DNA of 60,249 nt, filler included, from 7 parts of 7 records of this genome joined end to end with filler, not necessarily neighbours in it; one strand, 5' to 3'; shown: positions 1 through 60,249, numbered from the whole stretch's first letter. A program made the numbers and translations. Notes: generated by a model not told the origin, from the letters alone.

Positions 1-1
1 C

Positions 2-106
2 TATGACGAGGCCAGAGCCCGTTCCTACCGCTCCATGGAGAAGGCCCTGCAGAAGAACTTTATCGGCGCCTTGGAGGACTACTTCGACGGCTACGCCGGA
101 GGCTGA
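2..106 (+). CDS. 3' end of an unidentified CDS (YDEARARSYRSMEKALQKNFIGALEDYFDGYAGG*), truncated by the window start
   Basis: Open frame with GC-rich third positions like neighbouring genes, ending TGA at 104-106. Confidence 0.6.
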   Translation, partial: YDEARARSYRSMEKALQKNFIGALEDYFDGYAGG

Positions 107-116
107 TTCGATACTG

Positions 117-224
117 GGATGCATACCCCGAGGCTTTGCCTCGTTATATGACCCGAATCATGCCGCTGATTAAGCGGCGACCTTGACGAACAAGAATACT
201 CCGCCCCTTGGGGAGGAGATTCTT
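117..224. repeat. Cluster of three GC-rich hairpins, possibly a REP/MITE-like remnant related to IS200/IS605 ends
   Basis: CGAGGC-TTT-GCCTCG (129-143), GCCGCT-GATTA-AGCGGC (162-178), and imperfect AAGAATACTCCGCCCC-TT-GGGGAGGAGATTCTT (192-224). Confidence 0.35.
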
Positions 225-245
225 ATTCTTCTCCTGTTTCAGATG

Positions 246-276
246 AAAAAAACCGCAGTCCTCGGCTGCGGTTTTC
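246..276. terminator. Bidirectional intrinsic terminator
   Basis: AAAACCGCAGTC-CTC-GGCTGCGGTTTT stem with A/T tracts on both sides, between convergent genes. Confidence 0.7.
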
Positions 277-470
277 TATTGAATCGCATCCTGTAATGAC
301 AGAACATCAATCCCCTAGAAGCTCAAACCTCTTTCACCGCCGTAGGCAATGGGAGGTAGAATTTCACTTTTCAGTCCCAGAGATCGAAAATTATTGATCC
401 CTTTAAGGAACTCGGGTGAGAATGTTTCTGATGATTTGATCTCTATGATCTCAAGCTTACTCCCCTTTTG
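276..470 (-). pseudogene. C-terminal remnant of an AAA+ ATPase/DUF4143 (PD-(D/E)xK-like) protein
   Basis: Manual translation QKGSKLEIIEIKSSETFSPEFLKGINNFRSLG...IAYGGERGLSF*GIDVLSLQDAIQ*; IEIKS motif, internal TAG at 315-317, no start codon. Confidence 0.55.
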
Positions 471-602
471 GGGCCCAGAATGGTGACGACAGGATATTCT
501 TCTGCCGCTTCCGATAGTTAGTGTATTTATTATCTATGGATCAACTTGTGTAATATCGTAAGTCGAACTTTGGATTTACACACAACGGTTGTTGTGCAAA
601 TT

Positions 603-626
603 AAAAAAGGAGGCCCGAAAGCCTCC
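603..626 (-). terminator. Intrinsic terminator downstream of the LysM gene
   Basis: Minus strand GGAGGC-TTTCGG-GCCTCC-TTTTTT. Confidence 0.7.
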
Positions 627-651
627 CTCTATAATCTGAACTCCTGCTAAT

Positions 652-2088
652 CTATTCCACCGGGGGAATGATCAGTTTCTGACCCGGGTAGATAAGATCC
701 GGATTGGGGATCATCTTCTGGTTCCTCTGCCAGATCTTGGGCCAGAGGAAGGGATCTCCGTAGATCTCTTCGAACTCGGCGATGCGCCACAGACAGTCCG
801 TGTTCTCTTCGCGGTACTTGACGATGTAGGTTTTGCCCACCGCATTGGCCCTGTAGGCCCGGATATAGGCTTCGGCCTGGGTCAGCAACTCTCGGGCCTT
901 GTCGTGGTTGCCCGCGTTCCGCTCGTCTATGGCCTGCTGCCAGAGGGTCTTGGCCTTCTCCAGCATACCGGATACGGCGACAAGCTCCTCCTCTTCCTCT
1001 TCGGCGATCTCCCTCTCCAGATCGTAATCGGTCAGCTCCGAATCCTCTTCCTCATAGTCTTCGGATGAGGACTGGAGAAGGGGATTGGACGACAGGTAGT
1101 CGGCCCCCGACCAGGGATCGGCTTCCATGATATCGCCGTCTTCGGTCTGCACAGTCAGGGTGGAGGCGTCTTCCAGTTCGGTCTGAACGGACATAAGCCT
1201 TGCGTCGGTTTCGGCCTCCTTCTTTCTGACCCTCGTCAGATAGAGGGTGTCCTTGGCGCGGAACTTCGCCTCTTTCAGGCTGGCCTCGCTCCCCTCTACA
1301 TCGTACTTTCTGAATCTGAGCATCCCCTCGTCCAGAAGGTAGCTGGCTCTGTTGAACTCTTCTCCCGCCCAGAGATAGGCCTCTTCCTTCTCAGCGTCAT
1401 TCAGGTAGGCCTTTGTGTCTCTTTCCAGGATAGCGATCCAGCGGATGTTTTGATCCAGGATGTTGTAAAGGTTCTTCGCCATAAGATCGGATTTATCCAT
1501 ATCCTTGCGGGCCTGATCAAGACGCTCCGCGTCGATGGAGGCTCTGGTGTAGCTGAACTGCTGGATCACCTCGTCATAGGGGACGGGACTGAACTTATCC
1601 GCTTCGATATCCAGCAGGGAGGCCTGCAGTTTGTCCAGGTAGGCGTGGGCCTCTTTTTTGAGTCCGGTCTTACCCAGCTCGAATGCCCGGTCGCCCTTTT
1701 CGACGACCCCTGCGAGAAGGAGCCGGGCCTGTTCGGGATCGCTTTCCCCGAGGGACGCGGCCATCTTAAGATCTTCATATGCCTGGGCCATAAGATCCGG
1801 GGCGAAACGGGAACCTTCGACCATTTCGGCTCTCTCGAGGGCCTGTCTGGCGATGGCGAATTCTTCCTTGGATACGGGTTCGACCGCAGGTTCTTCGGGA
1901 GTTTCCTCGGGGGTCGCCTCCGGCAGAGCAGCTTCTACCTGAGTCTGTCCCTCTTCTACAACTTCCTCCACGACCTCTTCGGGAACGGCTTCTTCCGTTA
2001 CTTCCTCTTCGGGCTCGGGAGTTGATGAACAGGACATAACGGCAAACAGGGAAAGGACTAATAAAGTAAACAGGATCTTCTTGTTCAT
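652..2088 (-). CDS. Spirochaetal lipoprotein with a helical body and C-terminal LysM domain (LipL71/BB0323-like)
   Basis: AGGAG RBS before ATG 2088; lipobox AVMS-C; acidic tether; C-terminal DCLWRIAE..IYGDPFLWPKIW..NPDLIYPGQKLIIP. Confidence 0.85.
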   Translation of the reverse strand: MNKKILFTLLVLSLFAVMSCSSTPEPEEEVTEEAVPEEVVEEVVEEGQTQVEAALPEATPEETPEEPAVEPVSKEEFAIARQALERAEMVEGSRFAPDLMAQAYEDLKMAASLGESDPEQARLLLAGVVEKGDRAFELGKTGLKKEAHAYLDKLQASLLDIEADKFSPVPYDEVIQQFSYTRASIDAERLDQARKDMDKSDLMAKNLYNILDQNIRWIAILERDTKAYLNDAEKEEAYLWAGEEFNRASYLLDEGMLRFRKYDVEGSEASLKEAKFRAKDTLYLTRVRKKEAETDARLMSVQTELEDASTLTVQTEDGDIMEADPWSGADYLSSNPLLQSSSEDYEEEDSELTDYDLEREIAEEEEEELVAVSGMLEKAKTLWQQAIDERNAGNHDKARELLTQAEAYIRAYRANAVGKTYIVKYREENTDCLWRIAEFEEIYGDPFLWPKIWQRNQKMIPNPDLIYPGQKLIIPPVE

Positions 2089-2196
2089 GCACTCTCTCCT
2101 CATGGAATACAGTCTAGCACGGAGATATTCCCGAGTCAAAGGGAAGCCGCATGAACAACCGTTAACTTCCCTTCATTCGGGTTCTTTTTCTCTGTC

Positions 2197-2511
2197 CTAC
2201 TCCATATGAAAGAGCTCGGTCAGGGGAACGGTTACGGGCGACTTATCGGGATTGGTCTCCATGATGTCCGCCATATGGCGCCACCACTTTTGCACGACGG
2301 GATTGCTCCCCAGGTCCTGGGAGCCCTGGTTCCCGGAGACTCTCTGGACGGCGAAGAGGGTGTCCGTCTCTTCGTCCAGGAAGATGGAATAGTCAGTGAC
2401 TCCCGAATTGCTGATGATCTCCGCGAGCTCGGGCCAGATCCAGTCGTGCCTCTTTCTGTACTCCTCTTTGCAGCCGGGTTTCAGCTTCATCTTGAAGGCG
2501 ACTCTTGTCAT
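2197..2511 (-). CDS. rhaM: L-rhamnose mutarotase
   Basis: 104 aa from ATG 2511: [27 protein letters not shown]...[14 protein letters not shown]. Confidence 0.95.
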
Positions 2512-2576
2512 TTCATTCCTTTCCTCGGCTTTCCCGTAAGCCCTTTCCTTTTCTTTCTCAGAGGCCGGCGGCCCGG

Positions 2577-3608
2577 TCAGGCCTGTTGTTTCTTCAGCTT
2601 GCGCCTGGCCTTGAGGCTGTTCAACATCTCGGGGATGAGAACGGCGGCGATCAGCAGAAAGCCCGTGGTGATGATCATGGACTTGGCCGACAGGTTCATC
2701 AGGCCCATGCCGAATTTCAGATAGCCCAGCAGGAAGACGGCGACGATGACGCCGAAGATGTTCCCCTTGCCCCCGGATATGGAGACCCCTCCCAGGACGA
2801 CCAGGGTGATGGCTTCCATATCCCATCCCGTGGCGATGTTGGGCCGGGTGCTGCCGATCCGGGAGGTCAGGAGGACGGCGGCGATCCCGCAGAACAGGCC
2901 GTTCAGCACCATGTTCATGAAGCGGATGCGGCTGACCGGAACGCCCGAGAAGCGGGCCGCCGTGCTGCTGTTGCCGATGGCGTAGACCTTGCGCCCGTAG
3001 GTCGTCTTGTGGAGGACGAATCCCATGACCGCCGCCAGGACGAGGAACAGGGCCAGTTCGAAGGGCACCAGGCTGTCACCCACATAGCCCTGGCCAAAGT
3101 AGGCGAAGCTTTCGGGATAGTCGGTGTAGGCCTGGTCCTCCAGGAAGGCCTGGGATATGCCCCGGAAGAGGGACTGGCTTCCCAGGGTGACGGCGATGGC
3201 GGGGATCTTCAGCCCCGTGATCAGAAGGCCGTTGAAGATACCGCAGGCGATCCCTGCGGCCAGCCCGATCAGGATCAGCTCCGCCGTGCCGGCGCCCTGT
3301 GCCGCGGCATGGCCCATGGCGAAGGAGCAGAGGGCCAGTATGGAGGCGACGGAGATGTCTATGTCTCCGCACATGATGACGAAGATCATGGGCAGGGCCA
3401 TGATGGCCTTCTCCATGAAGTTGAACGTGGTGTTCATCAGGTTGAAATAATCCAGAAAATAGGGACTCAGGTTGGAGAACGTCACTACGACTCCCGCGAA
3501 GAGGATGACCAGGATGAACTCCCACTTCGTGACGGTCTCAACTATCCTCTCCCTCAGGCTTGTCTCCCTGATCAGTCTGTTCTGACTGACGTGTTTCATC
3601 TCACTCAT
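2577..3608 (-). CDS. rhaQ: Rhamnose ABC transporter permease
   Basis: RbsC-type permease motifs (IDISV, AIGNS..AARFSGV); operon context. Confidence 0.88.
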
Positions 3609-4594
3609 TAGCGGCGTCTCCTGTTCAGCAGTCTCTTTTCGTTTCTCTGGTCCATCAGGACGTTGGCGATGATGGCCGCCAGGACAACGAAGCCCTGTAT
3701 GCCCATCTGGTAGAAGGGAGAGAGGTTCACCACGGGCAGGGCGTTGTTGATGACCCCCAGAAAGAGGGCGCCCAGGACCACTCCCGTGAGGGCCCCCGAT
3801 CCCCCGGCAATGCTGACTCCTCCCAGGACGCAGGCCGCTACGGTCTGCAGCTCGAATCCTGTGGCCGTTTCATTCACCGCCGCCGCGTAACGGGCGGTCC
3901 ACATGACCCCCGCCAGTCCGCAAAGGGCTCCGCAGATCACGAAAACCATGAAGCTGACCTTCCTCTCGCTGACCCCTACGAAGCGGGCGGCCGTCTTGTT
4001 GCCGCCGATGGCGTAGATCTCCCGGCCGTGGCGGGTGTAGCGGGTGAAGTAGTACATCAGAACGAATACCAGAACCGCCCAGGCCGTCAGGTTGGGGATC
4101 AGCAGCAGCCGTCCCTTGGGGATGTTCATATAGGCCTCGCTCATCTCATGGGCCGTGACCCACTGCCCCTTGCTGAGGACGAAGGTGAAGCCTCTGAAGA
4201 TGCTCATGGTACCCAATGTGGTGATGATGGGAGGGATCTTGCCGAAGGCCACGCAGGCGCCGTTGAAGGCTCCCAGGGCTGTCCCGATGAGGATGCCCGT
4301 CAGCAGGACCAGGGTAACGGGCATGCCGGGGGTGTACTGGTTCAGCATGGACGCCGCCATGCCGGAGAAGGCGATGGTGGAACCCACGGACAGGTCTATT
4401 CCACCGGTCAGGATGACCAGGAACTGTCCGGCGGCCACCATGATCAGGATGGCCGTGTCGTTGATGATCCTCTCTATATTGTCCAGGGCCAGGAACGAGG
4501 GGGCCCTCAATGTGACCAGGAGGAGCAGGGTCAGGATCAGCACGATCAGGTTGAGCTCCCTGTTCTGCAGCAGTTCTTCTATTCTTTTTTTCAT
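3608..4594 (-). CDS. rhaP: Rhamnose ABC transporter permease
   Basis: GGIDLSVGS, IPPIITTLGT, GFELQTVAACVLGG motifs. Confidence 0.88.
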   Translation of the reverse strand: MKKRIEELLQNRELNLIVLILTLLLLVTLRAPSFLALDNIERIINDTAILIMVAAGQFLVILTGGIDLSVGSTIAFSGMAASMLNQYTPGMPVTLVLLTGILIGTALGAFNGACVAFGKIPPIITTLGTMSIFRGFTFVLSKGQWVTAHEMSEAYMNIPKGRLLLIPNLTAWAVLVFVLMYYFTRYTRHGREIYAIGGNKTAARFVGVSERKVSFMVFVICGALCGLAGVMWTARYAAAVNETATGFELQTVAACVLGGVSIAGGSGALTGVVLGALFLGVINNALPVVNLSPFYQMGIQGFVVLAAIIANVLMDQRNEKRLLNRRRR

Positions 4595-6093
4595 GATTTC
4601 CCTTCCTGATGACCCGTGGCGGCCAGAATGATGTTATCGCTGTCCGCCTCGTCGCGGTCCATGGTGCGGGTGATGCGGCCCTCGTGCATGACGACGATGC
4701 GATCGGCCATTCCCAGTATCTCGGGGAGTTCCGAGGACACCAGTATGACGGCCAGGCCCCGGCCCGCCATCTCGGAGACGAACTCATGGACCGCCGCCTT
4801 GGTGGCCACGTCTATGCCCTTGGTCGGTTCGTCCAGGATCAGGATCTCCGGATCGGTGGCCAGCCATTTGGCCAGGACCACCTTCTGCTGGTTTCCCCCG
4901 GACAGTGTGTCGGCGCTGACCTTCCAGCTGGCGGCCTTGATCTCCATCTTGTTGCCGAATTCCTCGGTCACGGCCCTCTCGGAGCGCCCGTTGAGAATGC
5001 CCATGGGGCTCAGCTTGTCTATCTGAGGCAGGGTGATGTTGTGGGCCAGGCTCATCTCCAGGATGGCTCCCTGCTGCTGCCTGTCTTCGGGCACGTAGGC
5101 GATGCCGTTCTTCATGGCAGTCAGGGGAGAGCTTATCTCTATGGGCCTGCCCTTGAGGCTGATCGTTCCGGCCGACTTTTTATCGATGCCGAAGACGGTT
5201 CTCATGACCTCCGAGCGTCCGGCGCCCACCAGGCCGAAAAAACCCAGGATTTCCCCCCTCCGGAGGGAGAAGGAGACGTCGCTGAACTGCCCGGGAAGGC
5301 TCAGGCCGTCCACCTTGAGAACGGTCTCTCCTCTCCTCGCCTCCTTCTTGGGGAACATCTGATTCAGGGAGCGTCCCACCATCATCTTCACGATCTCGTC
5401 CACCGAGGATTCGGAGACCGTTCCCTCTCCTATATACTGTCCGTCCCGGAAGACCGTATAGCTGTCGCAGATCTCGAAGATCTCTTCGAACTTGTGGGAG
5501 ATGAAGACGATGGCCTTTCCCTCTTCCCTGAGCTGGCGGATGATCTTGTAGAGCTCTTCCACCTCCTTGAGAGAGAGGGCGGATGTGGGCTCGTCCATGA
5601 TGACCACCCGGGCGTCCACCGAGAGGGCCTTGGCGATCTCCACCATATGCCTCTGGGCGGTCCCCAGGTTTTTGATCAGGGTGTCGGGGTTTATGTCCAG
5701 CTCCATGCGGTCCAGCAGGGCTTTGGTGTGCTCCCTCATGGCCTTCCAGTCCAGGGTTCCCGACCGTTTGCGGATATGGTGGCCCATGAAGATGTTCTCC
5801 GTAACGGTCAGTTCGGAAAACATGGAGGCCTCCTGGTGGATGGCGACGACGCCGGCGGCCTGGGCCTCATGGGAGGTCCTGAAGGAGACGGCTTCGCCCC
5901 CCATCAGTATCTTGCCCCGGGTGGGCTGATAGATCCCGGTCATGATCTTTACCAGCGTGGATTTGCCGGCTCCGTTCTCGCCGATCAGGGCATGGACTTC
6001 CCCTGTGCTGATGGTGAAGTCCACATTGTCCAGCGCCTTTATCCCCGGGAAGTATTTGGCAATATCTTTCAGTTCCAGAATGACTTTTTTCAA
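4591..6093 (-). CDS. rhaT: Rhamnose ABC transporter ATP-binding protein (two ABC domains)
   Basis: GENGAGKST, DEPT and LSGGNQQK motifs; likely TTG start at 6093 after AGGAG. Confidence 0.9.
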   Translation of the reverse strand: MKKVILELKDIAKYFPGIKALDNVDFTISTGEVHALIGENGAGKSTLVKIMTGIYQPTRGKILMGGEAVSFRTSHEAQAAGVVAIHQEASMFSELTVTENIFMGHHIRKRSGTLDWKAMREHTKALLDRMELDINPDTLIKNLGTAQRHMVEIAKALSVDARVVIMDEPTSALSLKEVEELYKIIRQLREEGKAIVFISHKFEEIFEICDSYTVFRDGQYIGEGTVSESSVDEIVKMMVGRSLNQMFPKKEARRGETVLKVDGLSLPGQFSDVSFSLRRGEILGFFGLVGAGRSEVMRTVFGIDKKSAGTISLKGRPIEISSPLTAMKNGIAYVPEDRQQQGAILEMSLAHNITLPQIDKLSPMGILNGRSERAVTEEFGNKMEIKAASWKVSADTLSGGNQQKVVLAKWLATDPEILILDEPTKGIDVATKAAVHEFVSEMAGRGLAVILVSSELPEILGMADRIVVMHEGRITRTMDRDEADSDNIILAATGHQEGKS

Positions 6094-6210
6094 AACATAA
6101 CTCTCCTTAAGAGTTCTCCCGAATACCGTTTGTTTCAGTGAAGGGGTATTCGGGAAAGCCCTCAAATCAGATTCTCTGATCTGTGGATTTTTACCTGTAT
6201 TTTTTATGAG

Positions 6211-6233
6211 GGCCGGGGAGGATGTCCCCGGCC
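6211..6233 (-). other. Intergenic hairpin after rhaS (possible mRNA stabiliser or partial terminator)
   Basis: GGCCGGGGA-GGATG-TCCCCGGCC perfect 9-bp stem. Confidence 0.45.
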
Positions 6234-6249
6234 GAAGATTGCGGTTCTC

Positions 6250-7269
6250 TTAGAAGATGGAGGCGTACTGGGCGATGTTTTCTTTGTTGAAGACGAAGGG
6301 CTCGCCCATGATGGAGTTTCCGTCATTTCCAACTCTGATCTCGCCCATCCTGCCGGCCTTGATCACATCGCCGGACTTGCCTTCCACGTCGCCTTTGATC
6401 ATAGAGTTCAGGATGTAGGTGGCCGAGTATCCCAGGTCTACGGGATTCCAGAGGGCCATCTGTCCGCAGGTCCCGTTCTCTATGTAGTGCTGCATCTCGG
6501 AGGGGAGTCCCAGGCCGGTGATCTGCACCTTGCCCTTCAGCCCCTCGTCCTCGATGGCCTTGGAGGCGGCCAGAACGCCGACGGTGGTGGGGGAGATGAT
6601 TCCGGCCAGGTCGGGGTATTTCTTGAACAGGCCCACGGCTTCGCGGTAGCTCTTGTCGGCGGCGTCGTCGCCGTAGGCGATCTCTACGATCTCCATGTCT
6701 TTGTATTCGGGGGCTTTGATGGCTTCCTGCATATAGCCGATCCACTCGTTCTGGTTGGTAGCCTGGGCGGTGGCGGAGAGGACGGCTATCTTTCCCTTGT
6801 AGTCGCAGAGTTCGGCGATCAGGCGGACCTGCTGGGTTCCTATCAGTTCGGAATCGGAAGGGGCCAGCGCCACCTCTCGTCCGCCGGCATTGATATTGGA
6901 GTCGAAGGACATGATCCGGATGCCCGCCTTCATGGCTTTCTTGCAGACGGGGATCAGGGCGTCGGGGTCGTTGGCGGAGATGGCGATGCCGTCCACCTTC
7001 TGGGCGATCAGGGTTTCGATGATCTCGATCTGGCCTTCCGCAGTGGCGGAGCTGGGGCCCATGTAGACGGACTCAACGTCGCCCAGTTCTCCGGCCGCCT
7101 CAACGCCTCCGTCGGCAACGGCTTCAAAGAACCCGTTGCCCAGGCTCTTCACCAGTAAAACGATCTTCGTCTTTCCGGCGTCGGCGGTTCCTTCCTGCTG
7201 TCCTCCGGCGAAAACAACCGATCCCATAAGGGCCAGGATCATAATCAAGACAGTGCTTTTGCGTTTCAT
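6250..7269 (-). CDS. rhaS: Rhamnose ABC transporter substrate-binding protein
   Basis: Spirochaete-type FAGGQQE N-terminus; KSLGNGFF, IISPTTVG and LWNPVDLGY motifs. Confidence 0.9.
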   Translation of the reverse strand: MKRKSTVLIMILALMGSVVFAGGQQEGTADAGKTKIVLLVKSLGNGFFEAVADGGVEAAGELGDVESVYMGPSSATAEGQIEIIETLIAQKVDGIAISANDPDALIPVCKKAMKAGIRIMSFDSNINAGGREVALAPSDSELIGTQQVRLIAELCDYKGKIAVLSATAQATNQNEWIGYMQEAIKAPEYKDMEIVEIAYGDDAADKSYREAVGLFKKYPDLAGIISPTTVGVLAASKAIEDEGLKGKVQITGLGLPSEMQHYIENGTCGQMALWNPVDLGYSATYILNSMIKGDVEGKSGDVIKAGRMGEIRVGNDGNSIMGEPFVFNKENIAQYASIF

Positions 7270-7539
7270 TCAATCTCTCCTTTGCGCTTTTCTATTTTCA
7301 GCTTATCACCCGTTTTGAAAAGGGAGTTAGGACGAAAATCTACAAAAGGGGCCGATATCCTACACTTCCTCTCACTGGGGAAGGCGGGAAAAGACGGGTG
7401 GAGGCAGGTCTCCGATCCCCGCAACCGCCCCCTTAAAAGGATTTGAGTTCTCCCCGGATCGGGATTATAGTTTAGGTGCCGGAGGCTCTTCCTTTGAAGG
7501 AGCCTTATCAATTGTATATTCCGCCAAGGAGCCTTGAAT

Positions 7540-7652
7540 ATGTTTGATCTTGTCATAGCCAATGGAAAAATCGTCACCTCAACTTCTGTTCTGGAGGGTG
7601 ACATAGGAATAAGGGACGGCAAGATCGCCGCCCTGGGCGAGTCCCTTGAGGG
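7540..7652 (+). CDS. N-terminus of a cyclic amidohydrolase (dihydropyrimidinase/allantoinase-like), truncated
   Basis: AAGGAG RBS; manual translation MFDLVIANGKIVTSTSVLEGDIGIRDGKIAALGESL. Confidence 0.75.
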
Positions 7653-7752
7653 NNNNNNNNNNNNNNNNNNNNNNNNNNNNNNNNNNNNNNNNNNNNTTAA
7701 TTAATTAANNNNNNNNNNNNNNNNNNNNNNNNNNNNNNNNNNNNNNNNNNNN
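7653..7752. other. Artificial contig linker
   Basis: N44-TTAATTAATTAA-N44 (stops in all six frames). Confidence 0.98.
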
Positions 7753-8742
7753 TTTGGCCAGGGTTGATTTTCCTGATCCCGATTCTCCTACGACCCCGAG
7801 GCAGTCTCCCCGGTACAGCTTGAAGGACAGATCGGAAACTGCGTGCAGGGAGCGTGTAACCTTCCCGAAAAGGGAGCGCTGTAACGGAAATTGCACATGG
7901 ATGTTTTTGGTTTCAATGAGGGGGGGCGTTGTTTTTCGGGACATGTCCGGTACCGGCGGAGGGGTGGATGCCCCAAGCAGGCTGAGGGTGTAAGGATGCC
8001 GGGGGCGGGAGAGAATGGTTGACCCGGGGCCGGATTCCACAATCGAGCCTGCCTGCATCACATGGATGACATCGGCCAGTTCCCCCACGATGCCAAGGTC
8101 GTGGGAGATGAGCAGAATCGCCATGCCGAGACGGTGTTGCAATGAGGACAGCAACTCCAGCACCTGCCGTTGTACGGTTACATCCAGGGCCGTGGTGGGT
8201 TCATCGGCAATGAGCAGATCCGGTTCATTGGCCAGTGCCATGGCCAGCATTATCCGCTGGCGCTGGCCCCCCGAGAGTTCGTGGGGGAGGGATTTCAACC
8301 GGTGGCGGGGATTGTCGATGCCCACCATCTCAAGCAGTTCCAGCACCCGGGAACGTGCCGCCTGCCGGGTAAATCCCCTGTGAATTCGCAGGACCTCCCC
8401 GATCTGTCTTTCAATGGAGTGCAGTGGGTTGAGGCTGTTCATGGGTTCCTGGAAAATCATGCCAATGCGATTGCCGCGGATTTTTCTCAGGGAGCGCTGG
8501 GAAAGATCCGTTATCTCCTTCCCATTGAACCGGATCTGGCCGGAACTGATTTGCGCCACCTTGGGAAGCAACCCCAGCACGGAACGGGCGGTCATGGATT
8601 TGCCGGACCCGGATTCCCCCACCAGGGCAACGGTTTCGCCCCGGCGAATCCGTAGATTGACATCTTTGACCGGGGTATTGATTTTTGATACGGCGGGGAT
8701 GGTGATGGTTAGATTTTTGATTTCGAGCAATGTATCGTTCAT
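7753..8742 (-). CDS. yejF: Peptide ABC transporter dual-domain ATPase (YejF-like), 3'-truncated
   Basis: Two GESGSGKS Walker A motifs; PHELSGGQRQR. Confidence 0.85.
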
Positions 8743-9830
8743 GGCAGTTCCTCGTTATAGGGGTCAATGGCGTCCCGCACCCCTTCGCCGATAAAGACCA
8801 GCAGGGTCAGCTGCAACGCCAGAACAACAAAGGCTGAAACACCGATCCATGGGGATTCGAGGTGGGCTTTGCCCTGGGCAAGCAGATCCCCCAGGGAGGG
8901 TGTTCCCGCCGGCAGGCCAAGGCCGAGGAAATCAAGTGAGGTCAATGAAATAATGGCCCCGTTTATGATAAAGGGCAGATACGTAGTGGTGGCGATCAGG
9001 GCATTGGGCAGCATATGCCGCAGGATGATTGCCCGGTCCCCCACTCCCATGACCCGGGCGGCAAGGACATAGTCCAGGTTGCGGCAGCGCAGGAATTCGG
9101 CACGGACCACATCCACCAGCCCCATCCAGCTGAAGAGCAGAATAATGCCAAGGAGAATGAAAAACCCCGGTTCCATGAGGCTGGACAGGATGATCAGCAG
9201 ATAGGTCACCGGCATGCCGCTCCAGATTTCGATAAACCGCTGGCCCAGGATATCCGTCCATCCTCCCCGGTAACCAAGGAACGCCCCCACCAGAACACCC
9301 GTAATGGTGCTGAAGGCGGCCAGGCAGAGTCCGAAACTGACGGAGAGGCGAAACCCGTACAGGATGCGGGCCAGGATATCCCTGCCCGAGTCGTCCGTGC
9401 CAAGCGGGTTTTCCAGGGTCGGCGGAGAGGGAAATGTGCCGGTGACATTATAATTGATGGTGTCGTAACTGAAGCGAACAGGGGGCCAGAGCATCCAGCC
9501 GTCATCGGAGACAAGCTTTTGCACGGCGGGATCACGAAAGTCGGCCGCGGTTTCAAACCGGCCGCCAAAGGTGGTTTCCGGGTAATCCACCAGGGCCGGC
9601 ACATACAATTGTCCTTTATAAATGAGGAGCAGCGGCCGGTCATTGGCCACGAGGTCGGCAAACAGGCTCAGGCTGAAAAGAAAAACAAACAGCCCCATGG
9701 ATATATAGCCCCGCCGGTTGGAACGGAACGCCTGCCAGCGCCGCCGGGAAATGTCCGACCGGAAAAAAAAGCTACGGCCGCACGGTTTTGGGATTTCCCC
9801 GTCAGGGGTAGCAAAGGGTTGGGTCATCAT
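8739..9830 (-). CDS. yejE: Peptide ABC transporter permease (YejE-like)
   Basis: RRWQAFRSNRRGY, ANDRPLL, LGTDDSGRDILAR. Confidence 0.88.
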   Translation of the reverse strand: MMTQPFATPDGEIPKPCGRSFFFRSDISRRRWQAFRSNRRGYISMGLFVFLFSLSLFADLVANDRPLLLIYKGQLYVPALVDYPETTFGGRFETAADFRDPAVQKLVSDDGWMLWPPVRFSYDTINYNVTGTFPSPPTLENPLGTDDSGRDILARILYGFRLSVSFGLCLAAFSTITGVLVGAFLGYRGGWTDILGQRFIEIWSGMPVTYLLIILSSLMEPGFFILLGIILLFSWMGLVDVVRAEFLRCRNLDYVLAARVMGVGDRAIILRHMLPNALIATTTYLPFIINGAIISLTSLDFLGLGLPAGTPSLGDLLAQGKAHLESPWIGVSAFVVLALQLTLLVFIGEGVRDAIDPYNEELP

Positions 9831-10924
9831 TGCCTCCTGGCGTCGAAGGTTATGCGCGGATCGATCAGCGCATAGCTGATGTCGCTTACAATACGCAGAA
9901 TAATTCCCATCAATGTGGAAATATAAAGGGTGCCGAACATCACAGGGTAGTCCCGCTGCATGGTGGCTTCAAAGCCCATCAGCCCCAGTCCGTCCAGGGA
10001 AAAGATAATCTCTATCATCATTGCGCCGGTAAAGAAAATGCCAAGGAAGGCTGCCGGAAACCCGGAAATGACAATGAGCATGGCATTGCGGAAGACATGG
10101 CCGTAAAGAATCCGGGTTTCCGTCAGGCCTTTGGCCCTTGCCGTTACGACATAGAGTTTTCCCAGCTCGTCCAGGAAGCAGTTGCGGGTCAGCATGGTCA
10201 GGCCGGCAAATCCGCCGATCACCATGGCCGTCACCGGCAGGCACATGTGCCAGAGATAGTCCAGCACCTGCTCTATTGCGGACAGGTTTTCAAAGCCCGG
10301 TGAGACAAGGCCCCGCAGGGGAAAAAGTTTCAGCCCGGCCCCACCGGCAAAGAGAATGATAAGGGCCACGGCAAACAGAAAGACCGGTACGGCGGAGGCG
10401 ACGACAACGGCAAAACTTGTCCAGGCGTCAAAGGGGGAGCCCCGGCGGACGGCTTTGGCAATGCCAAGGGGGATCGAGACAAGATAGATGATCAAGGTGC
10501 TCCACAATCCCAGGGAAATGGAGACCGGCAGTTTCTCCCGTATCAGTTCAAAAACCGTCTGGTCCCGGAAAAAACTGGTGCCCAGGTCAAAATGCAGGTA
10601 ATTGCCAAGCATGCGCAGAAAACGTTCCCCGACGGGACGGTCAAAACCATAATAACTGCGGATCTCATCCATGAGTTTCGAATCAATGCCCCCGGCTCCC
10701 CGGAGCAGGTTGTTCCGTTCCGTGCCGGATCCGGTATGGGCAAGGGTGTCTCCCCGGCTGCCGGTGATCCGTTCCATATATCCGTTTGTTTCACCCTGAA
10801 TCCGGGCGATCATTTCTTCCACCGGGCCGCCCGGAGCCAGTTGAACGACAAAGAAGTTGATGGCCAGGATGCCCAGCAGGGTGGGCAGGGCAAAGATAAG
10901 ACGCTTGCATAGATATTGCCGCAT
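9827..10924 (-). CDS. yejB: Peptide ABC transporter permease (YejB-like)
   Basis: VQLAPGGPVE, TARAKGL, HVFRNAMLIVI. Confidence 0.88.
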   Translation of the reverse strand: MRQYLCKRLIFALPTLLGILAINFFVVQLAPGGPVEEMIARIQGETNGYMERITGSRGDTLAHTGSGTERNNLLRGAGGIDSKLMDEIRSYYGFDRPVGERFLRMLGNYLHFDLGTSFFRDQTVFELIREKLPVSISLGLWSTLIIYLVSIPLGIAKAVRRGSPFDAWTSFAVVVASAVPVFLFAVALIILFAGGAGLKLFPLRGLVSPGFENLSAIEQVLDYLWHMCLPVTAMVIGGFAGLTMLTRNCFLDELGKLYVVTARAKGLTETRILYGHVFRNAMLIVISGFPAAFLGIFFTGAMMIEIIFSLDGLGLMGFEATMQRDYPVMFGTLYISTLMGIILRIVSDISYALIDPRITFDARRQ

Positions 10925-12756
10925 TATTGTGAATCCTTTTCAGCCTGGGGGGGTAAGGTGGTTGCCCACCAGCAATCTTCTCCCAGATCGTATCCGGGCC
11001 GGGTATCGGGCAGGCCGAACCCCTTTCGTAACGCCAGGTCATAGGTGGTTGAAATGCCCAGGGGAATCACGTAGTCACCCGCCAGCAGCACCCGGTCCAG
11101 GGCGCGTCCGGCCGCCTGGAGTCCGGCCCGGTCCCTTGCATTGACCAAGGCCTCCACAAGGTCGTCAATGACCGGGTTTTCCAGCCCGATGAGATTTCGT
11201 GCCCCCGGGGACCGGGCGGATTCGGAATGCCAGTTCAGGCGCTGTTCCTGTCCCGGCCACAGCCGCTGGCCAAAGCGAGAGGCAATCATATCGTAATCAT
11301 ACCCCTGGACACGGTGGATAAACTGGGCCGAGTCAACCATGTGGACGCTTGCCTGGATTCCCAGCCGGCTCAGATTTTTAAGCCAGGGCTGGGCAATCCG
11401 CTGCATGGACTGGGAATTGGATAGCATCCGGAAACGAAACGGGGTGTTTTGGGCATCAACCAGTTTTCCGTTTTTTATGCGCCACCCGGCCGTCTTCAGC
11501 AGTTCGGCGGCTTCCATGAGATTGGCCCGGTTGAAGCCGGTGCCGTCGGAAACAGGCAGCCCGGCGGATTTTTTAAACACGGCCGGGGGCAGGTGCTTTG
11601 TATGGGCTACCAAAAGTTCGGCCTCCTTTCCCGAAGGCGGGGCCAGGGAGGCCTGGGCCGACAGGTCGGAGTTACTGAAATAACTGTCACAGCGCCGGTA
11701 CTGGCCATAGAGCAGGTGTTCGTTTGTCCATTCCCAGTCAAAGGCGAGCAGGAGCGCGCGGCGCATCCGCTGATCATCAAAGGGCTTTCGCCGGATGTTG
11801 AAGAAAAATCCCTCGATTCCCTGGGGCTGATCATGCTTTAAACGCAGGATGTCGACTCCTTCTATCTTTTTGAGGTCATCCCAGTAGCGGGCCGAATGCT
11901 CCAGGCGCATGTCATAGAGCCCGGCCCTGAATGCTTCCATGGCAACTGTGGTGTCCCTGAAATATTCATAGCGCAGGGTATCGAAATTGTGCTGCCAGCG
12001 GCGGACGGGAAGGTCTTTTGCCCAATAATCCCTGACCCGCTCATAGACGATATTGCGCCCAAGATCATAGGATTGGATCCGGTAAGGACCGCTGCCCACG
12101 GGGATTTCCAATGTGGTGCGGGAGATGTCCCGTCGGGACCACCATTGTTTTGGATAGACCTGGAGGGTGGATACGATCAGGGGCATTTCACGGGGGGCAT
12201 GGGGGCTGAAGGAAAAACGGACCCGGGAGTCGTCAAGGGCGCTTACATCGGTAACATGCCGGAAAAAACGTCGAAACGCGCTGCCGAGGTTTCCATTGAG
12301 GGCGTTATATGAAAATACCACATCCTCCGCGGTTATGGCGCTGCCGTCATGGAAGCGGGCCCTGGGGTTGATATGGAAGACAATCCATGAGCGGTCCCTG
12401 GGGAATTCCATCTTTTCGGCAATCAGCCCGTAAACGGCATAGGGTTCATCCAGGGAGCGGACGCAGAGGGTGTCATCGGTGAGATGAAAGGCGGCCGCCG
12501 GACGTCCCTTGGCCGTGAACGGGTTGAAATTATTGAAACTGCCGATGGCGTGGCGGCGCAGTTCTCCCCCCTTGGGGGCATGGGGCCGGGTGTAGTCAAA
12601 TTGCGCGAACCCGGGGCTGTATTTCGGGGGCGCGCCAAGGGAGAGGGCGTGGGTCATCCGGGTTTCTGCATGGCGTGGCCGGGCATGGCCGGGCATGGCG
12701 GCGGACAGGATGCAGAACGCCATCAGGATCAAGGATAAAACAGGTAAGTTTTTCAT
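10924..12756 (-). CDS. yejA: Peptide ABC transporter substrate-binding protein (YejA-like)
   Basis: Signal peptide from MKNLPV; FDY..P.APKGG, ARFHDG, LDRVLL motifs. Confidence 0.88.
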   Translation of the reverse strand: MKNLPVLSLILMAFCILSAAMPGHARPRHAETRMTHALSLGAPPKYSPGFAQFDYTRPHAPKGGELRRHAIGSFNNFNPFTAKGRPAAAFHLTDDTLCVRSLDEPYAVYGLIAEKMEFPRDRSWIVFHINPRARFHDGSAITAEDVVFSYNALNGNLGSAFRRFFRHVTDVSALDDSRVRFSFSPHAPREMPLIVSTLQVYPKQWWSRRDISRTTLEIPVGSGPYRIQSYDLGRNIVYERVRDYWAKDLPVRRWQHNFDTLRYEYFRDTTVAMEAFRAGLYDMRLEHSARYWDDLKKIEGVDILRLKHDQPQGIEGFFFNIRRKPFDDQRMRRALLLAFDWEWTNEHLLYGQYRRCDSYFSNSDLSAQASLAPPSGKEAELLVAHTKHLPPAVFKKSAGLPVSDGTGFNRANLMEAAELLKTAGWRIKNGKLVDAQNTPFRFRMLSNSQSMQRIAQPWLKNLSRLGIQASVHMVDSAQFIHRVQGYDYDMIASRFGQRLWPGQEQRLNWHSESARSPGARNLIGLENPVIDDLVEALVNARDRAGLQAAGRALDRVLLAGDYVIPLGISTTYDLALRKGFGLPDTRPGYDLGEDCWWATTLPPQAEKDSQ

Positions 12757-12806
12757 GGCGTCATCCGGGGAAGGGGCGGTTCGTTCCACACGAACCGCCC
12801 TGACGG

Positions 12807-14834
12807 TTAAAAGGAGACGGTGCAGGCAAGTTTAACATCCATGCCCCTGTCCGACCCGCCGCGATAGTTCAAGTACTCACGGTCAAGCAGGTTGTCGATT
12901 CCCAGGTCAAACCGCAGCGCCTGGCACCAGTTGACCGAGGGCTGCCAGACCAGGCCGGCGCCATGGACACCATAGCCCGGTACATGGTCCCGATCCTGCA
13001 TAAGGACATGGTCGGAATCGTCAACAAACCTGGATTTCCAGTAGAAACTCAGATCGTGGGAAGGGATATCCCATCCCAGGCGCAGGGCCAGTGTCTGTGG
13101 GACGGACCCTGTTTCATCGCCTGTATCGTCATCCTCCCCGTCAACCATGCCGTAGGATGCGTCCAGGGAAAACCGGCTGATGCGGTAACTTGCCTCCACC
13201 TCAAAACCGTACCTGTGGACCTCTCCGACGTTGATCATGGTGTAGTCCATGGAGGTGGGGGTGATAACAGGATCGCTACTCGGCGTAATAAAATCATGGA
13301 CCCGTTCCGTAAAGGAAACCACCTTGATGCTCATGGGATCATTCCGGGCGAATACGTTATTGAACTTAAGGCCGAAGCCGGCTTCCCAGGTTTCTGCGGT
13401 TTCCGGCTTCAGGTCCGGGTTGGGCAATACATTGATATCCATTGGAAAATAGGGGGAAGCAGGACGATGCATTTCAAAATAGATATCATCCATTGTCGGC
13501 GCCCTGTAGGTTTCCGCATAGGAGGCGAAGAGGTTCAGCCATTTTTGGGAAGCCCAGTTGACGGTGATGCGCGGAGAAAGGCGGTTGTCGTTCTGGTCCT
13601 CTGCGTCGGTGCTGTTGGATTTGCGGTCATAGTAGGTATAGCGCACTGCCGGCGTGATGGTGAGCTGGTCAAACAAAATCAGGTCCAGACGGGAAAAGGC
13701 GCCCATGTCCCGGGCTTCCGCATCGGGACGGGAGGGATCGGCCTTTCCGAAGTCCGTGCCTTCCTGCTGGTTGAAATAGGCATCCCCACCGATTGTCAGC
13801 CTGGCATCCAATCCCCCGGCAATATTGCCGGAGAAGGTGTTGTAAATATCAAAGCCCATTGACTCAAAATCATCTTCACGATCGCACAAGTCATTGAGCA
13901 TGGTATTGTTTCGCTTGGTATACTGGGCGGTTGCCTTGAGGTCCACAAGGCCGTCGTCCCGGTACCAGTCCCAGGTGCCGGTGACCTGTTGCTGGTCCGA
14001 GCGGTAACGGTAATCGCCGACTTCCAGATCATCCTTGAAGGTGTTCAAGGAAAGGGCGAGCCGGTGGGAAAGGTTGGGACGCATGGAAACCTTGAACAGG
14101 CTGGAACCATTGTCCGCATCCCGGCGGGATTTCTCCTCGCCGTGGGTGGGGGAGCTGCTGTGGAAATCCCCCAGGTCGTGGTAGGTGCCGGATGCGAGGA
14201 AGTCAAATTTGTCTTTCCTGCCATAAACGGAAAGGGTGCCGTACAGGTCTTCACTTGCGGAGCGATAGCCGGTACGCAGGGTTGTGCCGAAATTGCGTCC
14301 GGGCGCAAGAAAGTCCGCCGCGTCCTTGGTGGTCATGGAAATAACTCCACCCATGCCGCCGCTGCCATGCATGGCCGAAGCGGGTCCCCGGAGGACTTCG
14401 ATCTCCTTGAGAAGCCCCGGATCGAGGGGGGCCGGGTTGCGGCCGATACCGCCGCTTCCCCGGTAGGTCTGGCGTGCGCCGTCAACTTTGATGATCAGCT
14501 GATCCTGGCTCAGCCCGCGGATGGATGGCCGCTGGATGGACGGATTGGAACCGTTGTCAAAGTCCACATTGGGGATATCATTGATGGCGTCCTTGAGGGT
14601 GGCGGCCTGGGAGCGGTTGAGCTGCTCCGTATCGATGAGCTGGACGGAGGCGGGCGCTTTGAAGGCTTCCACCTCTCCACGGGTGGCGGTGACAACAACG
14701 GCATCAAGCCCCAATTCAGGGCGCTTGTCCTTTAGTTCTTTTTCGCCTGCGTTCGCAGCTGTCAGCTGCGGAGGAGACAGGGTCAGCGTAAACGCAAACG
14801 TAAACGCAAGTGCTGCAAATTGAATCTGTTTCAT
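12807..14834 (-). CDS. TonB-dependent receptor of the heme/hemoglobin receptor class
   Basis: TonB box DAVVVTATR; plug SIRGL..VDGARQ; YRAP..H..NPDLKPE (FRAP/NPNL-like); C-terminal Phe. Confidence 0.85.
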   Translation of the reverse strand: MKQIQFAALAFTFAFTLTLSPPQLTAANAGEKELKDKRPELGLDAVVVTATRGEVEAFKAPASVQLIDTEQLNRSQAATLKDAINDIPNVDFDNGSNPSIQRPSIRGLSQDQLIIKVDGARQTYRGSGGIGRNPAPLDPGLLKEIEVLRGPASAMHGSGGMGGVISMTTKDAADFLAPGRNFGTTLRTGYRSASEDLYGTLSVYGRKDKFDFLASGTYHDLGDFHSSSPTHGEEKSRRDADNGSSLFKVSMRPNLSHRLALSLNTFKDDLEVGDYRYRSDQQQVTGTWDWYRDDGLVDLKATAQYTKRNNTMLNDLCDREDDFESMGFDIYNTFSGNIAGGLDARLTIGGDAYFNQQEGTDFGKADPSRPDAEARDMGAFSRLDLILFDQLTITPAVRYTYYDRKSNSTDAEDQNDNRLSPRITVNWASQKWLNLFASYAETYRAPTMDDIYFEMHRPASPYFPMDINVLPNPDLKPETAETWEAGFGLKFNNVFARNDPMSIKVVSFTERVHDFITPSSDPVITPTSMDYTMINVGEVHRYGFEVEASYRISRFSLDASYGMVDGEDDDTGDETGSVPQTLALRLGWDIPSHDLSFYWKSRFVDDSDHVLMQDRDHVPGYGVHGAGLVWQPSVNWCQALRFDLGIDNLLDREYLNYRGGSDRGMDVKLACTVSF

Positions 14835-14873
14835 GAATCTGAGTTCCTAAAATCTATTATAAAAAAAGAAGGA

Positions 14874-15731
14874 TTAAATATTGCTGAGGGCTTCACTCCA
14901 GCGTTCCAGGGCATAGGGCAATTCAAGGGGTTCACCTTCACAGCAATGGGGAAGACTGAAGATGGCATGGTTTGCAATGGCAGGCACCTCTGCAACCGGC
15001 GGTGTGTCGGCAATGGCCTTGTAAATGGCCCTGAGGGCCGGAGACGGGTCACCCGTCAAAGCGATGATGTCAGGCGACGCGTCGATGATGCCGTCCAGGT
15101 TTTCTATGACCCGAACGCCAAGGGCGTCGGACGCAGCACCTGATTCTTTAACGGCAGCGCCGACATTGGTGCATCCCATTGGGGTAAGAATGTTGTCATT
15201 GACCTGGCCGCCATCCTCCACAAGCAGATAATCCTCCTGGGTGCCGGGCCGGGTTATCCCTAGCAGGACAAGCGCTTTTTTGCCTGAATTCCGGCGTAAA
15301 TTTTCCAAGGCCTGTTCTAATTGTTTTTTATAGCGGGCAGCGACCCGTTCCGCGGTTGACTTACAATCCAGGATATCGCCCGCATTGAGTATTCCCTTTG
15401 AAATACCCTTTGAAAAATCCACCGTATCCACTGTAAAACCGTCTTCCTGCAGTTCTTCGGCAATGGTTGACGGGTCAAGTCTCGGGTCTCCCGATTTTTC
15501 GAGCACAATGCGGTCAATGCCCATCTTACGGGTCGCACCGGTGAACACCTTGCGTTTGTCGTTCATTACGCAGGATGTGCATTCTATCTGGCGGGTGCAG
15601 GGAAATTTTTTTTCAATCATCGGCGTCAGCGCCGTCGCCATCATTTTCGGGTAGATACCAAAAGAACGCGCCGTATCGACGAGTCTGTCACCGATAAAGG
15701 CTGCATTGATCATTTGGGGAATCAGGGCCAT
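14874..15731 (-). CDS. BtuF/HmuT-like (type III) binding-fold protein, Cys-rich, without an evident signal peptide
   Basis: AAGGAGG RBS before ATG 15731; C-lobe patterns IIDASPDIIAL and VPAIANHAIFSLP; CxxxxxCxxC and CC. Confidence 0.6.
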   Translation of the reverse strand: MALIPQMINAAFIGDRLVDTARSFGIYPKMMATALTPMIEKKFPCTRQIECTSCVMNDKRKVFTGATRKMGIDRIVLEKSGDPRLDPSTIAEELQEDGFTVDTVDFSKGISKGILNAGDILDCKSTAERVAARYKKQLEQALENLRRNSGKKALVLLGITRPGTQEDYLLVEDGGQVNDNILTPMGCTNVGAAVKESGAASDALGVRVIENLDGIIDASPDIIALTGDPSPALRAIYKAIADTPPVAEVPAIANHAIFSLPHCCEGEPLELPYALERWSEALSNI

Positions 15732-15839
15732 GTTTCCTCCTTGAAAGTACATGGGTCGTGTTGAAACAGGTCCATGGGACCATTGTTTTATCAATATAAG
15801 AACCGGCCTGAAACCGCGGCTTCAAAGTCTCCGGTTATT

Positions 15840-15858
15840 GCGAATGAAGTTAGTTATA
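15840..15858. promoter_or_regulatory. Weak Fur-box-like site overlapping a possible extended -10 (TGGTATAAC on minus strand)
   Basis: GCGAATGAAGTTAGTTATA matches 11/19 of GATAATGATAATCATTATC, upstream of an iron-uptake-like operon. Confidence 0.3.
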
Positions 15859-15914
15859 CCAAATAATCTGAGAGGTCAATGATTTTTCGCTGCTTGGGAA
15901 ACATAATGTTATGA

Positions 15915-16014
15915 NNNNNNNNNNNNNNNNNNNNNNNNNNNNNNNNNNNNNNNNNNNNTTAATTAATTAANNNNNNNNNNNNNNNNNNNNNNNNNNNNNN
16001 NNNNNNNNNNNNNN
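15915..16014. other. Artificial contig linker
   Basis: N44-TTAATTAATTAA-N44. Confidence 0.98.
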
Positions 16015-16465
16015 TACCCATTAACGAGTTTTTGCGCCAGGATTTTTCTTAATTTCGGCAAGGGGGCCTGAGGCTGCCGGATCTCAGTCATGATGTACCA
16101 AGAAATGATATGGAGAATCGGATCGCCCTTAATTTACCCAGAATTCCTCTGCAGTTCAAACAGAGATTCCGTTTTCTCAACTGCCAACTTCTAGAAGAAA
16201 CCAATCTCGAAACCGGTTTACTGTTGCTTAATCACAAACCCCCTATTCCTTCATCAACTACTCTTGACATTCACACATTTTCAAATATTTTCCCAAGAAA
16301 ACCATTATTTGATTGACTTCGCCTTAAAAATCTTTTTGGTTAAGCTAAACTCCCTGCTGGAAAGGGGTGGTGTTTACGAGAATAATCTGATAACAAACCA
16401 TCAAGATGGAGAAAGATGCTGTTTACCGTAAATAATATTTTGCTGATGCTGGTAGAGGCTAAAAC

Positions 16466-18109
16466 ATGCATTTCTTTATTAAATCTTACCGATATTTTTT
16501 TTGCGCATCCATCCTTCTTTTCTGCATCCATATTCTTTCGGGATGCAGTGAAGACCCATCTAACAGCAACCATTCAAATGGCAGGAATGTTACACTATTT
16601 GCTCTGGATGAGAATACACGAGGGTGTCTCGAAAAAACCGGATATGTATATAACCTCAGTATCGTTTCAAACAATGAAAACGATTATAAGGCCGAATATC
16701 TGGCCGGTTTTGTTCAAGGGCATCTCCTAAAGGACTTGATACTATCAGCCCGGGATAACCTCTGGGATGTCGCCCATTATGTAGACCCGACACATCATTC
16801 CATACCCCCTTCCCCTGAAGAACTGAATCTCGCCAAGGAGCACATGAAGGCGAACTATGATTATACCACGACGACCTTTTATCGCAACCAGCCTCCTCTT
16901 ATACAATCACAGATGCTGCGGCTCATTTTTCGTTTGTTGGGTGTTTATCACAGCACGAAAAACGCACAACCCTCGGCCCTTGATTTCAGCGGGAATTGGG
17001 TTCCAACCCTGGATTACTTTGCTCCTGAAGAACTGGAATTAGGGTATGAAACAGCAGTGGCTACGTTTCTGGATGTCTATTTCGTGAATGTTTTTGCCGA
17101 CTACCTGGACGCTGTTGAGCCGACCGCTCCAATCCAAAGATGTACGGCTTTTGTCTATAAGACGGACGATGACATCTTCGTCTCTCACAATTCATGGTTC
17201 ATCTTTTTGGACCAAAGCATGGGGCTAACCTATTATATTAATGGCGATTTTTTCACCATGAATTCCGTTGTGCCCGGCATGATCAGTTCAGAGGCCAGTT
17301 TCGGTTATAACAACAAGGGTATCCTGTATGATGCAACCACCATAGCCGCCACGTACACCCAGGCAAAAACGGATCGATTATGGATGTTCTGGCGGGAAAC
17401 GCTGGCTGCACAGTTTGCTGACTCCATGGATTCTTTTTTTGCCTTCCTTTCCCTCGAGGCTTCGGGAACCTACATGAACGCCTACATGGTAGTGGATGCA
17501 AATGAAAACAAAATCGGCCTGATTGAGATGTCCTATGACACCTTTTTCTACTTCAAGCCAAATGACAGCGGCGGGTACGATGTCATCACCAGCAAGCAGG
17601 GAATATCCACGGAATATGATGAAGAGATGTTGCAGCCCGAATACATCCTGGGCTTCAATTACCCAGCATCCATTTATCTTCGTGAAGAGCTTAAAGCCAT
17701 TGAAAACCGTCCGGCCAGGCGATATCAACTCCTTTCGATGATACATACCGTTACAGACATTGAAAAAGCCAAGGATCTTATTACCTATACATTCGACCCG
17801 GACGAGCCGCTCTCCATTTTCGGCCGGTGGGACCTGGGCTACGGCTGGACGCCGACACCGAGAATTATGCCCGAGGGTTCCATTGACGCCAAAGTGACTT
17901 CTGCGTCGATGATGTCATATGTTTCCGAACTCCAGGGGATTCTGGATGTCGACTCACCCCATAAAGCGTTCTGGATGAAGTTCGGCACGCCAATTATCGA
18001 TGGAAAACCGTTTATATGGAGCGAGTCGATCTGGAAGGACCAGAAGCTCAGAAACGTGCCGGATGTGGTGGATGATCATTTTTACTTCCTAAACCTAAAC
18101 ATTCGGTAG
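16466..18109 (+). CDS. Phospholipase B-like Ntn-hydrolase lipoprotein
   Basis: Lipobox LSG-C27; RC226TAFVYKTDDDIFVSHNSW resembles the PLBD-type CSALIK..HNTW autoprocessing site; GTYMNAYMVVD; GSIDAKV. Confidence 0.75.
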   Translation: MHFFIKSYRYFFCASILLFCIHILSGCSEDPSNSNHSNGRNVTLFALDENTRGCLEKTGYVYNLSIVSNNENDYKAEYLAGFVQGHLLKDLILSARDNLWDVAHYVDPTHHSIPPSPEELNLAKEHMKANYDYTTTTFYRNQPPLIQSQMLRLIFRLLGVYHSTKNAQPSALDFSGNWVPTLDYFAPEELELGYETAVATFLDVYFVNVFADYLDAVEPTAPIQRCTAFVYKTDDDIFVSHNSWFIFLDQSMGLTYYINGDFFTMNSVVPGMISSEASFGYNNKGILYDATTIAATYTQAKTDRLWMFWRETLAAQFADSMDSFFAFLSLEASGTYMNAYMVVDANENKIGLIEMSYDTFFYFKPNDSGGYDVITSKQGISTEYDEEMLQPEYILGFNYPASIYLREELKAIENRPARRYQLLSMIHTVTDIEKAKDLITYTFDPDEPLSIFGRWDLGYGWTPTPRIMPEGSIDAKVTSASMMSYVSELQGILDVDSPHKAFWMKFGTPIIDGKPFIWSESIWKDQKLRNVPDVVDDHFYFLNLNIR

Positions 18110-18300
18110 TCTTACACCATGGAGGAACATTGCTTCAATGTTGACTTGTTTCTGGCTTGATGAGGCCAGCTTCTCCTTCAATAGGGAGTTCACTTTCAAC
18201 CTGTCAACAAAGGATGTTCCCCTCCTTTCGATTGTGCTGTGTACATCAACTGCTCATTCGTTAGTATTTCTGGGGAACGGATACCCTCGCCCAGTTTAGG

Positions 18301-19497
18301 TTATCGGGATGTCCATTTTTGACCGGTAATATTCTCGGTCATCTTTCTCAACCCCCATTCCAAACTGTACTTGCCGCCACCACGATCCCATGCCCTGAGG
18401 CCCACCAGAAACAACGCAACACCTGCCAATCCCAGAAAAAAGGCGGAGAGAACACCTAATGCATCCTGGCCCAAAAACCTGCCAGTGACAAAATAGATGA
18501 TCCATAACGGCCAGCAAACAAGCAGCCAGTGAAGAAAATAAACCGTCAGAGAATAGCGGCTCAACCGTTTACACCAGGTAACAAACAACCCGGCGTGAGG
18601 GACGGCGGTTTCTCTTCCATCGTAGTAATAATGCAGTGAAGCGAACAACATCAGGCCCACCCCCATCTGAAGGTAAAACAGGGTTATGGAATCAGGATAC
18701 AAACTCAGGGGAGCGATGTAATCGCTGATGGGAGATGATCCGGGCCTGAAAATGCTGGCATATGAGACGGTTGCTCCGAGGAAGATCAGGAGCAGACCGA
18801 TGAGATGCAGAAAAGGGAGGTCTTCCTTGATCTGTCCGGTGACGATACGCCGCCCGATCACGAAACCGATCAGCGGAAAAGCGATCCAGGGAAAAATCGG
18901 AAATGTTCCGGATACAAAAAAGCCTTTAAGGATCTCATCGAAACGCCAGATCACCTTATAGACACTGGCGGGTTCAACGAGAACTCCCGGCAGATAACCG
19001 GAAAAGAACGGTGACTGAACCAGTTCACCACCCCAACCGACCGTGAAATCCACAAAGCTGCGCAGCCATGGTGACAGAAACGCGAAAGCTGCAGTGACCA
19101 TAATAATCAGCCAGGAGGGTAAAAAACGGCAGAAATAGAGCGCAATGGTGGCCGAACCAATCAGAGGCAGGATGTCCCAGTCCCACATTTCCGAAGGGCC
19201 AAATGCCAGGGCGGACTGCAGGAGACCTGCCGCAAATAAATAGGCGCCGCGGAGAAAGGCTGTTTTCATCATGCTGAGCTCACCCGCGCCCTTTTTACGG
19301 TCAGTGGACAAGACCTGGCTTATCCCCACCATCAACAGAAACCAGGTGGCTCCGAGGTCACCGATGAGATGGTCGAAAATAAAATAGAGGAGACTTTCAG
19401 AAGCCTTTTCATCCCCATAAGCGATCATAAAATGGATAATGATCATCAGCGCCAGAGAAAGACCCCGCAGGACATCGATGGATAAAATCCGCTTCAC
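18301..19497 (-). CDS. DUF1624 / heparan-alpha-glucosaminide N-acetyltransferase-domain membrane protein (copy 2)
   Basis: RILSIDVLRG..H, WDILPLIG, FPIFPW, YSLTVYFLH. Confidence 0.82.
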   Translation of the reverse strand: MKRILSIDVLRGLSLALMIIIHFMIAYGDEKASESLLYFIFDHLIGDLGATWFLLMVGISQVLSTDRKKGAGELSMMKTAFLRGAYLFAAGLLQSALAFGPSEMWDWDILPLIGSATIALYFCRFLPSWLIIMVTAAFAFLSPWLRSFVDFTVGWGGELVQSPFFSGYLPGVLVEPASVYKVIWRFDEILKGFFVSGTFPIFPWIAFPLIGFVIGRRIVTGQIKEDLPFLHLIGLLLIFLGATVSYASIFRPGSSPISDYIAPLSLYPDSITLFYLQMGVGLMLFASLHYYYDGRETAVPHAGLFVTWCKRLSRYSLTVYFLHWLLVCWPLWIIYFVTGRFLGQDALGVLSAFFLGLAGVALFLVGLRAWDRGGGKYSLEWGLRKMTENITGQKWTSR

Positions 19498-19526
19498 TGG
19501 ACCTCCTTTGTAAATCCGCCGTTCCT

Positions 19527-20720
19527 TTAACCCGCATGGCCTTCGGGTCCCGCAATGACGTCAGTCAGCTTTTTCAACCCCCATTCCAGGCTGAATTTGT
19601 TGCCGCGACGCTCCCAAGCCTTGAGGATGACCAGGAACAGCGCCACAACCGCCAGCCCCAGAAGAAAAGCAGGAAGGGCGCCCATAAAATCAAATTCCGG
19701 ATACCGGCCCGTAAAAAAATACACGATCCACAGCGGCAGAGCAATAAGGGGGTAATGGATGAAATAGACGGTTAATGAATGCCGGCTCATGCGCTTAAAC
19801 CAGTTGGCAAATATCCCGGTTCGAGGAACAGTGCCTCTTCCATCGTAGTAAAAATACATCAAGGCAAACAGGACCAGGGCTTGCCCAACCTGAAGGTAAA
19901 CCATGGTGTTCGAATCGGGGAAAAGACTGAAAGGCGCGATATAATCCGTTATGTGAGACGATCCGGGCCGTAATAGGCCGGCATAGGCGGTGGTGAACGC
20001 AAGAAATATCAGAACAAAACCGATAATCAATAGAAAAGGCAGATCGCGTTTCATCTGTTTGGCCACCATACGCCGTCCGATCACGAAACCGATCAGCGGA
20101 AAGACAAGCCAGGGAAAAATGGGGAAGAATCCTGATAAAAAGAACCCCCGTATCATTTCGGGGAGCCGCCAGCTGGGCTCATATTCGCCTGCAGGGTCCA
20201 TCAGGATGCCCGGCAGGTAATCGGAAATAACGGGTGTTTGAATGAATTTCCCGCCCCAGTCGGCCGCAAAATCCACCGTACCCCGAAGCCATGGCGTCAT
20301 AAAGGCAATGACCGCAACCATGAGGAGAATAGTCCAGGAGGGTAAAAACCGGCAGAAATAAAGGACAATGTACGCAGAACCGATCAGTGTCAGGATATCC
20401 CAGTTCCACATATTCTTCGGACCCCAGGCCAGGGCGGCCATCAAGAGTCCTGCCGTAAACACATAGGTGCCGCGGAGAAAGGCCTTTTTCATCAGGTTGA
20501 TTTCGCCCATTTCTTTTTTCCGTTCGCCGGAAACCACCTGGCTCACCCCCACCAGCACCAGAAACCAGACCGCACCGAAATCGCCAAGGGCGTGGTCCAT
20601 AATGAAATAGAGAAGGCTTTCCGGCGCATGGGCATCCCCATATTCGAGCATGAAATGACAGACAACCATTCCTGTTAAGGAGAAACCTCTCAGAACATCA
20701 ATGGATATTATACGCTGCAT
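19527..20720 (-). CDS. DUF1624 / heparan-alpha-glucosaminide N-acetyltransferase-domain membrane protein (copy 1)
   Basis: Start reassigned to MQRIISIDVLRG (ATG 20720, AAGGTG RBS); colinear with its neighbour. Confidence 0.82.
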   Translation of the reverse strand: MQRIISIDVLRGFSLTGMVVCHFMLEYGDAHAPESLLYFIMDHALGDFGAVWFLVLVGVSQVVSGERKKEMGEINLMKKAFLRGTYVFTAGLLMAALAWGPKNMWNWDILTLIGSAYIVLYFCRFLPSWTILLMVAVIAFMTPWLRGTVDFAADWGGKFIQTPVISDYLPGILMDPAGEYEPSWRLPEMIRGFFLSGFFPIFPWLVFPLIGFVIGRRMVAKQMKRDLPFLLIIGFVLIFLAFTTAYAGLLRPGSSHITDYIAPFSLFPDSNTMVYLQVGQALVLFALMYFYYDGRGTVPRTGIFANWFKRMSRHSLTVYFIHYPLIALPLWIVYFFTGRYPEFDFMGALPAFLLGLAVVALFLVILKAWERRGNKFSLEWGLKKLTDVIAGPEGHAG

Positions 20721-21100
20721 AAGATCACCTTTTTTCTGCAAATCAATCGGTTGCCAGAGAATAAGGAAGGAAGAAATCAGGGTCAAGGGGGAAAAATTTG
20801 TATCAGAGCCTACTCTATGACACATATATGAGAACGACGATGAATGTATGGGTAGATCCCTACAAGATAAGAGCTCAGAAATGGACTTTGACACCGAATT
20901 TCCTGCACGATGAGAGTCAAAGATTATTATCATTAGATTGTGTAACGTCCCATATATGGACACAAAGCCTTCTGAATACTACCACAACATCTGGTGGTTA
21001 AACGGTATGTAATTAAAAGGTGTGATACTTGAATCGAGGCTGTAAATATTTGACATTATTGGACGCAATTTTTGCAGATTTGAAAGGTGGGAATAGCGTT

Positions 21101-22552
21101 TTATGACATTTCTTTTTGGGGGGGACGGTTGCTCACCGACGTTTCGATTTTGAGACCGAATTTATCAATCTTGGAATGAAGGGTCGGTCTTGAGAGGCCC
21201 AGGAGTTTGGCGGCCCGGGACCGATTGCCGCCAGTGAGGTTCAGAGCCTCACGAATCAGCATGGTGGCAAAGGTATCCATGCATGACTCGAACAGGTTTT
21301 CCGCACCCTTTGCGGTGAGGGCCTCATGGACCCATTTGGAGACGGCCTTTTCCGTTATATCACTGTCAGCGCTCCCATCCACTTCCATACCGCTGATGGC
21401 TTGGGCGATGTCCCCGGGTCGAAGGGGGGCGCCCCTGTTAAATATCAATGCTTTCTGCAGAGCGTTGCCCATCTCCCGCACGTTCCCCGGCCATGAATGA
21501 TCGGTTAAGGCCGAAATCGCCTCTTCCGTAATTCCGGGGTTATCCATGCCGAAGTCCGCGGCGGATCTGGACAGGAAATATTTTGACAGGAGTGGGATAT
21601 CGCCCGATCTCTCTCGAAGGGGCGGCAGAGAGATGGTGACGACCTTGAGGCGGTAGTAGAGGTCTTCACGAAAGCGCCCTTCTGAAAGGGCTCTTTCCAG
21701 GTTCCGATTGGTGGCGGCGATAATCCGCACATCCACGGGAATGGTGTCCCTCCCCCCCAAGCGCTCGATGCTTTTTTCCTGGAGAAGTCTCAATATTTTG
21801 GCCTGTATGCTGGACGGCATGTCGCCGATTTCATCCAGAAATACCGTCCCCCTGTTGGCCTGTTCAATTTTCCCCACACGCCGGTGGGATGCACCGGTAA
21901 AGGCCCCCTTTTCATATCCGAAAAGTTCGCTTTCCAGCAGGTTCTCGGGGATGGCAACACAGTTGATCACCAGAAACGGCTTCTCCGCCCGAAGGGAGTG
22001 CTGATATATGGCCCTGGCCGCCAACTCCTTCCCCGTACCCGATTCTCCCCGTATCAATACCGTTGCATCGGTGGGGGATACCCGTCCAATGGCTTTGTAA
22101 ACATCCTGCATCGGTTTGCTGCGGCCGATGATGACCTCCCGTGAAGCGTTGTCGGGGGCCGCGTTCATGTGGATTGGTGAGCGCATAAATCTCCCCGCCT
22201 CCAATGCCTGCCTTATGATGCCCAGCATTTCCGGGATATCAAAGGGTTTGAGGATATAATCAAAGGCCCCCATCTTAGTGGCTTGGATGGCGGTTTCGGT
22301 GGTCCCGAAGGCGGTCATGATGACAACCGGGAGTTTGGACTCCATTGCATGGATGCGTTTATAGGTTTCAAGACCGTTCATTCCGGGTAATCGCATATCC
22401 AGAATAACCAGATCCGGCATTTTCGATTTGATCAGGTTCAAACCCACTTCACCGGATGGGGCGCTGTCAACGGAATAACCCTCCTCTTTCAAAAGCTTCT
22501 GAAAGCTTGTCCGCAACTGGTCGTCGTCATCAATGATCAGAATCGTGCTCAT
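21101..22552 (-). CDS. NtrC-family sigma54-dependent response regulator
   Basis: Receiver domain, [14 protein letters not shown], Fis-type HTH. Confidence 0.95.
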   Translation of the reverse strand: MSTILIIDDDDQLRTSFQKLLKEEGYSVDSAPSGEVGLNLIKSKMPDLVILDMRLPGMNGLETYKRIHAMESKLPVVIMTAFGTTETAIQATKMGAFDYILKPFDIPEMLGIIRQALEAGRFMRSPIHMNAAPDNASREVIIGRSKPMQDVYKAIGRVSPTDATVLIRGESGTGKELAARAIYQHSLRAEKPFLVINCVAIPENLLESELFGYEKGAFTGASHRRVGKIEQANRGTVFLDEIGDMPSSIQAKILRLLQEKSIERLGGRDTIPVDVRIIAATNRNLERALSEGRFREDLYYRLKVVTISLPPLRERSGDIPLLSKYFLSRSAADFGMDNPGITEEAISALTDHSWPGNVREMGNALQKALIFNRGAPLRPGDIAQAISGMEVDGSADSDITEKAVSKWVHEALTAKGAENLFESCMDTFATMLIREALNLTGGNRSRAAKLLGLSRPTLHSKIDKFGLKIETSVSNRPPQKEMS

Positions 22553-22554
22553 GG

Positions 22555-24021
22555 TTAAGGCGCCTCCATGGGCAGGGTAATCACAAAGGTCGTTCCCTCC
22601 CCAATCCCTGAGATAAGCTCCAGCCTGCCCCCATGGCCTTCAATAATCCTGCTGGCGATGCTCAGGCCCAGGCCGGTTCCCTCCTCCTTGGTGGTGAAAA
22701 AGGGTTGAAAAACCTTTTCACGGATGGATTCCTGAATCCCCGGTCCGTTGTCGATTACCCGGATGATCACAACGGACCCAAAGGGTTCCCTGAACCCCTT
22801 CTCCTCATGGATAACAATCTCACCGCCCCCTTCCATTGCCTCACAGGCATTTTCCAGGAGGTTGATGAGCAACTCTTTCAACTGTTCCGGATCCACCTGG
22901 ATTTCAGGAAGGACCGCCGGACGATCGACGGTAGCGGTCACATTGTAGGATTCAAGACGGTGCCGAAGCAGTTGAAGGACCAGGTCTACCACTTCCGATG
23001 GGCTGATTTTCTGGGTCTTGAGCTTGGGCGGACGGGAAAATTCAAGGAAGTTCTGCACAATGGTATCCACATGACGAATTTCTTCGGAAATTACCTCAAA
23101 ATCATCTTTTTGGGTGTTTGAGAGTTCAAGGGTTCTGTTAAGCGAGAAAAGACGCATTTTTACGGAGGTAAGGGGGTTTCGAATACTGTGAGCCATTCCC
23201 GCCGCCAGCTTTCCAACCGACGCCATTTTCTCCGCCTGCAGGAGCGTTTCCTGGCTCCTTTCCAGTGCGGCCTGGGTATGGCCCGCGTTTTTGATAAGCC
23301 CCCGCACGCTTCGGCTCAGGACATTGACTTCATCCCCCCTGCTGTTCGCATGCCGGTCCGCCTCCAAAGCCAATCTGCGAATAGGGATCAAAATCTGCTG
23401 AGTCAAGACAAATGCCAGAAGTATACCCAGAATCAGGGCGGTCAATATGGCCGTCCCGGCAACATATCTGAGATTTCTGGACTGCAGAAGACTTTCCCTC
23501 TGCACAGACTCGATGGCGCTTTTGTGAAGGCCTTTGTAGGCTTCACACAGATCAAGAATACTGAAAAAGCGATTTCGCACCTTTTTGTGAAGGTTGGCGC
23601 CCGTTTCACGGTCCCCTTCTTTGTAATGTAAGATCACCTGATCTTTAATCAGAACATAACGGCCATATTCCGCTTCGATCCGTGAGAGGGTTTGTTTTTG
23701 ATGTTCGGTATTGGCCAGGGTCTTTGTTTTCTCAAGCCGTTCCTTGAAAATCTGGCGGTATTCACCCAATTGTCTCAGCCAGTCCGGATCGCCATCCAGA
23801 AAATAGTACGAAACAAACCCCTTTTGATTTACAAGGGCGATCTCCAGCCCTTCAGCGGAATAAAGGGTCGCCATATTCTTAGAAATGATATTGGTCAGGA
23901 GCACTTCCATTCGGTATGTATACCATACCATCACAAGACCGCCCATGATGGTAACGAACACCAGTGCGGCCAGGAGCAGGTAGATTCGTGTACGCAGGTT
24001 AATCATATTCACTGTAACCAC
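22555..24021 (-). CDS. Membrane sensor histidine kinase (four-helix periplasmic sensor)
   Basis: Two TM segments; AHSIRNPL; NLLENA; DNGPG; GTGLGL. Confidence 0.92.
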   Translation of the reverse strand: MVTVNMINLRTRIYLLLAALVFVTIMGGLVMVWYTYRMEVLLTNIISKNMATLYSAEGLEIALVNQKGFVSYYFLDGDPDWLRQLGEYRQIFKERLEKTKTLANTEHQKQTLSRIEAEYGRYVLIKDQVILHYKEGDRETGANLHKKVRNRFFSILDLCEAYKGLHKSAIESVQRESLLQSRNLRYVAGTAILTALILGILLAFVLTQQILIPIRRLALEADRHANSRGDEVNVLSRSVRGLIKNAGHTQAALERSQETLLQAEKMASVGKLAAGMAHSIRNPLTSVKMRLFSLNRTLELSNTQKDDFEVISEEIRHVDTIVQNFLEFSRPPKLKTQKISPSEVVDLVLQLLRHRLESYNVTATVDRPAVLPEIQVDPEQLKELLINLLENACEAMEGGGEIVIHEEKGFREPFGSVVIIRVIDNGPGIQESIREKVFQPFFTTKEEGTGLGLSIASRIIEGHGGRLELISGIGEGTTFVITLPMEAP

Positions 24022-24025
24022 CTTT

Positions 24026-24400
24026 TCACCGCTTCAGCATTTTCGCTACCACTTTTTTAATCCGCTCGACGCTGTTTCCCCGTTTTTCCACAAAGACCGC
24101 AGAGATAACGGCTTCCGGAAAATTAACACGATCCGTCCGGAATGAATGAAGCACCACCGGCAGTTGGGGGATGCGGTCTTTGAGCTTCTCAAATACCTCT
24201 ACCTCCCCGGCATCCGGTAAATCCAGGTCAAAGATAAGGAGGTCGATGGGCGTCTGGCTGAAGACCCGTTTTAATACTTCCCGGCTGTCTTTTGCCTGAA
24301 AGATACGGTAGCCTTCAGCCATCATCTCTCTCTTCAAGAGCCCTCTCACATTAGGATTACGGTCCGCCACCAAAATAGTGAATGGTTCTTTGTTTTCCAA
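24026..24400 (-). CDS. Single-domain atypical receiver protein
   Basis: TILVADRNPNVR, DLLIFDLDLPD, LPVVLHS. Confidence 0.75.
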   Translation of the reverse strand: MENKEPFTILVADRNPNVRGLLKREMMAEGYRIFQAKDSREVLKRVFSQTPIDLLIFDLDLPDAGEVEVFEKLKDRIPQLPVVLHSFRTDRVNFPEAVISAVFVEKRGNSVERIKKVVAKMLKR

Positions 24401-24436
24401 AGGATTTCCCCATGCTTCATTTAGGGTTAAATGGTG

Positions 24437-24880
24437 TCAGAAAGTACCGCCGCTTTTTCTCATTAGAAGCTTGGCTTCAGCCCGCCTGATTCTTTCTTCC
24501 TGTTCGTCCTTTCTCTTTCTGGCGCCCTGTAATTTAGCGGTCAGATCGTCGAAATCGGCCGGTTTCATGAGATAATCAAAGGCGCCCAATCTCATGCCCT
24601 CAACGGCGGTTTCGGTGCTGCCGTGTCCGGTCAGCATGATGACTTCCACCAATGGAAATCGTTTTCTGATCTCTCCCAATGTTTCCATTCCATCCATGCC
24701 GGGCATCTTGATATCCAGGACAACCACATCGATATTGTTTTCTTCCAAAATATCGAGACATCCTTTTCCGCTATATGCGGCGGAAACCTTTTCACCGGCC
24801 TCCTGCAATCTTAAAGAAAGCATTTCCACAAAGTCTTTTTCGTCATCCACCAAAAGTACTTTTGTCGGTATTCTGACCAT
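24437..24880 (-). CDS. Single-domain response regulator
   Basis: VLLVDDE, DIKMPGMDG, MLTGHG, DYLMKP. Confidence 0.92.
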   Translation of the reverse strand: MVRIPTKVLLVDDEKDFVEMLSLRLQEAGEKVSAAYSGKGCLDILEENNIDVVVLDIKMPGMDGMETLGEIRKRFPLVEVIMLTGHGSTETAVEGMRLGAFDYLMKPADFDDLTAKLQGARKRKDEQEERIRRAEAKLLMRKSGGTF

Positions 24881-24969
24881 GGTATATTTTCCCTCCTTTT
24901 GTTCTTAAGCAGTCTCCCACAAAAGAGTCCGAAGCATCCTTATTTAAATTCAACACCCTGAATTATGAA

Positions 24970-25975
24970 TCACTTTGTTCCCGGATCAACTTCCTTATGG
25001 GGATATGTGGGAAGTTTTATAGAAAAGCTGGTTCCCAGGCCCAACCGGCTCTCCACGTCCATTTCTCCACCCAGTTTATCGATGATGCTGCGGGTTACAA
25101 AGAGTCCAAGGCCTGTCCCTTCACCCGGCGGTTTTGTACTGAAGAACGGCTCGAAAATTTTTTTAAGGTGTTCACGGGGGATACCCTGGCCCGTATCTTG
25201 AATGGTGAGGGCCACCTGATTATCACCAGGCGTGGACGTTACCGTGATCCTGCCCCCGGGTTCGGTGGCATGAACCGCATTGGTTAAAATGTTGATCAAA
25301 ACCTGTCTCAATTTATAAGGGTCGGTCCATAGGGCGCCGATACCCGGATCAATCTCCTGAACAATTTCAACCCCTTTATTGACAGCCTCTTTTTGGATCA
25401 AAACCACGGTTTCTTCCAATAATTTCTTTAAATCCACCTCGGAAAGGGTCGAATCCGTTTGTTTTACGGATCCCAGGAGTTGATGGGTAATCCGCCGGGC
25501 CCTTTCCACCCCTTTTTCTATTTTGTCCAGGGCCATTTCAAAATCGGCCTTCCTTGGCATGCCGGCGAGTTCATCTTTGGTGAGGATAGATTTCATCCAA
25601 CCCGCGGATTCCCGGATAATGGCCAAAGGATTATTGATTTCATGGGCCACCCCGGCGGCCAGGGTACCCAAAGCGGCCAATCTTTCGGTGGCGATCATCT
25701 GCTGCTCCATTTTGGCCCTGAAGTCTTCCTCCCTTTGTTTTTCCTCCCGCCTGACGCGTTTTTCATGGGCCTGCCTGACTTTGCCTAACAGATGTTCCAA
25801 CTCTATGGGTTTACTGAGATAATCGAATGCCCCCGTCTTAATGCCGTCCACGCCGTCCTGTGTCGTGGCATGACCTGTCAGCATGATGACCTCGATCCCG
25901 GGATGTTCCTTTTTGATATGATGAAGGGTCTCAATACCGTCCATGCCCGGCATTTTTACATCCAGAACAACCACA
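24970..25975 (-). CDS. Receiver-histidine kinase hybrid, 5'-truncated
   Basis: Receiver followed by AHEINNPL, NILTNA, DTGQG, GTGLGL. Confidence 0.9.
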
Positions 25976-26075
25976 NNNNNNNNNNNNNNNNNNNNNNNNN
26001 NNNNNNNNNNNNNNNNNNNTTAATTAATTAANNNNNNNNNNNNNNNNNNNNNNNNNNNNNNNNNNNNNNNNNNNN
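25976..26075. other. Artificial contig linker
   Basis: N44-TTAATTAATTAA-N44. Confidence 0.98.
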
Positions 26076-26753
26076 TGGACATACTGAATATGGCATTGCA
26101 CGGCTCACTGGATCTTTCAGCCATGACATTGCAAAGTATCACCACATTTCGCAGGGATATGATGACAGCCGCGCTCGATGTCTCTCCTTACCTGGTGACC
26201 GGAGTGGAGTCTTTCTGGTAGTGAGCTATGATATCAGCGATGATCACATGGTGTATGCAGGGGTGAACAGAAGTTTTCTGCCCGGCGGGTTTAACCGGTA
26301 TGAGACATCCGGCTTGGGGAACTATACCTATTTCCCAATTTGACGGGAATTGCTTCATTGGGATATACCCATGCGGAATTTGATGAATACAAATCTGCGG
26401 AATTCATCGGGGCTTCCTTCCAGGAGGTGGACTACTCAGGTAATACCGTCCAGTTTACCCCTGAACAGACAGCGGATTTCTCACTTGTGTACCGCAACAA
26501 AAACGGGTTTATGGGACAGGCCGGGGTGCTGTATACCGATAAGATGTACTGGGATTCGGGCAATACAAAATCCAGTGATGGGGTAACAACGGTGAACGCC
26601 AAACTGGGCTATGAATGCGAGTCCTTTGATATCTATTTGTACGCCGCCAATCTTTTTGATAAACGGTATGCCACGGTCTATGAACCAGTTTCCGACTATA
26701 CCCTGGTTGCGCCGCCCCGTGAATTGGGGCTGAAACTGGTGTACCGCTGGTAA
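26076..26753 (+). pseudogene. TonB-dependent receptor remnant with internal deletions and frameshifts
   Basis: Three abutting pieces with frame changes between them: ..MTLQSITTFRR..W*; VSYDISDDHMVYAGVNRSFLPGGFN..*; ASLGYTHAEFD...LYAANLFDK...PRELGLKLVYRW. Confidence 0.75.
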
Positions 26754-26799
26754 GTCCCGCCATTCATAAGTTCAGTTTTTGTTATATCAGGATATCGGT

Positions 26800-26834
26800 G
26801 AAAGCGCAGTTGGCATGTTGTCAACTGCGCTTTC
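26800..26834 (+). terminator. Long hairpin downstream of the receptor remnant
   Basis: GAAAGCGCAGTTGGCA-TGT-TGTCAACTGCGCTTTC. Confidence 0.6.
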
Positions 26835-27038
26835 CTGATTGTTATGCCTGTGTCTGTATGATTTTCCTAAAAACGGGCCGGAATCCGGTCCGTCCCGTAA
26901 TGAAGCCCATGAAAGATGTCAATGGTGAAAAAAAATGTTGTGCAAAAATAAAAACATTATGTATAACGAATTTTGTTTTTGAGATATGTTTTTAGGATGG
27001 AGAACCGTCCTTGGAGAGAATAAGAATCGGAGAGCCGG

Positions 27039-28031
27039 ATGATGCAGGATATCATGGAGCTGGGTAAATGGACCCAGGAAGGCCAAAAACAAAGCCAGAT
27101 TTGGCATTTGTCGGACCGTATCGGAAAAGGTTTCATGAAACAGACTGAAATCAGGCCCGGCATGACCCTGACCCGTCACAATCGTTATTTCTTCAATCAT
27201 AAAAAGGCGAAAATCGAATGCCATGACCCGGCGTTCTCTTTCTATTATTGTCTTTCCGGCATCGAGCGGTTGAAAATTTCAGGCTGTGGGCAGGACACGG
27301 TGATCCGCCAGGGGCAAAGCGGCATCACCATGAAAGGAAAAGGCCTCAAAGGCACCACTGAAACCCCGTCCCGGGAACAATATAACGTTATTTCCGTTGA
27401 GCTTCCCCGTTCCTTTCTTTCCGGGGGTACCGATGAACATGATGGCGGGTTTTTAAAAATTTTCAATCGGATCTGCGCAGGGGAAGGCCCGGGGTTTTAC
27501 AATCGGTCCATGCCCGCAAGTCCCCAGACACGGGTTGTTGCGGAACAGTTGATGAATACCACCTTTTCAGGCCCGGCCAGGCAGATATACCTGGAAGGCA
27601 AGGTTCTGGAATTTATCGCACACATGATGATGGCACTGGATGACAAGGGCCCCGGCCCGGGGCCCCATGTCCGTTTACGATCCGGGGATATGGAGCGGAT
27701 CTATTCCGCCAGGGACCTTCTGCGCAAGGACCTGGCCCATCCGCCGTCCCTTTTTGAACTGGCCCGGACCGTGGGGATGAACCATTTTAAATTGAACCGC
27801 GGATTCAAGGAGGTGTTTGGAAACACCGTATTCGGCCATCTCCGGGAATTGCGGCTGGAAAAGGCAAAACAACTCCTCATGAAGGGGAATATGAATGTAA
27901 CCGAAGTCTCCCTTTGTGTGGGATATTCCTGCCTGAGTCATTTTGCAAAGGTGTTCAAGGCGCAATATGGCGCCAGTCCCGGCGCTTTCCTGGGACGCAT
28001 CTATCCCGCCGGCAGTATAACCCGTCACTGA
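27039..28031 (+). CDS. AraC-family regulator, PchR/YbtA-like
   Basis: YLEGKVLE, PPSLFELARTVGMN..KLNRGFKEVFG, VGYSCLSHFAKVFK. Confidence 0.9.
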   Translation: MMQDIMELGKWTQEGQKQSQIWHLSDRIGKGFMKQTEIRPGMTLTRHNRYFFNHKKAKIECHDPAFSFYYCLSGIERLKISGCGQDTVIRQGQSGITMKGKGLKGTTETPSREQYNVISVELPRSFLSGGTDEHDGGFLKIFNRICAGEGPGFYNRSMPASPQTRVVAEQLMNTTFSGPARQIYLEGKVLEFIAHMMMALDDKGPGPGPHVRLRSGDMERIYSARDLLRKDLAHPPSLFELARTVGMNHFKLNRGFKEVFGNTVFGHLRELRLEKAKQLLMKGNMNVTEVSLCVGYSCLSHFAKVFKAQYGASPGAFLGRIYPAGSITRH

Positions 28032-28053
28032 CAGGCATCCCGTTTCGATAAAA

Positions 28054-28086
28054 CCGGTCATGCCATGCAGCCCATGGCATGACCGG
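28054..28086. other. Perfect 14-bp inverted repeat between the AraC and receptor genes
   Basis: CCGGTCATGCCATG-CAGCC-CATGGCATGACCGG; no U-tract. Confidence 0.6.
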
Positions 28087-28326
28087 CCCCCCTGTCGTAC
28101 CGTTCCTCCCATGGACGGCAGCCGCTGCCTGTCCTTGCCGTTTTTTGCCATATAAATTCATTTCGCATCCAAAATAGTGCATTTGGCATTAGTTCGTCTG
28201 AAATATGTTTGCTATACCAAATCGCGAGCGCGTTGTCATGGAACCGTTCTTGTATGGGGGCTGGCCGGGAGACCTCCCCGTACTTTCGCGGTTCCTCCAT
28301 AAAAAAAGATGAAAAAAGGAAAAGAG

Positions 28327-30375
28327 ATGAAAAAGAGATGCATTGTCAGATTTCTGGCGTTCCTGGCCGCAGCCGCATGGCTGAATGGTCTTGGGGTCGC
28401 ATGGGCAGAGGAATACAAACTTGAATCCATTACGGTGACGGCGGATAAAAGGGAGGAGAATATCCGGGAGGTGCCCTCGGCCATCACGGTGTTTACTGAA
28501 ACAGAACTTGAAGATGCCGGCATCGAAAACATTGAGGATGTCATTGAGATGGTGCCCAACCTGACGTTCAGCTCCACCATCCGGGGGGAGAACAACGTGA
28601 GTTACCGGGGGCTCAACGCCAGCATATTTACCAATAAAAACCCGGTGGTGATCTATGTGGACGGTGTCCCCCTGGACAACAACCATCATTATGACAGCGA
28701 TCTTTTGAACATCAAGCGGGTGGAGGTGCTCCGGGGACCCCAGGGAACCCTGTACGGCAAGAATGCCATGGGCGGCGTCATAAATATCATTACCAAACAG
28801 CCGGGCAATGAATTTGAAGCCAAGGCCCGGGTGGAGGTCGCCGAGCATGAAACCTACGGTGTCAAAGGCAGTGCCAGCGGCCCGGTGGTGAAGGATAAGC
28901 TTTTTCTGGGGCTCGCCGGCAAGTACTACGAAACCCGCGGGTACATGAAAAACGATCACCCGGACCAGGACTATTTCGATTCAGAGGAGCTCAAGACGGT
29001 CAAATCCTCCCTCCGGTGGCTTGCCTCGGATCGGACCGAGGTGAATTTCACGGCCGGGCTGGAGCAGAGACGGGACGGAGGGGACAGGGTGATCGCGTCG
29101 GATGAGGTCCGTTACCATGAGACCCGGGACCCGGATGACAAGGCCGATTCGGACAGCTTTACTTCGGCGTTGAACATCACCCATGACACTGATTTTGCCC
29201 AATTCACCTCCGTCACCACCTTTCTCGATTCAGAGACGGAGATCCGGTCCAGCCAGACTTTTCTGCCGGACAACAATCTCAAGCAGATCCAGACCGATGT
29301 CCGGTCCCTGTCCCAGGAAATCAGGCTCCAGTCTCCCAAAAACGACAGCGGCCTGAAATGGCTGGGCGGTCTCTATTATTTAAAGGGGGAAGAGGATTTC
29401 CACGACCATGGCAGCGTTATTTATTTTTACAACCAGGCCTGGTTTTTCCCCGGGGAACTCAAGGACGAAACCATGGCGGCCTTTGGCCAGGTCACCTTTC
29501 CTTTTACTTCCCGGCTGGATTTCACGGCGGGCCTGAGGTATGAACGGGTGAAAAAAGAGCTGGATTTCCGGAAAAACGTGTATGATGCCACCACGGGCGA
29601 CCTGATGTCGGCGACTTCCTGGAACCGGGAGGAGGACTGGGATGCCCTTTTACCCAAGGGGGTGCTCTCTTTCCGGATCAATTCGGATGCCATGGTCTAT
29701 GCTTCCGTGGCCAAGGGATATCTGGCCGGGGGACTCAATGCCTTTAACGATGACCGGGACAATGCCACGTTTGATGAGCAGACCTCCCTGAATTACGAAA
29801 TCGGCGCCAAGACCGCCTGGTTTGACAACCGGCTGTTTCTCAACACCACCCTCTTTTATACCGACATTAAGGACATGCATGTCTACAGTGTTCCCACCCC
29901 CGGCATCTTCATGGCGTCCAACGCCGGAGAGGCCCACAGCCAGGGCATTGAAATAGAGGCCAAGGCCCGGCCCTTCCAGGGGCTTGATATCGGTGCGGCC
30001 ATCGGGTTCACCGAGGCCGAGTTCGACGATTACAAAAAGAGTGCTACCGTGGATTACACCGGAAAAGAGATCGAGGCGACCCCGGCCTATACCCTGAATC
30101 TGAACGTTCAGTACAGGCATTCCTCGGGATTCTTTGCACGGGCCGAGATGGAAGGGTACGGCAAGACCTATTACTATGATACCATGGACCGGCCCTACAC
30201 CCGGGATTCCTTTGAATTGTTCAATGCCAAAGTCGGCTATGAAGGGGGCAACTGGGATATCTATCTGTATGCGGACAACCTTTTCGACAAAGCGTATTTC
30301 AGCGCCATCACCTACGGCCGCCATAACGTTGGCAAGCCCCAGACCCTGGGCATGATCGCCTCGGTTCGCTTTTAA
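28327..30375 (+). CDS. TonB-dependent receptor, FyuA/FptA-like
   Basis: Signal peptide; ESITVTADKR TonB box; VEVLRGPQGTLYGKNAMGG; terminal Phe. Start may be 28309 or 28327. Confidence 0.9.
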   Translation: MKKRCIVRFLAFLAAAAWLNGLGVAWAEEYKLESITVTADKREENIREVPSAITVFTETELEDAGIENIEDVIEMVPNLTFSSTIRGENNVSYRGLNASIFTNKNPVVIYVDGVPLDNNHHYDSDLLNIKRVEVLRGPQGTLYGKNAMGGVINIITKQPGNEFEAKARVEVAEHETYGVKGSASGPVVKDKLFLGLAGKYYETRGYMKNDHPDQDYFDSEELKTVKSSLRWLASDRTEVNFTAGLEQRRDGGDRVIASDEVRYHETRDPDDKADSDSFTSALNITHDTDFAQFTSVTTFLDSETEIRSSQTFLPDNNLKQIQTDVRSLSQEIRLQSPKNDSGLKWLGGLYYLKGEEDFHDHGSVIYFYNQAWFFPGELKDETMAAFGQVTFPFTSRLDFTAGLRYERVKKELDFRKNVYDATTGDLMSATSWNREEDWDALLPKGVLSFRINSDAMVYASVAKGYLAGGLNAFNDDRDNATFDEQTSLNYEIGAKTAWFDNRLFLNTTLFYTDIKDMHVYSVPTPGIFMASNAGEAHSQGIEIEAKARPFQGLDIGAAIGFTEAEFDDYKKSATVDYTGKEIEATPAYTLNLNVQYRHSSGFFARAEMEGYGKTYYYDTMDRPYTRDSFELFNAKVGYEGGNWDIYLYADNLFDKAYFSAITYGRHNVGKPQTLGMIASVRF

Positions 30376-30408
30376 GCTTTTCTTCTTTTTACCAGGAACA
30401 AAGGAAAT

Positions 30409-31314
30409 ATGGAATTAAGGATAAAAAATCTATCCAAAACCTATCCAAACGGTGTTCGGGCCCTCAGGGGCCTGAACCTTTCCATCAACAAGGGGATGTT
30501 CGGCCTCCTGGGCCAGAACGGTGCGGGAAAATCCTCCCTCATGCGCACCCTGGCCACCCTGCAGGATGTCGACGAAGGAACGGTTTCCCTGGGGGATATC
30601 GACGTGTTGAACGATCCCCTCGGCGCGCGCAGGGTCATTGGATACCTGCCCCAGACCTTTGGGGTGTATGACACGGTGTCGGCCTGGGAGATGCTCGATT
30701 ATGTGGCGAATATCAAAGGGGTGACCCGGAAAAAACAGAGGCAGGCCCTTGTGGAAAGCCTTCTCCGCCAGGTGAACCTGTTTGACGTTCGAAAAAACAG
30801 GCTGTCCACCTATTCCGGGGGCATGAAGCAGCGCTTTGGCATTGCCCAGGCCCTGATCGGAAATCCCCGGCTCATCATCGTGGATGAACCCACTGCCGGG
30901 CTGGACCCGGTGGAGCGCAAGCGCTTTTATAACATCCTGAGCCGCCTTGGAGAACGGGCCATTGTCATCCTTTCCACCCATATCGTGGAGGATGTGACAA
31001 GCCTCTGCCAGGACGTGGCCATCATGGGCCGGGGGCGGGTGCTGACCCGGGGAACCCCGGAAGAGATCATGGAGGGGGTCCGGGGGAAAATCTGGCGGAG
31101 GGAGATTCACCCCGATGAACTTCCCGAATACGAGGACCGGTTCCTTGTCACCTCCACCCGGATTCACCAGGGGCGGATAACCGTGGATGTCTATGACCGG
31201 GAGAGGCCGGGGACCGCCTTTAAGCCCAAGGCCCCCGACCTGGAGGATGCCTATTTTGCGGCCATTCACCCGGGAACGGGCGGCCCGGATCTCGAGGGAG
31301 GCGCCACGCCATGA
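30409..31314 (+). CDS. ABC transporter ATP-binding protein (ABC-2 exporter type)
   Basis: GQNGAGKSS, YSGGMKQR, DEPTAGLDP. Confidence 0.93.
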   Translation: MELRIKNLSKTYPNGVRALRGLNLSINKGMFGLLGQNGAGKSSLMRTLATLQDVDEGTVSLGDIDVLNDPLGARRVIGYLPQTFGVYDTVSAWEMLDYVANIKGVTRKKQRQALVESLLRQVNLFDVRKNRLSTYSGGMKQRFGIAQALIGNPRLIIVDEPTAGLDPVERKRFYNILSRLGERAIVILSTHIVEDVTSLCQDVAIMGRGRVLTRGTPEEIMEGVRGKIWRREIHPDELPEYEDRFLVTSTRIHQGRITVDVYDRERPGTAFKPKAPDLEDAYFAAIHPGTGGPDLEGGATP

Positions 31315-34300
31315 TCTCCGCCATCCTGAAATTTGAACTGGCCTCCTATTTTAAACGGCCGATGACATGGGTGTTTTTCATCCTGCTCATGGTCCAGGGC
31401 GTCTGGTATACCCTGGGCGCCCACGAGAACTACAGCGACAACAACACCTTTATCAACGCACCGGTGATCGTGTACCAGAATTTGTCCGGCATGGGGCTGA
31501 TCCTTCTGATCGTCGTTGCCATCCTTTCCGGCGGTTCCCTGGCACGGGAGCTGGAAAAGAAAACCGGTGAAACCCTCTTTCCCATCCATGGAAACGACAG
31601 TAAATTCTTTTGGGGAAAATCCCTGTCGGTGTTCATGGTCAACCTTTTTGTGGTGGCGGGTTTTCCCCTGGGCATGGTGGTGCTGCCATACCTGGGAATC
31701 CATGGCCCCGAGCGGTTCGGACCCGTGCCCCTGGGGCAGCTCCTCCACGGTTTTTTGATCCTGACCCTGCCCAACCTGGTGTTTCTGGTGGCCTTTTCCA
31801 TTTTTCTGGTGGTCTTTTTCAAAAGATCCGCCGCCGCGTATATGGGAGTGGTCCTGGTCCTGATCCTCTATTTTACCGCCGTTGCCCTGGGGGAGGATCC
31901 GCCTTTGTGGGTGCGGCTCATGGATCCCTTTGCCTATACCAGTGTCATGGACACCATCGGCAAGCTGGGGGTGGCTGAGCGGAACACGGCCTATCTGCCA
32001 GTCACTTCTCCGCTTTTATGGAACCGTTGTTTCTGGCTGGCCCTTTCCGCCCTGTTGACCGGCGCTTCGTTTTTACGGTTTGACTTTAAATATTTCATGG
32101 CGCGGCCGTCAAGGAAATCCGTGAAAACCGTCAAGGAACCCGCCTCGTCCCGGGGGGAGGGGGCGGAAATTGCGGCCTGTGATCTGAATTTCACCCGGGC
32201 CGCCATGGCGGGCAAGGTGCTGTCCTTTGCCTGGATGGAGTTTAAAATGGTCACCCGCTCCACGGTCCTGCGCATTGTGCTCCTGGCCCTGTTTCTCATG
32301 TTTCTGGGGTACGATTTCATATGGACATCGGCCTATTTCATGGACGTCCGTTCACTGCCCCTCACCTCGGTGATGACCTTTGTCCGGATTCCCATGATGC
32401 TCATGATATCGCTTTTGCTGATCCTTTTTTCAGGAGAGCTGCTGTTCAGGGACCGGCAATCCGGGACGTGGCAGATTCTGGATGCCATGCCTACCCCTTC
32501 CTGGGTGTTTATTTTTTCCCGGTTCCTCACCCTTGGCGCCCTGGGCTTTGTCATATCCACCCTTCTTTTTGCCGCGGGGCTGACGGCCCAGCTGATCCAG
32601 GGCTTTACGCAAATTGAATGGGGGCTTTACCTCAAGGACCTGTATCTGAATCGCCAGGGCTGGATCACCGGCCTTTGCCTTATTGCCATGGCCTTTTGCA
32701 TGGGATCCCTTTCGGGAAATCGACTTCGGGGCCACGCTTTGTCCCTGGGTCTTTTTCTCTTCATGGCCGTCTCCCTGGATCTGGGGCTCCTGGAGCAATT
32801 CCGGTTTGCCTTTCCGTTTGTTCCGGGAATCGGGGGATATTCGGAAATGAACGGATATGGGGCCTTTGACCGGGTCCTGCCATGGTATGCCGGGGTCTGG
32901 GGAACCCTCTCCCTCCTGTTTCTTTTCCTGGCAGTCATGTTTTGGAACCGGGGCGTTGACCGGACCCTGCCGGCGCGCTTTAGGTGGGGCCGGAGCCGGA
33001 TCAATCTGACAAAGGGGGGAATCCTGTTCTGCCTTGTCTGTCTCTTTGGGGGATTCCAGTACTGGATTTACGACCAGGAAGTAACGGCCGCCGGATTTAA
33101 AACCGTCATGGCTGAAAAGCGGGAGGCGGCGGATTACGAAAAAACGTACCGGTCCATCCGGAAATTACCCCGGCCTAAAATCACCGACCTTCAGCTGAAC
33201 CTGGAACTTTTTCCGGAAAAAAGGGAGGCATTGTACCATGCTTCCCTTGTGCTGAAGAACAAGGGAACCCGGCCCATCACCACCCTCCGCCTGAACCGGC
33301 ACCCTGTTTTAAGCCTCACCGGCATCCGGGCAAACGACCGCACCCTTGGGATGACGGCAAACGATACCCGCCATGGCCATGTCGTCTATGGACTGTCAAA
33401 GCCCCTGGAACCGGGCGGCTCCATGGTGCTGAACCTGGACGGAAGGCTTGCCCGTAGGGGCGTTCACCCAACATCCCCCCATGGGGATCTCATTTTCAAC
33501 GGCACCTGTCTCGACGCCGGGCTTCTGCCCCGTTTCGGTTTTGATGATGGCCGGGAGCTTCTCCGGAACAAAGACAGGGCCCGGGTGGGGCTTCCCGCCA
33601 TAACGTCTCGGATGGACCCCCCGGCGGATCCCTTTTCCAGTGCCAACCTGGTGTATTCGGACCAGGCGGATCTCTTGACCTGGGATATCACCATCGGCAC
33701 CGCCGGTTCCCAGGAGGTGGTGGGGCCTGGGAAAAAGGTCAAATCCTGGACGGAAAAAAACAGGCATTACGTTCGCTACCGGTCGGAAAGACCGGGGCCC
33801 CTTAATTTCAAGATTATCTCCGCCCGGTTTGACAAGCGGGAATTCGACCTGGGGGGAACCCGGGCCGTCATCCATTACCATCCCGGCCATATCCATAACC
33901 TGGACGTGTTTCAGGATGCCGTCACGAAAAGCGCGGCCTGGCTGGGCCGGAGCCTTGGGCCCTATCCCCATCACAGCCTGCACCTGGTGGAAATCCCGCC
34001 ATACCATGGCGATGCATTGACCTTTGCCAATGTGACCGCCCTTTCCGAACAAAATGGATGGGCCGCGGATCTTGGAAGGCCCCGGGACAGGCAGTATATT
34101 TATCTGCTTGTTGCCCGGGAACTTGCCAAGCAATGGGTCGAAGCACGGGTCTCCCCGGCAAACGTCGAGGGGGCGGGGCTCTTTACCGAATCCATTCCCG
34201 AGTACCTTGCCCTTGCATTCATGGCGGACCGGTTCGGCCCGGTGGACCACTGGCTGGATCAGCGGCGGAAGGATTACATGAAAGGCCGGGGGGAGGAAGC

Positions 34301-34571
34301 CGTCTCGGAAAAATCCCTGCTCCGGGCGGACCGGGCATCCTACCTCTCCCGCGACAAGGGGGGGCCGGCCTTTTATGCCCTGGCGGGACAGATGGGCAGG
34401 GACCGCTTCAACACCTGGCTGGCCCGCTGGCTGGAAAGTCCGGCCCGGGCAGGGGACCCGGTCACATCCCGGGCGTTTTACCGGGACCTTCTGTCGACCG
34501 TGCCGTCCTCCCTGCACTCCTTTTGTGACAATTGGTTCAAGGGGGTGGAACCTGGCAAAATTGGAGGGTGA
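31311..34571 (+). CDS. ABC-2 permease (duplicated) fused to an M1-aminopeptidase-like domain with a degenerate zinc motif
   Basis: Two permease repeats, YSEMNGYG, YEKTY; C-terminal ARELAKQW..TES..Y in place of HExxH..E. Confidence 0.82.
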   Translation: MISAILKFELASYFKRPMTWVFFILLMVQGVWYTLGAHENYSDNNTFINAPVIVYQNLSGMGLILLIVVAILSGGSLARELEKKTGETLFPIHGNDSKFFWGKSLSVFMVNLFVVAGFPLGMVVLPYLGIHGPERFGPVPLGQLLHGFLILTLPNLVFLVAFSIFLVVFFKRSAAAYMGVVLVLILYFTAVALGEDPPLWVRLMDPFAYTSVMDTIGKLGVAERNTAYLPVTSPLLWNRCFWLALSALLTGASFLRFDFKYFMARPSRKSVKTVKEPASSRGEGAEIAACDLNFTRAAMAGKVLSFAWMEFKMVTRSTVLRIVLLALFLMFLGYDFIWTSAYFMDVRSLPLTSVMTFVRIPMMLMISLLLILFSGELLFRDRQSGTWQILDAMPTPSWVFIFSRFLTLGALGFVISTLLFAAGLTAQLIQGFTQIEWGLYLKDLYLNRQGWITGLCLIAMAFCMGSLSGNRLRGHALSLGLFLFMAVSLDLGLLEQFRFAFPFVPGIGGYSEMNGYGAFDRVLPWYAGVWGTLSLLFLFLAVMFWNRGVDRTLPARFRWGRSRINLTKGGILFCLVCLFGGFQYWIYDQEVTAAGFKTVMAEKREAADYEKTYRSIRKLPRPKITDLQLNLELFPEKREALYHASLVLKNKGTRPITTLRLNRHPVLSLTGIRANDRTLGMTANDTRHGHVVYGLSKPLEPGGSMVLNLDGRLARRGVHPTSPHGDLIFNGTCLDAGLLPRFGFDDGRELLRNKDRARVGLPAITSRMDPPADPFSSANLVYSDQADLLTWDITIGTAGSQEVVGPGKKVKSWTEKNRHYVRYRSERPGPLNFKIISARFDKREFDLGGTRAVIHYHPGHIHNLDVFQDAVTKSAAWLGRSLGPYPHHSLHLVEIPPYHGDALTFANVTALSEQNGWAADLGRPRDRQYIYLLVARELAKQWVEARVSPANVEGAGLFTESIPEYLALAFMADRFGPVDHWLDQRRKDYMKGRGEEAVSEKSLLRADRASYLSRDKGGPAFYALAGQMGRDRFNTWLARWLESPARAGDPVTSRAFYRDLLSTVPSSLHSFCDNWFKGVEPGKIGG

Positions 34572-34613
34572 TATGCAAAGGCCGTGGAATCATAGTGGTT
34601 TTGCGTCGGTCCC

Positions 34614-34847
34614 ATGGCGACCCCGGATTTTGATGAGAGCACGTCCCTGGCCTATGAGCTTGGCTACAAAGGGCTGTTCCTTGACCGGCGCCTGGGCGTT
34701 GAGAATGATGATTTCCGGGTCGTTGCATATGCGGACAACCTGACAGATGAGGAATACCTCCTCTACGGTATGGGGGCGGGCGGTATTAAAATCGGGCGGC
34801 CGGGAAGGGGCCGGGAAGTCGGCATAAAGTTCACCGTGTTCCTGTGA
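34614..34847 (+). pseudogene. Collapsed TonB-dependent receptor C-terminal remnant
   Basis: FDESTSLAYELGYKGLFLDRRL fused in frame to GVENDDFRVVAYADNLTDEEY...GREVGIKFTVFL; both halves align to distant parts of the 28327-30375 receptor. Confidence 0.7.
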
Positions 34848-34950
34848 TGTTTTTCGGACCCCATGTCATTTAGCGTGGGGTCCGGCCTCCTGAGTCCTTT
34901 TGCCGGGATATCGGAAAAGAAACCGGGGCATTCCCGGCGGGTATAAGGGA

Positions 34951-34979
34951 TTGACAAGAAAAGGGATGTCGCCTATAAG
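34951..34979 (+). promoter_or_regulatory. Sigma70 promoter
   Basis: TTGACA-N17-TATAAG upstream of ATG 35048. Confidence 0.7.
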
Positions 34980-35047
34980 TTTGTTGCGGCAAATTTAATA
35001 GTGCTTTGCGCAGATTGTTAGAACGACATAACTTGAGGATACTTGAT

Positions 35048-35248
35048 ATGAGCAGTACCCGTCCCCTTTCTGTTCCAGCCATCCATTATACCGAGGACTA
35101 TCTTTCCTCCCGGCAGGGCCCATGCTATGGGCCGGACCGCCGGGTCTTTGAATTCAAGGGATTCAAAGGGGAAAAAGAGTCCTGCCTTCGGGTGTGCCTC
35201 CGGCAGGGACTTGAGCTCTGCATCACGGACCTGAATATCCATTCCCCC
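35048..35248 (+). CDS. N-terminus of a probable PchR-like AraC regulator, truncated
   Basis: GAGG RBS; LRQGLELCI parallels IRPGMTLT of the 27039 AraC protein. Confidence 0.45.
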
Positions 35249-35348
35249 NNNNNNNNNNNNNNNNNNNNNNNNNNNNNNNNNNNNNNNNNNNNTTAATTAA
35301 TTAANNNNNNNNNNNNNNNNNNNNNNNNNNNNNNNNNNNNNNNNNNNN
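35249..35348. other. Artificial contig linker
   Basis: N44-TTAATTAATTAA-N44. Confidence 0.98.
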
Positions 35349-35547
35349 AAAATAGACAAAATAAAGCTTTAATTTCAGATTAAAAGAGAATTAAGTTTTG
35401 AAATACAAATAAAGTTATAATAGTTGATATTTAGTTGATTGAATGTGTTATAAAGCTTTATTTTGGATATAATTCAGTGAAAGTTGTGGAAGAGATGTAT
35501 GTAAATTATGTCGACAATGATTTATTCCAGCATTCAGATTTTTAATT

Positions 35548-35754
35548 ATGGGTTCAGAAGATAGCTATTTCAGGGAATGTATAAATTGCGGATATCAGCG
35601 TGGTTTCCACGTATATATTAAGCAAATAAAAGATGGAAAAGCAAGGCTTGGTCTTATTTGTCCAAGTTGTGGTCAGAGTTATGATATTGGATGGCTGACT
35701 GCCGATATTACGGAATTTGAGCCGAAAAAAGAAGAAGTGTATGGGGACCACTAG
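35548..35754 (+). CDS. Small zinc-ribbon protein (68 aa)
   Basis: CINCGY and CPSCGQ pairs. Confidence 0.75.
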   Translation: MGSEDSYFRECINCGYQRGFHVYIKQIKDGKARLGLICPSCGQSYDIGWLTADITEFEPKKEEVYGDH

Positions 35755-36740
35755 GCCCTTTTTAGCTTCTCTATTTTAATTTTAATCTTAGATGCATTAT
35801 CTGTGTGTTTGTTAAGAATACTTTCAAACTCTTCCTTGCTGAGTTTCTTCTTTTTCCTGTCCTCTTTTATTTGTGCAATAACTGTCATTTCGGCATCGTA
35901 GATGTCCTGAAGTTCACTTATATCACCCGAATTCTGTTTTTTGTAGTAAATAACTGCTGCAGCTATAATGATAATCAGCAATATTCCCGATATTAGTAGT
36001 GGGCTTGATGGATCTTCAGAAGTCTGCATTATATTTTCACTTTCAAGAGTGACACTAATTTCTAAAAATAGGGGAGAGTACCACACATAAGATGTCTGGT
36101 TTGCATCGTTTGAAACCTCGTCAGCAATTATGGGTGTACCCTCTGCTGAAGTGACTGAAGGCATTTCATTTGTTCCATGGTTGACAACCAGTATAAGTCT
36201 TGATATGGGATATCCAAAAACATTTTCTTCCCGGAGTGTCTTGTGGAATGTTGAGATTTCTTCATGGCTGTGTATGGAATACCTGAGTCCATACAGTAAA
36301 GGCATGCTGCTGGTATTTTCAGACAAAGGAGGACTGAAGTAAATTAAATCTCCTTCTCTTGAATAGTTGACAGACATAATGGCTGTACTGGTCATCATAT
36401 CAGTAGCCTGGAATTGCATAATATCTGCGTTTTCAGGTATCCACAAAACAAGTTCCTCACCACTATTTGTATCAGTTGAGTAGACGATGGCCTCGCCTGC
36501 AATGACATAATTGTCATCTTCAAAGGAAAGTTCTATCAGGTGACTGTATTCTGAGATCTCTGCCTGTTCTTCAGAGAACAAAACCAAAGAGGAATTGTTT
36601 GTAATGTCTGCAGTATCGTACATTGCCAGGGCAGGGTTCTGCAAAAAGAGGCAGCAAATGCATAATACCAGGGAAATAGGTACGCATTTCAATATTGACC
36701 CCTTTCTTTTTATCTCATTGAAACTTGCTTGTTTTTTCAT
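35751..36740 (-). CDS. Exported acidic protein with a C-terminal TM anchor and charged cytoplasmic tail
   Basis: Signal-like N-terminus, TM LLISGILLIIIIAAAVIYY, Lys-rich tail; GAGG RBS. Confidence 0.7.
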   Translation of the reverse strand: MKKQASFNEIKRKGSILKCVPISLVLCICCLFLQNPALAMYDTADITNNSSLVLFSEEQAEISEYSHLIELSFEDDNYVIAGEAIVYSTDTNSGEELVLWIPENADIMQFQATDMMTSTAIMSVNYSREGDLIYFSPPLSENTSSMPLLYGLRYSIHSHEEISTFHKTLREENVFGYPISRLILVVNHGTNEMPSVTSAEGTPIIADEVSNDANQTSYVWYSPLFLEISVTLESENIMQTSEDPSSPLLISGILLIIIIAAAVIYYKKQNSGDISELQDIYDAEMTVIAQIKEDRKKKKLSKEEFESILNKHTDNASKIKIKIEKLKRA

Positions 36741-36935
36741 TTGACCTCAGAATTAACTGGATAGCAAATAATAATATGCATTATATATCACTCTATTCTG
36801 TTCAATTTTTTCAAATTAGGATTGCAGGCATATTCTTAATATATAAGTGTTTTGTATTTTAGTGCACGGGTTATTTTTATAAAAACGATATAGATATAAC
36901 TCCTGCATAATCCATCATAAATAATAATTCACATT

Positions 36936-36952
36936 AAAAACCGTTATATATA
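36936..36952 (+). promoter_or_regulatory. Candidate archaeal BRE/TATA promoter for mrpA
   Basis: AAAAACCG-TTATATATA, about 30 nt before ATG 36974. Confidence 0.4.
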
Positions 36953-36973
36953 GGGACTTAAATCTAGAATGAC

Positions 36974-39343
36974 ATGGATTCGTTTACAGCAATTACTCTA
37001 GCGGTTTTTTTGCCATTTGTTTTGGCCGGTATATTGCCTGCCGTGGAAAAACTTCTAAAGGATAAAATAGGTTGGTACGCTTCCGCAGTTGCATTCCTGA
37101 GTTTATTACTGGTTGCTCAGGCGGCACCGGAGATCATACATGGGGAGACCATTCAGAGATCTATAGAATGGATTCCTTCAGTGGGCATAGATTTCTCTTT
37201 CTATATTGATGGCCTGAGCGTCATGTTCGGTTTCATCGTATCCGGTATTGGTGTTATCATCATGTCATACTCCAACGGGTACATGTCAAAGAAAGAAGAT
37301 CTTCCACGATATTACCAGCAACTCCTCTTCTTCATGGGTTCAATGCTTGGTATGGTATTCTCTGCCAACACGATCCAGCTGTTCATTTTCTGGGAACTCA
37401 CCAGTGTTACATCATTTATGCTTATCGGATACTGGCGTAACAGGCCAATGTCAGTATACGGTGCAACAAAATCAATGCTTATCACAGCAACAGGTGGTCT
37501 GTTCATGCTTGCCGGTTTCCTTGTGTTACATGCGATTACCGGTACATTCGACATTCCTACTATCATGCATAGCGAATCCATAAAGGAAATTTTACACGGG
37601 CATGACCTTTTCCTGGCTGCACTCATTCTCATATTCATAGGGGCTGCTTCAAAATCAGCACAGGGTCCCTTCTACATATGGCTTCCAAACGCAATGGAAG
37701 CACCAACGCCTGTCAGTGCCTTTTTGCACTCAGCAACAATGGTCAAAGCAGGTATCTATCTTGTTGCAAGAATACATCCGATATTCTCAGGTACTGAAGC
37801 CTGGTTCATCATGGTAAGCGGTATTGGCATATTCACAATGCTTCTGGCAGGTTTCCTTGCTTTCAGGCAGACCGACATAAAAGGAATACTCGCATATTCC
37901 ACCATCAGTCAGCTTGCCTATCTCATGACGATGTACGGTTACACCACTCACCACCATCCGGGTATCGGTGTGGCTGCTGCAACTTTCCATCTTCTTAACC
38001 ACGCAACATTCAAGGCATGTCTTTTCCTTGTAGCCGGTATAGTGGCCCATGAGACTGCCACAAGGGATATCACGAAGATGGGTGGTTTACGGAAGGAGAT
38101 GCCGATCACCTTCATTGTAGCTAGCATCGGAGCTCTCTCCATGGCGGGAATACCGCCTCTGAACGGTTTCCTCAGTAAGGAAATGTTCTACGAGTCCTCC
38201 GTTGAAATGGGTCACCTTCTTGGCGGACCATGGAGCGTACTCATCCCGGCACTTGCAGTGCTTGGTGGTGTCTTCACATTCGCTTATTCAATTAAACTGA
38301 TAGACGGCATATTCCTTGGTAAGAGGCCATCAAAGGGATTGCCTGATCACATACACGATCCATCAATGATCATGCTCGCACCTGCGATCTTTTTGGCAGG
38401 TCTCATTATACTATTCGGACTTGTACCTTCAATTCCGGTACATTATTTTGTCGGGCCTACAGTTTCCGGCATACTTCTCGAAGAAGCTCATCTTCATGTT
38501 AAGTTGTGGCACGGAATTACCCCTTCACTTATTATGACAATAGTCACTTTCGCACTGGGTATCCTTACATACACACAGTACAGTAAGATAGCAAACTGGC
38601 AGGACAGGTTCAATGCAAAGTTCCCATGGATCAGTGTCAATTACTACTACGATGCAGCTGTGGAGAATGCAAAGAATGTAACATCCAAATTCTCTAACAG
38701 GATGCAGCCCGGGCCGATAAAGACCTACGTGGTCGCACTTCTGCTTCTGTTCATTGCAATGTTTGCAATACCTGCTGCATTGCTGGCAACGACTCTTGTT
38801 CCTCAGAACCTCAACTTCGACATTCCGTTGTATGAATCCCTAATATTTTTATTCATGGTGGTTTCAGCACTCGGAGCAGCATTGTTACCAAGATACATAC
38901 CTGCGATAATAGCCCTTTCAGGACTTGGCTATCTGGTAGCCCTCTTGTTTATATACCTGCAGGCACCGGACCTGGCATTAACACAGGTTCTGGTTGAGAC
39001 TCTTTCAACTATAATCTTCCTGCTGGCTATAGTGAAGATCCCACAAAAGTTCAGGGAACATATCCCGAAGACAACTCTTGTCAGGGACCTTCTGATATCA
39101 GTAACAATAGCCTCAATAGTATTCATTATGCTTATCAATGCAACACAGGGAATAGTCCCTCCATTCGAGTCACTCTCACATTACTTCATTGAGAAGAGTC
39201 TTCCACTTGCAGGAGGTCACAACATTGTGAATGTGATTATTGTGGACTTCAGGGGATACGATACGCTTGGTGAGATATCGGTCCTCTGTCTTGCAGCATT
39301 CGGTGTTTACAACCTTATTCACAGCAGAGGTGATGATCAGTGA
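36974..39343 (+). CDS. mrpA: Mrp/Mnh Na+/H+ antiporter subunit A
   Basis: FWELTSVTS, KSAQGPFYIWLP.AMEAPTPVSAFLHSATMVKAG, C-terminal DFRGYDTLGE. Confidence 0.95.
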   Translation: MDSFTAITLAVFLPFVLAGILPAVEKLLKDKIGWYASAVAFLSLLLVAQAAPEIIHGETIQRSIEWIPSVGIDFSFYIDGLSVMFGFIVSGIGVIIMSYSNGYMSKKEDLPRYYQQLLFFMGSMLGMVFSANTIQLFIFWELTSVTSFMLIGYWRNRPMSVYGATKSMLITATGGLFMLAGFLVLHAITGTFDIPTIMHSESIKEILHGHDLFLAALILIFIGAASKSAQGPFYIWLPNAMEAPTPVSAFLHSATMVKAGIYLVARIHPIFSGTEAWFIMVSGIGIFTMLLAGFLAFRQTDIKGILAYSTISQLAYLMTMYGYTTHHHPGIGVAAATFHLLNHATFKACLFLVAGIVAHETATRDITKMGGLRKEMPITFIVASIGALSMAGIPPLNGFLSKEMFYESSVEMGHLLGGPWSVLIPALAVLGGVFTFAYSIKLIDGIFLGKRPSKGLPDHIHDPSMIMLAPAIFLAGLIILFGLVPSIPVHYFVGPTVSGILLEEAHLHVKLWHGITPSLIMTIVTFALGILTYTQYSKIANWQDRFNAKFPWISVNYYYDAAVENAKNVTSKFSNRMQPGPIKTYVVALLLLFIAMFAIPAALLATTLVPQNLNFDIPLYESLIFLFMVVSALGAALLPRYIPAIIALSGLGYLVALLFIYLQAPDLALTQVLVETLSTIIFLLAIVKIPQKFREHIPKTTLVRDLLISVTIASIVFIMLINATQGIVPPFESLSHYFIEKSLPLAGGHNIVNVIIVDFRGYDTLGEISVLCLAAFGVYNLIHSRGDDQ

Positions 39344-39756
39344 CAACCTTGATAACAAAAACAATAACAAAGATATGTTTGCCTTTGGTCATCCTCTTTT
39401 CAATATCCCTATTACTTGCGGGACATAACAACCCCGGAGGAGGATTCATAGGTGGTGTCATGTTCGCGTCGGTGATAGCACTGACATACGTGGCATATGG
39501 TCTGGACTTTATCAAATCTTTCTTCAACCCGGACTGGGCCAATTGGTTTGGCTTCGGCCTGCTGCTGGCCTCAGTAACGGCCTTTGCAGCCATGGCCTTT
39601 TCACATAACTTCTTCAGGAGTGCAGTTGAATTTGTTCACTTGCCATTCTTCGGAGAGATCGAACTGGTATCGGCAGGATTGTTCGATATCGGTGTTTACT
39701 TTGTGGTGATCGGCGGACTTCTGTCCATTTTCAAAAACGTAGGTGATGACAAATGA
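39340..39756 (+). CDS. mrpB: Mrp antiporter subunit B
   Basis: GHNNPGGGFIGG, FDIGVY. Confidence 0.93.
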   Translation: MTTLITKTITKICLPLVILFSISLLLAGHNNPGGGFIGGVMFASVIALTYVAYGLDFIKSFFNPDWANWFGFGLLLASVTAFAAMAFSHNFFRSAVEFVHLPFFGEIELVSAGLFDIGVYFVVIGGLLSIFKNVGDDK

Positions 39757-40178
39757 ACAGTACACTGCTTTCTCTTACAATTGCAATACTCTTCGGTATC
39801 GGTACATTCCTTATCCTTCGCCGTGACATCGTCAGGGTGATCATAGGACTTGGTATAATGTCTCATGCGGTCAACCTGCTAATCGTTTCAACAGGTGTGT
39901 TCGAAGGAAAGGTCCCTATCATCGTAGATGATGGTGGACATGGTGCAGCTGAAGCAACCGGCACGATCTTTACAGATTCCCTGTCACAGGGAATACTTGC
40001 ACCTATAGTTGAAGCCAGTAATCATGTGCAATATGTTGACCCGCTGGTACAGGCTCTTGTACTGACAGCTATTGTTATCAGTCTGGCAACAACAGCATTC
40101 ATACTGATCCTTGCTTATCGTATCTACGAGGAGTATGGAACAACTGACATAAGGGAACTCAGGAGGCTCTGGGGATGA
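39753..40178 (+). CDS. mrpC: Mrp antiporter subunit C
   Basis: SHAVNL, DPLVQALVLTAIVIS. Confidence 0.93.
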   Translation: MNSTLLSLTIAILFGIGTFLILRRDIVRVIIGLGIMSHAVNLLIVSTGVFEGKVPIIVDDGGHGAAEATGTIFTDSLSQGILAPIVEASNHVQYVDPLVQALVLTAIVISLATTAFILILAYRIYEEYGTTDIRELRRLWG

Positions 40179-41674
40179 TCGCACTGGAAAATCACCTGCC
40201 CATCATACTGATAGCAACCCCGATACTCATGGCATCCCTCATGGTGCTTTTAAGAAAGTACCCCTCTGTACAGAAAGCTTTGAGTGTTTCCGTATCTTTC
40301 ATACTGGCAATGCTGAGTGTACTCCTTCTCCTGCAGGTCTGGTCAGGAGGCATACAGGCCTATGAGGTAGGAGAATGGGGTAAATACGGTATCATACTGG
40401 TTGCTGACCTGCTCAGTTCAGGAATGGTTGTACTCACATCATTCGTGTCGTTCCTGGCACTTATCTATTCACTTGATTACATAGAAGAGAGGTCACTGAG
40501 CGCATCCTACTATCCACTCTTCAGTCTGCTTGTGGCAGGACTAAACGGTTCTTTCCTCACAGGGGATATATTCAATCTCTTCGTATTCTTTGAGATTCTC
40601 CTGCTCTCATCATGTGCACTTGTAGTTGCCAATGAGAAAGGAGGAGTTACAAAGGCTTCCGACAAGATGGAAGCTACTTTCAAATATCTTGTACTGAACA
40701 TGGTAAGTTCTATTATCATGCTCATTGCAGTAGCTTCGCTTTACGCCACGACAGGTACACTGAACATGGCAGATATCTCTGTGAAGCTCAGCGCAATGAG
40801 TGCAGCAGGAACGCTTCCATGGCATGTGTTCGCAATAGCCCTGATGTTCGTTGTGGTATTCGGTAACAAGGCTGCAATATTCCCACTTCACTACTGGCTT
40901 CCTGATGTGCACCCCACTGCACCATCACCCATAAGTGCAATGCTTAGTGGTGTTTTGATAAAGGTTGGAGCCTACGGAATGCTCAGGGTGTTCTTCCTGA
41001 TATTCATTGATACGCTCTATATATTCAAACCTGTGATCATTTATCTCGCACTGGCCACAATCGTTGTTGGAGCAATATCGGCTGTTGCACAGACCGATGT
41101 AAAACGCCTGCTTGCATACTCCAGTGTTAGCCAGATAGGTTATGTATTCCTCGGAATTGGCTTTGGCAGTGTATATGGTCTCACAGCTGCACTTGTATAT
41201 CTTGTAAACCATGCAATCGCAAAGTCAATGCTTTTCCTGACCTCAGGTGGTATCATACACCACGCAGGTACCAGAGACATGAGAAAGATGGGTGGTATGG
41301 TGGATAGTGCACCATTCATGTCATTGGTCTTCCTTGCGGGTGCAATGTCCATTGCAGGACTGCCGCCTACAGGAGGATTCATAGCCAAGTTCCAGCTCTT
41401 TGATGCAGGTATTGGTGAGGGCTACTACTTTGCCATAGTCGTTGCACTTATCTTTGCGATCTTCACCCTGTTCTACATGTTCAGGGCAATGCTGCTGATG
41501 TTCTGGGGTGAGAAAAGGGATGTTGCAGAGCACGGGGAATATTCCTCACATGGCACATCTCTGATGATGGCAGTTCCGATAGTGATCCTTGCACTGATGA
41601 TATTTGCATTCGGCCTGTACGCAGAACCGCTGATTGCCCTTGCAGAAGCAACGGCAAACCAGATACTTGATCCG
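40175..41674 (+). CDS. mrpD: Mrp antiporter subunit D, 3'-truncated
   Basis: TGDIFNLFVFFEI, KAAIFPLHYWLP, KRLLAYSSVSQIGY. Confidence 0.93.
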
Positions 41675-41774
41675 NNNNNNNNNNNNNNNNNNNNNNNNNN
41701 NNNNNNNNNNNNNNNNNNTTAATTAATTAANNNNNNNNNNNNNNNNNNNNNNNNNNNNNNNNNNNNNNNNNNNN
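41675..41774. other. Artificial contig linker
   Basis: N44-TTAATTAATTAA-N44. Confidence 0.98.
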
Positions 41775-41951
41775 CTGCGCCTCGATCTGCGAAAAACTTC
41801 ACTGCTGAGAAATTCGGGTTTGAGCCAATGCTGTTTGACCAGATTACAGCACACTGTATTTAGGTTTGGGGAGGTGAAACAGGTACTACCTGTATTAAAG
41901 GCTACTCTTCCTCCACGACAGTACCGGCATGATTACGAGTTGATATTTATC

Positions 41952-42716
41952 CTACTTCTTCATTAAAGCTTGCAGACTCTTATGCACATTTGTATCAACT
42001 TTTTTGAGAAATACGTCCCATTTGTCGCCATACTTATAAAACGCCATGGAGGCAATTTTTTTCGTCAGGATCGCATCACGATAGGATAAGAGGTCCTGAT
42101 TACCGAGAATGTCCATGATGGTTTCAACGCCAATTTTTTCAACAAGGACAGGTGGGGGATATTCCTTCAAAACAAATCCCATGAGGCCGCTATCTGCAGT
42201 TAACAGATCAATGTCTTACTCGAGCCTGTCTTGGAGTTTGAAAATTGCCTCACTCGATCGCCCGGATAAATCAAACAAAGGAATTTCAGGTGATAGTTCG
42301 TGAAGTTTGAGCAACATTTCTGTCTCCTGCGAAGCATAACGTTCCACAAGAATCATAACATCCCTGATTAATCCCCATTTTGTCTCTACATCTCCCTCAA
42401 GATATTGCTCGTATTTATCTCCAAAAAGAAAGGCGGTAAGTACCTCAGCTATTGAACTGGAGAAAACACCACCTTTGTTAGCGCTACTGTCCTTAACTTG
42501 TTTAATGTCGGTTTCAGTGGCTATATATCGCCTGGCACTATCATCAAAAAGCACATTAGCGCCTTCAACGATGAATTTTAATTCTGCAAAATTGTCAACA
42601 AACTGTTTCACATCAGCTCCACTGGTTGGCTGAGAGAAACCCATTGAAGAAATGTCGTCAAACGCTATATCTTTATCCTGGATCTGTGACTCCTGAAAGA
42701 GATTGCGCGCCAACAA
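41952..42716 (-). pseudogene. C-terminal remnant of a large NAD-dependent glutamate dehydrogenase
   Basis: FIVEGAN, KDSSANKGGVFSSS; in-frame TAA at 42216-42218 with the frame continuing to 41952; catalytic N-terminal part absent. Confidence 0.75.
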
Positions 42717-42891
42717 TTAACTGACCGTTCAGTTTATTCTCTGATAAACAAATATTTTTTGATACATGCTGCGGGGCTACATAGCCTCACAAGATGAAGT
42801 TGTTATCCAACTTCCCCAGAATGCCTGGTGGGCAAAAAGTCCAACCAGGCATTTTACAAAAAAGCATTCCCTGTTTGTTGGGGTAAGCTAT

Positions 42892-44664
42892 CTACCTGTC
42901 TTCAAAAGGAACTCCATTACTTCCCCAGCCTCTGCAATGATAGTAATCCTGCAGCATATAGTCCATTTCAGCTTCAGTAAGTAAGCCACCTTCGGGGAGA
43001 GCCTCTTTATACATTCGATCAGGTAAGCGGTCATGCTGGCCACTCAGCCCTTCCTGAATGTTAAAAAGCCTCGTCATAGTGGTGATGTGTGACGCTGTCT
43101 TTCGTAAATTTTCGACCGTCATCTCTTGGCCTGTAACAAGTTGCATTGATTTTTGCAGCTCTTCCCAGGTATAGAGATCTCGATAGAATCTACAGAGGGT
43201 CAGGGTGTCAAAAATGTTTAGCCGGTCCTCGTAATCAACTAGCATTTCGGCCTTATCTTTGATTTGCTCAGGGGGAATCAAGCCAGATAATTCCGGCTTA
43301 TAAAACGTAGTTCGAAGGTGGCAGGCACCACGGGGAGCTGTTCCAAACGTAAGCCCCATCCCCTTGAGGGTACGAGGATCATACCCTGCTGGTTCCAAAC
43401 CTTTCACATGAATGGCAAGATCTTCCAGGCCCCACTTTTCAGAAGCTGGGATAATACCGTCGGCAAGAATATCCCCAATATCGGTACGTGTGCCAATTTT
43501 TTCTATAAGATCAATAACCTGGTCAACATTCCCATACTCAATATCATAATCCAATCGCCCTTGCTCTTTTGCTTCCATAACCAAAGCACACAGGTTACCG
43601 GCAGTAATGGTATCCATACCGAGTCGGTCACAAAGATCATTGAGGTAAGCAACTTCCTCCATCTCTTTGATCATGCATAACCCACCGAAAGAGTAGATGG
43701 TTTCGTACTCCGGACCTTCGAGTTTGAGATCTTTATGACGACCTTTTTTCAACTTTGCCAAGCGGCCACAGGCCATGAAGCATTTGGCACATGCATGGGG
43801 TTTAACATCGTGTTCTTCGTGATATTTTTCTCCGCTTATACTTTCCGCATGTTCGCATGTGCCTTGACGCCAATACTTGGCAGGAAAAGCTTTTGCATGG
43901 TTCATGAGGTTGACCATCATGGTTGTACCCATTTTTCGATACGCCTTAACGCCAGGGTTCTGCATGTTGGCTTTTGAGAATGCCTTAGCATAATCCGCTA
44001 CGCCATCTGGATCTGCATATTCTCGTTTTTTATCACCCTGGAAAACGAGCCCCTTAACAAGCTTTGCCCCAAGCACTGTCCCGACCCCGGTCCTTCCTGC
44101 ACATCTCCATTTATCGTTGGCAATAATGGCGAACTTGACGAGCTTTTCTCCAGCTGGCCCGATGACTATCGCTCCTGGCTTCCGGTACCCTTCTTTCTTG
44201 ATGGCAAAAAGTTCTACTGCGCGCTCCTCTGCAGTAAATGTCTCCATCCCCCACAGTTCTCCGGCATCGTGGAACTCAACCCCTTCCGGGTGTACTGAAA
44301 GCACTGTCGGCTGCGGGGATTTCCCGGTTACAACGATCGCATCAAAACCTGCAGAATCAATGGCTTCGGGGACTCTTCCGCCAGAATAGGATTCTGAATA
44401 AAACCCAGTGAGTGGTGATTTGGTATAAACCCCGTAGCGACTCCCCCCCCATAACCTGCCTCCGCAAAAAGGTCCGGTGGCGATGATAAAATGATTTTCA
44501 GGTGCCAGCGGATCCACACCAGGAGGATTTTTGTCCAACAGGAGACGAGTGGCCAGCCCTTTCCCGCCAAGACATTCACCAAGCATTTCATCAGAAATGT
44601 CTTCAATATAAAAACTCTTGGCACTTAAATTTATTGTCAGGACGCGCTTGTAAAAACCATGCAT
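42892..44664 (-). CDS. aor: Aldehyde:ferredoxin oxidoreductase (W/Mo-bis-pterin AOR family)
   Basis: KSPLTG..ESYSGG, IGPAGE, CAKCFMAC, EGPEYET, LGMDTI, RGACH; start MHGFYK at 44664. Confidence 0.92.
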   Translation of the reverse strand: MHGFYKRVLTINLSAKSFYIEDISDEMLGECLGGKGLATRLLLDKNPPGVDPLAPENHFIIATGPFCGGRLWGGSRYGVYTKSPLTGFYSESYSGGRVPEAIDSAGFDAIVVTGKSPQPTVLSVHPEGVEFHDAGELWGMETFTAEERAVELFAIKKEGYRKPGAIVIGPAGEKLVKFAIIANDKWRCAGRTGVGTVLGAKLVKGLVFQGDKKREYADPDGVADYAKAFSKANMQNPGVKAYRKMGTTMMVNLMNHAKAFPAKYWRQGTCEHAESISGEKYHEEHDVKPHACAKCFMACGRLAKLKKGRHKDLKLEGPEYETIYSFGGLCMIKEMEEVAYLNDLCDRLGMDTITAGNLCALVMEAKEQGRLDYDIEYGNVDQVIDLIEKIGTRTDIGDILADGIIPASEKWGLEDLAIHVKGLEPAGYDPRTLKGMGLTFGTAPRGACHLRTTFYKPELSGLIPPEQIKDKAEMLVDYEDRLNIFDTLTLCRFYRDLYTWEELQKSMQLVTGQEMTVENLRKTASHITTMTRLFNIQEGLSGQHDRLPDRMYKEALPEGGLLTEAEMDYMLQDYYHCRGWGSNGVPFEDR

Positions 44665-44795
44665 AAATAAATCCCCTGCTGGTAAAATAAAATCTATAAA
44701 AAACAATCTATTAATATTCGTTGGACAGTTGCCTGCTCAAGGCCCCTCACTTGTTAAGTGATAACAAAAGGGGCACTCAGCACTATTTGTTTCGC

Positions 44796-46106
44796 TTATT
44801 GCCTGATGGCAGCAAAACCTTCATCGATAATATCGAGCCCTTTCTGCAGCTGCTCATCCGTTACAACAAGCGGCATAAGAAAACGAAGAATATTCCCATA
44901 CGTCCCACACGCCAGGATAATCAGCCCTCGCTCAAAACAGTAATCGACCAACGCTTTTGTCTCTTCTGGGGCCGGCGTCTTGGCATGTCTATCTTTAACA
45001 AGTTCTATGGCTATCATTGGACCAAGGCCACGAACATCACCGATAATGTCATACTTCTGCTTGAACCCGAGAAAGGTATTTTTCAGTGTTTCTCCAAGTT
45101 TTTCTGCTTTCTGCAAAAGATACTCAGATTCAAAAATATCAAAAACTGCTAGAGCAGCCTCGCAAGCAAGCGGATTACCGCCGTAAGTACCGCCTATTCC
45201 ACCGGCATGGACAGCATCCATGATCTCTTTTTTGCCAGCCACAGCACTGAGCGGCATTCCAGCTGCAAGGCTTTTGGCCACAGTAGTTAAATCTGCCTCC
45301 ACCCCGTAATATTCCATCGCAAACATGTATCCTGTTCTGCCGATACCTGATTGAATTTCATCTGCAATCAGCAGGATGTTATTTTCTTCACAAATTGTTT
45401 TAAGCTTCTGAAAATATTCTTTAGGAGGGGCAACAAATCCACCTTCCCCTTGAATCGGCTCAACGATTATGGCTGCAGTCTGCTCTGCAGGCACATGATT
45501 GACAAAGAAATATTCCAAATGGTCGGCACAGGCAACTTCACAACTGGGGTATTCTTTATTAAAAGGACAGCGGTAGCAATTGGCGTAAGGCATTCGGTAC
45601 ACTTCAGGAGCATATGGCCCCATACCGAATTTATAGGGCTTTGCTTTGGAGGTCAGGGTCATTCCCATTAAAGTCCGACCATGAAAACCACCGTCAAAAG
45701 CAATAATTCCTTGCTTCTGCGTATGATAACGAGCTATTTTGACGGCATTTTCTACTGCTTCCACACCACTGTTTGCAAACATTGCAGCTTTAGGAGAATC
45801 ACCGGGAAGAGCCTTGCACAGTTTTTCTGCAAGAAGTACTGCCGATTCATATGGAGAAACCATGAAACAGGTATGAGTAAATTTCTCAGCCTGGTCTTTA
45901 ATGGCCTTTACCACCTTGGGGTGGGAATGGCCGACGTTCATGACAGCAATACCTCCTGCAAAATCAAGGTACTCGTTACCTTCTACATCAAAGAGAAGGG
46001 CACCCTCTCCCCGATCAATATAGCTGGGAGTGCTGCTGCCTATTCCTTTAGCAATATATTTTTTGCGCAGATTCTGTAGAGAATCGTTTGTTTTAGATGT
46101 TTCCAT
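44796..46106 (-). CDS. gabT: 4-aminobutyrate/5-aminovalerate aminotransferase (class III PLP)
   Basis: DFAGGIAV.NVGH, NSGVEAVENAVK, FHGRT, EPIQGEGG, DEIQSG.GRTG, AKSLAAG; GAGG RBS before ATG 46106. Confidence 0.92.
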   Translation of the reverse strand: METSKTNDSLQNLRKKYIAKGIGSSTPSYIDRGEGALLFDVEGNEYLDFAGGIAVMNVGHSHPKVVKAIKDQAEKFTHTCFMVSPYESAVLLAEKLCKALPGDSPKAAMFANSGVEAVENAVKIARYHTQKQGIIAFDGGFHGRTLMGMTLTSKAKPYKFGMGPYAPEVYRMPYANCYRCPFNKEYPSCEVACADHLEYFFVNHVPAEQTAAIIVEPIQGEGGFVAPPKEYFQKLKTICEENNILLIADEIQSGIGRTGYMFAMEYYGVEADLTTVAKSLAAGMPLSAVAGKKEIMDAVHAGGIGGTYGGNPLACEAALAVFDIFESEYLLQKAEKLGETLKNTFLGFKQKYDIIGDVRGLGPMIAIELVKDRHAKTPAPEETKALVDYCFERGLIILACGTYGNILRFLMPLVVTDEQLQKGLDIIDEGFAAIRQ

Positions 46107-46153
46107 ATAGTCCTCAAAATTTGCATTAAAAAAAGTAACAACTTTTTCTATAT

Positions 46154-46169
46154 TGCAAAACACAGACCA
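46154..46169 (-). promoter_or_regulatory. Sigma54 (-24/-12) promoter of gabT-aor
   Basis: Minus strand TGGTCTGTGTTTTGCA with exact GG-N10-GC spacing, next to a sigma54 activator gene. Confidence 0.7.
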
Positions 46170-46244
46170 CACAAACAATTTAAGCTCGATCAGCTTACAG
46201 CAACGTAAAAGGTGAGAAACGGCAACTTCAACGGCTCCAATATC

Positions 46245-46397
46245 GATCCAAATACAAATCAAAAAAGTCACTTAAATCAAAAAACACTAACAAAAACAAA
46301 CAACTGGACTAAGATTCAAAAACGAATCAAGAACTGCGCCGCAACTAAACTCTCAATTTCAAAGAGTTGCCGACACCTGTTGATTCATTTACAAATC
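46245..46397. promoter_or_regulatory. Three repeated palindromic sites, candidate enhancer (UAS) for the adjacent activator
   Basis: GATCC-N6-AAATC (46245), GATTC-N6-GAATC (46313), GATTC-N6-AAATC (46382); spacing 68 and 69 bp. Confidence 0.6.
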
Positions 46398-46439
46398 AAA
46401 ATTACCGTCTTTCCCCGCAGCCCAACGCCAGCATCTTTA

Positions 46440-48179
46440 TTAAATTTTATATTTTTTAAGCTTTCTGATAACCGACGGTTGACTAATCCCAAGACCTTTT
46501 GCCATCTCTCGTGTCGTACGGTAGCGCCCCTTGGCTCTCAATAAAACCTGAACCTCCACCTCCTCAAGTCGTCGCTTAAGACCAAGGTCATCTTCGTCGA
46601 CAAACTCAAGCCTTCTCTGCCCCAAGAGTGACTTATCCTCCATGATACTGATCTGAACAAATTCATCTATCCGACTCGTTTCGCTCATCACTATCGCATT
46701 TTCAATTATAGACTTAAGCTCTCTTATATTTCCCGGAAACGAATATTTAACCAAGGAGCGCATTGCTGCTGGACTTATAGTTTTACTACATTTGTATTTA
46801 TGATTAAATTCGTGAAGGTAAAAACGTACCAGCCCTGAAATATCCCCCCTCCTCTCTTTCAAAGGAGGAAGCTCAAGAATAAAACTATTCAGTCGATAGT
46901 AAAGGTCTTCCCTGAACAGCTTTTTTCGCACTTGTTCGCTAAGATTTTGATTCGTTGCCGCTATAGTCGAACATCTCACTTTTATCGACTCAGTCCCCCC
47001 CACCCTTCGTATCTCCTGATCATCAAGATATTTCAGAAGTTTAGATTGTAGCAGGGTCGGCATGTCTCCAATTTCATCTAAAAAAAGCGTCCCCCCTTGA
47101 GCCAACTCAAACAGACCAATCTTCCCCCTGTCACTCGCTCCAGTAAAAGCCCCTTTTTCGTAGCCAAAAAGTTCCGCTTCCAACAGGTGCTCAGGCAGGG
47201 CTGCACAGTTAATCTCGACAAACGGATTTTTTCTCCTTTGACTATTCTTGTGAATAAACTTTGCCAACAAACCCTTGCCAGTACCAGACTCCCCTAATAT
47301 AAGAATATTAGAAGCGCCGATGTGTGAGAGCTTGAGAGACATCTGCACCACGTTTCGCATCTTACGGCTTTCAGCGATAATAGAGTTGCGCTCGAGATCC
47401 TTCAACGTCAACCCAGACAACTCTTCCTGATATTTCTCTTTTGCTTTTTGACTTTGCTCAAATTGCCGACGAACCGTATTCAGCTCTGTCATATCCCGCT
47501 CATTGACAACAATGAGAGCAATATTCCCTTGCTCATCAAGCGACGGTGTCCCTGTCGAAAGAAGAAACTTTTTGGTTTTAGTAATATACTGCATAACTGT
47601 TTCCTGCTTTTTACTCCTGAGCACCTTAGCCGTCACCGACTTGTCAAAAATACCATGCTCCAGAAGATCTATCACATTATGACCAATAACAGCAGACGAC
47701 TTGATACCGTTGAGCTGCTCAGACGCTGCATTTATGCTTATAACCTCACCCTTACCGTCACAAACCCAAATACCATCAGAAGAGGAATGGAATATCGTCT
47801 CAAGCTGACGCACAAGCCTTTGATAACTACGTGATTTTTTAGCTGAGACCTCAAAAACACTTAACTCTTGGAAAGTACACACGACCCCCAGCAGAACACC
47901 TTCCTTTTCAACCGGAGCGACATTAAGTACCAGTTCGGTTTTCTTACCAAGAATCTGATGACCCAATATAGGCTTGCGAACCCGAAGACACTCCTGCACC
48001 TGACCCCATGTAAGCGGAAGAATACCGACAATGCTTTCTCCTACATGGACGCGGTGATCCAGCTTCAGTATAGCCTCTGCCTTGCTATTGATATGACTAA
48101 TCACACCCTTAGCATCAGTAACAAGCACCCCATTACTGGTAAACTGAAAAACATCCTCAAAAGTAATACATTTATCCAT
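46440..48179 (-). CDS. PAS-PAS sigma54-dependent activator (RocR/GabR-like, TyrR-type HTH)
   Basis: Two PAS-like repeats, GESGTGKG, GAFTGA, TTREMAKGLGISQPSVIRKL. Confidence 0.9.
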   Translation of the reverse strand: MDKCITFEDVFQFTSNGVLVTDAKGVISHINSKAEAILKLDHRVHVGESIVGILPLTWGQVQECLRVRKPILGHQILGKKTELVLNVAPVEKEGVLLGVVCTFQELSVFEVSAKKSRSYQRLVRQLETIFHSSSDGIWVCDGKGEVISINAASEQLNGIKSSAVIGHNVIDLLEHGIFDKSVTAKVLRSKKQETVMQYITKTKKFLLSTGTPSLDEQGNIALIVVNERDMTELNTVRRQFEQSQKAKEKYQEELSGLTLKDLERNSIIAESRKMRNVVQMSLKLSHIGASNILILGESGTGKGLLAKFIHKNSQRRKNPFVEINCAALPEHLLEAELFGYEKGAFTGASDRGKIGLFELAQGGTLFLDEIGDMPTLLQSKLLKYLDDQEIRRVGGTESIKVRCSTIAATNQNLSEQVRKKLFREDLYYRLNSFILELPPLKERRGDISGLVRFYLHEFNHKYKCSKTISPAAMRSLVKYSFPGNIRELKSIIENAIVMSETSRIDEFVQISIMEDKSLLGQRRLEFVDEDDLGLKRRLEEVEVQVLLRAKGRYRTTREMAKGLGISQPSVIRKLKKYKI

Positions 48180-48761
48180 GGCCGATACTTGTGGTTTCAA
48201 AATGCAAAAAAGTTACCAGGACACACCTCACCCAACAAACAGCCCCGAACCTACGGAGATTGCCCCCTGACGCGACACAGAAGGTAGCATGTCTAAAAAA
48301 TATAAAATGTCTTTTTTCCTAGATTCGCCCTAAAGGGCAACTGCTTCACATTCACGACAATTGGCTATTTCAGACTTAACACGAAGGGCACTGTAGACAA
48401 AACGCAAGAAACAAGAGCGCAACTTCTGTCAGTCACGACCCTCAGCACCCCACGTACAAATTAGAGAGCGAAGATCTACTGTCTGCATCTAATCTACATC
48501 GAACAAACAATGCATGCCACCCCCCTCTCACAGAACCCCACAGCCATGGCCAACACATCCGGTGCCAAACCACCCGCTCAACGAATAACAGAAAATTCGA
48601 AAGCCTCCAGTAAGCCCATAATACAGACACACAGCTCACACCACTTCAAGGACGCAGACTTACAACACCTGCATGGGTAATAATAGAATAGTCCGCCTCC
48701 ATACTGCTGTTAACAAGCCCCATACTATCCATAGTTTTGAGCAATTTCTTGACTATGAATA

Positions 48762-48812
48762 GGTAAGCGTAGACTCTGGGTAAGCGTAGACTCCTGGTAG
48801 GCGCAGACTCCG
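48762..48812. repeat. 3 x 17-bp tandem direct repeat
   Basis: GGTAAGCGTAGACTCTG / GGTAAGCGTAGACTCCT / GGTAGGCGCAGACTCCG. Confidence 0.8.
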
Positions 48813-48975
48813 ATAATTAAGTAGATCCATAGCAATATTCTGAAGAAAATGGTGCCGGATGGACTGACGTTGGTGGACATTGTGTACATTTGTATTTCAC
48901 TGTGTCTGCGTCTCGCATAAAAAAATGTATGCAATGTAACAAATTAGCACAATGTTCGTGGGAGATGCGGGCTGA

Positions 48976-49581
48976 TCATACAGATGTAAGAAGCCCTGAA
49001 AGGGTTGCGGCACAATAGACGAGGAGTGCGGCCAAAATGGAATTAAATAATTTCCTCACATGCGCCATATGAAGATATCGTCCTATCCAGGAACCACCAA
49101 ACGCCCAGAGTGAGACGGAATAAAACGTGACAACCGCCAAAGCAATGGCGGATGCGCTAAGGAGAAAGGGCGCATTATTAATCGAGGATAGAAACGTCGT
49201 GTAAATTGTAAGGCCAAAAATAATCGCTTTAGGGTTAAGTGCCTGCAAAAAAAAACCATGTTTAAAGAGCATCGGCGACTTCTTCTCTGAGGTAAAAGTA
49301 TAACTCGCACGTGCCACGCCTACAGCTAACCACAGGATGTAACACGCACCCACTAAACGAAGAACTGGCTCAACAGTGGGAATGAGCTGTAACAGTGTGC
49401 TGGAGAGAGATGCACACAGCACCATTATCAGAAGGTAGCCAGCCACGATTCCGGACAAAAATTGGAATGTCCCTCTATACCCATAATTCATACCCATAGC
49501 AGCACTTGTTATATTTCCAGGCCCGGGGGTAAAAGTTGTCACCACGACAAACACAGCTAATGGTAGAAATTCAATAGTCAT
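48976..49581 (-). CDS. LysE/RhtB-family exporter (EamB-like)
   Basis: TPGPGNI, GACYILWLA, LQALNPKA. Confidence 0.9.
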   Translation of the reverse strand: MTIEFLPLAVFVVVTTFTPGPGNITSAAMGMNYGYRGTFQFLSGIVAGYLLIMVLCASLSSTLLQLIPTVEPVLRLVGACYILWLAVGVARASYTFTSEKKSPMLFKHGFFLQALNPKAIIFGLTIYTTFLSSINNAPFLLSASAIALAVVTFYSVSLWAFGGSWIGRYLHMAHVRKLFNSILAALLVYCAATLSGLLTSV

Positions 49582-49989
49582 TGAAAGCTCTATCCTTTTA
49601 TATACCAGCAGAATATCACTCTAAAATAATCACAACCGGGGCAATCGGTACCTGATGTTCTTTCCACTACCTCAATTGCCCCATAGACAGGGAGAGGATT
49701 ATTGCAATAACGATCCAAAAGACTGCTTTAGCAGTACTTCGCCTGTTGCCTGCCTCACCTTCTATTGCGCTAGTGTACCTGCAAGCTGCATTATCCGTTG
49801 TATCTTCAGGCATCACTAAAAAAATGAGCTCTTTGATACACTTGCTCAGCAAAGCAGGCACGGAAGAAAAGACATGAAGATCGAACAAATACCACGACCC
49901 TGAATATTGTTTTGACTGAAGCATACACACCTCCTGTTCACATGAATCGGTTTCGCCATGTTGCAAATATAGAGGGATCCGGCTATTAA

Positions 49990-50001
49990 GTATAATTATA
50001 C
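49990..50001. promoter_or_regulatory. Palindrome in the LysR/LysE divergent region, candidate operator
   Basis: Perfect GTATAATTATAC ending 28 nt before the LysR ATG. Confidence 0.4.
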
Positions 50002-50029
50002 ATTTTAAACCTTAGATAAACTTATACTT

Positions 50030-50968
50030 ATGCTTCAAAATCTGGATCGACTCAAGGTCTTTTACCACGTGTTCACCCAAAGCAGCATTGTCGCTGCCGC
50101 AAGTACCCTGCACGTTAGCCAATCGGCCGTGAGCCAAGCTATTCAAAAGCTTGAAAGCGAAATGAAAAGCCCTTTGTTCATCCGTCTGCACAAACAGTTA
50201 GTCCCAACAGCAGCAGGTGAACACCTCTATAGTATTGTCCAACCATTCATGGCAGACCTGGATATTTACCTTAAATCTCTTGAGCAGGCTAAAGATCATC
50301 CTGTCGGGGAACTGCGTATTGGAGCCCCCCGGGAACTCGGGAAAGCCTATCTTCCATCAATTGTGGCGGATTTTAGAAAGCAATATAAGGCCGTCACCTT
50401 TACCCTCAAATTTGGAGGACCTGAAACATTATTGCCTTTATTAAAGAAAGGGCGTGTTGATTTTGCTTTAGTGGATGTGTTTCTCACCCAAAACACACAT
50501 ATTGGGAACCTGGATATGTACCATTTTTATCCAGTTGTTGAGGAAGAAGTAATACTTGCCTGTTCCAAACAATATTATCAGAAACACATAAAAGATGATC
50601 TTTCCTTCACCTCGTTGTCAAAACAAAATTTTATCAGTTACAGAAAGGATTTGCAGACTATTAAACATTGGTTCAAGCATCACTTCTCAAGACCAAATGC
50701 AGCTATTCGAGACGTGCTGACGGTTGACAGTCACCAAACTGTTATTGCTGCGATCAAACACCATATTGGCATGGGAATCGTCTCCTCCAACCTTGTTAAA
50801 GAAGAGCTTCGCAGTGCCGAGATTGTTCACATACAAACCTCCACTCCAGATATCATAAACCCCATATCTCTCGCGTATTTGCAGGATAAAATTCCAACCT
50901 TTACAGAAAAATTTTTTGAAAAATTCCTTGTAGAAAAAATTAAACGCAGGAATTTCCAAGCACGGTAA
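50030..50968 (+). CDS. LysR-family transcriptional regulator
   Basis: SIVAAASTLHVSQSAVSQAIQKLE..LFIR..PTAAGE. Confidence 0.93.
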   Translation: MLQNLDRLKVFYHVFTQSSIVAAASTLHVSQSAVSQAIQKLESEMKSPLFIRLHKQLVPTAAGEHLYSIVQPFMADLDIYLKSLEQAKDHPVGELRIGAPRELGKAYLPSIVADFRKQYKAVTFTLKFGGPETLLPLLKKGRVDFALVDVFLTQNTHIGNLDMYHFYPVVEEEVILACSKQYYQKHIKDDLSFTSLSKQNFISYRKDLQTIKHWFKHHFSRPNAAIRDVLTVDSHQTVIAAIKHHIGMGIVSSNLVKEELRSAEIVHIQTSTPDIINPISLAYLQDKIPTFTEKFFEKFLVEKIKRRNFQAR

Positions 50969-51101
50969 AAGGTCATTTTGCCCCAGGTAATTTAATCGAT
51001 CTTTTAAGCGCCTAATCAACAACCGCTGTATTCGCCACAGCTATCATCCTGGGGTAAATTAGAGACAGCACTGCCCTCAAATAATTCCTGTGCAGACTGT
51101 A

Positions 51102-53078
51102 TTATTCAACGAGCGACCGCTTGATTGGCAAGTCGATCTGAAAAACGGTGCCTTGCCCTTCGCTGGAAAAAACTGCGATTGAGCCGCCGTGGGCCCGCAC
51201 AACCCCGTAGGAGACTGAAAGTCCCAGGCCGGTTCCGCTACTTTTGGTGGTAAAAAAGGGATTGAAGATTTTGCCCTGCATTGCTTCACTCATACCAGGA
51301 CCGCTATCCGCGACCTGAACCCGCACCCAGTTGCCCTCAACACTCCCGGACAGACTCACCTCGCCAGTCCCTGCCATCGCCTGGGCCGCATTGAGCAAGA
51401 TATTGGTGAACACCTGCCGCAATCGCTCGCGATCCCCTTCGACGGGGGGGAGGTCTGGGACAAAGATTTTCTTAACCTCAACTCCGGCCATCGGCGCATG
51501 ATGGCGGAGCTGGTCAAGTATCTCGTCCAACAGGGCAGGTATCTGCACTGGTTCCTGATTGATATTCTGCTCCTTGGATGAGCTGAGGAGGTTCCGCGTG
51601 ATCAACGATATACGCTCAACCTGCTTCATGATCTCAGTGAGTTCCTCGTGCTCGCTGGCGTCAGGCGCCAAGCTCATCTGCAGGATTTCAACGTTCCCGC
51701 GAATAATCGCGGCCGGGTTATTGATCTCGTGGGCCACCCCTGATGCCAGAGAGCCGATCGCTGCCAATTTTTCATGATGCAGTAGTTGTTCCTGTGTTTG
51801 AATCAGCTGCAGGCTTTTCTCTTCCAACTGCGAGGTCCGCCTGACGACTTTTTGCTCCAACTGACGGTTGAGCTCCTGCAGTTCCAGATCACTTATTCGT
51901 AGGGCGTTTGTCATGTCGGCAAAGGCCGTGGTGAGGTGTCCAATCTCATCATGACCGGCAACCGGTAAAGACACATCCAGTTTTCCACCTGCGATTTTTT
52001 CAGCGGAACCAGCCAACGCAAGGACCGGCCGGGATAAACGCCGGGCAAACCAGCCTGCCAGCAAACCGCCGAACAGGCAACCCAAGATCAACAACCCGGT
52101 GAGGATCAAAAATGCTCGTTTTTTCACCGCGACCAGTGGTTTTTCCAGCATGCCGACATAAAGCGCGCCAATCGCTTCCCCTTTGCCGGTAATGATAGGT
52201 TCGTAGGCGGTCAGGTACCACTCATTGACCACTAATGCCCTATCGAGCCAGGTTTCTCCTCGCTCCAGGACGGCCTCGGCCACCTGGTGCGAAACCAAGG
52301 TGCCCAGGGCGCGTTGACCATTTTTTAAGCGAACCGTGGTCGCAACCCGTAGCGATTCGAGGAAAATAGTTGCGCTGCCGACGGCAACTCCGTCAAACTC
52401 ATCCTGGCCGTAAACCAATTCGTTGATCCGATCAACCAAGGCCAAATTATTGTTGAGCATCACCCCGCCGTAGAGACAGCCAATCGGCTGCCATGACTGA
52501 TCGAGCAGCGGGACAGCCGCAACCAAAAACATTCCGCGCCGCTCCAGCGGCTTATCCTCGACATTAGGGCCGTAAATCCTGGCGCGCAGAGCTAGCTCCT
52601 GACTTTCGCGGTTCAAATCTGTCTCACCCATGAGCACCGTCCCCTGGAAGGGTCCGTCGGCCAATGCTTTGAGGACAAAATCGGCTGCGCTTGTCAACTT
52701 CTCGCCATCGCCCTGCAGCAGCATCTTCCCTTGAGTATCAGTAATACTGAGGATATCGAGCCCTTCCTGCTGTCGCGTTTCGGCCAACAATTTCCCAAGC
52801 GACTCACGGTCAGCGACTTGAAGGGCACCAACCAATGGCAGCGACCGGGCAGTAAAGCGTACCACTTCATACAACCGCTGCTGTTCGCGCTCCAGGACTG
52901 TCCGTGCGGCATTCAGGTCGTTACGAATCTGCTTTTGTGTCTGATCGACGATTGAAGCATTGATGAGAAAAGAAGCGGCAAGTGCAACCAGTACCAGAAT
53001 CAAAACCAACGGCGTCACAATTGCCAGAGTCAGTTTGCCTCGAATCGAGTAGAAGCCAGAAGAGAAAAGACTGGTCAT
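51102..53078 (-). CDS. Cache-domain/HAMP sensor histidine kinase
   Basis: ATIFLESLRVATTV..GQRALGT, YLTAYEPI, HAMP, AHEINNP, GTGLGL. Confidence 0.92.
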   Translation of the reverse strand: MTSLFSSGFYSIRGKLTLAIVTPLVLILVLVALAASFLINASIVDQTQKQIRNDLNAARTVLEREQQRLYEVVRFTARSLPLVGALQVADRESLGKLLAETRQQEGLDILSITDTQGKMLLQGDGEKLTSAADFVLKALADGPFQGTVLMGETDLNRESQELALRARIYGPNVEDKPLERRGMFLVAAVPLLDQSWQPIGCLYGGVMLNNNLALVDRINELVYGQDEFDGVAVGSATIFLESLRVATTVRLKNGQRALGTLVSHQVAEAVLERGETWLDRALVVNEWYLTAYEPIITGKGEAIGALYVGMLEKPLVAVKKRAFLILTGLLILGCLFGGLLAGWFARRLSRPVLALAGSAEKIAGGKLDVSLPVAGHDEIGHLTTAFADMTNALRISDLELQELNRQLEQKVVRRTSQLEEKSLQLIQTQEQLLHHEKLAAIGSLASGVAHEINNPAAIIRGNVEILQMSLAPDASEHEELTEIMKQVERISLITRNLLSSSKEQNINQEPVQIPALLDEILDQLRHHAPMAGVEVKKIFVPDLPPVEGDRERLRQVFTNILLNAAQAMAGTGEVSLSGSVEGNWVRVQVADSGPGMSEAMQGKIFNPFFTTKSSGTGLGLSVSYGVVRAHGGSIAVFSSEGQGTVFQIDLPIKRSLVE

Positions 53079-54442
53079 GAGTCTAGCAACTCGTTTTGGT
53101 TGAGTTCGAATTCTTTGATTTTCCGATCAAGAGTTCTGCGTGTCACACCAAGCAGCTCCGCTGTTCTGCTTTTATTCCATTTGGTTTCCCGGAGCGCGCG
53201 AATCACCTGCATACGTTCTGTTTCGCGTAAGTTGAGAGGTAAAACCTGTCCCTCCGCCGCCTGTAACGCCTGATTTGCAAACGGCAAGTGAGAGAGTTTG
53301 ATCACTTTATCGCGCGCGATAATGCTGCACCGCTCCATAACGTTTTCCAGTTCTCGAACATTGCCAGGCCAGTGATAGTTGTTCAGCGCATCCAATGCCT
53401 CCCCATCAATACCGGTTACTACACGACGAGTCTTTTGAGCGATTTTCTGCAGAAAGTACTCGGCCAAAGGCTCGATGTCTCCGTCGCGATCGCGCAGTGG
53501 TGGCAGCTCAATAGGAAAAACATTGAGGCGATAGTAGAGATCTTCGCGGAACTCTCTGGCAGCAACCTCCTTCTGTAAATCTTTGTTGGTAGCTGCCACG
53601 AAACGGACATCGACCCTCTTGATTTTGGTCGATCCAACCGGGATAAACTCTCCTCCCTGCAGCACACGAAGCAGCTTGGCCTGCAGAGCCGGGCTCAGTT
53701 CGCCGACCTCATCGAGGAACAGGGTTCCTCGATCAGCCTCCTCGAGCAACCCTTTTTGGGCCTGAACCGCACCGGTAAAAGCCCCCTTGACGTGCCCAAA
53801 CAGTTGGCTTTCGAGCAAAGTTTCGGACAAGGCCGCGCAATTCAGGGCCAAAAACCGGTTATTCTTACGCGGGCTGGCGTAATGGATGGCCGCGGCGACC
53901 AGCTCCTTGCCTGTACCGCTTTCTCCAAGCACCAGGACGCTCAAATCGCTGTCTGCAACTGTAAGCGCAAGGTCATAGGCCTGACGGAATTTCTCACTGC
54001 GAAATATCGGCTCTGCAGGAACTTTTTGCTCCTGCAGCTCTTTTTTCAATGAAGTATTTTCTTCACGAAGATGATGCTGTTCAAGGGTGTGCTTAACAAC
54101 GGCAAACAGTTTTTCCTTGGGAAAGGGTTTGGTCAGATAATCATAGGCTCCGACCTTCATCGCCTCGACTGCCGACTCTATAGTGCCATGCCCGGTCATA
54201 ATAATAATTGGTAGCTGTGGACGCTTTGCCTGCAATTGCTTAAGCACCTCAATACCATTCATTTGCGGCATCTTGACATCGAGCAGCAAGAGGTCAGCAT
54301 CCACATCAGGTTCCTTCAGGCTATCCAGCAGGACCAGTGGATTACCAAAGCTCTCGACCTGGTACCCCCAGTTATTCAGCATCTTGCTGAGATAACGAAG
54401 GATTCCCTCTTCATCGTCACAGATCATTATTTTTATGGTCAT
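53075..54442 (-). CDS. NtrC/AtoC-family sigma54 response regulator
   Basis: Receiver, [14 protein letters not shown], Fis HTH; overlaps the kinase start by 4 nt. Confidence 0.94.
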
Positions 54443-54483
54443 AACTTATCTATATGTAACGTCCCGAGTGATTATCTACCAAA

Positions 54484-54583
54484 NNNNNNNNNNNNNNNNN
54501 NNNNNNNNNNNNNNNNNNNNNNNNNNNTTAATTAATTAANNNNNNNNNNNNNNNNNNNNNNNNNNNNNNNNNNNNNNNNNNNN
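54484..54583. other. Artificial contig linker
   Basis: N44-TTAATTAATTAA-N44. Confidence 0.98.
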
Positions 54584-54702
54584 ATTGCATTTTATTAATT
54601 AACTAAGCTCCGCTACGGTTTGTCCTCATGAATTCAACAGTCCGGGACAGCCGCGCCTTTGCTCCGGCGGCTTCACCCGGCAACCAATAAGAAGGATCGA
54701 CC

Positions 54703-55530
54703 GTGTCCTCGACCGAACCATTTGCAACCTGTCCGCCGCGCCAAACCGTCGAGCTGCCGCATGGGCCGATCTCCTACCGCGAAACCGGCAGCGGGCCTGC
54801 CGTCGTCTTTCTGCACGGTCTGCTCGGCAATTCCCGAAGCTGGGTGAAACAGTTCGCGGCCTTCTCGGGTGCTCACCGGGTCATCGCCTGGGATGCCCCG
54901 GGTTTCGGCCTGTCGCAGACGATCGAACCGTCGGTGGATGAATTCGCCGAAACGTTGGGCGCCCTGTTGGATGCACTCGACTGTCCGGCCGTGACCATCG
55001 TCGGGCATTCCATGGGCGGTGTGGTAGCGGCGCGCCTGGCCGCCCGGCGCCCGGCCCTGGTGTCGGGTCTGGTCCTGTCCTGCTCGCACGCCGGGTACGG
55101 GGAACCGGTCGGCAGCCCGCCGTCGGCCCGTCTGCAGGGCCGCCTGCGCGAATTGGCGGAATTGGGTCCGGTCGAATATGGGAAAGTGCGGGCCGCCGGC
55201 ATGGTTGCTGCGTCCGCCTCGGCCGAGGTCTTGGAATTGGCCGCGGCGATCGCCGCCGAGGCCCGGCCCGAGGGCATGATCGCCTCGACCCGGATGCTGC
55301 AGCTGGCCGACAACCGGCCGATTCTGCCCGACCTGAAGATGCCGCTGATGGTGATCAACGGATCCCTCGACCCGGTCGTGCGCCCGGAACTGAAGACCGC
55401 GTTGCTGGCCCTCACGCCGGGGGCGCGGCATGTCGAGATTCCCGGCGTCGGCCATGCCCCCTACCTTGAGGACACCGAGACCTACAACGCCATCATTGGG
55501 GAATTTCTGGCCGCCCGGGCGGGGGCGTGA
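54703..55530 (+). CDS. Alpha/beta-fold hydrolase
   Basis: FLHG, DAPGFG, GHSMGG nucleophile elbow, GSLD, GVGH. Confidence 0.9.
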   Translation: MSSTEPFATCPPRQTVELPHGPISYRETGSGPAVVFLHGLLGNSRSWVKQFAAFSGAHRVIAWDAPGFGLSQTIEPSVDEFAETLGALLDALDCPAVTIVGHSMGGVVAARLAARRPALVSGLVLSCSHAGYGEPVGSPPSARLQGRLRELAELGPVEYGKVRAAGMVAASASAEVLELAAAIAAEARPEGMIASTRMLQLADNRPILPDLKMPLMVINGSLDPVVRPELKTALLALTPGARHVEIPGVGHAPYLEDTETYNAIIGEFLAARAGA

Positions 55531-55622
55531 AGGAGAAGAACCAATCGCGCCCCAACTGCTTCGGGGCCTGCGGAAAAACGGATGATTGATAAAAACAACG
55601 TCATGTATTGGAGGTTCACGAG

Positions 55623-56999
55623 ATGTTGGGTTTTCTAATCGGCTTGGCCGTCACGGCCGTCGTCGGCTATCTGATCGTCAAGAAGTACCAGCCCCACGCG
55701 GTTCTACTGATCGCCGGGCTTTTCCTTCTGGTCGCAACGGTGATCCTGTTCCCGGACACCTCGATCCTGTTCAAGAAGGCGAAGTCGACCGGCTGGGTCG
55801 GCTTTGACGTCTTCGCCTACGTCAAGGGATCCCTGGCCTATCGGGCAGCCGGTCTCGGCATGATCATCATGGCCGCCGGCGGTTTCGCCAAATACATGGA
55901 CCACATCGGCGCCACCGATGCCATGGTCGCGGTCTGCATCAAGCCGCTGAAGCTGCTGAAGGCGCCCTATCTGGTGCTGGCCCTCGGTTACGCGGTCGGC
56001 CAGGTCCTCAACATCTTCATTCCCAGCGCCGCCGGCCTCGCCATGCTGTTGCTGGTCACCTTCTATCCGACCCTGGTTAGGCTCGGCGTCAGCCGCGCCG
56101 CCGCCGCCGCCATGATCGGCACCACCGCGGTGCTCGACCTCGGCCCGGCTTCCGGCGCCTCCAACCTGGCGGCCAGGACCGCCGACCTTGATGTCGCCGT
56201 TTATTTCGCCAGCCATCAGGTTCCGGTCGCCATCTTCGCGATCCTGGCAATTTCGGTCCTGACCTATTTCACGGCCCGTTATTTCGACAAGCGCGACGGT
56301 CATGTCGTCACCATGGAAGACGGCCATGCCGAGGATGACGGAAACGGCGGCCTCAAGAAGGTGCCCGCCTTCTACGCCATCCTGCCGATGATCCCCCTGG
56401 CCCTGCTGCTGATCTTCAGCAAGCTGCTGATCAAGGACATCAAGATGGACGTGGTCACCGCCATGCTCATCGGCATGCTGCTCGGCATGCTCTGCGAGGC
56501 GATCCGCACCCGCGACATGCGCGCCGTGCTGAAGGGCATCATGGCCTTCTTCGACGGCATGGGTCACATGTTCGCCCGCATCGTTTCGCTGATCATCTGC
56601 GCCGAAACCTTCGCCGCCGGCCTCAAGACCATCGGCGCCGTCGGCTTCATGATCGCGACGGTTCAGGAGGCCGGCTTCGGCATCACCGTCATGACCCTGC
56701 TCATGTGCGGGATGGTTGCGGCGACCGCCATCATCACCGGTTCCGGCAACGCCGCCTTCTTCTCGTTCGGCAATCTGGTGCCCGATATCGCCACCAAATT
56801 CGGGGCGACGGCGGTCTCGATGCTGTTGCCGATGCAGTTGACGGCCGGTCTGGCCCGCTCGATGTCGCCGGTCGCCGGCGTCATCATCGCGGTCAGCGAC
56901 GCCGGCCAGTGTTCGCCCTTCGAAATCGTCCGGCGCACCGCGATCCCGGTCGCCGGCGGCCTGTTGGTCACCATCCTTTACAGCGTCATCTTCGTCTAG
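55623..56999 (+). CDS. dcuC: DcuC-family C4-dicarboxylate transporter
   Basis: GGAGG RBS; IMAAGGFAKYMDHIGA, LGPASG, GSGNAAFFSF, RSMSPVAG. Confidence 0.88.
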   Translation: MLGFLIGLAVTAVVGYLIVKKYQPHAVLLIAGLFLLVATVILFPDTSILFKKAKSTGWVGFDVFAYVKGSLAYRAAGLGMIIMAAGGFAKYMDHIGATDAMVAVCIKPLKLLKAPYLVLALGYAVGQVLNIFIPSAAGLAMLLLVTFYPTLVRLGVSRAAAAAMIGTTAVLDLGPASGASNLAARTADLDVAVYFASHQVPVAIFAILAISVLTYFTARYFDKRDGHVVTMEDGHAEDDGNGGLKKVPAFYAILPMIPLALLLIFSKLLIKDIKMDVVTAMLIGMLLGMLCEAIRTRDMRAVLKGIMAFFDGMGHMFARIVSLIICAETFAAGLKTIGAVGFMIATVQEAGFGITVMTLLMCGMVAATAIITGSGNAAFFSFGNLVPDIATKFGATAVSMLLPMQLTAGLARSMSPVAGVIIAVSDAGQCSPFEIVRRTAIPVAGGLLVTILYSVIFV

Positions 57000-57035
57000 A
57001 CGCTGCCAACCATAACCGTTCATCCCCCGTCCGAC

Positions 57036-57070
57036 GGCCGGGGCCCCTCGCGGGGCCCCGGTCTTTTTTT
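57036..57070 (+). terminator. Intrinsic terminator of dcuC
   Basis: GGCCGGGGCCCC-TCGC-GGGGCCCCGGTC-T7. Confidence 0.85.
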
Positions 57071-57088
57071 GGAAACCGGAAAATCGGC

Positions 57089-57124
57089 AAAAAAAGGGCC
57101 GGGCGGTGTCCAGCCGCCCGGCCT
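57089..57124 (-). terminator. Intrinsic terminator of asd
   Basis: 10-bp GGCCGGGCGG stem followed by T7 on the minus strand. Confidence 0.8.
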
Positions 57125-57151
57125 ATATTCCACCTCATTGTCCGGGAAGGC

Positions 57152-58183
57152 TTACGCCGCCTTCTTCATATAGCTTTTGATCAGTTCCTCGCCGATCTGC
57201 ACCGTGTTCAGCGCCGCCCCCTTGCGCAGGTTGTCCGATACGCACCAGAAGGCCAGGCCGTTCGGCACGGTCGGGTCCTTGCGGATGCGGCTGACATAGG
57301 TGGCGTCTTCACCGGCGCATTCGGCCGGAGTGACATAGCCCTCGTCGGCACGGTGATCGACGACGACGACGCCGGGCGCCTTGCGCAGCGCGGCGCGTGC
57401 CTCTTCATCGCTGATCGGACGCTCGAATTCGACGTGGATGGCCTCGCCGTGGCCGATGAAGGTCGGGATGCGCACGCAGGTGGCGAAAACGTCGATGTCC
57501 GGGTCCATGATCTTCTTGGTCTCGGCCACCATTTTCCACTCTTCCTTGGTCGACCCGTCGTCCATGAACTTGTCGATGTGCGGGATGGCGTTGAACGCGA
57601 TCTGCTTGGTGAACTTCTTGCGATGGCTTTCCGTCGCCTCGTTGGTGAAGATGCCGCGGGTCTGGTTGAACAGCTCGTCCATGGCTTCCTTGCCGGCGCC
57701 CGACGTCGACTGATAGGTCGCCACCACGACGCGCTTGATCTTGGCGATGTCATGCAGGGGTTTGAGCGCCACCACCATCTGAATGGTCGAACAGTTCGGA
57801 TTGGCGATGATGCCGCGCTTCTTGTAACCGGCGATGGCTTGCGGATTGACTTCCGGCACGACCAGCGGGATGTCCGGATCCATGCGGAAATACGACGTGT
57901 TGTCGATGACCACGGCGCCGGCCTTGGCCGCGATCGGCGCGAACTTGGACGAAACGCTGGCGCCCGGCGACGACAGCACGATGTCGGTCCCGGCAAAATC
58001 GTACTCGGCTAGGTTCTGGACCTTCAGCACCGCGTCCTCGCCGTATGAAATTTCGCGGCCGACCGACCGCTCGGACGCCAGCGCCACCATCTCGTCGGCG
58101 GGGAAATTGCGTTCGGCGGCAATCGACAGGATCTCGCGTCCCACGTTGCCGGTCGCGCCCATGACGGCGACTTTGTAACCCAT
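57152..58183 (-). CDS. asd: Aspartate-semialdehyde dehydrogenase
   Basis: MGYKVAVMGATGNVG, IIANPNCST, CVRIP...GHGE, DNLRKGAALN; start 58183 after GGGAG. Confidence 0.97.
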   Translation of the reverse strand: MGYKVAVMGATGNVGREILSIAAERNFPADEMVALASERSVGREISYGEDAVLKVQNLAEYDFAGTDIVLSSPGASVSSKFAPIAAKAGAVVIDNTSYFRMDPDIPLVVPEVNPQAIAGYKKRGIIANPNCSTIQMVVALKPLHDIAKIKRVVVATYQSTSGAGKEAMDELFNQTRGIFTNEATESHRKKFTKQIAFNAIPHIDKFMDDGSTKEEWKMVAETKKIMDPDIDVFATCVRIPTFIGHGEAIHVEFERPISDEEARAALRKAPGVVVVDHRADEGYVTPAECAGEDATYVSRIRKDPTVPNGLAFWCVSDNLRKGAALNTVQIGEELIKSYMKKAA

Positions 58184-58246
58184 TTTCTTGTTCTCCCGTT
58201 CAGTAGCGGCACCCATCGCCGCGATAACTCGTTGATCGAATGGCTC

Positions 58247-58287
58247 AAACAAAAAGCCCGCCGGATGTTTCGGCGGGCTTTTTGTTT
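58247..58287 (-). terminator. Attenuator terminator (3:4 hairpin) in the asd leader
   Basis: Perfect 17-bp inverted repeat AAACAAAAAGCCCGCCG-AAACATC-CGGCGGGCTTTTTGTTT, 63 nt before the asd start. Confidence 0.9.
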
Positions 58288-58316
58288 TGCCTGTGCAAAA
58301 CCTGTGCAGCCCGCCA

Positions 58317-58430
58317 TTACCCCGCGGTTTTTTTAGCCTTGGTAGTCGTGGTGGTGACGGTGGCGTGCGACGGCGCAACCCGCGAAAGGGGCGCCAAAGC
58401 CGCATACCTGTGAACGTGTTGAACCATCAT
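58317..58430 (-). CDS. Thr/Lys-rich leader peptide of asd (37 aa, MMVQHVHRYAALAPLSRVAPSHATVTTTTTKAKKTAG)
   Basis: GAGG RBS, tandem ATGs, 7 Thr and 3 Lys codons in the last 14 codons, stop directly followed by the antiterminator strand. Confidence 0.8.
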   Translation of the reverse strand: MMVQHVHRYAALAPLSRVAPSHATVTTTTTKAKKTAG

Positions 58431-58457
58431 GGTCCTCGCCATTTCCGTCGGCCGACA

Positions 58458-58486
58458 GCTTTAGCGGCTTGTCGGACAAATTTCAA
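58458..58486 (-). promoter_or_regulatory. Alphaproteobacterial-type sigma70 promoter for the leader-asd transcript
   Basis: (C)TTGAAA-N17-TAAAGC on the minus strand. Confidence 0.6.
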
Positions 58487-58526
58487 GCCGTAGCTTTCAT
58501 AAGGGGGATTTTTTGTCGCCAATCGC

Positions 58527-60029
58527 TCAAAACATCGCCCGGCCGCCGGTGACGATCTGCGCCTTCTGGTCGCGGCCATAGAGCCGCCGGGCGTAATAGG
58601 TCAGCGTATCGGCCAGATAGGCGTTGAGCTCGTCATAGCCGATGACGTTGTCGCCGTTGCCATAGGGTGCGCGGTCGGCCGCCCCCGACATGCCCATCAG
58701 GTAATATTTGGTGAACAGCCCGTTGGAACTGTCCTCTTCCCAGGACGCCACCTGGTCGGACTGCCCGGCCGCGATCACGGTCAGGTTGCCCGGCACTGGT
58801 GGCACCTTCGGCTGGATATAAATGCCGGATGCCTTTGAAACCACCGACCCCGACTGGCTGGCGCCGGAAAAGCACGCCTCCAGCACCACCGTGGTGCCGG
58901 CCGACGGCAGCTTGGCGAGATTGCGATAGAGCCGGCTCAGGGGATAGCCGTTCAATTCGATGCGCGAGGCATCGGCGTCCGCCGGCACCAGATAGGCGGT
59001 GCCGTCCGTCCCCGGTGCGCCGTGGCCGCTGTAATAAACCGTCACACGCGAACGCCCGTCCTTGACCCAATCGAACAGCTGTCCGTGAGGATCGGTTTCG
59101 CTGCCGAAGACCCGCGTCATCTGCGATCCCGTCGCGTCGCGCATGAAGATGATATTGCCTTCGCGCACGCCCAGGGCCTCGATGACATATTGGGTGAAGG
59201 CTTCGGTATCGGCATAGGCCGGCACGACGTCGGGGATGTCGGCGCCGTACTGGGCATAGTCGCCGTTGCCGATGATGACCGCGATGTCGTCGGCACGCTC
59301 GGCCGCTTCGACGTATTCGATGCGCAAGCCCGCCCGCGCGAAGCCGCGCTTTCGCGCCCCGTCGCGCCGGACCATGCGCCGGGCCATCTTCGCCGCCTTC
59401 GATCCGCCGCTGGCGTATTGGGCGATGTCCATGCCGGCGACCTCGCGGGCCCAGGCATCGGCCATCTTGCCCTGTGCCTGCGAAATCGCGTCGCCGAGGT
59501 AGCCGTTGAAATCCATGCCCATGGACAGGGGCACGTCATGCCGGCTCTGGGTTGTCGGGCTGCGCCACATTTCGGCCCCGTCGGCATCGATGGCGCGCAA
59601 ACTGCCGACCACCAGGGCGTGCTGCTGCGGCGCCATCAGACAGCCGAACTGGAAGCCGACGTCCGATATGCCCAACTCGAAGACGGCATCGAAGCGGTTG
59701 CGGTCCGCCGTCTGGTCGATAATCGTCACACGCTCGAACTGCCGGCGGAATCTATCCTCCAGCGTCGCCGCCAGGTTCTGGCCGTAATTGACCGGCGTGA
59801 ATGTGACGGCGCCGATGCAGGTGCCGGGAATCTCGTGGGCCGCAGTAAAGGCACGCGCCGCCTCGGGCAACAGGATCGCCACCTCGATGGGCTGCCGCTC
59901 GGCGCTGAACGCCGTCAGAGTCGGGGTCGTTTTCAAAGTGGGGGCGACGGCGACGCAGGCCGCCACGAACAGGCCGGCAGACACCAAAGCCACCAACCGG
60001 AGACCGAACTTGGGGATACGCATCGTCAA
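58527..60029 (-). CDS. Lipoprotein with a C-terminal caspase-like (peptidase C14) domain
   Basis: Lipobox VAA-C; AVIIGN.DY, YYSGHG (His), LEACFSG (Cys), GLFTKY. Confidence 0.82.
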   Translation of the reverse strand: MTMRIPKFGLRLVALVSAGLFVAACVAVAPTLKTTPTLTAFSAERQPIEVAILLPEAARAFTAAHEIPGTCIGAVTFTPVNYGQNLAATLEDRFRRQFERVTIIDQTADRNRFDAVFELGISDVGFQFGCLMAPQQHALVVGSLRAIDADGAEMWRSPTTQSRHDVPLSMGMDFNGYLGDAISQAQGKMADAWAREVAGMDIAQYASGGSKAAKMARRMVRRDGARKRGFARAGLRIEYVEAAERADDIAVIIGNGDYAQYGADIPDVVPAYADTEAFTQYVIEALGVREGNIIFMRDATGSQMTRVFGSETDPHGQLFDWVKDGRSRVTVYYSGHGAPGTDGTAYLVPADADASRIELNGYPLSRLYRNLAKLPSAGTTVVLEACFSGASQSGSVVSKASGIYIQPKVPPVPGNLTVIAAGQSDQVASWEEDSSNGLFTKYYLMGMSGAADRAPYGNGDNVIGYDELNAYLADTLTYYARRLYGRDQKAQIVTGGRAMF

Positions 60030-60249
60030 CCCTCCCGCGCATCAGGGAACGATGTTATCGTAATAATATTATAATTTAGTTTGTTATTTTATCATAAAAG
60101 TACCGCCCAGCCGAGTCGGGAAAGCAACCGCTCCGAACCGTTCGGCGCCGAATTGCCGAAAAGCCTCCCGGCAAATCACTCTAATGAGATAAATTCATGG
60201 TGGGACAACCCAGGTCATCCAAAAGATGGAAAACAAATGGCAAGGCTCT

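Follow-up and report, generated by a model that had tools for sequence, protein, structure and literature searches.

The asd gene in the genome analysed here, which encodes aspartate-semialdehyde dehydrogenase, is preceded by what is, judged from its sequence, a conserved cis-regulatory element, and this element is likely to be a ribosome-mediated leader-peptide transcription attenuator of asd. It lies in a stretch of 60,249 nucleotides, filler included, that joins seven parts of seven records of this genome end to end and that we refer to as the window. The element consists of an antiterminator and a terminator as two mutually exclusive helices, which follow a short upstream open reading frame (uORF) rich in threonine and lysine codons. 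The features of the locus, in the direction of transcription, are the following.

58527-60029, minus strand (the strand of asd): upstream caspase-domain gene, with its stop at 58527
58481..58486, minus strand: putative -35 hexamer TTGAAA, read in the sequence; TTGAAT is aligned with it in the closest relative, L001
58458..58463, minus strand: putative, weak -10 hexamer TAAAGC, separated from the -35 hexamer by a 17-nt spacer; TATGGC is aligned with it in L001
58434..58437, minus strand: Shine-Dalgarno-like GAGG of the uORF, read in the sequence; GCGAGA is aligned with it in L001
58317..58430, minus strand: candidate leader-peptide uORF of 37 codons plus TAA (58319-58317), from the ORF listing and reading
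58326..58361, minus strand: predicted control block of 12 consecutive codons, with seven Thr (ACC five times, ACG, ACT), three Lys (AAG, AAA, AAA) and no Ile codons, read in the sequence
58308..58315, minus strand: region 2, GGCGGGCT, the 5' strand of the antiterminator, read in the sequence; it begins 2 nt past the stop codon, with one intervening base
58284..58301, minus strand: nested hairpin GTTTTGC-ACAG-GCAAAAC in the antiterminator loop, with arms 58301-58295 and 58290-58284
58271..58287, minus strand: region 3, an A tract plus GCCCGCCG, the 5' arm of the terminator; it contains AGCCCGCC, the alternative partner of region 2
58247..58263, minus strand: region 4, CGGCGGGC plus TTTTTGTTT, the 3' arm of the terminator and its U tract, from reading, the minimum free energy (MFE) fold and a custom scan
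58192..58197, minus strand: asd ribosome-binding site (RBS) GGGAGA, read in the sequence, 8 nt ahead of the ATG at 58183
57152..58183, minus strand: asd, aspartate-semialdehyde dehydrogenase, 343 aa (P0001), with Pfam domains Semialdhyde_dh (PF01118) and Semialdhyde_dhC (PF02774)
57097..57123, minus strand: terminator-like hairpin 3' of asd, from the promoter/terminator consensus scan

A preliminary description of this DNA had read the uORF, its Thr/Lys tail, the complementarity of two segments around the nested stem, that stem itself, the terminator and asd, and all of these were found base for base as described. The uORF ends with the 14 codons ACC GTC ACC ACC ACG ACT ACC AAG GCT AAA AAA ACC GCG GGG, which translate as T-V-TTTTT-K-A-KK-T-A-G, and GGCGGGCT (58315-58308), just past its stop, is the exact complement of AGCCCGCC (58279-58272). 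The terminator is made of AAACAAAAAGCCCGCCG (58287-71), the loop AAACATC (58264-58270) and CGGCGGGCTTTTTGTTT (58263-47). It has 17 pairs when the A:U pairs are counted and a G+C core of 8 bp (hairpin 58278-58256, then TTTTTGTTT), with seven U among the 8 nt past the G+C stem, and the start of asd follows about 63-65 nt downstream of the U tract. The uORF has in-frame alternative ATGs at 58442 and 58427, the longest frame in the ORF listing being 58317..58442 (41 aa). The GAGG lies 3 nt from the ATG at 58430, a short spacing, and 6 nt from the ATG at 58427; L001 has no equivalent of the ATG at 58442, and its own ATG aligns with the window's 58427. The Asd protein is 87% identical to its best relative, and asd looks monocistronic, given the hairpin at 57097..57123.

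Asd makes the last common precursor of lysine (through diaminopimelate) and of threonine, methionine and isoleucine, and a mixed sensor of Thr and Lys fits an enzyme at this branch point. From the sequence, we infer that the uORF is translated, that transcripts terminate at the hairpin and that the outcome responds to Thr and Lys. Transcription would start upstream of the uORF and a ribosome would translate the 37-codon leader. When Thr-tRNA and Lys-tRNA are plentiful, the ribosome would reach the TAA and its footprint would cover GGCGGGCT; region 3, thus freed, would pair with region 4, and the G+C hairpin with its U tract would stop the transcript about 65 nt before asd. When charged tRNA-Thr or tRNA-Lys is scarce, the ribosome would stall 9-42 nt ahead of the stop, within the block of seven Thr and three Lys codons, and region 2 would be left free to pair with region 3, with the nested hairpin helping. 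Formation of this 2:3 helix would block the terminator, and asd would be transcribed. A ribosome footprint extends about 12-13 nt 3' of the A site, and the geometry fits: whichever Thr or Lys codon of the window's block the A site occupies, region 2 would be outside the footprint, and with the A site on the TAA it would be covered.

Folding predictions in the window are consistent with such a switch. The 231-nt leader folds more stably than its shuffles (z = -3.78), with the terminator contained in the MFE structure, and the stretch running from the stop codon up to the terminator loop adopts the 2:3 pairing, with an energy of -26.3 kcal/mol (z = -6.15, 100 shuffles). The leader terminator is absent from the list of a consensus scan of 57000-58800 and was found by the separate custom scan and the MFE fold; the consensus scan probably missed it because the T run, which pairs with the A tract, was counted into the stem. 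The same scan of 57000-58800 called no promoter. The hexamers of the promoter that had been proposed are present as read, but we keep them as putative, and they are not supported as a conserved feature. We found no terminator between the stop of the upstream gene (58527) and the leader, and part of the transcripts may therefore originate upstream. A protector helix between regions 1 and 2, which had also been proposed, is present in the MFE fold of the window, but its energy is no better than that of shuffles either in the window (z = -0.24 for the fold from the uORF start to region 2) or across the family (z from -2.74 to +1.84), and it was rejected as a conserved feature. With no conserved 1:2 helix found, the antiterminator should form by default when the leader is not translated, unlike in trp.

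To place the element among its relatives, we scanned the 500 nt upstream of asd at the 80 closest loci from species genomes, which are of Rhodospirillales type and at most 87% identical. A uORF tail rich in Thr and Lys precedes asd at 15 of the 80 loci (examples are MLFMTTTTKKTKTLR, VVTTKTGKKTTTA and ATTTTTTTTTKAKKLPE), and the genes further upstream are of several different kinds among these. At all 15 loci, which carry labels such as Magnetospirillum, Telmatospirillum, Terasakiella, Magnetospira and Thalassospiraceae, the uORF ends 0-5 nt before (G)CGGGC, which is followed by GGCCCGC-loop-GCGGGCC. The 500-nt scan found no Thr/Lys uORF layout at the Reyranella, Roseomonas, Azospirillum and Elioraea loci. 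A covariance model built from 16 sequences, the window and the 15 positive relatives (R1), was then run, at E <= 1e-5, against a sample of 151 genomes of the order to which the closest relative belongs. It matched 63 of the 151 genomes (65 matches), nearly always once per genome, so that the attenuator layout before asd that had been read in the window recurs across the order. All 64 of the matches examined lie upstream of asd; the match left out overlaps another one on the opposite strand. An asd homologue is present 19-171 nt downstream of each of the 33 strong matches (57-97 bits), of which 30 came from the order search and 3 from another search. For the weaker matches (35-57.5 bits), the asd start is within the fetched stretch in 32 of 34 cases, and in the remaining two one ORF (177 or 221 aa) intervenes between the leader and asd.

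Across the class, R1 found true matches in 2 of 151 sampled genomes, one of them the query's own, and weak matches in four more; R1 is therefore a family at the level of the order. Several candidates scoring about 27-35 bits (L086, L120, L121 and L125) were rejected as members, as they are gene 3' ends with terminators and not asd loci, and so was L123, the T/K-rich C terminus of a longer frame that is also not at an asd locus. Two further sequences, L122 and L124, are terminator-only partial matches to R1 outside asd loci. A class-wide set of 80 asd upstream regions yielded seven flagged for a Thr/Lys uORF. Three of these, L127, L131 and L135, have such a uORF and the same switch written in different helix letters, for example GCGGCC/GGCCGC or AGCTTG/CAAGCT in deeper relatives as against GCGGGC/GCCCGC, and L181 is probably a fourth class-wide locus with both. 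One flag (L129) was false, and at L189 and L197 inspection found no clear terminator switch.

The preliminary description had proposed looking for a conserved uORF and conserved stems in relatives, and both are conserved upstream of asd: an equivalent uORF was found in all 38 distinct relatives, and in the MFE fold from the stop codon to the terminator loop the post-stop segment pairs with the 5' arm of the terminator in 38 of 38 leaders. The z-scores of these antiterminator folds range from -0.5 to -6.15, the window's being the strongest, and the stop codon lies 0-6 nt ahead of region 2 throughout. In 33 of the 38 leaders, an exact copy of the terminator 3'-arm hexamer is located at most 16 nt from the stop; the other five, which are Terasakiella-like, pair in a different register. 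On an uncounted reading of the folds, most of these relatives also have a nested hairpin, whose sequence varies by lineage.

We assessed helix conservation in a model-fitted alignment of 69 distinct sequences, which leans towards the model. The antiterminator helix, in which the post-stop GCGGGC had been proposed to pair with the terminator 5' arm, is paired in 93.1% of 478 cells, compared with 28-65% when the helix is slid, and the 3:4 helix of the proposed terminator is paired in 96.7% of 483 cells, compared with 30-56% when slid. The expectation that these stems would covary was borne out in part: their pairing is conserved, but compensatory changes are few (five cells in two pairs for 2:3 and five cells in three pairs for 3:4), because both helices are nearly invariant. 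These data indicate conservation rather than strong covariation, and shared ancestry alone could keep the helices; the rewritten helices of the deeper relatives are better evidence for selection on pairing.

The codons that the ribosome would read are conserved in a different way. The Thr/Lys control block noted in the window was kept in all 38 distinct leaders first analysed. Over the last 14 codons of these leaders, Thr makes up 44% of residues, Lys 17.7% and Ala, the next, 8.3%; for comparison, the Asd protein of the window has 5.2% Thr and 7.0% Lys. Every one of the 38 has at least four Thr and at least one Lys codon in this stretch, with at least two Lys in 34, and the combination of at least four Thr and at least one Lys was also found in 31 of the 34 weaker R1 matches, the other three having 2-3 Thr and 2-3 Lys. 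Synonymous codons are mixed (ACC 161, ACG 45, ACT 20 and ACA 8 for Thr; AAA 55 and AAG 39 for Lys), which favours selection for the amino acid that is decoded over selection for the RNA letters. The N-terminal 20-25 residues of the peptide are unrelated among relatives and its length varies from 15 to about 42 codons. Together with the synonymous interchange, this suggests that the conserved part is the tRNAs demanded and the position at which the ribosome stops. On balance, we favour a control block that would ask for Thr and also for Lys.

It is possible that the element responds to threonine only and that its Lys codons, not being sensed, have been retained for some other purpose, such as serving as A-rich spacers that leave the block unstructured or setting ribosome speed, although we regard this as unlikely. 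Thr is by far the commonest residue of the block, four of the 38 leaders have a single Lys, in one leader (L113) the run is pure TTTTTT and Lys occurs upstream of it only, and the nearest Rfam model is that of the Thr leader. A Thr-only sensor would not by itself account for the presence of Lys in every leader, for its share of the non-Thr residues within the Thr block (82 of 129) or for the interchange of AAA and AAG. Thr and Lys also recur together in the deeper relatives that use other helix letters. In some lineages the leader also contains Met (as in MTKTMKKTTT) or Ile codons, and both amino acids are likewise products of the Asd branch. The lysine riboswitch (RF00168), which could meet the same need, was found in none of the five carrier genomes searched, against matches in four control genomes, and was not among the 36 Rfam matches with E <= 10 in 57900-58800 of the window. 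A cluster of Thr and Lys codons is present, moreover, in the Sinorhizobium meliloti counterpart discussed below, as described in the covered part of that report (PMC10117765).

The switch might alternatively act not by intrinsic termination but, for example, through RNA stability, Rho access or asd translation, which we consider quite improbable. The hairpin of the window is canonical, with its 8-bp G+C core extended by A:U pairs and its seven U in 8 nt, and at least four U in 8 nt follow the hairpin in 29 of the 38 leaders. The asd RBS of the window, about 50 nt past the hairpin, is outside the pairing of the MFE fold. The leaders that speak for such a read-out are the other nine, with at most three U in 8 nt, which form a group of 15-codon uORFs with the pattern MLF..TTTTKKTKTL. 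Since this group has no U tract, its read-out cannot be a textbook intrinsic terminator, and in five of its members (L005, L007, L010, L015 and L020) another hairpin adjoins the asd RBS.

Among known RNA families, the leader attenuator resembles most closely that of the threonine operon. The best match in Rfam 15 is Thr_leader (RF00506), aligned over the whole model (1-118) at 40.0 bits (E 8.5e-6). The likeness to thrL that had been noted is thus visible in the cmscan alignment, but the score is under the gathering cut-off of 55, and 32.5 bits are reached on the opposite strand with nothing but the palindromic hairpin, so that most of the Thr_leader score amounts to 'a terminator'. Five of 14 relatives match Thr_leader at 34.1-44.6 bits and none of the 14 reaches 55; no other Rfam family matches these relatives. 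The element is a new family, absent from Rfam 15. In both leaders, Thr codons form a run, a G+C-rich segment located at the stop codon competes for the 5' arm of the terminator, and the terminator is of the form AAAAAGCCCGC...GCGGGCTTTTT. They differ in that thrL precedes thrABC (thrA), combines Thr with Ile and encodes a peptide of about 21 codons, whereas the element of the window precedes asd, has Lys as its second residue and no Ile codons, encodes 37 codons and belongs to a family in which no conserved 1:2 helix was found. The trp, his, leu and ilv attenuators, including trpL of S. meliloti (rnTrpL/peTrpL), share the same logic, in which the position of a ribosome decides between an antiterminator and an intrinsic terminator; compared with them, the asd element would read two end products at a branch-point enzyme. 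The lysine riboswitch (L-box) likewise serves lysine-dependent control of the aspartate pathway by premature termination, but the sensor in the asd leader would be a translating ribosome and not a ligand-binding RNA.

The closest precedent comes from S. meliloti. In the part of the report covered, SEP5 is a uORF in the 5'-UTR of an asd-type gene that was found by Ribo-seq and in a Western blot to be translated, carries six codons for Thr and three for Lys close to its 3' end and has been called 'possibly a leader peptide' (Hadjeras et al. 2023, PMC10117765). The suggestion in the preliminary description that such a leader had not been described was therefore too strong. Like the uORF of the window, with its seven Thr and three Lys codons, SEP5 is an alphaproteobacterial uORF directly before an asd-type gene. 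It differs in that the covered text describes neither a terminator nor an antiterminator for it and says it is conserved in Sinorhizobium only (PMC10117765), whereas the window's family occurs in 63 of 151 genomes of another order; the likeness between the two is one of description, and the scarcity of R1 across the class (2 of 151) indicates that they are in any case not close. Beyond the remark on SEP5, the papers found in our literature search describe no attenuator read through Lys codons. Text matches to 'asd' in the covered parts of PMC12612679 (an SgrS target), PMC8079986 (an sRNA name) and PMC12925634 (Vibrio thrL) were set aside as irrelevant to the element, and the covered part of PMC2965389 contains no passage on aspartate, lysine or threonine.

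The same report bears on a further possibility, namely that the product of the uORF is a small protein with an independent function, or that the terminated leader RNA works in trans, the association with asd being secondary. In S. meliloti, the counterpart is detectable as a small protein, and the attenuator RNA and peptide of S. meliloti trp are cited with functions in trans, as far as the covered text goes (PMC10117765). We consider it very improbable that this is the main role of the element in the window: conservation is confined to the T/K tail and to where the stop lies, the N terminus being free and the length ranging from 15 to about 42 aa, and functions of this kind would in any case be compatible with attenuation. 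That the hairpin is simply the terminator of the upstream caspase-domain gene (58527-60029), which has none of its own before the leader, and that the uORF is a meaningless frame is hardly credible, for all that the Thr_leader model scores on the opposite strand from the hairpin alone, given that the hairpin lies 240 nt beyond the stop of that gene, that the uORF, GCGGGC and hairpin precede asd in lineages with other upstream genes and that the stop codon keeps its distance of 0-6 nt from region 2 in 38 leaders.

The mechanism proposed here is classical, and the suggestion of a leader peptide for S. meliloti asd is already in print, in one sentence of the covered text (PMC10117765). If our reading of the window holds, a textbook mechanism would operate at a new control point. 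The mixed read-out of Thr and Lys codons would be a simple route by which one gene answers to two end products, and would offer a testable explanation of lysine-responsive control without a lysine riboswitch. To our knowledge, how the Asd step is adjusted in Alphaproteobacteria is poorly known. We see about an even chance that the Lys codons are real sensors and that the element belongs, as one branch, to a widespread and undescribed group of asd leaders in which one translating ribosome would integrate two to four end products of the aspartate pathway at the branch-point enzyme, Thr and Lys being joined by Met or Ile in some lineages. If so, the element would be the first attenuator with a demonstrated Lys-codon read-out and an alphaproteobacterial substitute for the lysine riboswitch, none of which was found in the carrier genomes searched. 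It would also be a case in which the helices have been rewritten by lineage (GCGGGC/GCCCGC, GCGGCC/GGCCGC, AGCTTG/CAAGCT) with the codon logic unchanged, and the terminated leader RNA (about 190 nt) might also have a role in trans, as does the trp attenuator RNA of S. meliloti. The R1 model can be added to RNA family libraries, which would allow an otherwise empty gap of 340 nt to be annotated in many genomes of the order. Carriers of the element include the cultivable genera Magnetospirillum, Terasakiella and Telmatospirillum.

The asd gene and its leader, both on the minus strand of the window, lie between a gene of the DcuC family and a gene for a caspase-domain protein, with the following features around them:

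55608-56999, plus strand, gene for a DcuC-family C4-dicarboxylate carrier, convergent with asd
57036-57123, two terminator-like hairpins, back to back, between the convergent asd and DcuC-family genes
58527-60029, minus strand, gene upstream of the asd leader, with a 500-aa product

The product of this upstream gene carries a caspase (Peptidase_C14) domain and a hydrophobic stretch at its N terminus, and no terminator intervenes between the gene and the asd leader. A C terminus homologous to that of this product occurs at the same place in the closest relative (L001), so the neighbourhood of caspase gene and leader is common to both.

Among the relatives, one subgroup (L005, L007, L010, L015, L020 and L091-L096) has a leader of only 15 codons, of the MLFMTTTTKKTKTLR type, in a region exemplified by the following:

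L005:1313-1503, leader region of the 15-codon subgroup

Both the antiterminator (2:3) and the terminator (3:4) helices are retained in this subgroup, and the hairpin is followed by GAAGTCGTAT in place of a U tract. Five loci of the subgroup were read (L005, L007, L010, L015 and L020), and in each of them a second hairpin adjoins the asd ribosome-binding site.

The Asd branch has methionine as its third family of products. Met codons are interspersed in the leader block of one lineage (L217, L227, L229, L231, L235 and L237; for example, tails MTKTMKKTTTGG and QTAKTVKKTTTGD), in which region 2, the segment after the uORF stop, reads CCGGGG rather than GCGGGC. The leader carries Thr, Lys, Val and Met codons in two further loci, from two genomes:

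L240, G081:C330:1-1909, locus with an extra ORF between leader and asd
L241, G062:C20:1020755-1023200, locus with an extra ORF between leader and asd

Because this single additional ORF, with listed lengths of 221 and 177 aa, separates leader from asd, the arrangement suggests that the leader would govern a two-gene unit.

In genome G048 a leader with asd behind it occurs twice, at separate loci on contigs C51 (L113) and C1 (L225). The two asd copies share 76% and 80% identity with the window's gene and could be a paralogue pair or reflect a mixed assembly. The covariance model of the leader (R1) also gave a weak match that is not upstream of asd:

L123, G241:C1:958410-961516, minus strand, 29 bits

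Here a longer frame with the ending ...GGHAETTTTTKTTTTTKTDAA precedes a terminator; the frame could represent a chance Thr/Lys-rich C terminus or a leader of another kind.
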